64,000 bases of DNA from an uncultured virus (IMG/VR IMGVR_UViG_3300035182_002505) (taxonomy: Duplodnaviria; Heunggongvirae; Uroviricota; Caudoviricetes). How positions within the stretch are numbered: the stretch's first letter is position 1; each line of letters starts with the position of its first letter. The DNA lies in IMG/VR virus record IMGVR_UViG_3300035182_002505; one strand, given 5' to 3'. Both the position numbers and the translations under genes were made by a program. The notes under the pieces are model-generated. The model worked only from the letters and a program-made list of their open reading frames with translations, did not search any database and had not been told where the DNA came from. Positions 1 through 64,000 of this stretch are shown here, piece after piece.

Positions 1-282
1 AGAGGTTGCCAAGGGCGAGGGAATGTGCCGAAAGCGGTCCACCGGGGCGCGTTGGCCTGGCCCCGCTCTCCAGGGACGATTACTGCTCAAGCTCTGAGTG
101 CAGGTAATCGACCGCCTCGGTTCCGCTCGCGCGCAGCTTTGCGAGGACCTGATCGATCACCTCTTTCACATCCTTGAATTCGTCTTCCATGCAGCTCTCC
201 TTGCCAGCGAACATGCTGGATAAAGCATCCTTTCGCATCACCAAGAGCATCTGTCAATGGTAATTGCAACGGAAATGAGGAA

Positions 283-320
283 GTCCTGGCTAACCATCAC
301 CCCAGATGGTTGGCCAGGAC
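283..320. terminator. 16-bp stem hairpin downstream of the minus-strand fibre operon
   Basis: GTCCTGGCTAACCATC-acccca-GATGGTTGGCCAGGAC, one G-T pair; weak U-tract. Confidence 0.5.
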
Positions 321-374
321 CATCCTGGATGCCGGCCGTCGGCCCCCCTCCCCCGAGGCGAGGCGCGTTGTCGA

Positions 375-1991
375 TCAGCTATTGCGCACGATCAGAATGT
401 CGCCGGTGTAGGGCGCACCGGTGCTCTTGACCGACACCTGAGACGCGGTCTGTGCCGAGGCAAAGCCCACGTCACCGTTGGCCGCCGAGGGAGACACGAT
501 CGCGGTGTAGCTGGCGTCGGGCTGCGCAAACGGGAGCGGCACGCTGTTGCCCGCGGCGCTGATCGTGACCCCCGGGATGATGAATGACGAGAGCATAGCC
601 TTCACCCCGCCTGTGGCGTTGATTCCCGAGACCGGAGCACTCGAGCCGCGCAGGTCGACCGTCATCTGCGCGCCGGAGATCTGGAAAACGGCAATGGCTG
701 GGCAGGTGACGCCGCGCAGGTTGGCGACCATTGCGCCCGCCGTCGACTTGCCCAGAATTGCGCCACCATCCAGGTTGGCCCCCTCGGCGTTCAGCGAGGA
801 CTTGGCGAACCCGTCGTCTGCTGGAAAGTCCAGCTCGAACGGGTCCGTCTGACGGCCACGGACCGTGATGCTGGGCCCGACCACGATGCTGCCAGAGTTG
901 TAGCAGGCAAGTCCCGCGAGACCGTTGCCGATGTTCACCGAAGAAAACGATCCGTCTGTTTCCAGGTTCGGTGCGCCGTTCAGGAACACGCGATCGAACC
1001 GACCGGAAAGGCGGTTGGCGATCCGTCCCTCGGCGACGTGATCGGTGGCCACGTACGTGATGGTCGTGTTCAGGTGCTTGCCCAACAAGACAGCCTCGGG
1101 GCAGGTCACGACCTCGTTGCCTGTCACCTCGCCTTCCTGGTCGACATTCATGCTCGATGAGCCGAGGAAGTAGACCTTGTATCCGCAGCTTGAGAAGCGC
1201 GCCCCACGCATGACGAACGGCGCCGAAAGTCCGCACGCCGACGTGTGACCAGGCGTGGGGTCCGCAGCTCCCGCCACGCGGACCGCGGTGGCGTTGTCGG
1301 TGCGCTGGAAGAACACCGGCCCGAGGATTTGAAAGCCCTGGAGCTTGGCGTTGTCCGCCGGAGTCGTCGAAAACACGTCGATCTGCGGCGTCCCATCAGG
1401 CGACGTGAACAGGGCAAGTCCCTGGAAGAGAATGGTGACACCGACGAGCGGGGTCGTGCTGACGTTCAGGGAGATGTGCTCGTTGAAGCTGCCCGGGTAG
1501 ACCTCGACGACCGCGGGCACACCCAGGGCAGAGGCCAGCAAGAGCCCCTTGCCGATGGTCTGAGCCGGCTTGCCGATGTCGCCCGCGGCGGCCGTGAGGT
1601 CGTTCCCGTTTACCGGGTCGACCCAGACGGCCGTTGCTGGCCCAGGGGCGCCGCTGATGCCCGTGGCTCCCGTCGGGCCCGTGGAGCCGGTTGCTCCGGT
1701 AGGTCCCGTTGGGCCGGTCGCGCCCGTGGTGCCGGTCGGCCCCGTGCTGCCCGTGGGCCCCGTCGCGCCTACCCCCGGGCCTGTCGCCCCTGTCGCCCCT
1801 GTCGCCCCTGTCGCCCCTGTCGCCCCTGTCGCCCCTGCGCCGGTGGCGCCGGTCGAACCAGTCGCTCCCGTGGGCCCTGTCGGACCGGTGGCCCCCGGCT
1901 TGTTAGTGACCAGTGAGCCCAGAACCTGGGCGAGGTTCTGGGGATTCTTGTTGCCCAGCCAAACCTTGAAAAATCCCTGTTGATCGCTCAT
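375..1991 (-). CDS. Collagen-like (G-X-T) fibre/spike protein A
   Basis: N-terminal anchor [20 protein letters not shown] repeats, [14 protein letters not shown] beta-helix cap motif; TTGCGT-N18-TATAAT upstream of ATG 1991. Confidence 0.8.
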
Positions 1992-2058
1992 CGTGCCAGT
2001 GATTATACGGGCATCTCGAACAGGAACGCAAAAGAGGCTGGCCATGCCTCGAAGACAA

Positions 2059-3546
<1,488 letters not shown>

Positions 3547-3672
3547 TCAGGCACCAGGAAAAAAAATGGCCAGCAACCGACAGAGAGAATTCGACCAACC
3601 CACCGCCACATGCAACCAAATTCGTTTCTTTCTTACACCAACCAGCATCCACACCGCGATACCATGCGGGCT

Positions 3673-6600
3673 ATGTCCGTTCGCGAGCCGGTCTGCACCG
3701 TCCCCGTCCTCTATCGCACCGACGTCGACCTCGATGACCTCGAGACCAAGGCCGACATCGTCGACATCGAGCCCGTATTCATCGCCCAGGCCGTCGGCAG
3801 CATCCGAGACATCCGCGTCGCCCTCTTCGCCAAGTACGGCGAGGCCGTCGTCCAGCTCTTGCCCGGCCACCCAGGCCCCGACTTCCTCCTCTGCGAGCCC
3901 TCGGCGACCGCACAGGGGACCGCGCCGCCCGCGCCGCCGCCGGCAGCCCCTGACGACGATGAGAGTCGGATCCCACCGGAGCCCCCTGTACCGCCCAAGG
4001 TCCTCGCCATCCGCACCCACCCCACCCACCAGGCCGACGCCGTCGCCGACCTCGTCCGCCTCGGGCTCGAGCCGAGCGGTGACTACCTCGTAGCGCAGGG
4101 AGACTCCGCCCGTGCCGCCTGGGCTGCCCTTCCGCAGCTCCCCTCGTCCTGGCATGTCCTCGTCCCCGAGTGGATCGCGCAGCCTCCCCTCCGCCAGACG
4201 CCCCTCTCCGCTCACGCCATCGTCACCTCCGGCGGCGTCTGGCTCCACCTGCAGCTCACCTTTGGCTCCGAGGGCATTGCCTGCTCGCGCCGCGACCTGC
4301 TCGAGGCCATCCGAGACGGCCGCCGCTTCGTCCTCCTCTCCGATGGATCCTTCGCCGCCTTCGATGCCCCTGCCATCCGCCATGTCCTCGAGGCCGAAGT
4401 CGAACTCCTCGGGAACGCCGGCGCCGGCGGTCGCCTCCCGGTCTCGCAGAGCGTCTACATCCAGGAAATCCTCCAGCTCATCCCCCCCGAAGCCGTCCAG
4501 CTCACCTCCGGCACCGAAGCCCTCTTCCACAAGCTCTCCGACCTCGATCACGTCCCCGCCGTCAAGCAGCCCCGCGAGTTCCGCGGGAAGCTCAAGCCCT
4601 TCCAGCTCAAAGGCCTGAGCTGGCTCTGGTTCCTCCACACCATGCAGGTCGGAGGTGTGCTGGCAGACGACATGGGCGTAGGCAAGAGTCTGTGTGCAAA
4701 TGCCTACACTATGACCCCATCAGGGTGGCGAAAAATGGGGGATTTGCAAGTCGGTGACCAGGTGATCGGGTCGAATGGTCTCCCGACGACGGTGATCGGC
4801 GTCTACCCCCAGGGCGTTAAGCCGGTTGTTCGGCTCACCACGACGACTGGAGCCTCGGTGGTGTGCTGCAGAGAGCACCTCTGGGCGGTACACACGCCGA
4901 ACGACCGCGTCCGGGGCGGCGCGCTGCGGGTCATGTCCGTCGAAGCCATTCTCGCCAAGGGTCTCAAGGACAAGGCCAAGAACAGGCAGTGGTTCATTCC
5001 TATCGCTAAGGCGATGGAATGCCCGGAGACGACGTTTTCGATCCATCCTTACCTGCTCGGCGCACTCCTGGCCAACGGCCATGGCAAAGTGGTCAACCAT
5101 ACGTGGCCACAAGAGCAACGAGTTCAGATGGCGATGTGCCTACCACAAGGCATGGAGTATCACCAGATCGACAAATGGACATCCAACATTTGCAAGGGTC
5201 GAAACGATAAGCAAAACATCCTTGCCAGAATCGTCAAGGAAATCGGACTAGATGGCCACCTCAGCCATGAAAAGTTCATCCCGCAGGAGTACCTCTTCGG
5301 TTCCGTGCAGCAGCGGATCGACTTGCTCCAGGGGCTGATGGACAACGACGGAACGATCTCGAAGGAGGGTAATGTCATGGAGTACAACACCACCTCTCCG
5401 CAGCTCGCGAAGGATGTCATCCACCTGGTCCGTTCACTTGGGGGAACGGCATGGATGTCCACGAGGGACCCTAAATTCAAGTACAAGGGAGAGACGAAGA
5501 TCGGCAAAGAAGACCACCGGATCCGAATGAATGTTCCCTTCTGCCCCTTCCGTGTGTCGTGGAAGGTGGAGCGCTACAAGCCGCGGACGAAGTACCACGC
5601 TGCGCACGCGATTGACACGATCGAGCCGGCCGGGGAGGAGGAGTGCGTGTGCATCGCGGTGGACGCGCCGGACCACCTGTACGTGACAGAAGACTTCCTC
5701 CTCACGCACAACACGGTCCAGGGGATCGCGCTGATGCAGAAGGTTCAGGAGACCGACGGCAAGGTCAAGGTTCTGATTGTGGCGCCGACGAGTGTGGCGC
5801 CGGAGTGGGTGAAAGCGATCCGGAAATTTGCGCCCAACCTGTCGACGCTGCTCTGGCAGGGCAAGGACCGCAAGGTGTCGCAGGATCAGGCCAAGAAGGT
5901 CGACGTCCTGGTCACGACGTACGCGCTGCTCCGGTACGACCAGGACTTCTTCTGCGCCACGGACGCGGAGTACGACTACGTGATCCTGGACGAGGCTCAG
6001 AACATCAAGAACCCGGCGTCAGCGACGGCGATCGCGGCGAAAAAGATCAAGGCCAAGCACCGCCTGGCCATGTCGGGCACGCCCGTCATGAACTCGCTCG
6101 CCGACTACTGGTCGCTGTTCGACTTCGCGAGCCCGGGGCTCTTCGGGAGTCTGGGAAAGTTCACGGAGACCTTCATCACGCCGGTCCGTGATGGGAGCAA
6201 GGATGCAATGGAGAAGATGAGGCGGCTCGCCAAACCGTTCGTCCTGCGCCGGATGAAGAAAGACGTGGCCACCGAGCTGCCGGAGAAGCAGGAGCTGGTG
6301 CGCATGTGCGAGATGACCCCAAAACAGGCCGCTGTCTACCGCAAGGTCCGGGAGGAGATGGAGAACCTGCTGGCGCAGGACGACGGCGGGAAGAACAGCC
6401 TGACCATCCTGCAAGGAATCACGAAGATGCGGCAGATCTCGCTGGATGCCCGGCTGGTTAGCAAGGGCGACACGACGCTGACGGACGCGGACAGCGGAAA
6501 GCTCGAGGAGCTGCTCGAGATCCTCGACCAGTGCTTGGCCGGGGACCACAAGGTCCTGGTGTTCTCGCAGTTCACGTCGATGCTGGACCTGATCAGCGGG

Positions 6601-7011
6601 GCCATCAAGAAGAAGGGCATCATTCACGAGCTGCTGACCGGGGCGACGCCGAGCGCGGTCCGAGAGGAGCAGGTGGCCCGGTTCCAGCGGGACCCGACAT
6701 GCGCAGTGTTCCTGCTCTCGCTGCAGGCCGCCGGCGTGGGCCTCAACCTGTTCGCCGCCGACACGGTCATCCTCTGCGACCCGTGGTGGAATCAGGCGGT
6801 CGAGGACCAGGCCACGGACCGGGCCCACCGGACCGGGCAGAAGAACCCGGTCACGGTGTACCGACTGATCTCGACGGACACGATCGAGGAGAAGATTATG
6901 GTCCTCAAAGAGAAAAAGAAGACGCTGGCCGAAAACGCTGTGCCTGACGACGGCATCGGTGATAAGCTGCTCACGCAGGACGAGATCAAATTCCTGCTCT
7001 CGAAGACATGA
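3673..7011 (+). CDS. SNF2-family helicase/ATPase interrupted by an intein
   Basis: LADDMGVGK|T, ILDEAQ, MSGTP, LVFSQF, DPWWN, QATDRAHRTGQ; start chosen from TACCAT-N7-ATG. Confidence 0.93.
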   Translation: MSVREPVCTVPVLYRTDVDLDDLETKADIVDIEPVFIAQAVGSIRDIRVALFAKYGEAVVQLLPGHPGPDFLLCEPSATAQGTAPPAPPPAAPDDDESRIPPEPPVPPKVLAIRTHPTHQADAVADLVRLGLEPSGDYLVAQGDSARAAWAALPQLPSSWHVLVPEWIAQPPLRQTPLSAHAIVTSGGVWLHLQLTFGSEGIACSRRDLLEAIRDGRRFVLLSDGSFAAFDAPAIRHVLEAEVELLGNAGAGGRLPVSQSVYIQEILQLIPPEAVQLTSGTEALFHKLSDLDHVPAVKQPREFRGKLKPFQLKGLSWLWFLHTMQVGGVLADDMGVGKSLCANAYTMTPSGWRKMGDLQVGDQVIGSNGLPTTVIGVYPQGVKPVVRLTTTTGASVVCCREHLWAVHTPNDRVRGGALRVMSVEAILAKGLKDKAKNRQWFIPIAKAMECPETTFSIHPYLLGALLANGHGKVVNHTWPQEQRVQMAMCLPQGMEYHQIDKWTSNICKGRNDKQNILARIVKEIGLDGHLSHEKFIPQEYLFGSVQQRIDLLQGLMDNDGTISKEGNVMEYNTTSPQLAKDVIHLVRSLGGTAWMSTRDPKFKYKGETKIGKEDHRIRMNVPFCPFRVSWKVERYKPRTKYHAAHAIDTIEPAGEEECVCIAVDAPDHLYVTEDFLLTHNTVQGIALMQKVQETDGKVKVLIVAPTSVAPEWVKAIRKFAPNLSTLLWQGKDRKVSQDQAKKVDVLVTTYALLRYDQDFFCATDAEYDYVILDEAQNIKNPASATAIAAKKIKAKHRLAMSGTPVMNSLADYWSLFDFASPGLFGSLGKFTETFITPVRDGSKDAMEKMRRLAKPFVLRRMKKDVATELPEKQELVRMCEMTPKQAAVYRKVREEMENLLAQDDGGKNSLTILQGITKMRQISLDARLVSKGDTTLTDADSGKLEELLEILDQCLAGDHKVLVFSQFTSMLDLISGAIKKKGIIHELLTGATPSAVREEQVARFQRDPTCAVFLLSLQAAGVGLNLFAADTVILCDPWWNQAVEDQATDRAHRTGQKNPVTVYRLISTDTIEEKIMVLKEKKKTLAENAVPDDGIGDKLLTQDEIKFLLSKT
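4687..5712 (+). mobile_element. 342-aa intein with LAGLIDADG-type endonuclease, class 3 signature
   Basis: Inserted between Walker A K and T; starts SLC, ends THN/T; EHLW, CVCIAV, LLQGLMDNDG; lower GC. Confidence 0.92.
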
Positions 7012-7063
7012 AAGATCCAGCCATGCCAAACGTTCACGCCGCCAACCGAGCTACGTTCGGCGA

Positions 7064-8224
7064 ATGATCACCCCGCAACGAACGCCGAACCTGCTGGCCC
7101 TGGTGATGATCGTGAAGAACGAGGCGCGGTCCATCGCCGCGATCATCGACTCCGTCCGTGACGTCGTCGACTCCATCCTCATCCTGGACACTGGCTCGAC
7201 CGATGGGACGCAGGAGCTGGCCAAGAAGGCTTTCGGGGACGTGCCAGGTGAGGTACTCGAGGAGCCCTTCGAGAACTACGGGGTCACCCGGGACAGGGCC
7301 CTCGACCTCGCCGGGACGCGCTGCACCTTCACCCTCATGCTGAGCGGTGACGAGACCGTGGTGGGCGCCGAAGCCCTGCGCGACTTCTGCGAGCAGAACA
7401 AGGACTCGACCGGCCACGAGCACGGGGCCTACCACCTGCAGCTCAAGATCGGCGGAGTGATCTTCGACACGACCCGCCTGGCACGGTCTGCGGCAGGCTG
7501 GCGCTACCAGGGAGTCGTCCACGAGGTCATGTGCCCCCCGCCCGGTCCATGGCAGGCCCCCGCCTCCATCCGCGTTCCCGGCGTCCTCATCGACCACGAC
7601 GCGAGCCACCGCGACCCCGTGGCGATGAAGCGGACCTGGGAGCAGCACCTTTCCCTGTTGAACATGGAGTGGCATCGCCGGCCCGAGGACCCACGGACCC
7701 GGTTTTACCTGGCCCAGACCTGCGACTGCCTGGGGCAGTACCAGGAAGCCCTCGACCACTACGACGCCCGGATCGCAATGGGGGGCTGGGTCGAGGAGAC
7801 TTTCATCGCGAAGCTCCGCGCCGGCCGGGTGGCGAACAAGCTGGGCCACCCCTGGGCAGAGGTGATGCAGCGCTTCCTCGACGCCTACTCCCACAGCCCC
7901 CACCGCGCCGAGCCGCTCTACGAGATCGCCAACCACTACTACCTCGAGAAGAACTGGCGCCTCTGCCACCTGTTCGCGCTTCATGCGGCGAACATCTCGC
8001 TCCCGGCCCACGCGACCCTCTTCGTCGAGCACGAGATCTATTCGTTCAGCATACCCGACATCCTCTCGATCGCGGCCTACTACGTGGGTGACCTACAGAA
8101 CGGCCAGCTTGCCCTGAGCCTCGCGCTGGCGCAGCGCCCGGATGACCCTCGCCTGCTCAAGAACCAGGAGTTCTATCGCGACCGGGACGGCGCCAAGACC
8201 AGCACGCAGAGATCCCCGCGGTAG
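7064..8224 (+). CDS. GT2 glycosyltransferase with TPR C-terminus
   Basis: MIVKNE, DTGSTDGT, WRYQGVVHE, PRTRFYLAQT, RAEPLYEIA. Confidence 0.85.
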   Translation: MITPQRTPNLLALVMIVKNEARSIAAIIDSVRDVVDSILILDTGSTDGTQELAKKAFGDVPGEVLEEPFENYGVTRDRALDLAGTRCTFTLMLSGDETVVGAEALRDFCEQNKDSTGHEHGAYHLQLKIGGVIFDTTRLARSAAGWRYQGVVHEVMCPPPGPWQAPASIRVPGVLIDHDASHRDPVAMKRTWEQHLSLLNMEWHRRPEDPRTRFYLAQTCDCLGQYQEALDHYDARIAMGGWVEETFIAKLRAGRVANKLGHPWAEVMQRFLDAYSHSPHRAEPLYEIANHYYLEKNWRLCHLFALHAANISLPAHATLFVEHEIYSFSIPDILSIAAYYVGDLQNGQLALSLALAQRPDDPRLLKNQEFYRDRDGAKTSTQRSPR

Positions 8225-8477
8225 GTCCCCCCATCCCTCTCGCCGGCGTTCGTCGCGGTGTCTAATTTGAGCCGTTGCGCCGATCGCCAGCCCGTGCGAT
8301 CTTGGTCTTGCCGCCGACCGAACACCCGAAGAAGAAGCGCGGCAGGCAGCTACTCGAGACCATTCACCGCCTTGACCCATTGCATTTTCGTGCTTTCTGC
8401 AGGGGGACAGTGGACGCTGGTTTCGGTAGGTGAAGGTTCGGTCGGCAGCATCCTTGTTGTGCTATCATCGAAAGATC

Positions 8478-8861
8478 ATGGCAAAAACCAAGGCCGTCTT
8501 CTTCGTCCGCACATCTCTGACCGTCGTCCAGGCGACTATCCATCACGAGCTTCAGCTCTTGCAGCGGTACGCTGAAGAACACGGACTCGATGCGGTCAGC
8601 AACGCGCTTCAGCGCGGGAAGGACACCGATCCGGTGCCCGATTCCGTGCTGGACCTGTGCGCCAGCATTGCAGACCATGAGCCCGTGGTGCTGCTCGCGA
8701 CCCGCAAGGATCTGTTCGGGCAGACGGACGACGACCTTGTTGCGCTCGCCGAGCGCCTGCCGCCCGGGGTGACAGCACGGTCGCTGGACGGCTGGACCGC
8801 TCGTGGCCTGCTGCCAGCCATCGCCGGCGAAACCGGCCCATTATCGGTCGGTGCTCGCTGA
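8478..8861 (+). CDS. Degenerate serine-resolvase-like domain protein
   Basis: AVFFVRTS and LLATRKDLFG resemble YxRxS and VxxLDRLxR but lack the arginines. Confidence 0.4.
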   Translation: MAKTKAVFFVRTSLTVVQATIHHELQLLQRYAEEHGLDAVSNALQRGKDTDPVPDSVLDLCASIADHEPVVLLATRKDLFGQTDDDLVALAERLPPGVTARSLDGWTARGLLPAIAGETGPLSVGAR

Positions 8862-8903
8862 TATCTGTCGACCGATGCATGTCACATTTGCTACCATGCA
8901 GGC

Positions 8904-9107
8904 ATGAGCAAGCAAGACTTCTCGGAGCAGCAGATCGACTTCATCGCCCGCCAAGCCTATTCGGCCTACGGCAAGACCACGGGGTTCAAGAATTTTCAGG
9001 GCAACCCCATGCCGACCTTCGACGCGTTGCCTGCCAAGATCCAGGATGCCTGGCGAAGCGCGTCGCTCGCCGCGCACAGCGCCGCCATCGAAGCCCGCGG
9101 CTGGTGA
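8904..9107 (+). CDS. Small hypothetical phage-type protein
   Basis: Good GC3 bias, TACCAT-N6-ATG. Confidence 0.6.
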   Translation: MSKQDFSEQQIDFIARQAYSAYGKTTGFKNFQGNPMPTFDALPAKIQDAWRSASLAAHSAAIEARGW

Positions 9108-9137
9108 TCTGCCTGCCGCGGGCGAGGACCCGGCGGC

Positions 9138-10106
9138 TCAGATCGGGGCGCTGACAACGACCCAGAAATCGCTGGCGAGGTCGGGGTCCGAGACGTAAGC
9201 GAACGGCAGCCAGAAGTACCCCTTCTGTCCCCATTTGTCGCCCCAGGAGTTGCGCACGAGGAAAGCCTGGCGCGCGTCGGAGTAGCCCACCATCAGGACC
9301 GCGTGTCCGCCCTCGACCTGCTCGCCCGGGGCAGGCATGGGGACGATGCCGGTCTTGGCGACGGCCTGGCTCATGAAGCTCGCGTACACCGTAAACCCGA
9401 AGCAGATCGGCAAGCCGCCGGCGAGGGTCGCCTTCATCGTCGCGAGGTCGCCGTCGGCGATGGCGTGGTAGCTGGTGACGACGTGCTTCTTGCCCTCGGC
9501 GTAGCAGCTCGCCGGGGGTTTCACGGCGAACTTCGAGACGTCGTAGGGCCAGTGCTTCTCGTCGACGACGCCGAACTTGGCGCCTGCCTTGATGGTGTCG
9601 CGGATCGAGGCGCCTGAGTCCTCGTTCACCGTGTGCTCGATCTCCCGTGTGGCGTGGTAGCTGAACAGCCGGGACGACCGCTCGAGACCCGCCGGGGCCG
9701 GCGGGGGCGCGGGTGCCGGGGTGGGCGAGACGACGGCACCGTTGGCGTCGAGGGTGACGACCTTGAGGCCGCCCAGACCATCGGGCTCGACGGACACGCG
9801 GGTAATTCGCTGGTTGGTGAGGGCGTTGAGGGTGAGGGTGGCCAACTTGCCGCCCGAGGCGAGCCGGCGGATCTCGTTGTACTCGACGGCACCGGCGAAC
9901 ATGTTGGCGGTACAGGATCCCAGAGATCCTTGATCGCACACCGGGGGGCAGAAGCTGGTGAGGTTGACCTCTGCGGACGGTGAGGACAGGCCTGCGGGGA
10001 TGCGGATCGAGAAGTCTTTGTCGCGCTTGTCGTAGCGCTGGCGGGTGTATCCGCCGAGATGGATCTGCCTGGTCGAGCCGTCTGCGAGGGTGAGCGTCTT
10101 CAGCAT
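9138..10106 (-). CDS. Papain-like C1 cysteine peptidase
   Basis: DQGSLGSCTAN, GGHAVLMVGY, RNSWGDKWGQKGYF. Confidence 0.9.
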   Translation of the reverse strand: MLKTLTLADGSTRQIHLGGYTRQRYDKRDKDFSIRIPAGLSSPSAEVNLTSFCPPVCDQGSLGSCTANMFAGAVEYNEIRRLASGGKLATLTLNALTNQRITRVSVEPDGLGGLKVVTLDANGAVVSPTPAPAPPPAPAGLERSSRLFSYHATREIEHTVNEDSGASIRDTIKAGAKFGVVDEKHWPYDVSKFAVKPPASCYAEGKKHVVTSYHAIADGDLATMKATLAGGLPICFGFTVYASFMSQAVAKTGIVPMPAPGEQVEGGHAVLMVGYSDARQAFLVRNSWGDKWGQKGYFWLPFAYVSDPDLASDFWVVVSAPI

Positions 10107-10233
10107 GGTGCCGGCACCATACCATCGACTGTGAGATTGCCGCCGGTCGGGCCATGAAATTTTCATCAGCCTCTCGGCGAACGAACAGATTTCTTTAGAG
10201 ATTCGCAGCATTTTACACGGTCCTGTAGGATGG

Positions 10234-12207
10234 ATGTCGGCGTTCAGCTTTGACCCAACGAGCCAGGCATCCTATCGACTGCACAACCAGCTCGCCCAGC
10301 AGATCGTGGCCCTCGAGTACAACCACCGCAGGCCACTTCGCCTCACCAGCGAGATGCTCGGCAAGGCGGTCGAGACGCTGCTACGTGGACTGAACCTGTG
10401 GGGGTATCACCCTCTTGCGCTGACCCGCATGGTCGACGATGGGTTCGAGATTCCGCCCCTCTCGTTCAAGGGATTTGACCATGATCTGGATCTTGAAGCG
10501 CTCATCAACATGGGCTTGCAGAATCCAGCCTACCCGACCCAATCGAAAGCGGAATACTACCTGTACCCGGAATGTGTGGTCGTCGACCGCGGATACTTCG
10601 ATGACGGTCGAGACTTGCATATCTTCGTGACGCCCACAAAAGGCGTCATTAGCTCGCTCGACCGCATGCTGGTCCAGATCGGCGGTGACCACCGTCTCGA
10701 AGCCAAGCAGAGGGCAGCCATGCTCGGGAAACGATTCGGCGACGCCTGCAGCGGGCTCGATGACGGAACACTGGATTTTAGCATCGGTCCACTGGCAGCC
10801 AGGATCGTTTCGGAGGAAGGATTTGAGCCACCCGAGTATGGCCCAGACCTCGATGATGATCTGGCGACATGGTTTGCGCCTGAGTACCCAAAACTGTCGC
10901 TGCCGCGGGCGCTTCGCTTTGCCATCGGAGAATCGCCTTCACAGATTGCCGACGACAAGCTCAGCGACCACGACGCGCACAACTACCTGACCGTAGCTCC
11001 CCAGATTTCACCCGAAGACTGGCCGACGGATGGAGATCCACGGAAGATCTTTGCAGCCCTCTACACGACCTACGGCCACATGAGCGACGAGATGGACCGG
11101 ATGGTCCGTCAGTACGCCCCCAAGGGTATACGGCCATTGACGAAGGCTATTTCAACCTGGTTGCAGCCAGCATTCCCTCACGTCGACATGTTCCAGGCCA
11201 TCAAGCTGACGATGGGCGAATCGCCGTCAACGGTCAGCGAAGGAGTGCTGACTGACGAGCAAGGGCTCGACTGGCTCATGCGGCACCCCGACCTCAGCGC
11301 CAAGGGATACCTGGCCTGGATCCGATCCGGCCGCAACGATCGTGTGCTCTACGCGGTTCTTCGCATGAGCCCGAACAACAAGGACCACGACAGGGCCGAC
11401 GTCATCGCCGAGGCCAACCTGGGAACAATAGAAAAATCGGCAGTGTCACGGTGGCTGTCCCCGTCGTACCCGAAGGTAGACGTCGTGAGGGCGAGCCGCA
11501 TCGTGCTCGGGGAAACGCCTGTCGCGGTGTCGGGTGGTCAGCTCACCAGGGCTGAGGCGCACGAATGGCTGTCCGAAGGCGCGAACCAGAGTCCCCTCTA
11601 TTGGCTGGCTGACCGGCTGCCCGAGGTGGCCCGCAACGTGCGTGACATGGCAGTCGTGCGGTGGCTGATGGATATTCAGCGGCGAGGGGCATGGGGCCAG
11701 CTCACCAGGACTCGCCGGAACTACGGTCCAGCAGGACAGGTCATCACATACCGTTACATCGACAAGCTGGACGAGATCATGGTCGGTGACCTGGCTCGCG
11801 GGCCCGCCACGTCGGTCGAAGATGCATTCGCGTCGTCGACGGAGCGGAACTCGACCTCGCAGAAAAACCTCAACCTGCAGGACCACCGGCACCTGGCCGA
11901 TCCGCCGGCGAAGTGGGTCCTACCACCCGAGATCACGGTGCTGACCACGCCGAGCCAGCTTGCCTGGGAGGGCGAGCAGATGGGGCACTGCGTCGGCGGG
12001 TACGTTGACGCAGTCGAGCGCGGGTCGGCTGTGATTCTCTCTATCCAGGTCGGAGACCACCACTCGACCGCGGAGGTGTCGCGCCAGGGGATCGTGAGGC
12101 AGCACTTCGGTGCCAGGAACTCGCTGCCGGCCAAGCAGAACAAGGACTTCCTCGAAGCGGTGATGCGCAACAACGGCTGGGCGTGGGGAACTGGAGCGGC
12201 TCGCTGA
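10234..12207 (+). CDS. PcfJ-like domain protein with three internal repeats
   Basis: C-terminal LAWEGEQMGHCVGGY..STAEV..QHFGARN. Confidence 0.7.
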   Translation: MSAFSFDPTSQASYRLHNQLAQQIVALEYNHRRPLRLTSEMLGKAVETLLRGLNLWGYHPLALTRMVDDGFEIPPLSFKGFDHDLDLEALINMGLQNPAYPTQSKAEYYLYPECVVVDRGYFDDGRDLHIFVTPTKGVISSLDRMLVQIGGDHRLEAKQRAAMLGKRFGDACSGLDDGTLDFSIGPLAARIVSEEGFEPPEYGPDLDDDLATWFAPEYPKLSLPRALRFAIGESPSQIADDKLSDHDAHNYLTVAPQISPEDWPTDGDPRKIFAALYTTYGHMSDEMDRMVRQYAPKGIRPLTKAISTWLQPAFPHVDMFQAIKLTMGESPSTVSEGVLTDEQGLDWLMRHPDLSAKGYLAWIRSGRNDRVLYAVLRMSPNNKDHDRADVIAEANLGTIEKSAVSRWLSPSYPKVDVVRASRIVLGETPVAVSGGQLTRAEAHEWLSEGANQSPLYWLADRLPEVARNVRDMAVVRWLMDIQRRGAWGQLTRTRRNYGPAGQVITYRYIDKLDEIMVGDLARGPATSVEDAFASSTERNSTSQKNLNLQDHRHLADPPAKWVLPPEITVLTTPSQLAWEGEQMGHCVGGYVDAVERGSAVILSIQVGDHHSTAEVSRQGIVRQHFGARNSLPAKQNKDFLEAVMRNNGWAWGTGAAR

Positions 12208-12234
12208 GGCGAAGTTTGCCCTGAACTACAACGC

Positions 12235-12918
12235 TTAGTCGCGCATCGCGGCGACCGCCGCCGGACTAGGAGCAGGCTGCGGGGCCGGGGCGGGCTGATC
12301 GACGGGCAGCGGGTCGTTGCCCATCGTCACGAGGACCTTGGCGACGGCGGCGTAGATGTTGAGGCGCTTCGGCGCCTTGCTCCAGCGGCAGGAGAAGCCG
12401 GTGGCGTAGCCGGAGATGGTCGGCATCTCCCAGCCCCTGGCGGCGCCTGGGCTGCAGCGCCCACGGGCGGCCGCTAGGATCTTGCTGGCCGCCCAGGCCG
12501 CCCGCTTGGTCGACTCGAGGTCGGTGCCGCCGATGGTGATCCACTCGGAGGCGGGGACGGCGCGCGAGGCCTGGACCTGCCAGAGGGACTTGGACCGATG
12601 TACGATCGAGTTTCCATGCTTGTGCGCGTCGCACTCGTCGTCGTGGCACTTGTCCTGGTGTACGCGAAACATGAATTTCGACTCTGCCCAGCCCTTCATC
12701 ACGAGCATCGCAGCCAGCTCCTGCTTCGAGCCCTGCCAGACACGGCGACACGATTCGGAACGGCCCTCGCAAACCGCCATGCTGGACACTTTGTCGATGG
12801 CCGTAGCGATGACCTCGAAGCGAGCGTCCCGTTGCTCAGCCGTCTCGGGATCCATTCCCTTGGGGTAGACGAGCAGGGGGAGGGCCTTCATCGCGGCCAA
12901 AATCGCAATTTTCATCAT
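12235..12918 (-). CDS. Hypothetical Cys-containing, probably exported protein
   Basis: Hydrophobic N-terminus, several Cys, Pro/Ala tail. Confidence 0.6.
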   Translation of the reverse strand: MMKIAILAAMKALPLLVYPKGMDPETAEQRDARFEVIATAIDKVSSMAVCEGRSESCRRVWQGSKQELAAMLVMKGWAESKFMFRVHQDKCHDDECDAHKHGNSIVHRSKSLWQVQASRAVPASEWITIGGTDLESTKRAAWAASKILAAARGRCSPGAARGWEMPTISGYATGFSCRWSKAPKRLNIYAAVAKVLVTMGNDPLPVDQPAPAPQPAPSPAAVAAMRD

Positions 12919-12982
12919 GGGGTTACGCTTCTAGCTCATCTTTTGTTGGGCCACAAGCGCCAAAGAATGTCATCATCGACGC

Positions 12983-13855
12983 ATGACCGCCACGATCCTA
13001 GTCGACGCTTCTGCCATCAAAAAGCAGACTTTCGGGCCCACCGAGGACTGCCCCACCAGCGTACCATCGGTCTGCGAGTTGGCCACCCAGCGGGGTGATT
13101 GCATACGCCCTTGGCAAATTGGGGTCTGCCAGCCGCTGGTAGGAGACCGCTGGGGCGAGTGGGTCGACAAGGCTCACGACGCGGTCCGAGAGAACGTCTT
13201 CTTGACGATGCGCAACACGCCTTGCCAGGGTAGCGGCACATTCGACATGAACCTCCACTTTGCCTACGTGAGCCAGATGTTTCAGAACCCCGATGGATGC
13301 AGGCGGCAACGCAGAGTTATTCTGTCTGTCGCATCGCCAGGTCACATCGCCGACATCCTCAGTGCCTCGACGAGCGAGGATCTGATGTTCGAGATTATAC
13401 ATCCCTTTTACCAGACCGACGAACGTCGCAGGTCGAGGCACGACTGCAACGATTGGATGAGGCGGCAAGAGATGCAAAAGAGCGTCTACCACAGGATCAT
13501 GGTGGCCAAGCAATACAAGTCAGATCTGATGAATCACCGCATCAAGTGCCCGAACAGCCTTGGAAGTCACCGCGTGGGCGAGACCATGATGTTCCTCGAA
13601 TATCTCGACGACGCCTTGCCCGGCATCGTCACCGACCCGCCGCACCAACTGAAGGTTGAACTGGCAGATCCGAACAAGACGGTCGAAGAAATAGAAGAGA
13701 TCGTCAAGTACATGCCAGCTCATCAAAGGTGGAGGGGGATCGAGTACCTGCGTGAGCAGGTAGAGCACTTCGCGCTCTTCCAGCTCGAGGACCCCGGCTT
13801 CGAGAACAGGCTTCTGCTGCAGCAGCAACTTGCCCGCGAGCCCTACAACCGCTGA
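12983..13855 (+). CDS. Hypothetical protein
   Basis: 290-aa ORF with coding-like composition. Confidence 0.55.
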   Translation: MTATILVDASAIKKQTFGPTEDCPTSVPSVCELATQRGDCIRPWQIGVCQPLVGDRWGEWVDKAHDAVRENVFLTMRNTPCQGSGTFDMNLHFAYVSQMFQNPDGCRRQRRVILSVASPGHIADILSASTSEDLMFEIIHPFYQTDERRRSRHDCNDWMRRQEMQKSVYHRIMVAKQYKSDLMNHRIKCPNSLGSHRVGETMMFLEYLDDALPGIVTDPPHQLKVELADPNKTVEEIEEIVKYMPAHQRWRGIEYLREQVEHFALFQLEDPGFENRLLLQQQLAREPYNR

Positions 13856-13859
13856 CCTC

Positions 13860-14439
13860 TGCGCACCGCCGTCAGGATGGCCACTGGCGGGAAGGACCGC
13901 GGCGCCGAGCAGAGCTGCGCTCCAAGAGCCGACAAAGATCAGAATGTGCAGCGGGCGGATCGCGATGTACTGGACGGCGGGGTTGCGGTCGGCGAGGCAG
14001 GCGTCGAAGGCCCCGATGTCGCTGAAGTCCATCCCGCCCGACTCGTAGTGCAGGAGAGCCTCCTCGTCCATGGCGCACCGGCGCTGGAAAGGTGGACCTT
14101 GGCGTGGGTGTCCGCCGGCGCGCCGCTGGCGATCTCGACGATCTCCTCGGTGAGACCTGCGTACAGCTCGACGTTGAAGACCCGGGCATCGATCCGCGCC
14201 ATCATTCCCTGCATGCGGCTGGTCTTGGCCTTGAGCGGCAGGACCGGCGCCCGGAGCCAGGCGGCCATCTCGCCGTGCTTGCGGTCGATCTCCTTGAGCA
14301 GCTCGGGCAGGGTCTTCTTCCTGGCCTCGATCAGGCTGTTACCCTCGGTCGACTTCATCGAGCAGGTGCTGCGCAAGGAAAACGGCGCCGAACCGGTACA
14401 GCCGACGACAGACGACCCGAGCGACGCGTCATCGACCAT
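13860..14439 (-). pseudogene. Hypothetical gene with 1-nt frameshift near 14089 (ends approximate)
   Basis: GC3-biased frame switches from ..AKVHL to FQRRCAMDEE.. at CAC CTT TCC. Confidence 0.4.
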
Positions 14440-14456
14440 GTGATCGCCGAGGGGGT

Positions 14457-14576
14457 GATGGCCTGATTTGAGGCCGAGTGGCCGGATTTGAACCGCAGTG
14501 GCCTGGTTTCCCTGCCGGTGGCCTGTTCTCACCCCCAGTGGCCTGATTTCAAATCCGGCCACCAAATCAGGCCACT
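14457..14576. repeat. Left-end array of RGTGGCCTGATTT: 5 direct copies at 20-bp period plus 2 inverted
   Basis: Copies at 14457, 14477, 14497, 14517, 14537; inverted at 14551-14563 and 14564-14576. Confidence 0.95.
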
Positions 14577-14622
14577 CTGACGCACCCCTCCCAGAGCACA
14601 CGCGACCCACCCGCCGCACCCC

Positions 14623-14994
14623 TCAGCGCGACCCACCCCTGCGCTTCGTGACCGACACCGGCTCCTCCGTGTGCGTCACGACACCACGCAGCATCGCCAG
14701 GACAACTCGCCGTGTCGACGGCGGCACACTCCGTAGCATCTGCGTCGCTTCGCTCAGCCATCCCTCGTCCTCCGTGCTCCCCACCAGCGCGTCGAGCGAC
14801 GTCCCGAACACACGCGCCAGCGACACCAGCACCGGCACCGCGGGCATCCGCTCGCCTCGCTCCAGCATGCCCACGTAGGCCATTGACAGATCGAGGTGCT
14901 CCGCCAGCGCTTCCTGCGACCACCCGCGCGCCAGTCGGTGGAGTCGGATCGATGCGCCAAGAGCGGCCTGCAACGCTTCCTCGTCCTCTGGCAT
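14623..14994 (-). CDS. XRE/Cro-C1 HTH regulator
   Basis: IRLHRLARGWSQEALAEHLDLSMAYVGMLERGERMP. Confidence 0.9.
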   Translation of the reverse strand: MPEDEEALQAALGASIRLHRLARGWSQEALAEHLDLSMAYVGMLERGERMPAVPVLVSLARVFGTSLDALVGSTEDEGWLSEATQMLRSVPPSTRRVVLAMLRGVVTHTEEPVSVTKRRGGSR

Positions 14995-15145
14995 AGCCCA
15001 CAAAAACCAGCGTTCCGTGAGTGGCGCTATCAACGGACTATTGCTTTGTCACCACTTACAGTAGGTGTCCTTTTGTGACCACATTATCGCCCGTGGCCAG
15101 GGTGGCCCCGACGCGCTGAGGTGGGCCTTAGCTGGGAGAACGGAC

Positions 15146-16414
15146 ATGAAAACTCGTTATTTGAGGGGGATCGTGAGCATGGGCGCGGTGGTGTCGCTGC
15201 TCGTCGTGGCGTGCAGTTCCGCCAGTGGTCCTCCATCCGACGAAACCCCGGTGCCGCAGCAGTCCTGCACCGGTTGCACCGACTCGTTCGACTATTCCAC
15301 CTGTCGACCCATCGCGACGCAGAACAACAACAACTGCGGGTCAGGCGGCCGGCTCTGCCAGGCGTGTGACGCCGGGCAGATGTGCCAGGGCGGCGAGTGC
15401 GTGGTGGACCAGTTGGTCTGCTCCAAGTTCACCTGCCCCACGGGTTGCTGCAACGGCAACACCTGCGTGCCCTACGAGGCGCAGACCGATGCTTCGTGCG
15501 GCCTGAGCGCCATGTGCAAGCCCTGCGATCCAGGGCTGACCTGCCAGTTCGGGACGTGCGCGGCACCACCCGCGACGTGTGATGCTTCAACCTGTTCGGG
15601 GTGCTGCGATGGCACGACCTGCGTGCTCATCTCCTCGGAGAACGCCGGTTCGTGCGGCAAGTTCGGTGCGGTCTGCGGCGCATGTCCTCTGGGCCAGGAC
15701 TGCGTCAATGGCACCTGCCAGAAGGGCAGTGCGGGATGCTCGCCCGCGACCTGCACCGGATGCTGCCAGGGCGACACCTGCGTGACGACCGCATCGCAGA
15801 CCGATGCCTCGTGCGGGAAGGGTGGCGCGAGTTGCAGCGCGTGCAGCGCCGGCCACGCGTGCTCCGCGGGGGTGTGCTCGACCAAGAGCACGAGCTGCTC
15901 GCCGTCGTCGTGTGGTGGCGGATGCTGCGACGGAACCAACTGCCGCACGGACCTGTCGTGGGACTCGTGCAGCGCGGGTGGAACCGCCTGCCTCTCGTGC
16001 GACCCGATGGCGCTCTGCACGAAGCCTGGGAGTTGCGACAACGGCCAGTGGGACCCGAACGCGCTGATCGACCTGTACATCGAGGCGTACAGCGTGTCGG
16101 AGGCGCAGTGCTCGGACCCGATCGGCAAGCCGGACCCGAAGATCACGTTCACGATCGGTGGTCAGTCGTACCCGTCGGGGACGTGCAACGACGCGTACTC
16201 GTGCACGTTTACTCCGGCGTGGAAGATCCCGAACGTGACGCTGGCGCAGTTCAAGTCGGGCGGGGTGAAGTTCACGGTGGTGGACGTGGACGAGACGGTG
16301 GACGATCCGTGCTGGAGCGGGAGTCTGTCGGTGCCGGTGAGGAACTTCTCGTCGCTGTTGCTCAAGCCCGGGGACGGCAGCCTGACGTACCACGTCCGCC
16401 CCGCTGGCTTCTGA
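15146..16414 (+). CDS. Cys-rich repeat lipoprotein with C2-like C-terminal domain
   Basis: Lipobox LVVAC; ~5 CxGCCxGxTC..SCG..C..C repeats; DPIGKPDP..VVDVDETVDD. Confidence 0.75.
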   Translation: MKTRYLRGIVSMGAVVSLLVVACSSASGPPSDETPVPQQSCTGCTDSFDYSTCRPIATQNNNNCGSGGRLCQACDAGQMCQGGECVVDQLVCSKFTCPTGCCNGNTCVPYEAQTDASCGLSAMCKPCDPGLTCQFGTCAAPPATCDASTCSGCCDGTTCVLISSENAGSCGKFGAVCGACPLGQDCVNGTCQKGSAGCSPATCTGCCQGDTCVTTASQTDASCGKGGASCSACSAGHACSAGVCSTKSTSCSPSSCGGGCCDGTNCRTDLSWDSCSAGGTACLSCDPMALCTKPGSCDNGQWDPNALIDLYIEAYSVSEAQCSDPIGKPDPKITFTIGGQSYPSGTCNDAYSCTFTPAWKIPNVTLAQFKSGGVKFTVVDVDETVDDPCWSGSLSVPVRNFSSLLLKPGDGSLTYHVRPAGF

Positions 16415-17047
16415 CCCAACGCAGGCATCGCAGCGGAGGCGGTCGGTAGCTGCGCCAGGCCAAGAGTGGGAGGGGTGGGCAGCCACCACCGGAGAGCCAA
16501 ATTCGTCCGTGTGTGCGACATCGGCGGGCCGGTCATACCGCTGGCAACCATGGTCCGCCTCATAATGAGTGTCACTCATGTTCCGGGAGGACAGTGGCAG
16601 GAGGCAACGCCTTTTCCCTCGTCGAGCGAGACGGACTTGTCATAGCGCGCGTGGCAAAATCGTCAGTCTCTGCGGTGGGAGACTCAACATCCGAGGGGGA
16701 AGATGTCGAGTTGTGAAGTCGGCACATCTGGTGCATCATCGACGATGATGTGCCTGTTTCCCAGGCAAGTCCTTCTGGGTCGGTGGCGAACCGACCTCCG
16801 AAAGGCTTGCGAGACCTGATGGTCAGGGAACCAGGAACAACATCTTTCGGAGCACTTCTTAGATTATTCCCGCAAAAAACCGTGACGGACAACGAACTCT
16901 AGCTATGACAATTTGTCGAAGAGAAGAGATCGTTGATCTTGTTGGCGCAACTTGCGGAACTACCTTACTGTTCGCGCGAAACTTGCTGGTCCCCACCACC
17001 CATGGTGATCAGCAACTCCCAAGTTACCCACACGATTGGGACAACCC

Positions 17048-17608
17048 ATGAAAAACGATCGTCTCGCAAACACCGTCCTGTATCTCCTTGCTGGCTGCCC
17101 TGACGCCGGCCTGACGAAGTTGCTGAAGCTGCTCTACTTCGCCGACTACACTCACTACCGCGAGCACCTGACCACCATCACCGGGGCTACCTACGTCGCC
17201 CTTGAGCGCGGTCCCGTGCTCGATGGCTACGAGGAGGAGCTTGACTCGTTGGAGCGCCGGGGGTTCTTGGCCATCCGCGACGTTCCCGTCTTCGGGCACG
17301 AGAAGCCGAAGAAAGAGTACATGCGGCTTGGTGCGCCAGACCCGGACGCCTTCAACGAGTCCGAGATTGCCACGCTGGACGAAGTCTTGCTGAAGTACGG
17401 CAGACAGAGCGGGGTGGCGTTGAGCAAGCTCACTCACGAAGAGTCGGCTCCGTGGGAGCACGTCTGGGACCCGAGCGCCCCTGGTGCGGTCATCCCGTAT
17501 GCTCTGTGGCGGTGGCTCGACAACATGGCCAGCGAGCGGGACGTGAAAACGGCACAGGCACGGCGTGCGGCGGCTGCGGCGACCCAGGTCGACGCAGATA
17601 TTCACTGA
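17048..17608 (+). CDS. Panacea/SocA (DUF4065, GepA-like) antitoxin
   Basis: TKLLKLLYFAD, GPV, LSKLTH..PW motifs. Confidence 0.85.
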   Translation: MKNDRLANTVLYLLAGCPDAGLTKLLKLLYFADYTHYREHLTTITGATYVALERGPVLDGYEEELDSLERRGFLAIRDVPVFGHEKPKKEYMRLGAPDPDAFNESEIATLDEVLLKYGRQSGVALSKLTHEESAPWEHVWDPSAPGAVIPYALWRWLDNMASERDVKTAQARRAAAAATQVDADIH

Positions 17609-17934
17609 TGGCTGGCCGCAGATCGGTAGTAAAACGGACCAACGCATTCGATGACTGTGTGACCGCGCTTGAGGCGTCTTTCCCTGGCGTAAGACGCAGC
17701 GTGGACGACTTTATCGAGGCCCTTCGGATCGGCGGCCCCAATCTGGCTACACAAACGTTCGATCAAGGGAGTGGGCGTCAACACGTTCATTCTGTCGACG
17801 ACCCAACGCTTGGAAGCGCAGGACGTTCAAAATTCGGGATAACGTACTCGGAGGGGCCCCCAGTAACTGGGCCCAACTCCCAGATAACCCACGTCTTCGT
17901 GGTCGAAGACATTTGGCTTCGAGAGATGAGGTAG
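17608..17934 (+). CDS. Putative toxin partner of Panacea (RelE-like size)
   Basis: TGATG coupling to antitoxin, 108 aa, lower GC. Confidence 0.5.
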   Translation: MAGRRSVVKRTNAFDDCVTALEASFPGVRRSVDDFIEALRIGGPNLATQTFDQGSGRQHVHSVDDPTLGSAGRSKFGITYSEGPPVTGPNSQITHVFVVEDIWLREMR

Positions 17935-17938
17935 TCTC

Positions 17939-18895
17939 CTAGCCTCCATTTGCGCCACCAGGGATGAGGCGGAGGACAGTGCCACCTCCTGTCCGCCGTG
18001 CAGCCCCGGTAGGAGCCTCCAGGGCCATGGGATGAGGCTCCCCGGGGACTTGATTAGGAGCGGGCGGGGCGATCAAGGCCGCGACGATCAGTTCCTCGAT
18101 GCTCCAGACGTGATCCGTGAGCCCGGCCTCCATCGCGGGCGTCACCCTGATCGCCTCGTGCACGCGACAGAGGTTGTAGTGCGCGAAGTGCAGCGCCACC
18201 GCCGCGCGTAGGTTCCTCAGCTTCTTCGAGAACCCGTTGCACTGCCTCGTGAACCTCCGCATCGACATCCGCATCGTGAGGTTCTGTCGCTCGACGTGGT
18301 TCGTCGTCGAGACCCGCAGGTTCGGCTGTCCGACCACCGCACGCTTCGTCACCCCGTAGACCGCTCCAGGAACGAACCTCGGCTGTCCTGGCTCCAGCGT
18401 CGCCCCTTCGCACTGCTTCTTCACCTGCGCGTAGTCCACGTCCACGCCGAACGCCTGGTCGATCGCGTCGATGTAGGTGATCAACGAGTCCGTCGTGATG
18501 TGCGGCCGGTTCAGCACGCGCTGACGAAGATCCTTCAGAAACAGGTTCGCGACCTCGCTGGTGCGCTTGTCCGTGCGCCAACTCACGACGAGTCGTGTCT
18601 GCGGATCGAAGGCCACCCAGGTGTACTGGTCGCCGTATTCTTCTGAATCGGTCTCCGTTAGTTGCGCCTGTTTTTTGCGCACGAAGGACCAGATTTCATC
18701 CAGTTCCAGACGTGAGCAGTTGAGGCCGCGCACCATGCGATCGAGCAGCGCCGCGCATCCCTCGCCGACTTCCACGCCGAGAAACATGATCGTCTGACGG
18801 TTCGCATCGACCATGCGTTCGGTGGCTCGGATGCTGGTTCCGTCGACAAGCGCGGCGATGATCTGCACGCGCTTCTCCATGGGCAGGATGTTCAC
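17939..18895 (-). CDS. IS1-family DDE transposase
   Basis: HTH GTSIRATER; ELDEIW, ITTD, NHVERQNLTMR, FSKK, TPAMEAG. Confidence 0.88.
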   Translation of the reverse strand: MNILPMEKRVQIIAALVDGTSIRATERMVDANRQTIMFLGVEVGEGCAALLDRMVRGLNCSRLELDEIWSFVRKKQAQLTETDSEEYGDQYTWVAFDPQTRLVVSWRTDKRTSEVANLFLKDLRQRVLNRPHITTDSLITYIDAIDQAFGVDVDYAQVKKQCEGATLEPGQPRFVPGAVYGVTKRAVVGQPNLRVSTTNHVERQNLTMRMSMRRFTRQCNGFSKKLRNLRAAVALHFAHYNLCRVHEAIRVTPAMEAGLTDHVWSIEELIVAALIAPPAPNQVPGEPHPMALEAPTGAARRTGGGTVLRLIPGGANGG

Positions 18896-19007
18896 GTTCC
18901 TGGGCCTTTCACGGGCAAAAGGAGGCGTGGCCTGTCTCGGATCACGAGGGCCCAAGACGGCGCGAAGAGGCGGCGGAGGCGAGGTACACCTCCGGCAGCC
19001 CACTGAA

Positions 19008-19051
19008 CTAATGTATACACATTAGAGGGTCAAATCAACGAGCTTGACCCT
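19008..19051. promoter_or_regulatory. Two adjacent dyads between divergent transposase and RHH genes
   Basis: CTAATGT-atac-ACATTAG (19008-19025) and AGGGTCAA-N10-TTGACCCT (19026-19051). Confidence 0.55.
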
Positions 19052-19079
19052 GTTTTTGTGCTGTTCCACGATGGTAGGC

Positions 19080-19322
19080 ATGGCAGCCAGCAAGGTGGTG
19101 AAGCGGCGTAAGTTGGATGAAGATAGAAAAGAGGCGCGCATTGTATTGAGGGTCACGGAGGCACAGAAAGGGGTCCTAGAAGCGGCGGCGAAGGTGAGGG
19201 GCCTGACGCTGTCGTCCTGGGTGCTGACGAGCGCGCTGGAGGCATCTGGAGCGGTGGGCGGTGGTGATGCTCCAGAGTCTACGCCGGCTTTTGATGGGCA
19301 ACGCAGGGTGAAAATGAAGTGA
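19080..19322 (+). CDS. Ribbon-helix-helix protein (DUF1778-like)
   Basis: RIVLRVTEAQKGVLEAAAKVRGLTLSSWV. Confidence 0.75.
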   Translation: MAASKVVKRRKLDEDRKEARIVLRVTEAQKGVLEAAAKVRGLTLSSWVLTSALEASGAVGGGDAPESTPAFDGQRRVKMK

Positions 19323-19470
19323 TTTTTGGAGTAGGCGCGCGCCCGATCCTCGAAATCGTCAATGTGTCAAGAGTGAACATGCTCTCAGGCTCACAAGGTC
19401 GCGAAGGTCGGCAACGCAGTGCGTTGAACAGACGACCATCGGGAGGGTGGGCGAGGGGCGAGCGGGGGCG

Positions 19471-19553
19471 AGTGGCCTGATTTGGAGGAAGGTGGCCTGA
19501 TTTCAGGCGCAGTGGCCTGATTTGACCTTGAGTGGCCTGATCAGGCCACTACC
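19471..19553. repeat. Right-end array: 4 copies at 20-bp period plus terminal inverted copy
   Basis: RGTGGCCTGAT at 19471, 19491, 19511, 19531; last forms palindrome AGTGGCCTGA/TCAGGCCACT. Confidence 0.95.
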
Positions 19554-19608
19554 CCGCCGAGGGGGTCGGCTTGCGCCGCGAGGGGTTCGGCGCGATCATG
19601 CTCCCATC

Positions 19609-19914
19609 ATGCACGCATCTGTCGCCAAATTCGGCCTTCGTTCCTGGGCCATCGGCATCATGGGGTTCATCACGCTGGCAGCGTCCTGCTTGCATGACCC
19701 TGTTCAGCCCAACCCGCCCCCGGTCGCCGGGGCTGACTGCAAGTCGGCCTGCGACCACCTGGCCTCCCTGGGCTGCGAGTTGGCCAAGCCGACCGCGAAA
19801 GGGACAAGCTGCAAAACATGGTGCGAGGCGACTGCAAACAAGCCGGCCGGCATGGACACGGGCTGCGCCGCCGCGGTCCAGACCTGCGCCCAGGCCGACC
19901 GCTGCGGGCGCTGA
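19609..19914 (+). CDS. Small Cys-rich lipoprotein
   Basis: Signal peptide with LAASC lipobox-like site, 8 further Cys. Confidence 0.65.
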   Translation: MHASVAKFGLRSWAIGIMGFITLAASCLHDPVQPNPPPVAGADCKSACDHLASLGCELAKPTAKGTSCKTWCEATANKPAGMDTGCAAAVQTCAQADRCGR

Positions 19915-20019
19915 ACCTCGGGCTTTTCGATTTGGCGGCGTCACCCTGGGCGCGAGACCCTGGCCGGCAGGTCTGCTCGCGAAGCAGCGCGCCCTCGCCG
20001 GTCGAACCCGGTCGAGACG

Positions 20020-20692
20020 GTGCAGGTCCGGCTGGCCGATCCACGGGAGACCCCGACGCCCGCGCAGCGCCTGCTGATCGACCGGCTCCAGGCGATGCTG
20101 CAGCAGGAGGGGGGACAGCCGCATCTGGACCTACCGGGGCTAGCGCTGCATCCTCCTCGCCCGGCACTCAAGCGGGCACTGGTGCGGCTACGTCGAGATC
20201 ATGCCGGGGGACCCGCTCTACCAGCGGGACGAGGACGATCTGCAGTCCGTCTAGGTTCACGGGGGTCTCACGGGCTCAGGTTACCGGAACGGCAAGTGGA
20301 TCCTGGGGTTTGACGCCGGGCACCTGAACGACATCGACCCGAGACGCCTCGAGCTGCACCTGCTGACGCCGGACCTGCGGAACTACTGGAGCGAGTTCCG
20401 CATGATGGCCGAGGCACAGAGGGTGGTCGACCAGGTTGCCGACCAGGGGTCGCTGCTGCTGCCCGAGCCGGAGCCCGAGTCTGACAACCTCGAAGACGCA
20501 GACGAATACGAGTACGGGGTCGACGACGAAGGCGACGATGCGTACCGCGACGATTCGGACGATGCTGGCATCCGTCGGCATCCTCAAGCAGCTCAGGAAA
20601 ATGTTCTCGGACGAACTGGCGACCGATATCCTGTGCGCCGCCCACGAGATTATCCTGTTGCAGGACCCGACGGGGAGGACTGGACTGCCTGA
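20020..20692 (+). pseudogene. Phage-type conserved protein (WCGYV/VHGGLT/GFD motifs), G6 frameshift and two in-frame TAG
   Basis: ..QEG/DSRIWTYRG*RCILLARHSSGHWCGYV..SV*VHGGLT..WILGFDAGH; TAG at 20141 and 20252. Confidence 0.7.
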
Positions 20693-21035
20693 GACGAGGC
20701 TGCGCAAGATCGTGCTCGACGCACTCGACAGCTTGGGACCGAAACCGCAGTCGATGTTCGCGATCCGGCTGACGATCGCCTCTCGTCTACCCTGCAACTC
20801 GGCGGCCAGCATGCCGGATCATGCGAGCGTGCGGATCCAGCTCAATTCGCTGGTCTCGGAAGGTCTGGCAACGAAGACATCGGACGAGGATGGACGCCCG
20901 ATGTTCTCGCTGATACCGCTACCTCGCCGCGTGCAGGGCGAAGGCACCCAGGCCAACCGCCAGCGTAGTGCCCGCGACGCCGACCACGACGCCAAACCAC
21001 GGGGTCGAGTACCACGGCGGGTTGCGGGCCGCTGA
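20538..21035 (+). CDS. Possible winged-HTH protein
   Basis: SVRIQLNSLVSEGLATK motif; ends overlap neighbours. Confidence 0.4.
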   Translation: MRTATIRTMLASVGILKQLRKMFSDELATDILCAAHEIILLQDPTGRTGLPETRLRKIVLDALDSLGPKPQSMFAIRLTIASRLPCNSAASMPDHASVRIQLNSLVSEGLATKTSDEDGRPMFSLIPLPRRVQGEGTQANRQRSARDADHDAKPRGRVPRRVAGR

Positions 21036-21398
21036 CTCGAGGGACTCGATCCGGGCCTGCTGCTGCCCGATCCGGATCTGGTAGTCCTCGGTTACGGCCT
21101 TGTACTTGTCGCGCTCGATTTGCAGCAGGGTCTGCGCGAGTGTGATGTCGGCCTGGTCGACCTTGCGCTGGTAGTCGACGTCGGCTCGCAGCCGCAGCTT
21201 GTACTGTCCCAACCAATTCGCCCACCGTAGCGACGTAGGGCCGTCGAACAGTTGGCCCGAGAACGGCGCCTTGTCCCCCTCGCGGATGGCCACGATCTTG
21301 TCCTCGCCCGGCGGGATGGCCTGGACCTCTTGGGCGACGGCGACGGCGGGGGTGAACAGGGCGGCGATCAGGACGGCGCAGGCAGGCAGGCGGCTCAT
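20919..21398 (-). CDS. Exported coiled-coil protein with C-terminal TM
   Basis: Signal AVAVA-Q, GDKAPFSGQL, heptads, WFGVVVGV TM. Confidence 0.65.
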   Translation of the reverse strand: MSRLPACAVLIAALFTPAVAVAQEVQAIPPGEDKIVAIREGDKAPFSGQLFDGPTSLRWANWLGQYKLRLRADVDYQRKVDQADITLAQTLLQIERDKYKAVTEDYQIRIGQQQARIESLESAARNPPWYSTPWFGVVVGVAGTTLAVGLGAFALHAAR

Positions 21399-21739
21399 GG
21401 CTTTCGCGCCTCCTGACCCGCGTCAAGCAGCGCCTTATTCAGCGCTTCCTGGTCCTCGAGGAGCGCCGGCGCAGCCTGTTCCTGTTCGGCGACCTGCTGG
21501 GCCAGGACCTGACTGCGGTCGATGGCAGCGGTGTCAGCTTCCTTGTCGTGAATGACCTGGGCGACGTCGGCCTTCTGCTGCGCCTTCTGCTCTTCGGTCA
21601 CCTGGACCGGGGAGGGCGCCGCGGGCACGGCGGCCGGCGCGGGCGTTGTGGCGCTGCGGCGACCCAGGAAGAAGGCGGCGATGGCGGCGACGACGGAGAC
21701 GAGGGCGCCGATGACGAAGGTCTTGGTATCGAAGGGCAT
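21395..21739 (-). CDS. N-terminal TM coiled-coil protein (i-spanin-like topology)
   Basis: Single TM then Gln/Ala helix; coupled to neighbours. Confidence 0.55.
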   Translation of the reverse strand: MPFDTKTFVIGALVSVVAAIAAFFLGRRSATTPAPAAVPAAPSPVQVTEEQKAQQKADVAQVIHDKEADTAAIDRSQVLAQQVAEQEQAAPALLEDQEALNKALLDAGQEARKP

Positions 21740-22245
21740 CAGGTCTGGTCTTTCTTGGGATCGGCCGCACCGTCCTCGGGAAGCGCGGCGGCATCGAAGG
21801 CGGGAGCGCCTGTGGTCTCCGGGGCGGCAGCATGGACCACGGGCGCAGCCGGCGCCATGGGAGCAGCGAGGGCAGCCGGGGCGGCGCCCTGAACGACCGG
21901 GCTGACGGGGTCATCGTTCAGGGTGAGCCCGGTCTTCTTTTCGAGGGCGTACTTGCCGATCCGGTAGAGGAAGCCGGAGAAGAACCCGATCGGCACGCCA
22001 AAGTACATGATCCGACTCGTGGTGGTCTTCAGCTCCGCGGGGAAGTCGAAGCCGGTGGGCAGCAGGACCAGCAGCGCGCCGAGGAGGGGCGGCAGGGACA
22101 CGAGCACGAAGTCGCGCCACCACTTCTTGGTGGTGACGATGGGTGCGACGCTCTCGACGGCTCGGCGGAAGATGTACACGATCACGTAGACCGGCATTCC
22201 GAACATGAAGAGGGGCTTGAGGCGTTCGATGGCATCGTCGATCAT
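21739..22245 (-). CDS. Three-TM membrane protein (holin-like)
   Basis: 3 hydrophobic segments; TAGGCT-N7-ATG. Confidence 0.55.
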   Translation of the reverse strand: MIDDAIERLKPLFMFGMPVYVIVYIFRRAVESVAPIVTTKKWWRDFVLVSLPPLLGALLVLLPTGFDFPAELKTTTSRIMYFGVPIGFFSGFLYRIGKYALEKKTGLTLNDDPVSPVVQGAAPAALAAPMAPAAPVVHAAAPETTGAPAFDAAALPEDGAADPKKDQT

Positions 22246-22316
22246 GCGAGCAAGCCTACCATGCTCGGCCAAGATTCGGCGAATTGGCACCGATGCTGTA
22301 GGTTTGGCGAAAAGCC

Positions 22317-23054
22317 ATGGAGATCGCGAAGTCCAACAAGATCAGCAGCGTCCAGAAGCGAGGTCTGATGCTTCGGCCGACCAAGGAAAACCTCAAGAAG
22401 ATGAAGGCGGAGATCGAAGCGTGGAAGTCCTTTCACGACAACGTCACCGCCTTGTTCGCGAAGTTCGGCCAGAAGGAGGTCTTCGAGTCGATCGAGGCCA
22501 TGAAGGTCTGGTACTGCTGCAAGAAGGGCGTCAACAAGCTCAAGGAGCACCGTGCGACACTGTCTCGCGTGATGCTGCTGGACCCGAAATGGGCGGTCGG
22601 ACTCTATCGCGGGTTGACGGCCAAGAAAGGAACCCCGCTTGCCTCGGTGAAGGTCGGCGACGAGTTCGACCTGCCAACCATCAAAAATGGCGTGTCCTCG
22701 TGGACGACCAGCATCCATCTGGCTGGGTCGTTTGCGAGCGGGTACAGCCAGGCAGGCATCATCGTCGAGCTGATCGACCCGAAGGGTGTCGTTCCGCTCG
22801 TCGCCCCTCCCTCTCATACGGTCGACTTCTTCAACAAGCTCTATCGGGAGCAGGTCGGGTCGAACAGGTACCGCAAAGCCGAGGACGAGTACCTGCTCGC
22901 CTCCAAGAAGACCAGGGTGCGCGTCGTGTGGGTGAAGCCAGCCGAGGCCGTCACCCACGGAGGAGTTTTCTCCGGTTACTGGAAGAAAGGCAAATCGAAG
23001 ACGAAGAAGGTCTCAAAGGGGGCGAAGGGCTCGAAGGCATCGAAGAAGGGCTGA
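22317..23054 (+). CDS. R-S-E class ADP-ribosyltransferase
   Basis: LYRG, SSWTTS..AGSFA, EDEYLL in canonical order. Confidence 0.7.
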   Translation: MEIAKSNKISSVQKRGLMLRPTKENLKKMKAEIEAWKSFHDNVTALFAKFGQKEVFESIEAMKVWYCCKKGVNKLKEHRATLSRVMLLDPKWAVGLYRGLTAKKGTPLASVKVGDEFDLPTIKNGVSSWTTSIHLAGSFASGYSQAGIIVELIDPKGVVPLVAPPSHTVDFFNKLYREQVGSNRYRKAEDEYLLASKKTRVRVVWVKPAEAVTHGGVFSGYWKKGKSKTKKVSKGAKGSKASKKG

Positions 23055-23138
23055 GCGCGTCGTGCCTGGCGCCCGGCCCCGGCCTGGCGCATGCTTGCCT
23101 GGTCTGCTCGCTGCAACACCTCGCAAGGAAGCACCCCC

Positions 23139-23801
23139 ATGAGCGCCGACTCTCTCGTTTCCACCGCCCTCAGCTACCAGAACTTCAGCTACGGGGACCC
23201 CGACAAGCGCCGGGCCTACCTGCTACACCAGTACAACGGCGACGTCGACGACACGGGGGAGCCGACCGCGGCGGCCAAGGAGTTTGGCAAGACGCAGTAC
23301 GGCTGCCTGCTGCACGCTCGCGGGGTCCTGGCCGAGAACCAGGTCGACGGCACCATCCCCTTCCGGGGCAAGCTGGTCGACGTGCTGCGCTGCTCGTACC
23401 GGGTCCCCTACCTCGGACTGGTCGAGACGATGCTGCAGGAGCTGGCCAGGGCTCGCGGCCTGCTGGTGATGCACACCGACCAGGAGAGCATTGCTGACGT
23501 CCAGCCCGCTGACCTGCTGGTCATCGGCGAGGGTGGCCAGGCGCCGGCGGACCCCGCACAGCGCCAGGTGTGGCTGGCTAACGCGGGTGGCGTCGCCCAC
23601 GGCGTGTTCGTCACCGGCGTCGACGGCCAGACGATCGAGAGCGTCGATGGTGGTGGCATTGACCCACTAAACTCCTGTCACGGGTCTCTCATCAGGCGGT
23701 GTGTGCGTACAGTGGGCGTGAGGAACGGGAAACTGTGGCTAAACGATCGCCGGATCTCTTGGCGTCTCCGGTGCGCGGATCTTCCGGTGATCCAGAAGTG
23801 A
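23139..23801 (+). CDS. CHAP/NlpC-P60-like cysteine hydrolase
   Basis: YGCLL, QPADLLVIG, AHGVFV..ESVDGG. Confidence 0.55.
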   Translation: MSADSLVSTALSYQNFSYGDPDKRRAYLLHQYNGDVDDTGEPTAAAKEFGKTQYGCLLHARGVLAENQVDGTIPFRGKLVDVLRCSYRVPYLGLVETMLQELARARGLLVMHTDQESIADVQPADLLVIGEGGQAPADPAQRQVWLANAGGVAHGVFVTGVDGQTIESVDGGGIDPLNSCHGSLIRRCVRTVGVRNGKLWLNDRRISWRLRCADLPVIQK

Positions 23802-23967
23802 GGCCCAGGGATCGTCGATATTTCTGCCCGTGCATTCCCGTGGGGAGAGGACCTTTTTGGAAGGCATGCTCGAAACTGTACCCTCGTTTCAGGCGGGCCC
23901 AAGCCGTCTCCCGCCTAACGCCATGATCCTCGGCCCACTGGGCAATCGTCTTCCGATCACCACCGTG

Positions 23968-24483
23968 CTAGACGAAGACGCTTGTTGACTGGTTTCTAGC
24001 TTGTTCTTTGGGGCTGGCCCAACGGCAATTTCCTGGTTCGTAGTTCCCGTCGTTGTCGATGCATTCGATGGAGTGATCGCGATCTGGCTTCGCTCCCATG
24101 TCCGAGAGGAAATCCTCGAAAGATGACCTCCACCTTTCGCAAACCTTGATACCACGTCCACCATACCTTGGATATTTTTCTCTTTTTGTATTTGTACACC
24201 GTTGCATCATGTCCGCCCACGAGGTGTACTCGCCCGTTCCCTTAGCCCCATGGGTTCGGTTCTTTTTGCCAACGATGATGATATGGTTTCTGGCCAAGCA
24301 TCCACATGATCTCTTGGTGCCGTTTTGCAATCTTATGCGAGGCACGTCCAGCACGGCGCCGCATTCGCATCGAACCTGCCACCAGAGGCGGATCTGGTCA
24401 CGGACCTTGCCGTGGATCTCTCGCAACGCCGTCAATCGACCAAACACGGATCCGACAACAACATCAGGGTGCGAGTTTCTCAT
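23968..24483 (-). CDS. Free-standing HNH homing endonuclease
   Basis: FGRLT, CECG, SCGC, YGGRGIKVCERW, SIECIDNDGNYEPGNCRW; low GC. Confidence 0.88.
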   Translation of the reverse strand: MRNSHPDVVVGSVFGRLTALREIHGKVRDQIRLWWQVRCECGAVLDVPRIRLQNGTKRSCGCLARNHIIIVGKKNRTHGAKGTGEYTSWADMMQRCTNTKREKYPRYGGRGIKVCERWRSSFEDFLSDMGAKPDRDHSIECIDNDGNYEPGNCRWASPKEQARNQSTSVFV

Positions 24484-24534
24484 GTGTTGATGGTGACACA
24501 CAAATGCGGTCAACGCAACGGAAGTGAACGAACG

Positions 24535-24603
24535 AACTGGCTCGGTGGCCGGCGGATCACCTGGCGCCTGCGGTGCGTTGACCTGCCGCTGATCGGCGGC
24601 TGA
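24535..24603 (+). pseudogene. Displaced original 3' end of the 23139 hydrolase gene
   Basis: NWLGGRRITWRLRCVDLPLIGG* vs LWLNDRRISWRLRCADLPVIQK*. Confidence 0.8.
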
Positions 24604-24644
24604 TTCGGGACCGGGCGACAGCGGCGCGTGGTAGCCTGGCCGCC

Positions 24645-25211
24645 ATGGATGGCACCACAGCCGCAAAGCGAATCATCAAAATCCTGGGCCCACGAGGTAT
24701 CGGCGGGCACCCGCTAGCTGATTTTGCCGGGATTCACGCGACCTGGCAGGACGCCTGGGCGACTTGCCAGCTGCCCGGGAACATGCTCGAGCTGCTGATC
24801 GAGACGAACAAGACCCGGCTGTCGGCCGGTCACCGGGAAGCGACGAAGCTGATGCTCGACGTGATCGGCCTGGCGAACGACAAGATCACACCCGAGAGCA
24901 AGAAGGACCTCGAGGTCTGGGCGAGGTACGCGGCCGGCGATCTGGCCGTATCCGAGATGGACCTCTACGAGGCCTGGAGCCGCGTTCACCGCCGGCTCGA
25001 CCACAGCAGCCTGATCGACCCTGAATATTTCGTCTACAGCGCCCTCGGAGCGCTGAACTTCACGCCGACCTACGCCTCGATCATGATCGGCGAGTTGTGC
25101 GAGATCATGACCGGAAAGTGGTGTAGCCCGGACGTTCACCAGCAAGTCCTCGCGAAGATCCTGTCTGCCTACCCGACCGCCCCCTCCCTGATCCCGGCCG
25201 CCGCGACCTAG
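24645..25211 (+). CDS. Hypothetical protein
   Basis: GC3 bias; TAGCCT-N7-ATG. Confidence 0.65.
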   Translation: MDGTTAAKRIIKILGPRGIGGHPLADFAGIHATWQDAWATCQLPGNMLELLIETNKTRLSAGHREATKLMLDVIGLANDKITPESKKDLEVWARYAAGDLAVSEMDLYEAWSRVHRRLDHSSLIDPEYFVYSALGALNFTPTYASIMIGELCEIMTGKWCSPDVHQQVLAKILSAYPTAPSLIPAAAT

Positions 25212-25627
25212 CGGGCAGCGGGGTCGCGCACGCAGGACGGCCGGATAGGGTCGCACAGCAGCCGATCGACCTTCGCTTCGCCGTCCTGCTCGACCACGAC
25301 AACCGAGCAGGGAACCTGGCCGGAGGTGTCGGGCAACGCCTGGCACTCGACGCCGACGACATGCTTCGCGTGCTCGGCGTAGAAATCGCGAGCACTACGC
25401 TCGACCTCTGCCCGGTCGACCAGGTGAACATGAGTCTCGCCCAGGGCCAGCACGAAGAGAGCCAGTGTCGTGAGACCGGCCGAGAGGATCACGGCTGCGT
25501 CGAACGAGTCCGTGCCCGATCGCGTCCGCGGCTCCGCGTCGGGGTGGTCACGTAGCCCGTCACGGATCAGCACGAACCAGGCGAAGGCCGCGATGGCAAC
25601 AAAGGCGAGGATGTCGAGGATCTTCAA
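25208..25627 (-). CDS. Two-TM hypothetical protein
   Basis: TTG start overlapping upstream TGA; hydrophobic segments; 4 Cys. Confidence 0.5.
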   Translation of the reverse strand: MKILDILAFVAIAAFAWFVLIRDGLRDHPDAEPRTRSGTDSFDAAVILSAGLTTLALFVLALGETHVHLVDRAEVERSARDFYAEHAKHVVGVECQALPDTSGQVPCSVVVVEQDGEAKVDRLLCDPIRPSCVRDPAAR

Positions 25628-26031
25628 GGTGCAAAAATCTCGTCCCAGTAGGCTTTCCAAAGGAACGTCGCGCCGACAACAGCGCCAAGAATCGCCGTCG
25701 ACGCGCCAACGTTCACCAACCGCTTGGGGTCGAGCAGATGCTTGTTCCTGCTTGCCTTGGGCGGCTTGGACGGCTTGGGGAAGGGATCACGCCAGGGTCG
25801 CTTGCCGATCGATTGTACCTTGCGGGCGAACAGGTCGACAGCAGCCTTCCCCTTGGCCGACAGCCGATCCGTGGTGCGGCGGTCACCGAACGAAGGGCGG
25901 ATGCGCAGAGCATACTTCCGCCCATCCTCGGCCTTCACCCCGATGAAAACCGCCTTGCCCACCGGGTCGTCCCACCAGTAGTGGAACGCTTCCACCCTCG
26001 ACCAGCCGAGCGTCTCGACGAGACGCCTCAT
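25624..26031 (-). CDS. Basic hypothetical protein with C-terminal TM
   Basis: MRRLVETLGW..AILGAVVGATFLWKAY. Confidence 0.55.
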   Translation of the reverse strand: MRRLVETLGWSRVEAFHYWWDDPVGKAVFIGVKAEDGRKYALRIRPSFGDRRTTDRLSAKGKAAVDLFARKVQSIGKRPWRDPFPKPSKPPKASRNKHLLDPKRLVNVGASTAILGAVVGATFLWKAYWDEIFAP

Positions 26032-26033
26032 GG

Positions 26034-26294
26034 TCAGACAAAGGACTCCGAAGCGGAAAAATGCATCGCCGAGGCTGCCGGGCCTACGTGGACCTTGTGA
26101 TGCTTTTGCATCTGTTCGACGAAGACACACTAGTCGGCCGAATCGGGTCGACGGTGGATGCAGCAGATGCACGTGACACCGTTTTCCGGGATCGGGTTAT
26201 GAACGTCGATGCCGCATCGGCCAAAGCGGCCGATCAGGCCGTGGCCCCCGTTGACCCAGACGGCTTTCCCGTCCGAGAAAATTTCGCATGTCAT
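26034..26294 (-). pseudogene. Small phage-type gene with in-frame TAG (26130-26132)
   Basis: MTCEIFSDGKAVWVN..IGRFGRCGIDVH..DSAD*CVFVEQM..; final TGA lies 2 nt before next ATG. Confidence 0.6.
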
Positions 26295-26422
26295 TTAAGC
26301 CCTAGCTCCGCCGAGGATGTTGAGCGTGAAGTTGTTCGTTGCGTTCGCCGGGTCGGACTTCTTTGTGTCATTGACACTTTTCGCTTGCCTCACACGAATC
26401 ACATTCGTATCTTCAGGTGCAG

Positions 26423-27658
26423 ATGTCAAGCAAAACGTTTCGACCACCTCGCCGCCCCTGGAACGATCGCGTCGCGTGGCCCGCTGGCGAGGACGTGCTG
26501 CGGAAGAACATGCCGGTACGACTGCGATCGACGGTGTCCTGCGTCGAGCTGCTGCGTACCGTCCCCGGCGAGCATCCAGTCCTCTTCCTGGTGACGCCCC
26601 AGAGCATCACGACCCAGAACCAGGAGTCCGAGGGTATCCCGTGGATGGAAGGGATCGTGTTCACCAAAGATCACGCGCCGCACCGCACGTGGATCCCGCA
26701 GAGCGCCTTTCTCGTCAAGGTCGACCCCCGCTTCCTGCAGCCGAAGTTCCTGGAGCAGGTCATGCCGGAGGGGCTGAACGATCGGCTCTCGTCGGCCTAC
26801 ACAGACCTGCTCCCAATCGTCGCCGGCCAGCCCTACCCGAGCTGGCCCCGGTGGGACGATCTGGATCCTGCGGTCGAGCCGATGCTGGGTCCCTCCCACT
26901 GGATCAAGGAAGTTCACAACACGTACCCCACGGTCAGCAACGCGACCCCGGTCACGGCCGACAACTCACCAGGGGACGACGTGGATACGGTTCCGGATGA
27001 TCTATCCCCTCCCGACGAAGGGTGGATCTTCGAGTGCGACACGGTGACCGCTGACCAGGCGGAGCCCACCGACAACGATCCAATCAAGGTCAGCCTGTCG
27101 CTCGAAGAGAAACTGGTCGAGCTGTTGCGGGCTCGCGGTCCGATTGCTTCCTCCGGTCAGGCAGCCGACCTGCTCGGGTGGGATCGCACCGATGCCTCGA
27201 CGTGGGGCATGATCTGCACCGCACTCACCCAGGTCGCGTCGTTCATCCAGAGGTGCTGGCACCTGCCCGAGCAGGCGGCTTTCGCCCCAGCCGTGCAGCC
27301 AACCTCCAGGGCCCCCGAGCCTCCGCCGCCCTGGCAGATCGACCCCACCCGTGACCGGCTCGCCGAGGCCGGCACCGCCGCCCTGCTCGGGCTCCCCATG
27401 CCAGCCATCCCGGCCGTGGTCGCCGAGTCCATGAAGCACGCGGTCGCCGCCGAGCAGGGATCCGCCGTTCCCACCCGCACCGTGGACACGGTCACCTCGG
27501 AAGTTCCTCCTCCTCGCCCCAGGAAGCCCCGCAAGCCGAAGACCAGCGCCGAATCCGCCCCCGAAGAGGGCGAAGAGAAGCCCGCCCCCACCAAGACCAA
27601 GAAGCCGCCGAAGGACCAGAGCCCGCAGGCCTCGCTCTTCGGCGCCGACGACCTCTGA
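26423..27658 (+). CDS. Hypothetical protein, low-complexity C-terminus
   Basis: Long GC3-biased ORF; start uncertain. Confidence 0.65.
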   Translation: MSSKTFRPPRRPWNDRVAWPAGEDVLRKNMPVRLRSTVSCVELLRTVPGEHPVLFLVTPQSITTQNQESEGIPWMEGIVFTKDHAPHRTWIPQSAFLVKVDPRFLQPKFLEQVMPEGLNDRLSSAYTDLLPIVAGQPYPSWPRWDDLDPAVEPMLGPSHWIKEVHNTYPTVSNATPVTADNSPGDDVDTVPDDLSPPDEGWIFECDTVTADQAEPTDNDPIKVSLSLEEKLVELLRARGPIASSGQAADLLGWDRTDASTWGMICTALTQVASFIQRCWHLPEQAAFAPAVQPTSRAPEPPPPWQIDPTRDRLAEAGTAALLGLPMPAIPAVVAESMKHAVAAEQGSAVPTRTVDTVTSEVPPPRPRKPRKPKTSAESAPEEGEEKPAPTKTKKPPKDQSPQASLFGADDL

Positions 27659-27693
27659 ACCCCATTCGACAGTATCCAGACAGGAAAACCGCC

Positions 27694-28473
27694 ATGCCCT
27701 CCAAAAAGCCTTCGACCAGCACCAGCACCAGCACCAGCACCTCCACGATCAGCACCAGCGAGGCCACGGTCGTTTCGACCGACCCGGTCCGCGACGTCCG
27801 CGCCATCCTGCGTCGGTTCCCCGGGAGCGCGGGAGCGCCCGTGCGCAGCGGCACCAAGAATCCTGTCCGCCCCGACCACGCCATCCTGCTCGAGCGGCTC
27901 GACCTTCTGCAGGAGTGCGTCGTTGCCTTCCGCCTTGTCCTGGGCTCGTCCGCCACGCTCCTCGAGGTCGCCATGCTGCACGACCAGCTCCGGGTCGAGA
28001 TCGAGGCGATCAAGGGGCTCTGCCTCCTGCGGGCTCCGGCGGAGACCCCGCGGGCGAGATCAGTGGCCACCATCTGGCGCCGGCTTGCGCTCACGCTCGA
28101 CGGGCTGCAGACGACCCTGCGTGCCTGCGTCCAGGGTCGCCCGGACAGTTACCGCACCGGCTTGCGGCCGCCGAAGGACAAATTTCTGTTCAGGTCCTGG
28201 AGCGATTTCCACACGTTTGCGACAGCATCGATGGTCGATCACTCGCTTCGCCAGCTCATCGACATCACGCACAAGCTCCGCGCCCGCACCTGCGCCTGCT
28301 GCGCCGGCCTGATCAGCGACCATGGTCCCGGGCTAGCTGACCCGATCATCCCGGTCGCGCCGCCGGTCCCGCCCCCCGCCGCGGTGCAGGTCCAGCAGGG
28401 CCGTTCGAAAAAAACCAAGCCGTCCCGTCCCGACCTGCTCTCGGCTACACCGAAGCGCCGCGGGCACCGCTGA
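27694..28473 (+). CDS. Hypothetical protein
   Basis: RBS AGGAAA, Ser-Thr repeat, CACC motif. Confidence 0.6.
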   Translation: MPSKKPSTSTSTSTSTSTISTSEATVVSTDPVRDVRAILRRFPGSAGAPVRSGTKNPVRPDHAILLERLDLLQECVVAFRLVLGSSATLLEVAMLHDQLRVEIEAIKGLCLLRAPAETPRARSVATIWRRLALTLDGLQTTLRACVQGRPDSYRTGLRPPKDKFLFRSWSDFHTFATASMVDHSLRQLIDITHKLRARTCACCAGLISDHGPGLADPIIPVAPPVPPPAAVQVQQGRSKKTKPSRPDLLSATPKRRGHR

Positions 28474-28500
28474 ACCGACACACCCAACCAGACGCGCGAC

Positions 28501-29304
28501 ATGCAACCTACCAAGATCGGCGACAAGCCCCTCACCGACCGCGCTCGCGAGCTGCTCCAGCTTTTCCGGGTGAACCCCCAGAACCGTGCCATCTACACCC
28601 GCGATGACGTCGTGCCAGACTGGGCGACCGTGAAGAAGGTTTTTCTGGGCCTCGGCGCGGCATGGAAGAAGGGGACGAAGGCGGCGCCGGCAGGCTTCCA
28701 GTTCCCTGAGGACGTCGACGGTGAGGCGATGCTATCGGTCGCGATCAGCTCCGGGGTCGTATTTGATCACCGTGCTGCCGGCTTCTTCCCGACGCCAGCG
28801 CACCTCGCCGCCCAGATGGCCGAGTACGTCGACCCGCAGCCTGGCCAGAAGATCCTCGAGCCGTCGGCAGGCACTGGCGCGCTGGCTCTTGCAATTCGGG
28901 CCCGCTGCCCGACGGTCTGGATCGACTGTATTGAGCCGGTCGAGGCCAACGTCGTCGAGCTGAAGGTCTTTGGGTTCCTGGTCCGCGCCTCGACTCTGGA
29001 AGAGATGGCGCCCGAAGACCATCTCGGTCGAGGATACGACGGGATCATCGCCAACCCGCCCTTCGGCAAGCGGCTCGAGGTGAAGCACTTTCTGAAGCTG
29101 GTCCCGATGCTGAAGGGCGGCGGGAAGCTCGCCTGCGTGATGCCGGCGAGCCTGTCGTTCCGCGAGGACGATCTGACCGTGCGGGCTCGCCGGCTGATCG
29201 AGCATCACGGCGGTCGCATCGAGCAGAACCCAGAGGGCACCTTCAAACAGGCCGGAACGATGGTAAACACCGTGACGGTGTACCTGACCAAGAAGGTTCA
29301 GTAG
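28501..29304 (+). CDS. N6-adenine DNA methyltransferase (NPPF type)
   Basis: FFPTP, ILEPSAGTG, IIANPPF. Confidence 0.88.
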   Translation: MQPTKIGDKPLTDRARELLQLFRVNPQNRAIYTRDDVVPDWATVKKVFLGLGAAWKKGTKAAPAGFQFPEDVDGEAMLSVAISSGVVFDHRAAGFFPTPAHLAAQMAEYVDPQPGQKILEPSAGTGALALAIRARCPTVWIDCIEPVEANVVELKVFGFLVRASTLEEMAPEDHLGRGYDGIIANPPFGKRLEVKHFLKLVPMLKGGGKLACVMPASLSFREDDLTVRARRLIEHHGGRIEQNPEGTFKQAGTMVNTVTVYLTKKVQ

Positions 29305-29321
29305 GTATCGATCGCCGAAAT

Positions 29322-29349
29322 AAAAAAGCGCCTGGGTTTCCCCAGGCGC
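29322..29349 (-). terminator. Intrinsic terminator
   Basis: GCGCCTGGG-tttc-CCCAGGCGC with A6 on the left (U6 on minus strand). Confidence 0.75.
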
Positions 29350-29471
29350 CTTGTTATTGCTGAACCCAACCGCCTGTTCGTACCACCGACCAGAGACAAC
29401 ACGGTACCCTACCAGGCCTGATAGGCAAGAAAAAAGATCGGGCGGGCGGACGATTTTTAGGAGGCTGAATT

Positions 29472-29756
29472 TCAGGCCTTCCCCCGCGTCTTGTCGCCGA
29501 GCAGGCTGGGGGACACCGACCCGATCACGGCCGGGTTGATCCGGGCGGCCATGGCCTCGAGGAAGGACTGCCGCGCTGCCTGCCCGCCCGGTGTCGTACC
29601 GAAGAGCATCGCCAGCACCGTCTTGATGGTGTAGGCACGGACGCGGGTGCGCTCGACCTCCGGCATGCGGGCCGCCAGCTCTTCGGCCAGCGCGAGCACC
29701 TTGGTCGCGAGGGCTTTGCCGATCGCCTGGGCCGCAAGCCGCTCCGGGTCGGACAT
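29472..29756 (-). CDS. Hypothetical protein
   Basis: TGATG-coupled to upstream gene. Confidence 0.55.
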   Translation of the reverse strand: MSDPERLAAQAIGKALATKVLALAEELAARMPEVERTRVRAYTIKTVLAMLFGTTPGGQAARQSFLEAMAARINPAVIGSVSPSLLGDKTRGKA

Positions 29757-31195
29757 CAGGACTCCGGCAGGACGAGCGGCAGCTTGGCGAACTCGTTGTA
29801 GAGAGAGACGACACCGGCGGTGTACGGACCGAGGGCTGCAGTGAAGTACCCCTGGGCCTGGAGGTCCTTGCAGAACTGCACGGGGTCACCGGCGAGGAGG
29901 GCGGGCCAGGACTGCGAGAACCGCCGGCGGAGGAGCCCGAGGTAGTCGGCGGCACCCTCGTCGATGGTGCGGAAGGCGCGGAAGCGACAGACCGGGTGGG
30001 GAGGGTAGAAGTTCACGATCACGGACACGACCCCGGTCTTCACGCTCTTGGCCTTGAGGATAGCGGAGGGACCCTGGCCGTCTTCACGCGGGGGCGCGGA
30101 CTGGACGGCGGCATCGGCCTGGGCCTGGGTCATGACCTCGTCGCAGGGGAAGAAGCAGTGGTCCATGCTGGCCGAGGCCTTCGCGTTGCCGAAGTTCCAG
30201 GCGTGCATCGACTTGCCCCTTCCGGTCTCGAGGGCCCACTGGGAGAGCAGCAGGCGGATCGGGTCGAGCGAGGGGAGGGGGCTTCCCACGACGCGGGGCC
30301 AGACATCGATCAGCGCCTGCCCGACCTGCAGCGCCGTGGCGGGGGTGAGGTCGGCGGGGAGGCGCTGGGGGCCGGCGAGGACCGATATCGGCGCGGGAGG
30401 GGGGACCACCACGACCGGGACCTCGGGCCCCGCGGGCGCCGGGTCCGTTGGCGCGGTGGGGTCGGCCATGGGGCGGTCGACGGTCGGGCCGATCGCATCG
30501 ACGGGGCCGGCGGGGTAGCCGGCGGGGCCGTAGTCGAAGGCGGGGGGCTTGCCGGCCAGGGTGGGGGTGACGATCTCGCGGATCAGATCGGGCCCCACGA
30601 CCTGAAGCTGGTGAGCATGATCGGGCGCGGTGCCTCCCGGGAAGGCGCGGACGTAGACGCCGCCAATACCGAAGTCGGTCGACCGGGAGGGGCGGGGGAT
30701 CTGCATCGCACCGAGCAGCGCGTCGGCGGTCGCGCGGGTCGACGCGTAGCCGGGGGGCACGATCTGGGTGTGCGAGACGATCAGCGCCTTGTACCCGAGG
30801 GCGCGCCACACATCGCCCCCGAAGTCGATGGCGCCCTGGATGGGGCCGACCTCGGCTTGCTTGTCGGATCCGTCAGAGTGCATCCCGTCGAGGAAGAGCG
30901 CGATGCGAACGCGGGCTCGGTCGTCGGGGTTGCGGAGGTAGGCCCGGAGGGCCCAGCACCCGGCGGAGAACCCAATGAGGACGACGGGCTCACCCTCGAT
31001 CCATTCCTTGTCGAACGCGCGCAGTAGATCGGGCAGGGTGGGGTACTTCGACGCGAAGCCGGTGTGCTCGTCGTACCCGCCGGAGAACTGGCTGCCATGG
31101 CTCAGCACCAGCGAGAGCCTGGCGCCGTGGGGGAGCGCTGCCTTGTAGCGAGGCAGCATCGACGGGTCGGCGTGGAAGAGCAGGACGGCGGTCAC
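29756..31195 (-). CDS. Alpha/beta-hydrolase-like + GH73-like peptidoglycan hydrolase fusion
   Basis: IGFSAG, FLDGMH; Pro linker; QWALETG..NFGN..FRAF..GYFTA. Confidence 0.7.
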   Translation of the reverse strand: MTAVLLFHADPSMLPRYKAALPHGARLSLVLSHGSQFSGGYDEHTGFASKYPTLPDLLRAFDKEWIEGEPVVLIGFSAGCWALRAYLRNPDDRARVRIALFLDGMHSDGSDKQAEVGPIQGAIDFGGDVWRALGYKALIVSHTQIVPPGYASTRATADALLGAMQIPRPSRSTDFGIGGVYVRAFPGGTAPDHAHQLQVVGPDLIREIVTPTLAGKPPAFDYGPAGYPAGPVDAIGPTVDRPMADPTAPTDPAPAGPEVPVVVVPPPAPISVLAGPQRLPADLTPATALQVGQALIDVWPRVVGSPLPSLDPIRLLLSQWALETGRGKSMHAWNFGNAKASASMDHCFFPCDEVMTQAQADAAVQSAPPREDGQGPSAILKAKSVKTGVVSVIVNFYPPHPVCRFRAFRTIDEGAADYLGLLRRRFSQSWPALLAGDPVQFCKDLQAQGYFTAALGPYTAGVVSLYNEFAKLPLVLPES

Positions 31196-31530
31196 CCGAG
31201 CACCGTGCCTCGGGCGAGGGGACGATGCTCGGGGGGAACCGTTCCACCATCGGCGCACAGGACCGATGCACCAGCGACGGGCTCGCGAGCCTCGAAGGGC
31301 TTGGTCGGTGGGGCGGAGGAGCGGAGACGAGGGTCGAATTTCTGGAGAACGGACTCGACGACTCGAGCGGCGGGGGAGTGCTCGGGAAAGCTGGCGCGGA
31401 GGTCGGCGACGAGACGATCGGTGCGGGCCTGGTGGTCCGCAAGGTCCGACTCGGCCTGCTTGCGCTTGGTGATCAGATCGCGGGTCACCTCGGCGGCGGT
31501 CGCCGGGGTCTTGCTTGGTTTCTTGGCCAT
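31192..31530 (-). CDS. Hypothetical protein
   Basis: TATCGT-N6-ATG; GTGA overlap with next gene. Confidence 0.55.
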   Translation of the reverse strand: MAKKPSKTPATAAEVTRDLITKRKQAESDLADHQARTDRLVADLRASFPEHSPAARVVESVLQKFDPRLRSSAPPTKPFEAREPVAGASVLCADGGTVPPEHRPLARGTVLG

Positions 31531-31569
31531 GGCGGAACGATACGCTTTTTTGGCGACGGGCGCAGAACC

Positions 31570-31607
31570 AAAAAGCAAACCCCGCCGAGGGGCTACCTGG
31601 GCGGGGT
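31570..31607 (-). terminator. Probable intrinsic terminator
   Basis: ACCCCGCC..GGCGGGGT stem with A-rich left flank. Confidence 0.55.
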
Positions 31608-31628
31608 CTTGGTGGGTGGCATCATGGG

Positions 31629-31916
31629 TTACGACGCCAGGGCCAGCGGGATGCTGGTAGTCTGGCCCGCGACCCACTCATCGACGCGGTCGACGATGGA
31701 TCGCGGCAGCTTGCGGCGGATCGGATGGTCCGACCACTTGCTGCGGATCGAGCTGGCCCTGGGCACCTCGATGCCAACGACTGACCCGCCGCCGTCGAGG
31801 AACAGGCGGACGGGGAGGTCGGAGGTTGCCTCGCGGAAGTCGGTGGCGATGCCGCCATCGGCGACGACCAACAGGTCCTGGATCTTGTCGTAGTCGTAGT
31901 ATCTCGTCATATTCAT
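31629..31916 (-). CDS. DUF2283-like small protein
   Basis: YDKIQDLL and LDGGGSVVGIEVPRAS. Confidence 0.55.
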   Translation of the reverse strand: MNMTRYYDYDKIQDLLVVADGGIATDFREATSDLPVRLFLDGGGSVVGIEVPRASSIRSKWSDHPIRRKLPRSIVDRVDEWVAGQTTSIPLALAS

Positions 31917-31979
31917 CACCTCGTGTTGCTGATGATAGCGACGTTCGAGGTGAAGTCCAACAGACAAGAAATTGGTTTT

Positions 31980-32693
31980 TCAGGATCCGACGGGACGAGC
32001 GCGTCCCCAGGCGGTGAGTTGCTTGTAGAGCAGCTCAGGAACCTTGTTGGCGAGCACGCTCTCGAGGTTGGTACCGATGGCGCGGGCGAGTCGGAGGGCC
32101 ATCTCGAGGGAGAGAGAGGACTTCGACTTGAGCCCGTTCAAGGTCGAGGGCTTGCTGTGCATGCGGACCGCGAGCGCAGACGGACCGACGGACTGAATGA
32201 CGCGAAGAAACACGGTATGAGCGTTCTGCCCCTCCTGTTCGGGAGACCTCTCTTGGGCCACGTCCGGATCTTCTTTGGCTCCGGGGAAGAGGGGCTCGGG
32301 CTCCTCGACCTTGGGAGGTGGAGGGAAGAAGACCGAGGTCTTCTGCTCGTCGGCGAGATCCTTGGGGTGGAGGGACAGGTGAGTGGCGAGCTTGAGCACG
32401 AACTCGTCAGCGTGCGGCTTGGAGGAAACGCAGCCGATGGCCCGACAGAAGGCGCGCACGCCACCGAAGTGGGCCAGGCCTCGATCGACGAGCTGGTCAT
32501 AGGCCTTGATCTCTTCGGCGGACCAGAGGCGGTAGACGCGGCGCTCGAGGACGGAGCCGAAGGACGACACCCGACTAATGCTCGTCATGTTGGTGCCGAA
32601 GAGGTCGGCGATCTCCTGGAGCACGAGCCCCTGTTGGCGGAGACTCAAGACATCCGGATCGACCAGCCACGGGTCGATCCCGGTGACCTGCAT
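31980..32693 (-). CDS. Multi-HTH protein, paralog of upstream gene
   Basis: LQEIADLFG HTH; C-terminal SLEMALRLARAIG XRE-like. Confidence 0.6.
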   Translation of the reverse strand: MQVTGIDPWLVDPDVLSLRQQGLVLQEIADLFGTNMTSISRVSSFGSVLERRVYRLWSAEEIKAYDQLVDRGLAHFGGVRAFCRAIGCVSSKPHADEFVLKLATHLSLHPKDLADEQKTSVFFPPPPKVEEPEPLFPGAKEDPDVAQERSPEQEGQNAHTVFLRVIQSVGPSALAVRMHSKPSTLNGLKSKSSLSLEMALRLARAIGTNLESVLANKVPELLYKQLTAWGRARPVGS

Positions 32694-33676
32694 CAGGGCT
32701 TCGCGCTCGCTCCGACGGCGGTCTCCCTTACTGCGGAGGGTAGCGTCATCACCAACCGCCCCCTTCGTCCTGGAAGGGCCTCGAGGCGGACGTGGGGGGA
32801 GACCGAAGCGGAAGGCGTGGCCGGCGGCGGGAGATCCGTCGTTGGGAGCGCCGGGCTCTCCGGGCTCTCCGGGCTCTCCGGGCTCTCCGGGCTCTCCGGG
32901 CTCTCCGGGCTCTCCGGGCTCTCCGGGCTCTCCGGGCTCTCCGCCGACGCGGTCGGCAGCGGATCCGTCGGAAGAGATTCCGTCAACGGGTATGGCGCTG
33001 GCACCTTCGTCGAGACGATCTGCGCGAGAGCCTCCGGCGAGACGGAGATCCCCAGTTCCTCGATTGCTCTCCGGCCGACGGAGAAGGTCGAGATCTTGGC
33101 GATCGCCAGAGTCACTCCCGGGATGCCCGTCTGGTAGGTCCCGATCGGTGGACGAGGAAGGTCGCGGAGAAAAAACAAGCTCGTGGAAGGGTCGCCGATG
33201 TGCCGCAGGAGATTCCAGAAGGTGGCCTGCTCCTTCTCGGTCGCGATCCGCACCGGCTCCGGCAGGGGCTGGCCCAGCTTCGATGGATGCACCCCACACC
33301 ACCAGGCCATCCGCAGGACGAACTCGTTGGTCTTGACCTTGTGGCGGTTCCAGTCCTTCCCGGCTTCGATTCCCAGGATCCGCCGGAGCGATGTGATCGT
33401 CCCGCACTCGGTCTCCATCTGGGAGACCAGGCGCAGGTAGTTGTGCTGCTGGGTGAGCGACCAGAGGCGGTGATACCGGTTGGCCAGGGTGGTCCCCCGG
33501 GTCAGCATCCGGCAGACCCCCGAATCCGAGATCCCGAGCAGCTCCCCGATCTGGCGAAAGGACCAGCGCTGGTCCCTCAGCTCTTTCGGGTCGACGTCCT
33601 TGAGCCACGGGTCGAACGAGGGGTCGTGAAGCCATGGGTGGTGAGGCAGGTTTCGGCGTGCGAGCTGGCTGGTCAT
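32693..33676 (-). CDS. HTH protein with (ESP)10 tract
   Basis: SFRQIGELLGISDSGVCR HTH. Confidence 0.6.
   Translation of the reverse strand: MTSQLARRNLPHHPWLHDPSFDPWLKDVDPKELRDQRWSFRQIGELLGISDSGVCRMLTRGTTLANRYHRLWSLTQQHNYLRLVSQMETECGTITSLRRILGIEAGKDWNRHKVKTNEFVLRMAWWCGVHPSKLGQPLPEPVRIATEKEQATFWNLLRHIGDPSTSLFFLRDLPRPPIGTYQTGIPGVTLAIAKISTFSVGRRAIEELGISVSPEALAQIVSTKVPAPYPLTESLPTDPLPTASAESPESPESPESPESPESPESPESPESPESPALPTTDLPPPATPSASVSPHVRLEALPGRRGRLVMTLPSAVRETAVGASAKP
32851..32940. repeat. Perfect 9-bp VNTR (CCGGGCTCT)x10
   Basis: Counted directly. Confidence 0.95.
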
Positions 33677-33795
33677 GGAGGTTGGTGGCGGTCGGCGGTC
33701 GGGACGGGTCTTTCACACGAACGCCTCGGAGAAGAAGTCGAAGAGAATGGCGAGGAGGAAGAGAGCGAGCAGGACGAGGAGGAAGACGAGGAAGA

Positions 33796-34188
33796 TCATG
33801 GTGTGTTCCTGGGTGTGATCTGGATGGTGACGTGCAGCGGAGCGAGACGACCGGGCTTCTTCCCTGTAGCAGGTCCGGGCTTTTGTTCGTACTTCCACTC
33901 GTAGAAGCACGAGCCGTCATCGATCCCGATCCAGGCGGCGATGGCGTCGCGGATGGCCTTGAAGGCGCCGGCCAGGTTGTCGGAGTCCATGCGCCGGCCG
34001 CCTTCGCGAACCAGCAACACGATCACGGGCGCTCCGGCGGAACGGATGGAGTCTGGGGTGCACCGGGAGGCAAGCAGGTGAAGGCGGGTTGTCGCGAACT
34101 GCTCGCGCTTGCGGGCGGACACCTTGGACCAATGCTGCCGCAAATTGGCCTCTGAGCAGGTGAGCAGGGGAAAGCGAAGGAGCAGCAT
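33796..34188 (-). CDS. rusA: RusA-like Holliday junction resolvase
   Basis: DSDNLAGAFKAIRDAI..IDD. Confidence 0.75.
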   Translation of the reverse strand: MLLLRFPLLTCSEANLRQHWSKVSARKREQFATTRLHLLASRCTPDSIRSAGAPVIVLLVREGGRRMDSDNLAGAFKAIRDAIAAWIGIDDGSCFYEWKYEQKPGPATGKKPGRLAPLHVTIQITPRNTP

Positions 34189-34316
34189 CTGGTGCCCAGA
34201 TTGGCCTACAGACGAACATCTGTCAAGCAAGATGAGGAGCGGGCACGACGCAGATCGTTCACCGCGCCGAACATATTTCTCTGGACAAGGCAAGGGCAGG
34301 CGCCGATATTTTGCCG

Positions 34317-34766
34317 ATGAAAGAACGCCACGCCGCGCACGCCACGGGTCACAACGCCTCGACCCCGAAGAAATCCACCAAGCTATCGCCAGCGCAACAG
34401 CTCCTGACATGGCTTCGCGGTCGCAAGGGAAGCACGGGGCAAGGCCCCCTCCGCGCGAGTGATCGCTCCATCGAGAACTGGGGCACGACGACAGGGTACG
34501 GGCGAGACACGGCGGTGTGGTTGGCCAGGCAACTGGCCAAGGGGGGATACCTGAAAGAGGTGAGCGCCCCGCGGGACCTCATCACGTTCTGGGAGGTGAT
34601 GGACCGGGAAGACTTGCCCGCGAAAGCAGACATGTCGCCGCCGGGGTACGACGTCGTGCCACGGGGTCGGAAGGCGGTCCCGAACGACCTGTCGAGCCTC
34701 GACGAAAACGAGATCATTCGCCTGCCAAAACGGGCCACGTCGCGGCGGCAGCGGGTGCCGGCATGA
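34317..34766 (+). CDS. Hypothetical protein (possible wHTH)
   Basis: ARQLAKGGYL motif. Confidence 0.5.
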   Translation: MKERHAAHATGHNASTPKKSTKLSPAQQLLTWLRGRKGSTGQGPLRASDRSIENWGTTTGYGRDTAVWLARQLAKGGYLKEVSAPRDLITFWEVMDREDLPAKADMSPPGYDVVPRGRKAVPNDLSSLDENEIIRLPKRATSRRQRVPA

Positions 34767-34806
34767 CCAAGGTGGCCCCCCCCGATCCCCGATCACTTCA
34801 CGCACC

Positions 34807-36129
34807 ATGAACCACAAAAAGACGCGCGTGACACGACGGAAACGAGACCCCCGGGGCTCGCAGCCCCCTCTGCCCTTTTGTCCGAACCGGCGACCTTCGA
34901 AGTGGCACATCCTTCACCGGAACGGGTCATCCCGACCTGCCGCCGCATGGGGGCCGACCCATCGGTGCGCGAGCGACATCGTCGACTGCGCGACGGTGAT
35001 GGCGATCCCTCACTGTCAGAACGCTGACGCTGCAGGGTCTGCATGTGTTCAGGAGAACGACCGCTGCGTGGCGAAGGCGGGAGGGATCACCTGCGAGCCA
35101 TTGCCGCTCGGGGCACAGATCCGTCGGCCGCTGCAGCTCAAACTCGGCGCCCCCCAGTCGGGACGCCATCCGTGCGAGGCGAGCAGCCGCACCTGTGAGC
35201 CCATGCCGGCCATCCTGATCCAGGCCCTTCACCGGACCGCTCGCCCGTGCCAGGAGGCCCCTCCCGCGAGAGCTTACCGGCCGCCGTCGCCCGACGACCG
35301 CTACGAACTGCCTCGTGCCCCGGTCGTGCCGGAGACGCGCGGAGATTGCATCAATGGGCCGAGACCGTGCCCCTACTACACCTGCACTCACCATCTGTAC
35401 CTGGAGCTGAAGGACACGCACCGGAGGCACACAGGCGAGCCGCTCAAGATCCACGAGATGCCGCACTCCTGCTCGCTCGACGTTGCCGATCAGGGAGGAC
35501 TGACCCTCGAAGTGATCGCGGCCATCTTCGGGGTCACCCGGGAGCGTATCCGCCAGCTCGAGGCGGGAGTCAAGCGCCGGCTGAAGCTCGACGACTACAC
35601 CGAATCGACCGTGGTGAGCGACATGGGCGGAGACCTCCTTCGCGCGCAGGCTCAGTCAGACAGCCCTCGATCGCAGCGCCGTCGCCTGGCGCTGATCTCT
35701 TCGTACTCCCCACCGGTGTCCGCGATCGAGTCGCTGCGTCGGTCCCTGAGCCCAGGGCACAATAAGATGCAGGAGATCCCGTCGTCGCGGGAGATGGAAG
35801 ACGACAACGAGACTTTCTGGGGAAGGACCAATCCGAACGATCCATCCGCCGATGATCTTGAGCCGCCTCTCGAGGAAGAGGACGACGAGGAAGAGGACGA
35901 CGAGGAAGAGGACGACGAGGAAGAGGACGACGAGGAAGAGGACGACGAGGAAGAGGACGACGAGGAAGAGGACGACGAGGAAGAGGACGACGAGGAAGAG
36001 GACCTTGGCGCGGCCATTTTCGAGGACCTTATCGACGAGGAAGTCCCCGCAGGCCCGGAAGACATCGGGGACAGCGGGGACGCCGCGAAAGATCTGCCGG
36101 TGACCAGCGAGGGTGCCGGCGAAGACTGA
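34807..36129 (+). CDS. Cys/His cluster + sigma70 region-4-like HTH with acidic tail
   Basis: TRGDC..PRPCP..C.HHL; CSLDVAD; TLEVIAAIFGVTRERIRQLE. Confidence 0.75.
   Translation: MNHKKTRVTRRKRDPRGSQPPLPFCPNRRPSKWHILHRNGSSRPAAAWGPTHRCASDIVDCATVMAIPHCQNADAAGSACVQENDRCVAKAGGITCEPLPLGAQIRRPLQLKLGAPQSGRHPCEASSRTCEPMPAILIQALHRTARPCQEAPPARAYRPPSPDDRYELPRAPVVPETRGDCINGPRPCPYYTCTHHLYLELKDTHRRHTGEPLKIHEMPHSCSLDVADQGGLTLEVIAAIFGVTRERIRQLEAGVKRRLKLDDYTESTVVSDMGGDLLRAQAQSDSPRSQRRRLALISSYSPPVSAIESLRRSLSPGHNKMQEIPSSREMEDDNETFWGRTNPNDPSADDLEPPLEEEDDEEEDDEEEDDEEEDDEEEDDEEEDDEEEDDEEEDDEEEDLGAAIFEDLIDEEVPAGPEDIGDSGDAAKDLPVTSEGAGED
35872..36003. repeat. Perfect 15-bp VNTR (GAGGAAGAGGACGAC)x8.8 encoding EEEDD
   Basis: Counted directly. 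Confidence 0.95.
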
Positions 36130-38436
36130 TCAGTCGATCTCGCCGAGGACCGCGAAGGGCCTGCCGTTGATGCGCAGGTACAACTGCCCATCTTCGCGGT
36201 CACCGAGGAGTTCGAAGTCGTAGACGTGGCTGTTGTTGACCTTGACGAACTCGGAGCTGTTCCTGGGGACGGTGGACAGGCCGGCGGGCAGCTCCTCGAT
36301 CGGCTCGGCGTACTTGTCCTGGAAGACCACCTTGGGGTGTTCTGCGTTCACATCCGGGGCCCAGTAGGGCGGGAAGGCGACGGGGATCTCGCCTGGATGG
36401 GGGCTCGTGCGGCGGAAGACATCCGGGCCCACTGCCTGGTAGAGCGCCAGGGCGAACGTGTGGGGCTTGACCTGCACGAAGCCCGGAGGCAGCGAGGATG
36501 CCTTTTGCAGGTCTGCCTGGGTGACCCCCGGCTCGGTCTTGAGGATCCCCTCGGCCGCGCTGGGCGACAGGACGATCCAGGGCACCATCTCCTTGCCGAC
36601 CTTGCGAAGCCCGTAGACGACGCGCAGATCCGCGCCGGTGGGGCTGATCTTCTTGGCCGCGTCGACGAAGTTCTTCCAGGTCGGGTAGATCTTGTTCTTC
36701 CTGGCGCGGGCCATCTCGAGGAGGGCCTTCATCGGCAACCCGCTGAAGACCTTGTTGTTGCTGGCGGACCTGACCTGGGCGACGGTGAGCTGGATGTAGG
36801 TCGTGTTGTCCGACAGTGGTTGCCTGGGCCGGCGGCGCCGGGCCTGGTCGAGGTCTGCGACCATCTTGGCGACGCCGTCGGCTTCCCGCTCCATCAAGGC
36901 GGCGAAGGCCATGTTGCCGTCGATGGCGGTTGTCTTGGCGAAGTCGGCGACCTCGTCGATCTCGCGGACGAAGGTGCGGCCCGCTTCGAAGGGGTTGTTG
37001 TCCTGGAGCAGCGTGACGGCCTTGCCGGTGGCCCTGGCGACCATATGGAAGAGCTTGACGGACCGCTGGTAGTTCGGGTCCTTGGCGTCCTCCGCGTTCT
37101 GGCGGTTCACCTTGGACCGGACGGCCTTCTTCTCGGTGTCGGAGGCGATTCTCGACCCCATGATCGCCTTGAACTCGGCCTCGAGGAGGCGCTTCCTCTC
37201 GGACCAGACAGACCCGTTGCTCAGCTCCCGGGCAGCCTGGTCGACCTGGACGACGCGCTCGCGCACGTAGGCGTCGAGGGTCCGCTCCAGCTCCTCCTTG
37301 GGGATGACGACCGCCTTGGTCTCGCGCATGATCTGACCTGCCTCGATGATCTTGCGCTCGAGGAGCAGGGCCTGGTTGTTAAGGTCCTTGTACCGCTGGA
37401 CGTCGCCGTCGGCGATGGCCCGGCGGCGCTCGGCCTCGTTGCGCTGGAGCTGCTGGTAGAGGCTGTCGATATGGCGCTGGTCGACGACGGCGCCGGCCTG
37501 GCGCTCGACGCCGAGCGGCACGACCCGGCGGGGCTCCTTGCCCGAGACGACCCGGCGCTTGTCGATCGGGTTTTCCGTGCGGGGCCGGTCGTCGGCGGCG
37601 GCGGCTTCCTCGACGAGGAACGACTGGCCGATCGAGGGTACGTAGAGGAAGCGGTCGGAGGAGTACCGCTGGGCCAGCTTGCGGCGGAGGCGCTCGTTGG
37701 CGCGGGTCGCGTCGTTCTCCGACTCGACAGGGGGGTTGGTGTCGAAGACCTGACCGACCGCATCGACGCCGTCGATCTGGCAGACGACGTTGGTAGTCCG
37801 CTCACCCTGGGGGTTCACGTAGACGACGGCGTGGGTGTCATCGGGAACTCCGCCCACGCGCCAGCACCGGCGCCCGCCGAGCGTGACCAGGTACACGCGG
37901 TGATTCGGATCGTTGATCCAGAACGGGTGACCCGGAATGGGCAGCTTGCCCTGCTCGGGGTTGAGGCTGTCCAGCACGTCGCCGCCGAAGGTGTTGAGCA
38001 GAGCGCTCGCGAACTCATGCTCGGTCGCGGGGTGGAAGGTGACGTTGTACTGGCTCGCCTTGCGGGCCTTCTCCACCATCTCCACGTCGCCGTCCATGGA
38101 TGCCTGGCGAGCCAGGATGGCGGCGGCCTGGGGGCGCATGCAGATCCAGGGAGTGAGGACGCCGCGGACTTTCTTGAGCCCGATCGCGACCGTGTAAGTG
38201 TCGGGGGCGCCTTGCTCGATGAGGTTGCGGCACGCGTCGACGATGTTCTTCCAGGACAGAGTAAGTCGCCCCCGCCGATTGGTGAACATCTGGATGACAT
38301 CTGCGAAAGGCATTCCGTAGTACGGGGCCTGGCGAACCATGATCTGGATCGTCGCTGCCGCACGCGAGATGTTGTTTTTGCCTGGGCTACGAGCCAGGTC
38401 GTTCTGGGAGATCAGGTGATGACGCCGAGAGGCCAT
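36130..38436 (-). CDS. 768-aa hypothetical protein with duplicated ~140-aa domain
   Basis: Strong GC3 bias; TAGCAT-N6-ATG; central coiled coil. Confidence 0.75.
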   Translation of the reverse strand: MASRRHHLISQNDLARSPGKNNISRAAATIQIMVRQAPYYGMPFADVIQMFTNRRGRLTLSWKNIVDACRNLIEQGAPDTYTVAIGLKKVRGVLTPWICMRPQAAAILARQASMDGDVEMVEKARKASQYNVTFHPATEHEFASALLNTFGGDVLDSLNPEQGKLPIPGHPFWINDPNHRVYLVTLGGRRCWRVGGVPDDTHAVVYVNPQGERTTNVVCQIDGVDAVGQVFDTNPPVESENDATRANERLRRKLAQRYSSDRFLYVPSIGQSFLVEEAAAADDRPRTENPIDKRRVVSGKEPRRVVPLGVERQAGAVVDQRHIDSLYQQLQRNEAERRRAIADGDVQRYKDLNNQALLLERKIIEAGQIMRETKAVVIPKEELERTLDAYVRERVVQVDQAARELSNGSVWSERKRLLEAEFKAIMGSRIASDTEKKAVRSKVNRQNAEDAKDPNYQRSVKLFHMVARATGKAVTLLQDNNPFEAGRTFVREIDEVADFAKTTAIDGNMAFAALMEREADGVAKMVADLDQARRRRPRQPLSDNTTYIQLTVAQVRSASNNKVFSGLPMKALLEMARARKNKIYPTWKNFVDAAKKISPTGADLRVVYGLRKVGKEMVPWIVLSPSAAEGILKTEPGVTQADLQKASSLPPGFVQVKPHTFALALYQAVGPDVFRRTSPHPGEIPVAFPPYWAPDVNAEHPKVVFQDKYAEPIEELPAGLSTVPRNSSEFVKVNNSHVYDFELLGDREDGQLYLRINGRPFAVLGEID

Positions 38437-38523
38437 GCCGGCATGCTACACGCCCCCCCGCCATTCGCCAAATACAGGCCCGGGCCAAGCATGCGCCACA
38501 CAATGCCTCAATTCTCTTGCGTC

Positions 38524-39238
38524 TCAGCGGTCGCAGACGAACAGGATCTCGGTCGTACTGGCCTCGCCGTTGGGGCCGACCTTCACGCCCTCGTGGTTGA
38601 AGGTCCCGTTCCTCCAGCCGATGTACCTCGAGATCTGCTTGGTGACGACCGACACCTTCCCCCGCGAGGAGAGCATTGCCATCATCTGCTCGCGGGACAC
38701 GAACGCATCGGTCGAGAAGGACACGATAATGCGACGCGCGTCGATCTGGTCGATGGCCGCCGTCAGCGCCGGCAGGATGGTCTTCCGGCCGTTGTACGGG
38801 CTGTCGTGGGCCTTCTCGTCCGCCCGGCGGCAGGCAGCGCCCCAGACCTCGGGCTGATCCCACCGGACCAAGGTCTCCCAGATGTGGTAGTTCGCGTGGT
38901 ACCGGTGCTGATTGTACGGCGGGTCGAGGTAGGCCACATCGACGGTGCCGAAGGTCGCCGCGATCTCTCGGGCAGCACGCTCAGCGTCCTGGCGATAGGC
39001 CCAGGACTCGCCGAGCGGGGAGCGGGGGAGCAGGTCCGGGTCGCGGAGGTCGAGGTCTCCGTGCGACCGGGCAGACCACTCTTTCACGTAGGCCACCTGC
39101 AGGCCGCAGGTCGAGTCGACTCGGCTCGCGGCCCGGAGCAGGGTCGATCACGGTCCTTGGTCGGCCGGGGGCGGCGCCCTCGACGAGGGCAGCGATCTCG
39201 CCGACAAGGCGCAGCTTCGAGCCGATGTACTGGATCAC
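38524..39238 (-). pseudogene. D12-class adenine methyltransferase with internal deletion and frameshift
   Basis: IQYIGSK..TVID joined out of frame to LLRAASRVDSTCG..YLDPPY near 39142; FxGxG absent. Confidence 0.8.
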
Positions 39239-39243
39239 CGGGT

Positions 39244-39975
39244 TCAGCTCTTCGAGGCGGCCTTGGCGACGTCGGGGGAGCCGGGGTAGGCGGCGCGGAC
39301 GAAGACCTTGGCCTGCTCGGGCAGGAGGGAGGTCGCGATGCCGTGGACGGCCTTGTAGCGCCCGCCGTAGTAGAGCTTCTGCAGGAAGAACTTCCCGAGG
39401 ACGAGGGTGAGGATGGCGGAGACGGCCTCGTCGTTGATCGTGCTGGCGGGGAGCCCGGTGTCCTCACGGAGATGCTCGAGGAAGGGATGGCCCTCGCTCA
39501 TCATGGCCTTCTGGATGAAGGGGAGCCCGTGCTTCTTGGCCTGGGTGACCATCCGGTCGGTGAGCTTGAGAGCCTCGACCTCGAGGAAGATGGAGAGTTC
39601 TTCCAGCCACTCCTTGGAGTTGGTGGGCACCTTGAGCTTGCCCATCTTGTCGGCCTTCTTCTTGGCCGTCGTCGCGATGCTGTTGATCAGCGCGTAGTAC
39701 ATCTTGTTGAGTTTGTCGGCGGCCGCCTTGTCCTTGGCGCTCTTCGTGACGGAGGCGAAGTGAGCGAAGGGGGGCTTGGTCGGCTGAGGCTTGCCGTGCT
39801 GCTGACTGTCGTGAGCCGGCTTGTTGAAGGGCTTCTTGGGCGACTTGGCCAGCGACTTCCCCTTGCCATGCCCGTTACCCGCGGCCTTCACAGGCGCGGA
39901 ATTGGGGGGATTCTTGGCAGGCTTGGCGCCAGCCTTTGACGACTTGCCTTTCGTTGACTTTTGTGCAGATGTCAT
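39244..39975 (-). CDS. Lys-rich hypothetical protein
   Basis: Histone-H1-like K/A/P N-terminus, helical C-terminus. Confidence 0.6.
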   Translation of the reverse strand: MTSAQKSTKGKSSKAGAKPAKNPPNSAPVKAAGNGHGKGKSLAKSPKKPFNKPAHDSQQHGKPQPTKPPFAHFASVTKSAKDKAAADKLNKMYYALINSIATTAKKKADKMGKLKVPTNSKEWLEELSIFLEVEALKLTDRMVTQAKKHGLPFIQKAMMSEGHPFLEHLREDTGLPASTINDEAVSAILTLVLGKFFLQKLYYGGRYKAVHGIATSLLPEQAKVFVRAAYPGSPDVAKAASKS

Positions 39976-40078
39976 GGGATGTCCTATTCGACCGTGCGGG
40001 TGGCCGTGTTGTGAAAAACGAGATCGACCGTAGCACACTTTTTTCCCTCCGCAGAACGGGTCGTGGTACCTTTCTCTC

Positions 40079-40390
40079 ATGGAAATACACCACTCGTTTC
40101 CCCATCGGGCAACGCTGGCCCAGGCGAAGGCTGCCGCCGAGAACGCCTGGCTCGAGTACCAGAAGTCACTCGCATCGTTCCGACCCACCTTCACCTGGGA
40201 GAGCCCGACGCGGGCCCACGTCGAGTTCAACTACAAGGGGATCAAGGTGACGGGGTCGATTACCATCCAAGTCACGTCGATCGACATCGCTCTCAAGGGA
40301 CCGTATATGCTCAAGACGTTCGAGCCGCAGGCGATCAAGGTTATCGGGGACGAGATCAACCGCCGCCTCGGGCAGGCGGGGGCACCCTGA
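40079..40390 (+). CDS. PHA-granule-region (polyhydroxyalkanoate system) family-like protein
   Basis: H.FPH..QAK..W..F.YKG.KV.G.I pattern, 103 aa. Confidence 0.6.
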   Translation: MEIHHSFPHRATLAQAKAAAENAWLEYQKSLASFRPTFTWESPTRAHVEFNYKGIKVTGSITIQVTSIDIALKGPYMLKTFEPQAIKVIGDEINRRLGQAGAP

Positions 40391-41100
40391 TGGCCCGATT
40401 TCGCAAGAACGAGGTACAGAAAGATCAGGCAAGCCCGCATCTCCGGCTTGCCTACGTCGCACGATGCGGCGCGACACACCTTCTGCTGTCGAGCGGCAAG
40501 TTCGCCTACCGATGCACCCTGAACGTCGGGCACGCATCGGGGTCGAAGCACTACGACAGCGAGGCTGGCTTGTGGTGGACCGAGGCACCCTCCATCACGG
40601 GACAGGTGACGACGCTCCCGACTCATGCGGCCACCAGCGAAGCCCGGTCAAAGCCCAACACGAGATGGAGGATCCTGCCACCGATCGCTGCGAAAAAGAG
40701 ACCTCCGTGCAAGGCAACGAAGGTGAACCGGGCCGGCGGAGAAGCGGTCCTGCTCGAGTGCGAGGAGGAGGAGCTGCACGACGGCGACCATCGGTGCGGC
40801 AAGCATGCCTGGCGTCAGGGCCGGGCAGAGCTGGAGCACCGCCGGCAGCGGGCGAGGTTAGCAGACGACCGTAGGTGTAGTCCAGGCACTTGCCCCGGAG
40901 TGGAACGCCCTCGTATGTCGCCAGAGTGGCCAGTGCGCCATCGCACTGGCCTCGTCCGGGAACCACCTGTCGGTGGCGCGATCTTCGACCGCTGGGCGGT
41001 CCTTCAGAAGCCATCCACCGGGCGGGACCTCGTACGCTCGCCCGTCGATCAAACGCCATACCGGGCGACCTGCACGGCGACTAATTTCCGCGCGAAGTGA
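40390..41100 (+). CDS. Hypothetical protein with Cys/His clusters
   Basis: CTLNVGH..H and CEEEELHDGDHRC; 3' part overlaps opposite gene. Confidence 0.45.
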   Translation: MARFRKNEVQKDQASPHLRLAYVARCGATHLLLSSGKFAYRCTLNVGHASGSKHYDSEAGLWWTEAPSITGQVTTLPTHAATSEARSKPNTRWRILPPIAAKKRPPCKATKVNRAGGEAVLLECEEEELHDGDHRCGKHAWRQGRAELEHRRQRARLADDRRCSPGTCPGVERPRMSPEWPVRHRTGLVREPPVGGAIFDRWAVLQKPSTGRDLVRSPVDQTPYRATCTATNFRAK

Positions 41101-41196
41101 GGCTATGGCCTACGCCAGATCCTCGGCCGAGCACGCGGACAGAGTGGCCGCGGTCAGGTGTGAGATCGCCCGCTTCGTCGCCTTGTTGTTTGCCAT
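40858..41196 (-). pseudogene. Small gene with in-frame TAG (41110-41112)
   Basis: MANNKAT..SAEDLA*AIASLRAEISRR..LIDGRAYE in one frame. Confidence 0.55.
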
Positions 41197-41261
41197 CGTG
41201 TTTTCTTTCTGTCGTGGTAGATCGGCGTGACCAGCGTGGTCTGACACAAAACGTTCGTCAT

Positions 41262-42890
41262 TCACTCATCGGCGACGGGAACATCTTGACGTGATCCCCA
41301 CAGGAAGAAGTCTCCGTCCTTGCGCAGCCACCCAAGGCGCACGTACTTCTTGAGCGCCGCGTAGAGCGAGTTGAACAGCCTGTTGCCACTGATGAGCGGG
41401 TGGAATACGAGGCTATTGAAGCGGTGGGACGGTGACTCGACGAACACCTCGCGAAGGATGTCGATCCTTTTGACGTCTGACTCATCCAGCAGGTCTTGCT
41501 TCTTCTTCGGCTTGGCGTGACCCGACGTCGAAACGATCGGCCTCGCAGGAGGGTAGACATGCCCCATCGAACCGGTCGGCTCCAACGGAGTCGAAGATCT
41601 GGTGACGGCGGCCATCACCTGATCGATCAGGTCGCGGTAGGTCCGCTCCTCCTCGACGATGCGCTCCTTGCACATGACGATCCGACGCCTCAGATCCGCG
41701 ACATCCTCGGCGACATCGGGTGACAGAGTCAGGTCTCCTCGGAGCGCGCCTGTGACGAGGGGCGGGATGGCCACCATGGGTAGCGTGACCGACGACAGGT
41801 CGCCCCGGACGGTGCGGGGTGCGGGCTGGGGGGCACTCGCCACTCGAGGAGGGGTCGACGGAGGCTTGGGGGCGGCGGACGCCGGCCTAGCGGGGGCTGG
41901 GGTGAGGTCAGGCACCCCCAAACCGCTGAGGGATCCCATCGCCATCCTGGCGCCACCGAAGAGGGCAGGGGCGGGCGGCTGGGGCGCCAGAGCCGGCGGG
42001 GGCGCCGGGATAGCAGGGGCCCAGGATGACGGGGGCGGCGCGGGCGACACGGCGACAGGCGCAGGGGGTGCCGAGACAGGAGCGGCGGGAGCGGCGGGAG
42101 CGGGGGGCATCAGCCGCTGGGACTCGGGCTTGATCGAGACCTGGGGGCGCGGGAGATCGACGCCAAACCAGGGATCTCGGGCATGCGCCGCGACGGCGGG
42201 CACCGGAGGCGGAGGGGTGCGGGACTGGCCGGCGGCGGTGGGGCTGGCCAGCAATCGGGCAGCGATGGGCGGCGGGGGTGACCGCAGGGGCTGGGGGGGC
42301 GAGGGGGCAACCCTGGGAGAGGTGGCCGCGGGCTGGAGCAACCGGACCTTCGGAGACGACTGGATAATACGGCCCCTGGGTGTGGCAACAGGAGCTGGGG
42401 GTGGTGCGGCTGCGGGGGCGACGACGTCTACGTTCCTGTCGAGGACCAGCGGCTTGACCATCGGCAGCAGCATCTTCTGGTCGAGTTCGATGGACTTGTC
42501 CCGGGCGATCGTAGCCTTGATCTCCCTCGAGGACATGGCTCGCCGGATCCCCTTGGCCTCCATCTGCCGGATGCGTTCGCGGGTCAGGTTGAGGAAGGTG
42601 CCGACCTCACCGAGCGTCTTGGGGCCACCATCGGCGATGTCGAGGACGCAGGTTTGCGGGAGGTCTTCGAGTTCCGTGTCCGGGAATACCTCCTTGAGGT
42701 GGCCCGTCTTGAGGACCTCGACGGCGAGGTGGTACTTGCAAGAGATCCAGGGGCAAGGACGCATCCCCTCGGCGCAATCGGCCCGGGTCTTGGGGCGATG
42801 CTCGCGCATCTCATTGACCCACCCGTTGTCTCGTTTCGATGGTTCCACATCGAGCAGAACAGGCAACAATCGTTTCATCGGGATGCCCAC
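41262..42890 (-). CDS. Second Cys/His + sigma-4-like HTH protein, Pro-rich linker
   Basis: RPKTRADC..RPCPWISCKYHL; TCVLDIAD; TLGEVG..LTRERIRQME. Confidence 0.78.
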   Translation of the reverse strand: MGIPMKRLLPVLLDVEPSKRDNGWVNEMREHRPKTRADCAEGMRPCPWISCKYHLAVEVLKTGHLKEVFPDTELEDLPQTCVLDIADGGPKTLGEVGTFLNLTRERIRQMEAKGIRRAMSSREIKATIARDKSIELDQKMLLPMVKPLVLDRNVDVVAPAAAPPPAPVATPRGRIIQSSPKVRLLQPAATSPRVAPSPPQPLRSPPPPIAARLLASPTAAGQSRTPPPPVPAVAAHARDPWFGVDLPRPQVSIKPESQRLMPPAPAAPAAPVSAPPAPVAVSPAPPPSSWAPAIPAPPPALAPQPPAPALFGGARMAMGSLSGLGVPDLTPAPARPASAAPKPPSTPPRVASAPQPAPRTVRGDLSSVTLPMVAIPPLVTGALRGDLTLSPDVAEDVADLRRRIVMCKERIVEEERTYRDLIDQVMAAVTRSSTPLEPTGSMGHVYPPARPIVSTSGHAKPKKKQDLLDESDVKRIDILREVFVESPSHRFNSLVFHPLISGNRLFNSLYAALKKYVRLGWLRKDGDFFLWGSRQDVPVADE

Positions 42891-43039
42891 GAGGCCCCTC
42901 GATTATCGTGGGCGACGCCTACCGAGAATCCGTTCCTGTGCCGAGATTGTCTGGTCATGCTGCACAGAACGTACAGCACAGACCTTGTTGTTTCAAGACA
43001 TTTCCGACACGCTTCGCAGGCCAACTCGGAGCTTTTGTC

Positions 43040-43665
43040 TCACTTTTGCAGGCACGGAACGGTCGCCTGAACGTTGGCGACGATCTCGCTGAACTGTCCA
43101 CGATAGCGAGAGGATAGATGATGCATCGCAGCCAGCTTGGCCACGAACGGATCGGGATCGAGAGACACCTTCACGGCTCGCAGGTAAGGGTGACTTGGGC
43201 AAAGAGAAAGCACGTCATCGAGCAACTCGACTCTTTCCTGGTCGCCGATCTCGTTTTTTTCAGGAAGCCCACAAACACCTTGTCAGCCGCGGATGCGACG
43301 AGCTTCTCGAAGTCCTCGATGCGCCCCATGATGAGGAGATCGCGCCCCTGGTGACTGCCCCGGCCGATCAGACCGCGGACTGGCTCGCCCTGGGGAGGCA
43401 AGAGGTACGCAGCGAGGGGACTGTCGGGCTCGATCAGGACGAGCAAGATCGGTGCATTGGCATGGGAGGCATCGAGGGGGAGAGGCTCCTCGAACATGCG
43501 GACGGTGGGCGACGCGGCCAGGATGGCGACACGGTCCTAAGTGATGCCCGCGCGCAGGCTACTCCAGCCCATGTCACCGCGGGCGATGAGGGCAGCACCC
43601 CAAGAGACATGAGAGCCGGATGATCCGCGGGGCTCGATGCCCAGGATGTAGAACCTGTCGTTCAT
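43040..43665 (-). pseudogene. Hypothetical gene with in-frame TAG (43537-43539) and A7 frameshift (43254-43260)
   Basis: ATGA-coupled to methylase; MNDRFYILGIEP..GIT*DRVAIL..FLKK/NEIGDQERVELLDD. Confidence 0.55.
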
Positions 43666-44714
43666 GATGCTACCTCGGCGCTGTTCTTCGACGCACGCTT
43701 GCGGCGAGGAGCCGGCGTAGCACAGGGGGCGACGTCGCCGAAATCGAGGGCGCCCTGGGAGCTGGGCGGCTTGGCCGGTGAGCTACTGACGGGGTAGGTC
43801 GTCGAGACCGGGGCGGGCGGGTCGACCACGTCGAGGATCGAGAGCTGGCCACTGCGGGCTGCCTTGAGGCTGAGGCATCGTTGCTCCGCCACCAGCCGGT
43901 CGGTGGCGGTTTTGTGGTGGACCTCGCTCTGCTCGCATCCGAGAAAGCGGCGACCGAGGCGAAGTGCCGCGACGCCGGTGGTGCCAGATCCGGCGTAGGG
44001 GTCGAGGACGATCTCGCCGGGGCGGGAGAACAGTTCGACCAGCTCCAGCATGAGCGAGACGGGCTTCTGCGTCGGGTGCAGCCGGTCGGTCTCGATGCCG
44101 TGGGTCCAGACGGCGTGGTGGCCGCCGCCGTTCCAGGACTTCTTGCCCGGCCGGTGGGCGATGGTCACGCACTCGGTGCCGGAGGCAGGGCGGTCGCCGG
44201 TGAACTGCGGGGTGGCGCCGACCTTGACCCAGACGCCGGTGCGGATGTACTCGAGCCCGGCGTCGGTGAGGGCACGGCGCCAGTCGCCGGGGCTCTCGAT
44301 GTCCGAGAAGATGAGGACCCAGCGGCGCGTCAGGCGAGCAAGCTGCTTGGCCGTGGCGACCATCTGGGCCGGGGTGATGGAGGCGAACCCGAAATCTGCC
44401 TGCGAGCTGATGTCGGTCGCGACGGCCCCTTTCTTCGAGCCACTCCGTGCCTTGCCGTGGACGTGGGCGCTGTAGGGCGGGTCGAGGATGGCAACGTCGG
44501 CCGCGAGATCGGGCAACGTCTTCAGAAAATGGATGCACTCGCCATGGTGAACATGAACATCATCACCCAGCGGGAAGGTGGACGCACCATCCTTGACCTT
44601 GGCGACCCTGGAAACCTTGGGAAGGTTTCCGGTTTTCCTCACCGATCTTGCAGCACGCTTCTTGACGACCGACGGCGGCACATCCGGCATTTGTTCGCTG
44701 CTCGTTTCGCTCAT
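43662..44714 (-). CDS. N4/N6 DNA methyltransferase (beta class)
   Basis: ILDPPY, HPTQKP, VLDPYAGSGTT. Confidence 0.9.
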   Translation of the reverse strand: MSETSSEQMPDVPPSVVKKRAARSVRKTGNLPKVSRVAKVKDGASTFPLGDDVHVHHGECIHFLKTLPDLAADVAILDPPYSAHVHGKARSGSKKGAVATDISSQADFGFASITPAQMVATAKQLARLTRRWVLIFSDIESPGDWRRALTDAGLEYIRTGVWVKVGATPQFTGDRPASGTECVTIAHRPGKKSWNGGGHHAVWTHGIETDRLHPTQKPVSLMLELVELFSRPGEIVLDPYAGSGTTGVAALRLGRRFLGCEQSEVHHKTATDRLVAEQRCLSLKAARSGQLSILDVVDPPAPVSTTYPVSSSPAKPPSSQGALDFGDVAPCATPAPRRKRASKNSAEVAS

Positions 44715-44748
44715 GATGAAAAGAATACTACAAACACGCTTGTCTCTG

Positions 44749-46707
44749 TCAAGCCCGATTCGACTTATCTCTCATCTTCCCAAGATATCCATGTTTTGAC
44801 CGGGCGCATTCCTGGGCCTTGCGAAGCAGATCCATCTCACGATCCTGATCGCCAGACTGGGTTGCGATCGCGATCTGGTAGAGCAGGTGTCTTCCTTCGA
44901 TGCTCAGGTGGCGTACCTGAACCGCATTGAGCGCGGACGCGAGCGCCTCCTCGGCGGCGGCGAGGTCCTGGTACTGGGGGCAGGTGGCGCGTTCGGCGAC
45001 GAAGGATTTGAGCGAGGATGGTACTCGGTCGAGGAGCGGCTCGATACCGGCGGCAAAAAGACCGCCATCGCCGCGGGTTTCTTCTCGCATGATGTCGATG
45101 ACGATGGCGACGTCGCCCTCCATGGCGGCAAACCCTTCTTCGTGCTGCGAGGCATCGAGAAGTTCGGGGAAGTCGAGGAGTGCGCCGAGGACGGCCTGGG
45201 CAGTCAGGTCGGTGCCCTTCATGGGAGGCAGCGGGTCACCGACGCGGGGATGAAGGGCGTAGTCGACCCCAGGGAGGATGGCCACGAGCCCGGCGCTGCC
45301 GGTGGACTTGGCCAGGTTGCGTTCACCGAGATGGCGAAGTTGCAGGAAGGTCTCCGCGTCGAACTGCCCCGTCTTGTCGTCCCGGGCGGCGAAATGGGTG
45401 GCGATCTGCTCGGCGTAAGACCGGGCCATACCCCGGACGATCGGGTCTCGTTCGCCGGCAAGCAGGTCGAGGACCTCGCGGGCGACCTGGGCCCTCTCCT
45501 GGCTGTCGGTGACCGTCGTGGCCCGGTCCATGATCTGGCGGAGGAGGTGCTCGAGGATGCCCTGGCCCCCCTTGACCATATCGAGGACGGCCTGCGCACC
45601 ATGGGCCCGAATGAAGCTGTCGGGGTCGTGGCCATTGGGGAGCGCGGCCACACGGGTGATCAGGCCGGCCCCTCGACAGGGCTCCCGGGCAGAGGATACG
45701 GCCTTGGTACCTGCAGCGTCGCCATCAAAGAAAAGCGCGACCCGAGGGGCGTAACGCCGGATCTCCTCGGCATGATCGCTGGTCATGGCGGTGCCGAGGG
45801 GTGCCACGGCGTGAAGGATACCGCGGGCGTGGAGGGCGACGACATCGAGGTTACCTTCGACGACGAGAGCTTCTCCAACCCGGCGGATCGCGGTTCTGGC
45901 CTGGAAGAGTCCAAAGACGACGTGCCCCTTGCGGTAGACGTCCGTCTCCTTGCTGTTGACGTACTTGCCCTGGGTCGACGTGATCTCGCCGGTGACCGGG
46001 TGGGGCAGGACGCGGCCGGAGAACCCGACGACCCGGCCCTGGGTGTCAAGGATAGGGAACATGAGCCGGTGACGGAACCGGTCATAGGGGAGCTGGCTGC
46101 GCTCGGAGATTCCGGCCAGGTCAGCAGCCTGCATGATCTCGAGCGAGATGCCGTTGGCCCGGAGGTGGTCGTGCAGCGAGGTGGCCATCGTCGGGGCGTA
46201 CCCGATCCGAAAGGCTGCGAGGGCGGCTTGCACCGCCTCTGGTCCGTCGAGGGGGAGGTCGCGGACCTTGGCCAGGTGGTCACGGGCCACGTGGGCGTCG
46301 GCGTGGTCACGAAGCTGTGCCTCGAAGTAGGCGCAGGCGATCCGCAGGGCAGAGTAGATCGCCTCGCGGCGCGACCGGAGCTGGGCCTGGCGCTCCCGGT
46401 CCCCCGGCTCATCGTCGGTCATCTCGATGTCGACCGAGAAGCGGCAGGCAATCTCGTGGATGGCCTCGGGGAACGACAGGCCATCGGACTTCATGACGAA
46501 GTCGATGATGCCGCCGTGCTCACCGCAGCCGTAACAGACGTAGCTCTGGCGGGCCTCGTTGACCGTGAAGCTCGGCGTCTTCTCGGCGTGGAAGGGGCAG
46601 AGTCCCTTCCACAAACCGCCTGCTCGACGGAGCTTGACGCTGTCGTTGATCACGTCCTTGATGCTCGCCTTGCTGCGGACAAGGCGGATCGAGTCGTGGG
46701 AGATCAA
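44749..46707 (-). CDS. dnaG: DNA primase
   Basis: CPFHAEKTPSF..CYGC, FSGR, KYVNS, VEGNLD, FDGDAAG, DPD. Confidence 0.95.
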   Translation of the reverse strand: MISHDSIRLVRSKASIKDVINDSVKLRRAGGLWKGLCPFHAEKTPSFTVNEARQSYVCYGCGEHGGIIDFVMKSDGLSFPEAIHEIACRFSVDIEMTDDEPGDRERQAQLRSRREAIYSALRIACAYFEAQLRDHADAHVARDHLAKVRDLPLDGPEAVQAALAAFRIGYAPTMATSLHDHLRANGISLEIMQAADLAGISERSQLPYDRFRHRLMFPILDTQGRVVGFSGRVLPHPVTGEITSTQGKYVNSKETDVYRKGHVVFGLFQARTAIRRVGEALVVEGNLDVVALHARGILHAVAPLGTAMTSDHAEEIRRYAPRVALFFDGDAAGTKAVSSAREPCRGAGLITRVAALPNGHDPDSFIRAHGAQAVLDMVKGGQGILEHLLRQIMDRATTVTDSQERAQVAREVLDLLAGERDPIVRGMARSYAEQIATHFAARDDKTGQFDAETFLQLRHLGERNLAKSTGSAGLVAILPGVDYALHPRVGDPLPPMKGTDLTAQAVLGALLDFPELLDASQHEEGFAAMEGDVAIVIDIMREETRGDGGLFAAGIEPLLDRVPSSLKSFVAERATCPQYQDLAAAEEALASALNAVQVRHLSIEGRHLLYQIAIATQSGDQDREMDLLRKAQECARSKHGYLGKMRDKSNRA

Positions 46708-46811
46708 CGACTCACCGTGGCGAAAAGAGACGAGAATGAGACATTTCGCAGCATCGGGCGGAATGTCTCACCACGGCAGCCCGGCGGTCAAGCGGCGTTT
46801 TGTCCCGGTGC

Positions 46812-47588
46812 TCAGGCGAACCGGGGCACCGTGGTGATCGCGTAGATCTCGGCGGTGCGTCGGGTGTTCTCGACCGTGTCCCAGCCGACTCGGGCAAAGC
46901 CGCCGTCGCCCCAGTCCTGGCCCCAGGAGTTCTGGATCTCGAGCGACTCCTCGTCGTAGCCGACGCCGCAGACGTAGTGCGTGTCGGTCTGGTTCGGATC
47001 CTCGACGTACTCCCAGACGCGGTTGTCCGAGAGGTCCATGAACGCGCGGTCGACCGTGATGGCGAGCGTCACGGGGAAGCCCGAGGCAATGGCGCGCTTG
47101 ATGTCGACACGGTCGAGGCAGGTGTAGCGCTGGAGCTGGTGGCTCTGGTCGAACGAGGCGCGGTAGATCGAGGGTGGAGGGGTCTCGAGCACGTTGCGCA
47201 CCTGGCCGTTCACCTCGAGCGGGTAGGCGTCCATCGGGCAGAAGCCGTAGTCGTCGATCGCGTGAAAGGCGCTGCGGACGAAGCAGCCAGCGTCCATGGT
47301 GTCGAGCCCGTCGTAGCGGCGGGCCTCCCAGTAGAGGGCCGGGGTCGAGATCGGCCGCAGGTCGACCTGCCCGGAGACGGCCCAGCGGAGCAGGATGGCG
47401 TGGGCGATGGCGTGGGCGACGCAGGAGTTGGTCTGCTTCTGGCGCAGGAACTGGAGCACGGATCCGCGCATGGACCGGCTCGCGGGAAGGTCGCCGGTTC
47501 CGCTCATGGCGCCGACGAGGTGCTCGACATGGCGGGCGTGTGCATCGATCGGACCGGGCTTGTGCCCAAGGCAGCGTTCTTCGCTCAT
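46812..47588 (-). CDS. Second papain-like C1 peptidase
   Basis: QKQTNSCVAH, THYVCGVGY, QNSWGQDWGDGG. Confidence 0.85.
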   Translation of the reverse strand: MSEERCLGHKPGPIDAHARHVEHLVGAMSGTGDLPASRSMRGSVLQFLRQKQTNSCVAHAIAHAILLRWAVSGQVDLRPISTPALYWEARRYDGLDTMDAGCFVRSAFHAIDDYGFCPMDAYPLEVNGQVRNVLETPPPSIYRASFDQSHQLQRYTCLDRVDIKRAIASGFPVTLAITVDRAFMDLSDNRVWEYVEDPNQTDTHYVCGVGYDEESLEIQNSWGQDWGDGGFARVGWDTVENTRRTAEIYAITTVPRFA

Positions 47589-47666
47589 GGCGCCGACGAT
47601 ACGCCACGGCCCGACCATCCCCAAATTGCCTGCCCTCGATGTGCCGGGTCGTGATAGGATATCTGC

Positions 47667-47948
47667 ATGCCCAACAAACCGTACCCCGAAGGCGACCACC
47701 GCAACGTGTTCGGCATTTGTAACCCGATCAAGCCCTTTGTCGACATGCCATTCGAGGTCTTCGCGCAGCGACTTGTCGTCGACAGCGAGATCGAGATCGG
47801 TGACAGCACGGCGCACCCGTGCGGCCCGTTGTTGCGCAAGGCCAAGCGCGTGCGAACCGTAAACGATCTGGTCCGCCTCAACCGGGCTATCGAGCGCTAC
47901 ATGACCGCCTGGCACCGACGCCAGCACCCCGCCCCCTCAGCGATCTAG
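47667..47948 (+). CDS. Hypothetical protein
   Basis: TAGGAT-N6-ATG, GC3 bias. Confidence 0.5.
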   Translation: MPNKPYPEGDHRNVFGICNPIKPFVDMPFEVFAQRLVVDSEIEIGDSTAHPCGPLLRKAKRVRTVNDLVRLNRAIERYMTAWHRRQHPAPSAI

Positions 47949-47994
47949 CATCGGGCATTCGGCTGGCGTAATTTCGTGACTTGCGGTAGCGTGA

Positions 47995-48400
47995 GGTGGT
48001 GGGAACCAGGAAAACCGAGAACCCATCCGCATCCCGAGTGACGTAATTTACCCTGGCATTTATGAGCAGGCCGTGCGGGAGGCGAGGGTCAAGTTCGGCC
48101 CCCTCGGCAGTATTCCGCGATCGGCGTGGATTGTGAGGAGGTACCAGGCTCTGGGTGGAACCTACAAACCACGCAAGAAAAACAGCAAACCGAAGGGGAT
48201 CAATGCCTGGTTCACCGAGAACTGGATCTCGGCCCGCGATGGGTCGCCTTGCTTGCGTATTGAGTCGGACGGAACGTACCGCCCCTGTTACCCAACCAAG
48301 GGGAAGAAGGCGACGCCAGGACGCAAAAAGCGTGCGGTTGATCGTGCCCGGGGCCGTGGCAAGAAGACGGTTTTTCCGTGTAGATTTTGCACCGCAAGTC
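47995..48400 (+). pseudogene. Virus-type basic protein (DUF5872-like from memory), start and end unclear
   Basis: YEQAVREARVKF..SAWIVRRYQALGGTY..WFTENW..PC..PCYP. Confidence 0.4.
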
Positions 48401-48418
48401 AATCCGTCTCATTTTCTG

Positions 48419-49270
48419 TCAGAGGATGTTTGGCGACAGATAGAGCGACTCGACGGTCTGCTCATCGCGGCCAAGGAGGGTGGCCTGGGCCGATCGGCCG
48501 GCAGGAAGGTCGACGCGGCGCAGGCCGAGGGACGCCGGCAGCGACTCGCCGTGAACCTTCGCGCCGGTGCGGCCGTCGAAGGACAAGAGGAAGGGCACGC
48601 CGCGCGAGCGCAGGTCGTCCAGGGCGGCGAGGAGGCGGGGGAGATCGAGGCCCTGCTGGTAGCGACGGTCTCGGGGGCCGCTGGTGCCCTGGTACGGCGG
48701 GTCGAGGTACACGACGTCGTCCGGAGTCGCCTCCGCGCAGGTCACGGCGAAGTCCTGGGTCCGCAGGATCGTCCGGCCGAAGAGCAGGCGGGAGGCGGCC
48801 CGCAGGTGCTGGCGCATCCGTGGCGGCTCGGTCCCGAGGCGGCGAGCGTCGGGCGACTGATTGAAGTACCCGGCCTGGTTGAACCGGGGGACGCTTTTGG
48901 CAGCTCGTGCGAGCAGGTAGAGGAAGTCGGCGTGCGCGCTCGGGTCGAGCGGGTCGCCGGTGCGGGACCGCAGGCGCGCGGCGTCGAAGACGGCGCGGCA
49001 GCCGGGCGCCTCGTCGAGCCAGCGGGACTGGTACAGGTCGGCGAGGTAGTCCGGCGCGTGGATGACGCTCTCCCAGACACCCATGAGCGGCGCGAGCGAG
49101 TCCCCGAGCAGCAGCAGCGTCGACCCGCTCCTCGACGCCACCGCCAGGGCCAGCGCCCCCGACCCCAGGAATGGCTCGACCCAGCGCCCGCGGAAGGCCG
49201 GGACGTGGTCGAGAATCTGGGGGGCGAGGCGACGCTTGCTGCCCTGGTACGGGATCGGGTGCGGGATCAT
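48419..49270 (-). CDS. Dam-family (D12) adenine methyltransferase
   Basis: PIPYQGSK, EPFLGSGA, YLDPPY. Confidence 0.9.
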   Translation of the reverse strand: MIPHPIPYQGSKRRLAPQILDHVPAFRGRWVEPFLGSGALALAVASRSGSTLLLLGDSLAPLMGVWESVIHAPDYLADLYQSRWLDEAPGCRAVFDAARLRSRTGDPLDPSAHADFLYLLARAAKSVPRFNQAGYFNQSPDARRLGTEPPRMRQHLRAASRLLFGRTILRTQDFAVTCAEATPDDVVYLDPPYQGTSGPRDRRYQQGLDLPRLLAALDDLRSRGVPFLLSFDGRTGAKVHGESLPASLGLRRVDLPAGRSAQATLLGRDEQTVESLYLSPNIL

Positions 49271-49376
49271 CGCCCAATCGTCGCCCGATGCACGACCATC
49301 GAGCAAGGACTTTGTTGTTGCTCAACGATGGCAATCCATTCGTGCTGTTTTTTTGCCATCGACATTACACGTCGAT

Positions 49377-49598
49377 TCATCGATCGTGATCGACAAACGA
49401 ATCGACATCCTTCTTCAAAAACCACGTGCCGACATCGCAGCAGCAGATGAAGGCCAGCAGCATGACGGATGTCGCGAGCGCGGTGTCGAGCATGTAGCGG
49501 AGAAGAGGTCGCCCTGCACCGATGGTCAGGCTGATCATCAGGGCGATAGCCGCGCCGTAGACAAGGCCAACCACGGCGACGTGGAGGTAACGAATCAT
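49377..49598 (-). CDS. Small two-TM protein
   Basis: ATGA-coupled; hydrophobic. Confidence 0.45.
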   Translation of the reverse strand: MIRYLHVAVVGLVYGAAIALMISLTIGAGRPLLRYMLDTALATSVMLLAFICCCDVGTWFLKKDVDSFVDHDR

Positions 49599-50254
49599 CC
49601 ATTCCTCTGCATCTCGCGGCGCTTCACAGGATCGGCAAAGTCCTTGAGCACGCGCAGCTCCTGGCGTAGCTCTTCGAGGTCTGGCCGGTCCGGAAACTCG
49701 TTCATGCGGCGACGGGCGCCGAGGATGAGACGGGTCGCCCAGGCCAGTGCCAGGAGGGCTGCGGCGACGGTGAACAAGGGGCTGTGGCGGAGGTGTAGCG
49801 TCCAGGCGACGAGCTGGCCCACCCCCATCTCGAGGAAGATGGCAGGGATCATGGCGGCCAAGGCGAAGAGGTACTTCGCGGTGGGTTGGCCAGCCACGAA
49901 GACCACAACCTGGCTGGACGTGCTGCCGTCGGGTCCATCGATCTCGACGTGAAAGCGCTCCCGGTCGAGCACGAGCTTGTCGAAGAGAAGGGGCAAGTCG
50001 GGGGAGAGCCAGAACTCGGGCTGGAACGGGTCGATGTAGGCTCCCCGAAGGACAAGGTATTTGTTTGAGGAAGCAAAGCAGTCCCTGCCAAATGTCTTCC
50101 CCGGCTCACGGACGGTCGAGTCCGAGATCGACAGGAGCGTCCTCTTGGCCGGTTCCGTGAGCCTTGGGGTATTGTCGTCGATGATCTCGACCTTCATGGG
50201 TCCACGTCGCTGGATAATCTTTTGGTAGAGCTTTGCACGTTCGTCTTCGGCCAT
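49595..50254 (-). CDS. Membrane protein
   Basis: Two TMs; TAAGCT-N6-ATG. Confidence 0.55.
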   Translation of the reverse strand: MAEDERAKLYQKIIQRRGPMKVEIIDDNTPRLTEPAKRTLLSISDSTVREPGKTFGRDCFASSNKYLVLRGAYIDPFQPEFWLSPDLPLLFDKLVLDRERFHVEIDGPDGSTSSQVVVFVAGQPTAKYLFALAAMIPAIFLEMGVGQLVAWTLHLRHSPLFTVAAALLALAWATRLILGARRRMNEFPDRPDLEELRQELRVLKDFADPVKRREMQRNG

Positions 50255-50362
50255 TTTTGCAGCTTATCACATCTTTGGGCATATCGGCGCCACGACGGCC
50301 AGAAACTCAGGGATGCACAGGTTTGCGATTGTGTCCGCGCAGGCTCTATGCTCGCTGGCACG

Positions 50363-51574
50363 ATGATCGATCAAGAGGGATTTTTCAAGGTTTGGCTGGG
50401 CAACAAGAATCCCCAGAACCTCGCCCAGGTTCTGGGCTCACTGGTCACTAACAAGCCGGGGGCCACGGGCCCCACGGGAGCGACCGGTGCCACGGGCCCC
50501 ACGGGAGCGACCGGTGCCACGGGCCCGACGGGGGCGACCGGTGCCACCGGAGCGGCTGGCACGATCTCGGACTTCGTCTACCCGGTGTTCGACGGTGGTC
50601 CCTATGCCACCATCGCCGCCGCCATCGCGCAGGCGGTGGCTGACGGTGCCACCATCGGCCGCCCGGCGACGGTCCTCATCTCACCCAAGAGCAACAGCTC
50701 GGGGTGGGCGGAGGACATCAACCTGGTGGCCGGCGTGAACATCCAGGGCGTCTGGGCGCGGCAGGACTACGGTGTCCTGATCAACGGGACGATCTCGTAC
50801 ACCCCGGGCCCTGGTGGGGCGCCGGTGCAGAAGGTCAACGTGGACGGGCTCTGGGTCCAGGCGCCCGCCGGCCGTCCGTGCGTCGAAATCATCGGCGCAA
50901 ACCTCGGCAAGGTGTACCTGCGGGACTGCCTGCTCAGCAAGGTGGTCACGGGCGACACGACGCCGGTCATCGTGATGAACGGGAACTCTCTCTCGACGCT
51001 CTTCATCTACGACTGCTCGGGCAACGTCTTTCCGGGCGGCATGGCCTACCAGATCACGACCGGCAAGTTTGCGGCGACCCGCTGCGACATCTCCGGCGGG
51101 TCGGCTGCTCGTGCTCTCGAGGTCGGGGCGACAGGGTCTGCTTCGATGACAGACGTGAACCTTGTGGCATTTGGACCTGACGTGGTCAACGTCGCATCCG
51201 GAGGGTCCTACAGGTTTGTTCGTTGCACCATCGAGCAGGTACAGGCCAACGGCAGTGGGATCGTGCAGCAAGGGTCTGGTCCTTTGACCACCGGGTCCTG
51301 CCTTTCATGCACGTTCCTCGTGCCAACGTCCACCCCGATCCTGGGCGGTTACGCCGTCAAGGGGACCGGCATCTGGGCGAACGGAAATAACCTGTTCTCG
51401 GACAACCAGAACATCCAGGTCCCGGGGCTGACTCCTGCCCCGCTCGCGACGGCACCGATCAATACGCCGTTACTCCTCGGGCGGCGCAACCGGCGGCACC
51501 TCTGCATCGTGGGCCGATACGATGATGAGGTCACGGTGCATCATTTCGTCGAACAGTTCGTCGTATTCGTCTAG
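50363..51574 (+). CDS. Collagen-like fibre protein C (N-terminus of A, C-terminus homologous to B)
   Basis: [13 protein letters not shown].. identical to [36 protein letters not shown] shared with B. Confidence 0.82.
   Translation: MIDQEGFFKVWLGNKNPQNLAQVLGSLVTNKPGATGPTGATGATGPTGATGATGPTGATGATGAAGTISDFVYPVFDGGPYATIAAAIAQAVADGATIGRPATVLISPKSNSSGWAEDINLVAGVNIQGVWARQDYGVLINGTISYTPGPGGAPVQKVNVDGLWVQAPAGRPCVEIIGANLGKVYLRDCLLSKVVTGDTTPVIVMNGNSLSTLFIYDCSGNVFPGGMAYQITTGKFAATRCDISGGSAARALEVGATGSASMTDVNLVAFGPDVVNVASGGSYRFVRCTIEQVQANGSGIVQQGSGPLTTGSCLSCTFLVPTSTPILGGYAVKGTGIWANGNNLFSDNQNIQVPGLTPAPLATAPINTPLLLGRRNRRHLCIVGRYDDEVTVHHFVEQFVVFV
50376..50466. repeat. 91-bp perfect inverted copy of 1888-1978
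   Basis: Base-by-base comparison. Confidence 0.95.
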
Positions 51575-52099
51575 ACGGCTTGGCTTGACGACAGATCGAT
51601 AGCACACCCATATCGTGGTGATAAGCAGGGCACCTACGATGCTCGCCGTGAACGCTGTCGGCGCATCGAAGGCGATCTTGCCGGTGAGGGCCAGGCGAAT
51701 CGTTTGCGAGAGAACGTAGGCGACGAACCCCACGGCAGCGCCGCACGCGTGAGCAAACACGAGGAAGTAGTCGTTGTACTGCACGAATGCGACAACGACA
51801 GATCGCTCTTCCTGCGAAGACGTCGCCTCCTGCCGAGCATAGAAGCAAATCTTGTCCAGCAGCATGTCACTCTTCCTCGATGTCTCTGGCGATGGCATGA
51901 ACTGCGACGAATGCAGCATGTTGCCAGCCGGACCGGCGTACACCATCCATCCTCGCTTCGACAGGGCAGGGATGCGATACGGATCGAGGCTGTCGTCGTA
52001 GATTTTGTCGATCGTGTGCCACGCCTTCGCCGAGATGTTCGATCCGTCGGGCAAAGGCGCGCTGAAGGCACCCGGGGCAGGGCCGGTATAGAGTGGCAT
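51470..52099 (-). CDS. Membrane protein
   Basis: Two TMs; TACACT-N6-ATG. Confidence 0.55.
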   Translation of the reverse strand: MPLYTGPAPGAFSAPLPDGSNISAKAWHTIDKIYDDSLDPYRIPALSKRGWMVYAGPAGNMLHSSQFMPSPETSRKSDMLLDKICFYARQEATSSQEERSVVVAFVQYNDYFLVFAHACGAAVGFVAYVLSQTIRLALTGKIAFDAPTAFTASIVGALLITTIWVCYRSVVKPSRLDEYDELFDEMMHRDLIIVSAHDAEVPPVAPPEE

Positions 52100-52124
52100 C
52101 GCCCCAGTGTACCACGAGCGGCAA

Positions 52125-52526
52125 TCACTTCGCCGGACGAGACGAAATCGGAGCCGCGGACGAAGTCGGCTTGGCACTGGCCGACGCTGCCGGCGACGCA
52201 GCGGGCGCCGCCGGCGCGCTGGCGGACGCCGCGGGGGCGGCCGACGTGGCGGGGTGCGCGGAGGGCGCCGAGGCGCCGGGGGCGGCGGCCGACGCGGCCT
52301 GGCGGGCGGCGGTCAGCCGTTTGAGGACCTCGGCGGCATCCTTGGCCGATCGGCACACGTCGGCGGGGATCTCGGTGAGGAAGGGGCAAACCTCGACGGC
52401 GAAGTCCGCGGCCGTGTTGGCGTCCTTGGCGGCGGCGCCCGAGGAGCAGCTCATGTTGGAGGCAGGGAGGGCGAGGGAGAGCGCGGCGAAAGACGCGATG
52501 GCGCAGACGGACTTGTTTGATTTCAT
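52125..52526 (-). CDS. Probable lipoprotein with Ala/Ser tail
   Basis: Signal peptide ending NMSC. Confidence 0.55.
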   Translation of the reverse strand: MKSNKSVCAIASFAALSLALPASNMSCSSGAAAKDANTAADFAVEVCPFLTEIPADVCRSAKDAAEVLKRLTAARQAASAAAPGASAPSAHPATSAAPAASASAPAAPAASPAASASAKPTSSAAPISSRPAK

Positions 52527-52963
52527 GGTGTTTTTTCGGGATCGTCGGAGTCGGCATGCGGGGCCGCAGGCCAGGTAGGAGCGAAGCGTACCACGGGGTC
52601 GGGGTCTTCCCCCGTTAGCCTGTCTTGCGCTGGCGGCAACTCGCCCGGCAGCAGCACAACGACCGAGTAGATCAGCCAGCACCCACTCTTCTTCTTGCCG
52701 TCGGGCGTCTGCGGCACCGTGGGAGGCTCGTCGGGGGACCAGTCGGGCATGGTCACATCGGGCGGCGGGGAAGAGGGTGGCCGTGCGGGCCTTGGTTCGG
52801 GGGCCGGCGGCGGGTCATCGGCCTGTGGTGGCGGCGGCTCGACATCGGGCACCGTCGGGGCCGGCGGGGGCAGACTCTCGGGAGGCGGAGCTATTTCCGC
52901 CTTGGTGTGCCCGGCTCTCTTCTTGTCTTTACGGATGAGCTTGTTGATGGGAGGTTGGGCCAT
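52523..52963 (-). CDS. Pro-rich hypothetical protein
   Basis: TACCCT-N7-ATG; ATGA overlap. Confidence 0.5.
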   Translation of the reverse strand: MAQPPINKLIRKDKKRAGHTKAEIAPPPESLPPPAPTVPDVEPPPPQADDPPPAPEPRPARPPSSPPPDVTMPDWSPDEPPTVPQTPDGKKKSGCWLIYSVVVLLPGELPPAQDRLTGEDPDPVVRFAPTWPAAPHADSDDPEKTP

Positions 52964-53073
52964 GGCGTTGAGGGTAGCCGGCGAGGGACAGTTCTCGAAG
53001 CTGGCGTCGGCTGAAACTTGGGATCGGCGAAATTTGCGAATTTTTTCGGGCAGCAGTAGAGGTGTTGTGGGCG

Positions 53074-53532
53074 ATGAACGACAACCTCCGAGGACTCTAC
53101 AACCTGTGGACTGGCAACTCTGCCAAGCCGCAGCTCAAGCAGCTTCTAGCTGCGATCGTGGAGTTGGCGGGTCAGCCAGGACCACCGGGTCCGCCTGGTC
53201 CGTCCGGCGGTGACACGTCGATCTTCGTGCCGTTCTCGTTTGCCGATGCGTTCCCCCTGGACCTGACGGTCCTCACGGTGGGAAAAGTGATAATTCGGTG
53301 CGATGTGGAGATCTTTACGATCTTCAATGATCCTGCATCAATAGCGGAAGTTGGAACCGTTGCACAACCAGGAGTGGTTTTGTCACATGACAAGATCGAC
53401 CTGTTGCATATAGGCCAGTACAACACGCTATCTTTTTTCTCAAGCAACACGATCGAGACTCTTCGTCTCCTCGTTAGCCCAGGTAATTCTACCCAGGGCA
53501 ACGGGCGTGTGTTTCTTCAATTCCACGGGTAA
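53074..53532 (+). CDS. Mini-collagen virion-type protein D
   Basis: GLYNLWTGN anchor, GQPGPPGPPGPSG, beta-rich C-terminus. Confidence 0.65.
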   Translation: MNDNLRGLYNLWTGNSAKPQLKQLLAAIVELAGQPGPPGPPGPSGGDTSIFVPFSFADAFPLDLTVLTVGKVIIRCDVEIFTIFNDPASIAEVGTVAQPGVVLSHDKIDLLHIGQYNTLSFFSSNTIETLRLLVSPGNSTQGNGRVFLQFHG

Positions 53533-53536
53533 ACCA

Positions 53537-54103
53537 ATGACCGCTCCCAGTCCTCTCTCTTCCGCAATTCGCCGGACCAGCAGCCTGATTTTCGGGCTCG
53601 GCCTGGCCGGCTCCCAGCTCAAGTCGATCCTCGCAGGCGTCGGACCGGCGGCCATCGAGGCTCGCAACGACACCGACTCGGCGTACGTCAACGTCCGCGG
53701 CGCAGATCCTATCATCGCCGATGACCTGGTGACCCTGCGTTACCTGCAAGCGAACTACGGCGGCGCCAACTCGGTCAAAGCGATCGAGGTCAAGCTGATT
53801 GGCCCGAGCACATCGAGCACCGCGCAGATCCCGCTGGCGGCCACGATCATCGACGCCAAGATCAAGTTCGGCCTGGCGGCCCCGGGCGCCGTGGTGACGA
53901 TCGGGACCAGCAGCACCCCCGATCTGGTCATGGGTTCCGACCAGAACGACCCGACCGACAACACCACGACCTTCGAGGTGAGCCAGTACACGAGCTGGGG
54001 CGTCGCCGGTCCGGTGGTGGTGACGAATTCGGGCGTCGTCCCCAGCACCCCCGGCACCTATGCGTCCGCGCTGGTGCAGTTCATCGAGACGCCCGCCGTC
54101 TGA
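53537..54103 (+). CDS. Putative virion structural protein
   Basis: IEARNDTDSAYVNVRGADP..DDLVTLRY. Confidence 0.6.
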   Translation: MTAPSPLSSAIRRTSSLIFGLGLAGSQLKSILAGVGPAAIEARNDTDSAYVNVRGADPIIADDLVTLRYLQANYGGANSVKAIEVKLIGPSTSSTAQIPLAATIIDAKIKFGLAAPGAVVTIGTSSTPDLVMGSDQNDPTDNTTTFEVSQYTSWGVAGPVVVTNSGVVPSTPGTYASALVQFIETPAV

Positions 54104-54115
54104 TCGCAGAGCAAC

Positions 54116-55081
54116 ATGTCCCCTCCTTCACCGTCTGTAGCTAGCCAGCAAGGGGTATCCAGCCCCGAGTTTCAGCTCGGAATTGGAGGCCCGCAGATCC
54201 GTGCGAACGGAGGGGACATCAGCGCTCGGGACGCCACGAACACTGCGTTTGTCAATGTTCGTGGCGCAAACCCTCAGATCCCAGAAGATCTCACGACGAA
54301 ACAGTACGTTGATCAGATGGCCCAAATCGGGCTCGTTCAACTTCCAACGCCTCGTGTAAGGCAATTTTACCCAGGAGCTGTACGCACCGGTCTGACACGC
54401 CAAGGTCAAACAATCGACTGCTACGGCTATCTTCACCTTTCCATATCAGACCTTCCCGAGGTACTCAGGACGACACCAGAATACCGGTGTCAAATCGAGC
54501 TTGGACGATACGTCCACAACAGGTACCACAATGGAAAGCAAGGTCGTGTGCCAATGGGGCAAGGGTTCTTTCACCCGACACCATGGTTTGGCACATCTGT
54601 TAGCGGATCAGGAGGAACACGCGGAGGTAGCCAAAACCTTCCTGATCCAACCGTCAACCGACCCTCTGAATGGCCTGTTCTAGGACTTCCTGTCGGCGGC
54701 GGATTCACGATTCACATCGCGGAAATGCTTGCGCCTTGGTGTGAAGTCCGTGACTTTGTTGATCTGCTTGGCAACAGCAGCAAAACGATAAACTTTCGTA
54801 TAGGGAAATACGGACGCAATCGACGTGCTCCAGGATATTATCCTGTCGCGCCGCGAGGCACGTTCGCCTTCCGCTATGCCTTCTGGAGTCCGGCGACCAA
54901 CAAGTGGATCTCTGGCGCCTGGTCGGAGCCCGTGTTTGCTCGACCCAAGGCCTGGGTCATCGGCATTCCCGATCCCGGCAGCCCACTGCCAGCGGGCGCC
55001 TACCCCTCGTTCCGCCAGATCGGCAAAGAAATGGCCGGCATGATCCGTCTGGCCTGCACGGTTGGCGGGAAGGTGCGCTAG
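54116..55081 (+). CDS. Putative virion protein, N-terminus paralogous to preceding gene
   Basis: ISARDATNTAFVNVRGANP..EDLTTKQY; lower-GC middle. Confidence 0.6.
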   Translation: MSPPSPSVASQQGVSSPEFQLGIGGPQIRANGGDISARDATNTAFVNVRGANPQIPEDLTTKQYVDQMAQIGLVQLPTPRVRQFYPGAVRTGLTRQGQTIDCYGYLHLSISDLPEVLRTTPEYRCQIELGRYVHNRYHNGKQGRVPMGQGFFHPTPWFGTSVSGSGGTRGGSQNLPDPTVNRPSEWPVLGLPVGGGFTIHIAEMLAPWCEVRDFVDLLGNSSKTINFRIGKYGRNRRAPGYYPVAPRGTFAFRYAFWSPATNKWISGAWSEPVFARPKAWVIGIPDPGSPLPAGAYPSFRQIGKEMAGMIRLACTVGGKVR

Positions 55082-55571
55082 ATCGCGCTTTGAAGGGGCG
55101 ACTCGACATTCGCGGTCTGCCCTCCCGGGCGAGCCGACATCCGCGGTTTGCCCTCCCGGGCGAGCCGACATCCGCGGGTTGCCCCTCCTGAGCACGATCT
55201 AACGCAGGCAGACGCCACCACCAGGCCCTGGCATCGGCCGGAGCCACCCGGTTGGCCCAGAACGAGGCCCCCGTCTGCGTGGGGATGGCAGGCTCCAGCA
55301 GAGCGTTGGCTTTGCCCTCCTGCTGGACCTTGGCGGTGCAACTCTCGCAGGAGAGCTGGAAGCATCCGGGGGGCGTCTGGTCCTGGAGCCAGAGCCGGCA
55401 GCCTTTCTTGTGGCACAGCTCACAGGCGTACAGCTCCGGCGTTTCGGCACCGTCGTACTTGACCTCGCCGAGCCCCTTCCAGGGGATGGACGTCGTCTTC
55501 TGCTTGCCATTCTTGTCGAGGACGGGCTGCCCCCTGTCGTCGATCATCGGCTCGGGAGTGGAGTAGCGCAT
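54957..55571 (-). CDS. Zn-finger hypothetical protein (3' end runs through repeats)
   Basis: CELC..CESC; PAIP..FW..AWWWRLP. Confidence 0.55.
   Translation of the reverse strand: MRYSTPEPMIDDRGQPVLDKNGKQKTTSIPWKGLGEVKYDGAETPELYACELCHKKGCRLWLQDQTPPGCFQLSCESCTAKVQQEGKANALLEPAIPTQTGASFWANRVAPADARAWWWRLPALDRAQEGQPADVGSPGRANRGCRLAREGRPRMSSRPFKARSSAPSRQPCRPDGSCRPFLCRSGGTRGRRPLAVGCRDRECR
55096..55188. repeat. Three tandem 31-bp hairpin units (REP-like)
   Basis: GGGCGAGCCG-acatccg-CGGTTTGCCC-tccc at 55096, 55127, 55158. Confidence 0.85.
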
Positions 55572-55583
55572 GGTGGGGAGACG

Positions 55584-56255
55584 CTACCTTTTTTGAGCCT
55601 CCGTGTCGAGTTCAGTGCCTTCGCCGGCTACCCTCGTGGCGGCGACATCCGTGTCTTCAACATCTGCGGCCGGAGGTCCTGGTGGCGGCGTGTCCTCGGC
55701 GACGAACCTTCCGCTCTTCGACTTCTTCCGGGTGGGCTTGGGGATTTTGATCTCTTGCTCGGTGAGCGGAAGTTCCGTAAGACGGATCTGGAAACCGGTC
55801 GGCGCATCGAGGTGAACGAACTCGATGGATGTAGGCTTGATTTTCGACCTCATCAGCCATGTCCTGGTGGTGGTCCTTCCGTCCACAAACTCACGGTACA
55901 GGGCCGCCATGACAGCAGCGGCGTACTTCGTGTAGCGACGGCGCCCCTTCTGCCACTCGACGATTGTCATCTTGTCGACGTCGAGCAGTTTGGCGAGGTC
56001 GCGCACGTTCATGCGGAGAGACCTGCGGACCAGATCGAACTCGTCGGGGTAACTGAATCCCTCGGTACAGAGCCAGAGGGCGACCTTGTCTGACAGCTCG
56101 TGCCTGTCCACGGGCTCGGTCCGGCCACAGGAGCATATCCAGCGAGGGATCTTCGAGGAAAAGGTCCTGGGCCCCACGCGGAGGAACATGTCACCCACGC
56201 CATTTTGCATGAACCGCTTGCACGGGCGGCAGATCTTCTTCGTCTGAGGGGGCAT
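55584..56255 (-). CDS. MqsA-like Zn-ribbon + HTH protein
   Basis: CRPC..CSCG; RRSLRMNVRDLAKLLDVDKMTIVEWQKG. Confidence 0.75.
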   Translation of the reverse strand: MPPQTKKICRPCKRFMQNGVGDMFLRVGPRTFSSKIPRWICSCGRTEPVDRHELSDKVALWLCTEGFSYPDEFDLVRRSLRMNVRDLAKLLDVDKMTIVEWQKGRRRYTKYAAAVMAALYREFVDGRTTTRTWLMRSKIKPTSIEFVHLDAPTGFQIRLTELPLTEQEIKIPKPTRKKSKSGRFVAEDTPPPGPPAADVEDTDVAATRVAGEGTELDTEAQKR

Positions 56256-56307
56256 GGTCGACCGACATCCTGCTACATGTTGCGGGACCTTGGCGGACAA
56301 TTTGCGA

Positions 56308-56643
56308 CTATCCGAGTCGCCTGGTCGCCTGAGCGAGCTTGGCCGGTTCGGGCGAGTACGCCCACATGATCAGGGCCAAATGCCTGCGGGTCGGCCACCC
56401 ATTTTTGTCGAACAGCGGCTCGTTCCTCGCCTCGACTTGGGCCATGTGCCGGGAGACGAAGTTGTTGCGCCTGTTGCGCCACCATGGGTCGAGCTTCGCG
56501 AAAGATCCTCCGGCCGACGAATACTGCGCGATAAACTGTCCGGGTGACCGTGCTCGGACACTGACCCCCCAACTTTCGGCAGTAGGAAGCCACCGTGATA
56601 CGGTCGAGATAGAGAGCCAGCCAGGTTCCACAGAGGACGCCAT
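56308..56643 (-). CDS. Small virus-type hypothetical protein
   Basis: GVSVRARS..WWRNRRNNFVSRH..PTRRHLALIMWAYSP. Confidence 0.55.
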   Translation of the reverse strand: MASSVEPGWLSISTVSRWLPTAESWGVSVRARSPGQFIAQYSSAGGSFAKLDPWWRNRRNNFVSRHMAQVEARNEPLFDKNGWPTRRHLALIMWAYSPEPAKLAQATRRLG

Positions 56644-57502
56644 GCCCCCCAGGAAACACCCAAGCCTCGACCCGCGCAAGGCCGTGGCCCTACTTCGCAT
56701 CTCGACCGACAAGAGGAAGCAGGAAATGGGAGCGGACGCGCAGCTCCTGGCCATCAAGCGCTGGGCCCAGCAGCACGACGTCGAGGTAGTGGCCATCGAG
56801 GACGAGGAAAAGTCAGGCCGGAAGTCGCTCGACAATCGAGAGGGCCTGATCAATTGCCTGAACCTTCTGGCTCAGTACGGGGCCTCCCGGCTCATTGTCG
56901 CCAAGATCGACCGCATCTCAAGGAGCACGGAGACCTACTCGTTCTTCCTGCAGAAGCTCCGCGATATGGGGGGTCGCATCTACACCGTCGACGGCGTGGG
57001 CAACGTCGAGCCGGACGAAGAAGAGCGGCCCATGGACAAGGCCATGCGCGGCATGCAGGTCATCTTCGCCGAGCTGGAGGTCGAGCTGACCATTGCCCGC
57101 ACGAAGGCCGTGTTCGAGGTCAAGAGGGAGCGGGGGGAGAAGCTAGGGGGGCTCGTGCCGTGGGGGTTCAAGATTGACCACAGCCAGGACGACCCCGCCT
57201 TCCCCCGGCGCCACAAGATCGTCCCTGATCTGGAGGAGCGAGCCCTGATGAAACAGGCGGCGGAGCTGCAGGCATCAGGACTGTCGCTCTCGCAGATCGC
57301 CGAACTGTCGGAGCAGTACGGATTCAAGAACAGAAAGGGAGGATGGGCTTCTCGCAACACCATTTACCAGATGGTACTCGCCCATCGGTCGATCGGAAGA
57401 AGCAATCCTGGGGAGGTGACAGCGACACAGCCAGAGGAACTCCGAGTCGCGGAGGCTCCGACGCCAGAACGCGAACTTCTCGAGGAAAAAAGAAGCGCAT
57501 GA
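56642..57502 (+). CDS. Serine recombinase (resolvase/invertase domain plus C-terminal extension)
   Basis: LRISTD, SGRK..NREGL, KIDRISR, GGLVPWGF. Confidence 0.9.
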   Translation: MPPRKHPSLDPRKAVALLRISTDKRKQEMGADAQLLAIKRWAQQHDVEVVAIEDEEKSGRKSLDNREGLINCLNLLAQYGASRLIVAKIDRISRSTETYSFFLQKLRDMGGRIYTVDGVGNVEPDEEERPMDKAMRGMQVIFAELEVELTIARTKAVFEVKRERGEKLGGLVPWGFKIDHSQDDPAFPRRHKIVPDLEERALMKQAAELQASGLSLSQIAELSEQYGFKNRKGGWASRNTIYQMVLAHRSIGRSNPGEVTATQPEELRVAEAPTPERELLEEKRSA

Positions 57503-58062
57503 GCCCATTTCTGGAAGGAATACTTGCTAAATTTGCCGAGCACGGCCCTCTCGGTCTCGGCTTCGTGGTCATGTTGTACGCGGTCATCCAGTACGACAAG
57601 AAAAAGGACCAACTCACCGAAAAGATCGAGACACTACAGAAGGACTCGTCCGACGATATCCAGCAGCTCCAGCGCGAATACGCGTCGACCATCCAGCAGA
57701 TGCAGCGCGATCACGCGACCCTGGTTCAGCAGCGTCAGGTCGAAAATGCCGCGACCATTCAGCAGCTCCAGGCCGCCCATGCGCTCGCGATCCAGACCAT
57801 GCAGAAAGACCATGCGCGCGAGATCTTTGATCTGAACCGCGATCACGCGGTCAAGATCGAGACGATCAACCGCGAGCGCGCCGAGGACGCGGAGGCCGTA
57901 GCCGCGAAGCTCGAGGACATGAACATCAAGATGTTCAACGCGGTCAACGTGATTTCCGACTCGATGGACGACAGGTTCCAGCCTCCCGTCCCCCAGCTCC
58001 AGCCGGCGCAGGCAGATCGTACTGCCCGCCGCCCCGGGTCACATCCCGACAAAAAGAGGTAG
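57499..58062 (+). CDS. N-terminal TM protein with 11-aa repeats (holin-like N-terminus)
   Basis: HGPLGLGFVVMLYAV; IQQLQREYAS-type repeats. Confidence 0.6.
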   Translation: MSPFLEGILAKFAEHGPLGLGFVVMLYAVIQYDKKKDQLTEKIETLQKDSSDDIQQLQREYASTIQQMQRDHATLVQQRQVENAATIQQLQAAHALAIQTMQKDHAREIFDLNRDHAVKIETINRERAEDAEAVAAKLEDMNIKMFNAVNVISDSMDDRFQPPVPQLQPAQADRTARRPGSHPDKKR

Positions 58063-58066
58063 TACC

Positions 58067-58339
58067 ATGTCCAAGCACCACAGCCTTTCCCCCAGCGCCC
58101 CCGAGTCCCTCCGCCGCGTCATGGAGTCCTCAGACCGCGTGTGCGATCACGCGACGGCGAGGCTGGACAAGCGCATCGCGCGAGCCAAGGCGATGAACAG
58201 GGGCGAGACGCCTCCCCCCGAGGAAGACTCGCACGTGGGCCGGCTTCCGACGGCGGCGGTGCTTGGCATGTCTCCCGAGGAGGAAGCCGAGTTCCTCGTC
58301 GAAATGTCCGTGCCGCGCCGCAAGGCGATGGCTGGCTGA
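58067..58339 (+). CDS. Hypothetical protein
   Basis: GAGG RBS, operon position. Confidence 0.5.
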   Translation: MSKHHSLSPSAPESLRRVMESSDRVCDHATARLDKRIARAKAMNRGETPPPEEDSHVGRLPTAAVLGMSPEEEAEFLVEMSVPRRKAMAG

Positions 58340-59527
58340 TCAGCCGGAAGCGCAGCAGCCCGCCAGGAGCAGCGGCTCGACCAGGGACCAGATCGCCTGT
58401 TCGACCTGGTCCTCGGTCCCGCTCGCATCGACGAATTTGACGTTGTGCGACGGGACCAGCTCGTCCGCGATGAGGTACAGATTGTCAACGCACACGAGAA
58501 GGTCGTCTCGCTCGAGGCGGTCCGCCGGCTTCCCCCGGGCGGCGCGACGCGCCTTGGCCTGCTCAATCGGCAGACGGATCACGATCGTGAGGTGAGGCGC
58601 CAGGATGCCGCCGCCCGCCGCCGCGTTCAGTGCGCCGATCAGTGTCGCGTCGTCCATCAAACCGGGCGAGGCCTCCTGGCTCAGCAAGGCGCCCTGGTAG
58701 CACAGCGTCGAAAGCTGGTACCGGTCGCAGACAACGTCACACCGCTGCAGGAGGTGCTCCAGATCGCGGCAGTGCTGCTCGCGGTCGGCGAAGAAGAGCT
58801 TGGTCAGTCCCCAGGTCGAGATCGTCGACGATCCGTTGCTCAGGTAGTGCCGGATCGCGCGGCCGTGCGGACCGTCGGTAGGCTCTGCTTCGAGCGCGGC
58901 GCCGATCCGGCCGGCCAGGCGCCTGGCCTGGGTGCTCTTGCCGGATCCGTCGATGCCTTCCAGCACGATGAACAAGCCGTGGCGGCCCAGGGGGGTCGCC
59001 GCGCCACCGCAGACGCCCAAGCGCTGGACATCGCAGGTCGGCACGGGTTCGCCTGCCTCGCCGGCGCCCTCGGACCCGTAGACCTCATCCTGGCCGCAGA
59101 ACATCGCGCTGCAGCACTTGGCGTCGATAGACAGCAAGAACGCGAGGTCTGGCATGCATTCGTCGACCAGATCGGGCCAGCGCCGCACGACCTCCTGTTC
59201 CTCGGCGGCGAACAGCGTGGTGGCGGTCGCGAGTTCCTCGTTCAGCCACGCCGTGAAGCGCCCGGATTTGCGCCATAGGTCGCAGAAGATCGGCGCCGAG
59301 AACCCGGTGACCGCGTTGGCGGCGAAGACGGCATACGAGACCATCGGCCTGTTCGCCTTGTCGTACGGGCGAACTTCGATGGGCCACAGGCTGTCCTCGG
59401 GGAACTGCATCGACCATCCGATCCGCCAGAGCATGGCCCAGGCGGAGGCAAGGTCGGGGACGAGGTGATCAGGAACCGAAACGCAGCGACCTGGGTCGAT
59501 CGACGAGCATGGCATGCGACGACGCAT
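58340..59527 (-). CDS. tmk: Thymidylate kinase with N-terminal extension
   Basis: FIVLEGIDGSGKSTQ, LFFADR, VCDRY..STLCYQG. Confidence 0.85.
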   Translation of the reverse strand: MRRRMPCSSIDPGRCVSVPDHLVPDLASAWAMLWRIGWSMQFPEDSLWPIEVRPYDKANRPMVSYAVFAANAVTGFSAPIFCDLWRKSGRFTAWLNEELATATTLFAAEEQEVVRRWPDLVDECMPDLAFLLSIDAKCCSAMFCGQDEVYGSEGAGEAGEPVPTCDVQRLGVCGGAATPLGRHGLFIVLEGIDGSGKSTQARRLAGRIGAALEAEPTDGPHGRAIRHYLSNGSSTISTWGLTKLFFADREQHCRDLEHLLQRCDVVCDRYQLSTLCYQGALLSQEASPGLMDDATLIGALNAAAGGGILAPHLTIVIRLPIEQAKARRAARGKPADRLERDDLLVCVDNLYLIADELVPSHNVKFVDASGTEDQVEQAIWSLVEPLLLAGCCASG

Positions 59528-59617
59528 ACCACGAACCGATCGGCGCCAGGTAGACTATCTTCGACTGTCGACTCATAACCGACTGCTCAGGCAAACCGTA
59601 CCCGCTGAGCAACCCGC

Positions 59618-60931
59618 CTAACGTCGACGAGGCGACAGGGTAAATGAAGGGTCTTGAAAGAAGCCAGAGGAGTCGAGGTGGTTGATGGTGGCCACGACAT
59701 TCGGATGAACGAAGTCGCGATTGCCGCTGAGATCGCGGAGGAGTCGATTTCGCATACGAAAGTACACGGTCGATCGACGGTTGTTGTCGAAGATCTGTAC
59801 CGGGATACTCTCTTGCAGAGCGAATCTCTCCTTGATCAGCTCGATCACTTGATCGCGCACACGGACACCGTGGATGAACTGGTCGGTCCTGGCCTTGTTA
59901 TTGGCGATGGACGACTGCAAGGTGCTTGCGCTAACGAACTCGGTGGCCTGGGGAATGCGTCCGGTACGGGCCACAAACTCTTCGAGAATCCCCGGCTTTG
60001 ACATGATCCGACCCACGTGGTCAGCGATGCGCTTGGACTCTCCTGGAAGGATGGTGGCGAACTTTGAAATTCCGCCAATCGGAGAGAAATTCGTGCGCAG
60101 GGCCTCGGTGAGTCGGCCATCGACGAGGGCATCGACGCTGCTCGCGGAACGGCCGGTGTAATTAACCCTGCCTTCGGCGACATAGTTCTTTCCAATCGCA
60201 AACCCCTCGGACTTCATCGCATCGCCGGGCCGCTTGTGCTCGGCGACATAGTTCTTTCCAATCGCAAACCCCTCGGACTTCATCGCATCGCGAGCCTTGC
60301 GCATGTCGCGGATCGCGATGAACCGATCAAGGTCTGCGTTGGCCCGCTTGAGGTTGGCCAGCTCCTCGGCCGAGGAGATCTCCTCGTTGTCGCGGGCGAT
60401 GCGACGCTGAAGCTCCATCTCTTCCTGGGGTGTCATGACGGACGAATAGGACATGCCTCGCCTTTTCTTGCCAACGAACGGCATCATCTCGGACGTGAGC
60501 CCGGCCACCGGGAAGGCCACCAGGTTCTGGCGATCGGAGCGGCTCTTGCTGACATGAACAACCACGGGCACGTAGCGGGCCTTCTGCATTCGGGCGAGCT
60601 TGTCTTGGGCGCGCCTGGCCACGGCATCGAGCCCGCCCATGCGAAGAGCCGAGTCGACGACGGCCATGGACTCGTGCGTGAGCCTCGTGAACAGCACCTC
60701 GTCGCACAGCTCCCACGAGAGAGGGAAGGCATGAACCTGATCAAGGAAGCCTTCGATCGCCCCGGGCGCGACCCAGGTGGCAAAAGCAGCTTCGACGGCG
60801 AGCACGGAGTCCGGCAGGAAGAAGCACTTTTCGCGAAAGAAAGCCTTTTCTTGCGAAGGCGGTGTCTTATTTAGCTTCCCGGTATTCTCAGCGAAGTAAG
60901 CGAGCAACTTGATCTTTTTTTCGATATTCAT
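59618..60931 (-). CDS. Hypothetical protein with internal 52-bp duplication
   Basis: TGATG-coupled; DAMKSEGFAIGKNYVAE twice. Confidence 0.6.
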   Translation of the reverse strand: MNIEKKIKLLAYFAENTGKLNKTPPSQEKAFFREKCFFLPDSVLAVEAAFATWVAPGAIEGFLDQVHAFPLSWELCDEVLFTRLTHESMAVVDSALRMGGLDAVARRAQDKLARMQKARYVPVVVHVSKSRSDRQNLVAFPVAGLTSEMMPFVGKKRRGMSYSSVMTPQEEMELQRRIARDNEEISSAEELANLKRANADLDRFIAIRDMRKARDAMKSEGFAIGKNYVAEHKRPGDAMKSEGFAIGKNYVAEGRVNYTGRSASSVDALVDGRLTEALRTNFSPIGGISKFATILPGESKRIADHVGRIMSKPGILEEFVARTGRIPQATEFVSASTLQSSIANNKARTDQFIHGVRVRDQVIELIKERFALQESIPVQIFDNNRRSTVYFRMRNRLLRDLSGNRDFVHPNVVATINHLDSSGFFQDPSFTLSPRRR

Positions 60932-61893
60932 CACGCGCTGACTTTCTTCACGTATTTCTTGTAAACGTACCGACCACCGAAGAGAATGCCGGCGACGACG
61001 ACCAGGCCACCCAGGACCTTGCTGACGGCCCTGGCGCCGGAGACGATCGGGGACGAACTGGCTGGGACGGCCAGGGAGACATCGACATCGTCGGCGTCGG
61101 GCGCCGGTAGCGCGGGGATGACCGGGCAACTTGTCGCGTCGGCCCGGAGCGGGAGCTGGGTGCAGTCCTCGTAGCCGACCACCCGGCGCCCCTGAAAGGG
61201 CCGGCCGGAGGCATCGAGGGACACGCTGCCATCGGGGTTGACCTTGCAGGCCCACAGTTCACCTGTTCGACGTCCCTGATCATCCGTTCCGGTCCAGACC
61301 TCGGACCAGGCGCGGACGACGAGGTCGATGCCGGGCTGTCCCCCATCGACCGAGTGGACAATGCCGTCCTTCTCGAAGAGCACGGTGAACTCATGCTCGC
61401 CGGAGAAGCCGTCGCCTCGGGAGAACCCGCCGTCAGAGGCCAGGCCAATGATGACCGCGTCGCCGGGCCCGGGGAGCGGCGTCCCCTCGACCCACGGGAT
61501 GCCCGAGCGCCAGGCGCCGATAGACTCGGCGAATTCCTTCTCCTGCTCGACGGCGAAGTCACCGGCGTTGACCCGGTCGGCGTACCAGCGGTAGAGGGCC
61601 GGGTTGTCGACGCCGGCGGCGCGCTCGATCGCCTCCCGGGTGACGCCGCAGGTCGACTGCGTGGCTGCCTGGCCATCGGCCTGGGCGATCTGCATGTCCG
61701 TCGCCTGCTCGACGGGCAAGATGTTGTCGAAATACAGGCGGTGGATGTACTCGTTCTGTGTCTTTGGGTCCTGGTAGGCGAGGGGCCCGTCGATCATGAG
61801 ATTGATCGCTGCTACCAGGAACCGGCAGCGCGGCATACCGACGCGCAGAGAAGTCCTGGCTGTCTCGCGGAGCACGTAATCAAACGAGGTCAT
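60931..61893 (-). CDS. CHAP-like hydrolase with C-terminal TM, paralog of 23139 gene
   Basis: STCG, PGPGDAVIIG, EHEFTV..HSVDGGQ. Confidence 0.55.
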   Translation of the reverse strand: MTSFDYVLRETARTSLRVGMPRCRFLVAAINLMIDGPLAYQDPKTQNEYIHRLYFDNILPVEQATDMQIAQADGQAATQSTCGVTREAIERAAGVDNPALYRWYADRVNAGDFAVEQEKEFAESIGAWRSGIPWVEGTPLPGPGDAVIIGLASDGGFSRGDGFSGEHEFTVLFEKDGIVHSVDGGQPGIDLVVRAWSEVWTGTDDQGRRTGELWACKVNPDGSVSLDASGRPFQGRRVVGYEDCTQLPLRADATSCPVIPALPAPDADDVDVSLAVPASSSPIVSGARAVSKVLGGLVVVAGILFGGRYVYKKYVKKVSA

Positions 61894-62519
61894 TTCGCCC
61901 CCTTCTTCCTGGCTGATTGAGCGGGCGAAACACGGCCGGCGTCAGACTCTTCCGAATCCGTCTCTGCTGCATCCTTCTGCGCATCCTCGATCTTTTTCGC
62001 ACGGACTCGCTCGGTCTTCGCCTGCGACTTGATAATGAAGCGGACCTGATTGGCGACGTAGGTCATGTCGCGAACGTTCTTGCCTGTCCGCAGCCGATCG
62101 AGAAGGTATGGGGCTCTGGCGTCGAGGATGGTCGCCGCCTTTTTTGCCTCATCCTCGTTGCCGTAGCTGTCGACAAATGTGCCGTCGTCGAGCATCAGCA
62201 CGAAGGAATCGCGGTCCTTGTGGCGAACCAAGACAACGTGAACGGTCGACCCCTTCTGCATGATGGGGTACTTGGCCGCATTGTAGACGAAGACGTCGCC
62301 CATGATCGGGTTGCTGCGTCTGGACGCGACGAGCGGGATGCCTTCGGCGGCCGCCCGCTGGAAGAGAAGACCGATCTTGCCCGCCTCGTCAGCCTTCCGG
62401 GCACGATCGGTCAGGCGCAGCCGAGCCCACAGGGAGCGAAGCTGCCGGTTGCCAAGGGAATCGAGGAGTTCGGTGACGTCCACCGAGCAGAGGGTACCGG
62501 AGTCGAGGTCCGGCCACAA
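61890..62519 (-). CDS. Hypothetical protein
   Basis: ATGA-coupled; start uncertain. Confidence 0.55.
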   Translation of the reverse strand: MWPDLDSGTLCSVDVTELLDSLGNRQLRSLWARLRLTDRARKADEAGKIGLLFQRAAAEGIPLVASRRSNPIMGDVFVYNAAKYPIMQKGSTVHVVLVRHKDRDSFVLMLDDGTFVDSYGNEDEAKKAATILDARAPYLLDRLRTGKNVRDMTYVANQVRFIIKSQAKTERVRAKKIEDAQKDAAETDSEESDAGRVSPAQSARKKGAK

Positions 62520-62648
62520 AAGCCAGCGCGCCCGCTCCTGTCTTGGCCGTTTTGGCGAGAAAACGAAGGGTGCGGTACCGTCTAGGGCGCGCCCGTCGGC
62601 AGAGCACTCCCTCGCCCTCTTTCCTCGCCTCCACGGAACGATCCTCCC

Positions 62649-63992
62649 ATGCCCCTGCCTACCGACCTCACGAGCAACCTGCCGAAGGTACCGGATCTGA
62701 CGGCCCTCCTCCAGGACGTCACGCTGGCGAAGTCCGTCGACTCGCTACTTCCGCCCGAACTACAGGGTAGCGGGGTGACCGATGAGCTGATCAAGGCCAT
62801 CCAGTCGGGGGCCGTTTCAACTGCTGACGCGGACGCGCTGATCAAGAAAGGAATCTCGGCCGGTGCGGGGGCGGCGTGCGCGGCAGCGAGTGGCGGCACA
62901 CTGGCGATGCTTTGCACCGGCGTGGCGAACGCAGTCCTGGCACAGACAGGCAGCTTCTTCGCCCATGCGGTTGATCCGACTCCGCCCAACGCGGACATGT
63001 TCGACCTGCTGATGGACCCGATGGGCGTAGCGCGTGCCGACATGATGGACCAGTTGCACGACAAGAAGGCAGACCTGCTTGTTCAAATCCTGCCGATGGC
63101 TGGCGGAGACCCTGAATCGGAGAAAGCCATTCAGGATCTGGTAGACACCTTTTACGAAAGCAAAAACGGCTTCGACGGTGTCACGTTGAAGCCCGACCCC
63201 GTCAACCGCCCTGACGACTTCCCTGCGGCGTACGGGTACATGCTTCCGCTGCTCGGTCCGCAGATCTTTTACACGGACCCCGACACGGGCGACACGTTCG
63301 AGAACACGTTCTCCGATGTCAACGCTGCCTGGTGGGAGCCCTACTTCAAGAAGCTCGGCAAGACCTACAAGGACGCAGGGATCAACGTCGACGTCGGCAT
63401 CAAGCAGATGATCGCCAAGGCGAAGACCATGTACCCGCAGCAGCTCGCCTACACGCAGCCTCAGATGAGGCAGCAAGTGGAGGCGATGCTCGATGCACAA
63501 CACTTTCTCTACCCGGCCCTGGATGACGCCTTCAAGTTGCGCCTCAAGAACGTGATGGCGGGTGTCGCGATCAAGGCAAAGCAGAACCTGATCAAGCAGA
63601 TCGACAACCTGACCCACGAGCTTGTCGTTCGCAGCGGCACGAGTCCGATGGACAAGGACGGTGTTGAAAAGATGCGCCAGAAGGCCATCCAGTACGCCGA
63701 TGAGCTGAGCAGTGGCTCACCACCCAGCAAGGTGGCTCAAGAGATCGACCGGGACGTGGGCACCCGCACCGATGCACTTCCGGACCTGACTCCTCTGGCC
63801 AACATCAGCGCCGCCCCGATCGCTGCTGACCTGAGCATGGAGAAGATCGAAAAAAAGCACTCGCACCCATTTCTCAAGGCGGTTGCCATCCTGGCGGGTG
63901 TTGCCGTCGTCGGCGCGGGTGGTGTGGCGCTGTATCGCAAGAGCAAGGGGCTCCCCATCGTCCCGACCAACTTCCGCCGTCCCCTCAAGTGA
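62649..63992 (+). CDS. Helical protein with C-terminal TM and basic tail
   Basis: GC3 bias; AVAILAGVAVVGAGGVALYRKSK. Confidence 0.7.
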   Translation: MPLPTDLTSNLPKVPDLTALLQDVTLAKSVDSLLPPELQGSGVTDELIKAIQSGAVSTADADALIKKGISAGAGAACAAASGGTLAMLCTGVANAVLAQTGSFFAHAVDPTPPNADMFDLLMDPMGVARADMMDQLHDKKADLLVQILPMAGGDPESEKAIQDLVDTFYESKNGFDGVTLKPDPVNRPDDFPAAYGYMLPLLGPQIFYTDPDTGDTFENTFSDVNAAWWEPYFKKLGKTYKDAGINVDVGIKQMIAKAKTMYPQQLAYTQPQMRQQVEAMLDAQHFLYPALDDAFKLRLKNVMAGVAIKAKQNLIKQIDNLTHELVVRSGTSPMDKDGVEKMRQKAIQYADELSSGSPPSKVAQEIDRDVGTRTDALPDLTPLANISAAPIAADLSMEKIEKKHSHPFLKAVAILAGVAVVGAGGVALYRKSKGLPIVPTNFRRPLK

Positions 63993-64000
63993 CCATGGCC

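Follow-up and report, generated by a model that had tools for sequence, protein, structure and literature searches.

The window analysed here, a stretch of 64,000 nucleotides of DNA from an uncultured virus, contains a segment whose two ends repeat the same short motif at regular intervals. Is this segment a single transposable unit, and do the repeated motifs belong to the transposon or to one of the genes that it carries?

Borders and genes of the element

The segment 14453-19554 is flanked by an 8-bp duplication and bounded by inverted repeats. Both features, as originally predicted, are confirmed by direct reading and by a repeat search. The left end read from 14453 is GGGTGATGGCCTGA, and the reverse complement read from 19554 is GGGTAGTGGCCTGA, giving element ends (G)GGTGATG and (G)GGTAGTG adjacent to the 8-bp duplication. 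The repeat search recovers the terminal inverted repeat as an imperfect one (16 nt, 88% complementary). The host of the insertion is a phage-like genome, the insertion site is a gap between two divergent genes, and the GC content is 62.5% for the element and 64.1% for the window. The borders are as follows.

14453..19554: whole element, a transporter IS (tIS) or unit transposon of 5102 bp, defined by the duplication and the terminal inverted repeat
14445..14452: left copy of the target-site duplication, CGCCGAGG, 8 bp, read directly
19555..19562: right copy of the target-site duplication, CGCCGAGG, 8 bp, read directly
14453..14472, + strand: left terminal inverted repeat, GGGTGATGGCCTGATTTGAG, holding the core copy 14458-14469
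19535..19554, - strand: right terminal inverted repeat, reverse complement GGGTAGTGGCCTGATCAGGC, holding the core copy 19538-19549

The inverted repeats enclose a transposase gene and five other genes, which lie on both sides of it. The predicted gene content, an XRE protein, a Cys-rich lipoprotein, a Panacea pair, and an RHH protein around a single internal DDE transposase, holds in full.

14623..15033, - strand: XRE-type HTH regulator, 136 aa (Pfam HTH_3, 3.2e-14; PHROG transcriptional regulator)
15146..16414, + strand: Cys-rich repeat lipoprotein, 422 aa (signal peptide, LVVAC lipobox, Cys repeats)
16415..17047: about 630 bp without a convincing gene (low-GC3 ORF only; no Rfam match)
17048..17608, + strand: Panacea (SocA-like) antitoxin-domain protein, 186 aa (Pfam PF13274, 9.1e-18)
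17608..17934, + strand: 108-aa Panacea partner, candidate toxin, overlapping the Panacea stop codon (ATGA)
17939..18880, - strand: single-ORF DDE transposase, 313 aa (catalytic residues D61, D131, and E197, in invariant columns)
19080..19322, + strand: ribbon-helix-helix (RHH) protein, 80 aa, NikA-like (Pfam TacA1, 1.2e-7), divergent from the transposase gene

The XRE protein gives generic HTH matches only in PADLOC. The lipoprotein gene contains internal repeats of about 156 bp (repeat search), and its product has no family match in Pfam, NCBIfam, or PHROG. The 108-aa partner has no family match in Pfam, NCBIfam, or PADLOC; a weak atlas lead points to RelE/ParE. A promoter and terminator scan returned nothing at the element ends, and an Rfam search of 14000-20000 returned a chance-level match only. 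PMC9330008 describes a tIS as an IS-type transposase and inverted repeats that enclose passenger genes, and this is the arrangement found here.

An IS1-family transposase

The only transposase of the element is a distant member of the IS1 family, in agreement with the original assignment. It matches the NCBIfam profile transpos_IS1 (NF033558) with an E-value of 1.3e-12 and 48.1 bits (cut-off 100), and Pfam PF03400 with 21.7 bits, below the cut-off of 24.1; a precomputed PF03400 match is present in many transposases of its relatives. When an alignment of the clade is compared with E. coli InsB using hhalign, 115 columns are aligned, including D, D, and E, with a probability of 96.3% and an E-value of 1.8e-9. 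At the profile level, therefore, the transposase is homologous to IS1 InsB. Plasmid-borne homologues, 40% identical, carry the annotation 'IS1 family transposase'.

The element shares with E. coli IS1A the homologous DDE core at the profile level, a short target duplication, and ends starting GGT(A/G)(A/G)TG; the ends of IS1A, read directly, are GGTAATG and GGTGATG. Within the IS1 family, ends GGnnnTG and duplications of 8-9 bp span the range given by ISfinder, which also recognises single-ORF members. According to PMC12428005, IS1 itself carries no passengers and is 768 bp long, its two frames are connected by a -1 frameshift, each end has a single inverted repeat of about 30 bp, and its InsA and InsAB' proteins use a zinc finger and an HTH to bind these repeats. 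The window element differs in several of these respects. The insA/insB -1 frameshift arrangement is absent, since the transposase is one uninterrupted 313-aa ORF; the zinc-finger region appears to be lacking, the NCBIfam match beginning at model position 45 and leaving the first 44 positions unmatched; and the element carries 4 kb of passengers between iterated ends. The N-terminal HTH region aligns only weakly with InsA residues 53-88 (probability 9%).

Iterated core copies at both ends

A core of 12-14 bp, (A)GTGGCCTGATTT(G), is present in 7 copies at the left end and 5 copies at the right end, and 5 of the left copies and 4 of the right copies are spaced by exactly 20 bp.

14458, 14478, 14498, 14518, 14538, + strand: phased core copies of the left end (motif search)
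14478..14549, + strand: the four subterminal copies among these, in 20-bp steps and in the orientation of the terminal copy, without the GGT tip
14551-14562 and 14564-14575, - strand: two inverted core copies closing the left array (repeat and motif search)
19472, 19492, 19512, 19532 (19472..19543), + strand: four core copies of the right end, in 20-bp steps, opposite to the terminal copy
19538 (19538-19549), - strand: right terminal core copy (motif search)

In the 64-kb window, GTGGCCTGATTT has 17 matches with at most two mismatches, as compared with 3.62 expected, and 12 of the 17 fall within the two ends of the element; none of 100 shuffles reaches 17. The predicted iteration of the terminal motif at 20-bp spacing is thus borne out. 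With three mismatches the enrichment is gone (55 matches, 41 expected). For this reason the sequence at 18927, which lies upstream of the transposase gene and resembles the core with three mismatches, is left out of the count. In pairwise comparison of the nine phased units, identity is 0.88 across the 12 core columns and 0.35 across the spacers, indicating that the core is conserved and the spacers have drifted.

The phased copies sit on the + strand at both ends, a point that the original prediction did not make. Those of the right end thus run opposite to the terminal copy, and the arrays relate to each other as direct rather than inverted repeats; the repeat search recovers their similarity in this form. 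The right terminal repeat and the core copy at 19532 form an 18-bp palindrome, with the junction GTGGCCTGA/TCAGGCCAC. Single-stranded DNA folding of the two arrays gives z = -4.7 and -4.2, a trivial consequence of the inverted core copies. In place of GGT, the internal core copies start with CGA, GCA, CCG, CCA, AAG, or TGA.

Related elements and the role of the internal copies

To place these ends in context, 225 related loci were screened, and relatives were delineated by an 8-bp duplication together with GGTAGTG... inverted repeats. Such a duplication with GGTAGTGnnnnAnTTTGA ends is present at 135 of the loci, including plasmids of Mesorhizobium loti and Acidiphilium multivorum; the other 90, many of them on short or cut contigs, have no duplication-plus-inverted-repeat pair and do not enter the counts. 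The screen yielded 133 distinct elements with a median length of 3.1 kb (3129 bp), the longest being 5836 bp. As 128 of them are at least 2 kb long, cargo is the rule in this set. Their transposases are 40-56% identical to that of the window element (50-56% for the closest relatives). The closest protein homologues (P0002, P0007, P0009, P0013, and P0064) reach 52-60% identity and share its C-terminal extension. These single-ORF tIS share with the window element the 8-bp duplication, the inverted-repeat consensus GGTAGTGnnnnAnTTTGA, which the left terminal repeat 14453..14472 fits, and the passengers, which flank the transposase gene on one side or on both. Panacea and XRE-type cargo is found again among them, and in 6 the RHH gene is divergent from the transposase gene, as in the window element.

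The relatives differ from the window element in having simple ends in all 133 cases. Exactly one core copy per end is present in 127 and one extra copy in 6, so that no end holds more than two copies and no relative has an array. In accordance, when 268 ends are ranked by sequence periodicity, the two ends of the window element come first and second, both at a lag of 20. Searches of IMG/VR contigs and of GTDB species genomes for the array pattern, defined as two cores 8 nt apart, found no example, and the first 63 related loci lack the core. The arrays are thus peculiar to the window element among the delineated relatives, and are known from this one element only.

A scan for phased repeats (10-mers, at most one mismatch, at least three units, lag 17-25) detected chains in 6 of 63 viral loci and in 3 of the later loci. 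The chains at L018, L026, L048, and L082 lie outside the defined element. That at L095 is an internal operator-like array, TTGTCAAG, with a spacing of about 20 bp and unrelated to the ends of L095. In L007, L032, L040, and L080, which have no defined ends, the distance between chain and transposase gene is 2.4-3.4 kb.

The original prediction took the element to represent an IS1-type class in which helically phased multi-site ends serve to carry long cargo, here some 4 kb of passengers. The window element is indeed among the longest of the set (5102 bp against the median of 3129 bp), but its relatives, the 5836-bp element and the other long ones included, carry their cargo without arrays, indicating that multi-site ends are not needed for cargo carriage. 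Such a class is therefore highly improbable. Of the two features expected in the flanks of homologous transposases, the 8-bp duplications were found, and end motifs repeated at 20 bp were not, an outcome that the prediction itself had named as refuting.

What, then, do the internal copies do? GTGGCCTGATTT takes the inverted-repeat positions that GTGTCCTAATTT has in the closest relatives, and the iterated unit corresponds to the inner part of the relatives' inverted repeat (positions about 4-17) without the GGT tip. As this inner part is the one expected to be bound, the copies most probably provide additional binding sites for the transposase. We propose that a tIS of a large single-ORF IS1 branch inserted by DDE transposition between the two divergent genes, generating the 8-bp duplication. 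The repeated inner part of the inverted repeat would be the expected target of the N-terminal helix-turn-helix of the transposase. Cleavage would occur at the GGT tip, which the internal copies lack, so that at either end the outermost copy alone could be cut. The internal copies would serve as auxiliary binding sites, which may help to assemble the transposition complex or may hold back or titrate the transposase. The arrays would have originated within the lineage of the window element, without being required for cargo carriage. Judged from sequence comparison, 14453-19554 is probably one transposable unit with auxiliary transposase-binding sites that lack a cleavable tip.

The position of the passenger genes raises the possibility that the arrays are instead operators or centromere-like iterons for the RHH or XRE protein. 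In partition and repressor systems, RHH proteins bind short direct-repeat arrays, the RHH and XRE genes adjoin the arrays (within 150 bp on the right and within 50 bp on the left, respectively), and the internal array of L095 has the look of an operator. However, the repeated core is the inner terminal inverted repeat, conserved in the 133 relatives regardless of cargo. In addition, the 6 relatives whose transposase gene has an RHH gene next to it have no arrays, nor has L056, the sole relative with an XRE-like ORF, and no partition NTPase is encoded in the element (Pfam and NCBIfam searches). We consider it quite unlikely that the arrays serve a passenger protein.

The arrays could also be functionless relics of an aberrant duplication of the ends, by abortive or nested events for example, in a copy that is now immobile. 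The terminal repeats of the window element match at 13 of 16 positions, as compared with the 16 of 16 usual in relatives, which may mean that the element is decaying. The uniqueness of the element, the palindromic junction at the right end, and a repeat unit (12 + 8 bp) equal to one core plus one duplication length are consistent with such an origin. So is the fixation of the insertion, which is present and identical in the contigs of four runs compared with 13800-20200, where contigs span both junctions. However, duplicated units in neutral decay would not end up with core columns at 88% and spacer columns at 35% identity. The two separate ends keep the 20-bp register exactly, over 5 and 4 units, and the transposase ORF is uninterrupted and retains D, D, and E. 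A relic is accordingly unlikely, if a little less so than sites for a passenger protein.

The predicted empty allele was not recovered: neither an empty site nor a second insertion is seen in the contigs of the four runs, which cannot reveal rare variants, and no loose contig end among those listed for these runs forms a junction to another insertion site. The two contig 'joints' listed have sides of 21 letters and do not fit the element borders. Since the flanking protein (13942-14439, - strand) has no relatives in IMG/VR contigs, no relative of the carrier genome without the insertion came to light. That this copy is mobile is suggested by the pattern of its relatives.

Auxiliary transposase-binding sites within transposon ends have precedents, and the original prediction likened these ends to those of Tn7 and Mu. 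In Tn7-like transposons (Tn7, Tn5090/Tn5053, Tn552) and phage Mu, arrays of transposase sites of about 20 bp lie inside both ends, differ between left and right, and only their outermost site adjoins the cleaved tip (PMC8649781; for Mu, PMC2909936). At the sequence level the window element has 7 and 5 core copies at its ends. Those inside its right end face the opposite way to the terminal copy, making the comparison imperfect, and the 20-bp spacing is strict. Most Tn7 and Mu sites are not known to have such an inverted orientation. Defence genes are often among the cargo of Tn7-like elements and Mu, and their transposases belong to the TnsB/MuA family, which works with accessory ATPases; neither a TnsB/MuA-type transposase nor an accessory ATPase was found in the six ORFs of the element (Pfam, NCBIfam). 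In the IS21 family, which encodes IstA and IstB, part of the terminal repeat is reiterated within the ends; the window element, unlike IS21, has no IstA or IstB gene. That one lineage of a simple-ended family independently evolved asymmetric multi-site ends in the style of Tn7 and Mu, with tipless internal transposase sites in strict 20-bp register as assembly sites or as a transposase sink, is a tentative idea and less likely than not. The element would then be a natural intermediate for the study of how complex ends evolve from simple ones.

If the internal copies are true transposase sites, multi-site ends can arise quickly within a simple-ended IS family. The 133 single-ended relatives would provide matched natural controls for the effect of extra sites. 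The comparison also exposes a large and taxonomically broad IS1-family set that routinely carries 1-5 kb of cargo. No description of this set was found in the searchable literature, nor was the term ISMhu11; Siguier et al. (2009) reportedly treat IS1595, IS1, and passenger genes. Public records label the cargo-carrying relatives merely 'IS1 family transposase', and much of their cargo resembles defence or toxin-antitoxin genes.

The element, its insertion site and its surroundings

On direct reading of the window, the element has the duplication and ends claimed in the original prediction. It spans 14453-19554 (5102 bp) between copies of an 8-bp duplication, CGCCGAGG, at 14445-14452 and 19555-19562. 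The left end starts GGGTGATGGCCTGATTTGAG and the right end, as the reverse complement, starts GGGTAGTGGCCTGATCAGGC; these terminal repeats match at only 13/16 positions. The contigs of all four sequencing runs carry the insertion with both junctions bridged (rare variants are not visible in contigs), and neither the empty allele that was to be looked for nor a second copy of the element was found. GC content does not differ between element and window (62.5% versus 64.1%).

The single internal transposase gene has cargo on both sides, as predicted.

Genes carried by the element
14623-15033, minus strand: XRE HTH regulator (HTH_3, 3e-14)
15146-16414, plus strand: 422 aa, with a signal peptide, an LVVAC lipobox and Cys-rich repeats of ~52 residues; matches no family
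17048-17608, plus strand: Panacea-domain antitoxin (9e-18)
17608-17934, plus strand: 108-aa partner that overlaps the stop codon of the Panacea gene; matches no family, with a weak lead to RelE/ParE from the atlas
17939-18880, minus strand: sole transposase of the element (IS1-family homology)
19080-19322, plus strand: RHH protein encoded divergently to the transposase (TacA1 1e-7, NikA-like)

Beyond its Cys-rich repeats, the lipoprotein ends in a distinct, Cys-poor domain of ~120 residues that also matches no family. Lipoproteins with such repeats, which we take to be typical of Myxococcota, hint at the host. The 200 bp separating the RHH gene from the divergent transposase gene (18881-19079) hold two short inverted repeats, CTAATGT-ATAC-ACATTAG and GGGTCAA-N10-TTGACCC, which are possible operators.

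The insertion separates two divergent genes and, relative to the one at 13942-14439 (minus strand), sits 5 bp upstream of the start codon. The XRE gene is transcribed toward this gene through the left array (copies, 20 bp apart, of a 12-14-bp core that is the inner part of the terminal inverted repeat). In addition, a 226-aa ORF (13939-14619, minus strand) runs in frame from within the element, across the left array, into the gene, which may now be driven by read-through from the element.

The window has the look of a phage, or of a comparable large mobile genome, and encodes collagen-repeat tail fibres, a DnaG primase, several DNA methyltransferases, an endolysin-like protein, a serine recombinase and a SNF2 helicase with a LAGLIDADG insert. 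The helicase (1197 aa; 3418-7008, plus strand) probably contains an intein: beside the inserted LAGLIDADG-like segment, it has intein-type PHROG matches to those parts of terminase, primase and helicase-loader families that bear inteins.

Anatomy of the end arrays

With up to two mismatches, GTGGCCTGATTT occurs at 17 sites in the 64-kb window versus 3.6 expected, a number reached in 0 of 100 shuffles. Twelve of the 17 fall within the element's two ends, and the phased copies keep an exact 20-bp register at both, bearing out the reiteration originally described.

Core copies in the two ends (search with up to two mismatches)
14458, 14478, 14498, 14518, 14538, plus strand: left-end copies
14551, 14564, minus strand: left-end copies after the five plus-strand ones
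19472, 19492, 19512, 19532, plus strand: right-end copies
19538, minus strand: right terminal copy

All phased copies lie on the plus strand at both ends, an orientation missed in the original prediction. The left internal copies therefore share the direction of the left terminal copy, whereas the right internal ones are reversed relative to the terminal copy on their side. The last right-end phased copy and the terminal copy together form an 18-bp palindrome, and both arrays fold as hairpins because each is closed by inverted copies. (A)GTGGCCTGATTT(G) is common to internal and terminal copies; where the terminal ones have GGT, the internal ones have CGA, GCA, CCG, CCA, AAG or TGA. When the 20-nt units are aligned, identity is 88% in the 12 core columns versus 35% in the spacer columns, indicating that the units are not fresh tandem duplicates and that the core was kept while the spacers drifted. 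The same contrast, together with the strict register kept at each of the two separate ends, weakens the explanation that the arrays are functionless relics of an aberrant end duplication.

The transposase and its relatives

The transposase scores below the curated cut-offs of both IS1 models (NCBIfam, 48 bits versus 100; Pfam, 21.7 versus 24.1). Plasmid homologues of ~40% identity are annotated 'IS1 family transposase', and 8000 of 8000 scored candidates in a large protein collection are significant, many with PF03400. A profile of 16 clade members matches E. coli InsB (probability 96.3%, E 1.8e-9), with invariant D61, D131 and E197 matched to IS1 motifs. Despite the sub-cut-off scores, the enzyme is on these three grounds clearly of the predicted IS1 family. 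The IS1-model match begins at model position 45, so that the enzyme lacks the zinc-finger part; its N-terminal HTH bears only a weak resemblance to that of InsA, and the gene is one ORF with no frameshift. In one subclade including the window's transposase, a C-terminal extension (residues ~266-313; window 17939-18084) ends in a conserved (L/F)R(V/L)I x GG (R/K) in the clade alignment (A1). It is absent from the 274-aa majority and may be a docking peptide.

We collected 225 loci encoding transposase homologues at 39-60% identity (63 from IMG/VR, 80 from metagenomes, 80 from GTDB species genomes and 2 from plasmids); hosts among the genome loci include Alphaproteobacteria, Acidobacteriota, Verrucomicrobiota, Planctomycetota and 'Deltaproteobacteria'. 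For each locus, a script scanned up to 6.8 kb to the left and to the right of the transposase gene for borders, defined as a perfect 8-bp direct repeat immediately next to a 16-nt inverted repeat that starts with GG and matches at 13 or more positions. It recovered the window element's own borders and found a duplication, as proposed for homologue flanks, with an inverted repeat at 135 of the 225 loci, which represent 133 distinct elements. No borders were recovered at the remaining 90 loci, of which many are cut contigs, and these are excluded from the counts. The relatives' ends are strikingly uniform (GGTAGTGnnnnAnTTTGA), the two ends usually being identical at 16/16 positions; the closest relatives (50-56% identity) have GTGTCCTAATTT in place of the window's GTGGCCTGATTT. 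Because 8-bp duplications and uniform ends recur across relatives, we regard 14453-19554 as one transposed unit, this family-wide pattern being the main evidence.

The 133 relatives are 954-5836 bp long (median 3129). At least 2 kb is reached by 128 and only 2 are below 1.5 kb, indicating that passengers, on one or both sides of the transposase gene, are the rule in this IS1-family branch. Cultured examples are a 3370-bp element on Mesorhizobium loti plasmid p_1 (duplication CGCTGGTG) and a 2634-bp element on an Acidiphilium multivorum plasmid (duplication AAGCCGAG). A Pfam scan of 267 ORFs from 74 related elements (delineated among loci L001-L143) shows cargo with many defence-like and toxin-antitoxin-like genes; by element, these are XRE-HTH plus Peptidase_M78 (~11), P63C-domain proteins (8), GmrSD type IV restriction (6), Panacea antitoxins (4), DNA methylases (4), ClpP/SDH-type proteases (4), NYN (3), Fic (2), YhaV toxins (2) and DndB-like (1).

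Long IS1-family members with passenger genes are already in ISfinder, and carriage of cargo is therefore probably known in broad terms; Siguier et al. 2009 is reportedly the key review of passenger-carrying IS1 and IS1595 elements. In the literature that we searched, neither iterated ends of an IS1-family element nor this cargo-carrying clade was found described. Homology and end sequence place the window element in the IS1 family, although it misses the curated cut-offs and has neither frameshift nor zinc finger. It works like a transporter IS as defined in PMC9330008, and on these features we class it as an IS1-family transporter IS. Tn7 or Mu family membership is ruled out, the element having no TnsB/MuA-type transposase and no ATPase; the arrays are the only resemblance.

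Distribution and possible role of the arrays

Each element's own terminal 12-mer was counted on either strand within 260 bp of its ends, allowing up to two mismatches. Exactly one copy per end is present in 127/133 relatives, one extra copy in 6/133 and more than two copies at an end in 0/133; the window element, counted alike, has 6 and 5. When repeated 10-mers of any kind are counted over the first 200 bp, with no motif preset, the window element has 7 and 5, and none of the others exceeds 3 (75 distinct elements). By alignment-free autocorrelation of the first 130 bp, the window ends rank first and second of 268 ends, both at lag 20. These comparisons, which cover the elements with recovered borders, indicate that multi-site ends are not a family trait; a narrow lineage with arrays may exist, for example among the nearest homologues (52-60% identity). 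Plain single repeats suffice in relatives with cargo up to 5.8 kb, and extra sites are therefore not needed for passengers. The original prediction was right in its observation and in pointing to an IS1-family transposon with cargo. Its proposed class, using phased multi-site ends to carry passengers, does not hold: arrays of the end motif are absent from the related elements (0/133), the outcome named beforehand as contrary, here obtained at the class level. The iterated, asymmetric ends are best described, from these counts, as a single-lineage variant.

The iterated unit is the inner portion of the terminal repeat of this family. According to PMC12428005, the inner repeat of IS1 is bound by an N-terminal DNA-binding domain common to InsA and transposase. 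Equivalents of the unit are conserved in all relatives, whatever the cargo, which makes the transposase the most parsimonious candidate for binding the core copies. An alternative, in which the arrays serve the adjacent RHH or XRE protein as iterons, is weakened: six relatives with the same RHH-transposase arrangement have no arrays, nor does L056, the one relative with an XRE-like ORF, and the element has no partition NTPase.

We lean towards the arrays being transposase-binding auxiliary sites, divided roughly evenly between a helping and a restraining role. Only the outermost copy of each end would be a cleavage substrate, because the internal copies have no GGT tip; the same logic is described for the subterminal arrays of Tn7, Tn5090/Tn5053 and Tn552 (PMC8649781) and of Mu (PMC2909936). 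Extra sites could help by recruiting and ordering transposase for synapsis, perhaps compensating for the imperfect terminal match. Alternatively, they could keep transposase off the tips and damp transposition, and the inverted right-end copies fit this restraining role at least as well as the helping one.

A separate internal array, of TTGTCAAG repeats at ~20-bp spacing, lies between the cargo HATPase/DUF4325 gene and the transposase gene of one related locus (L095:5860-5975). It is unrelated to the ends of that element and is probably an operator for a cargo regulator.
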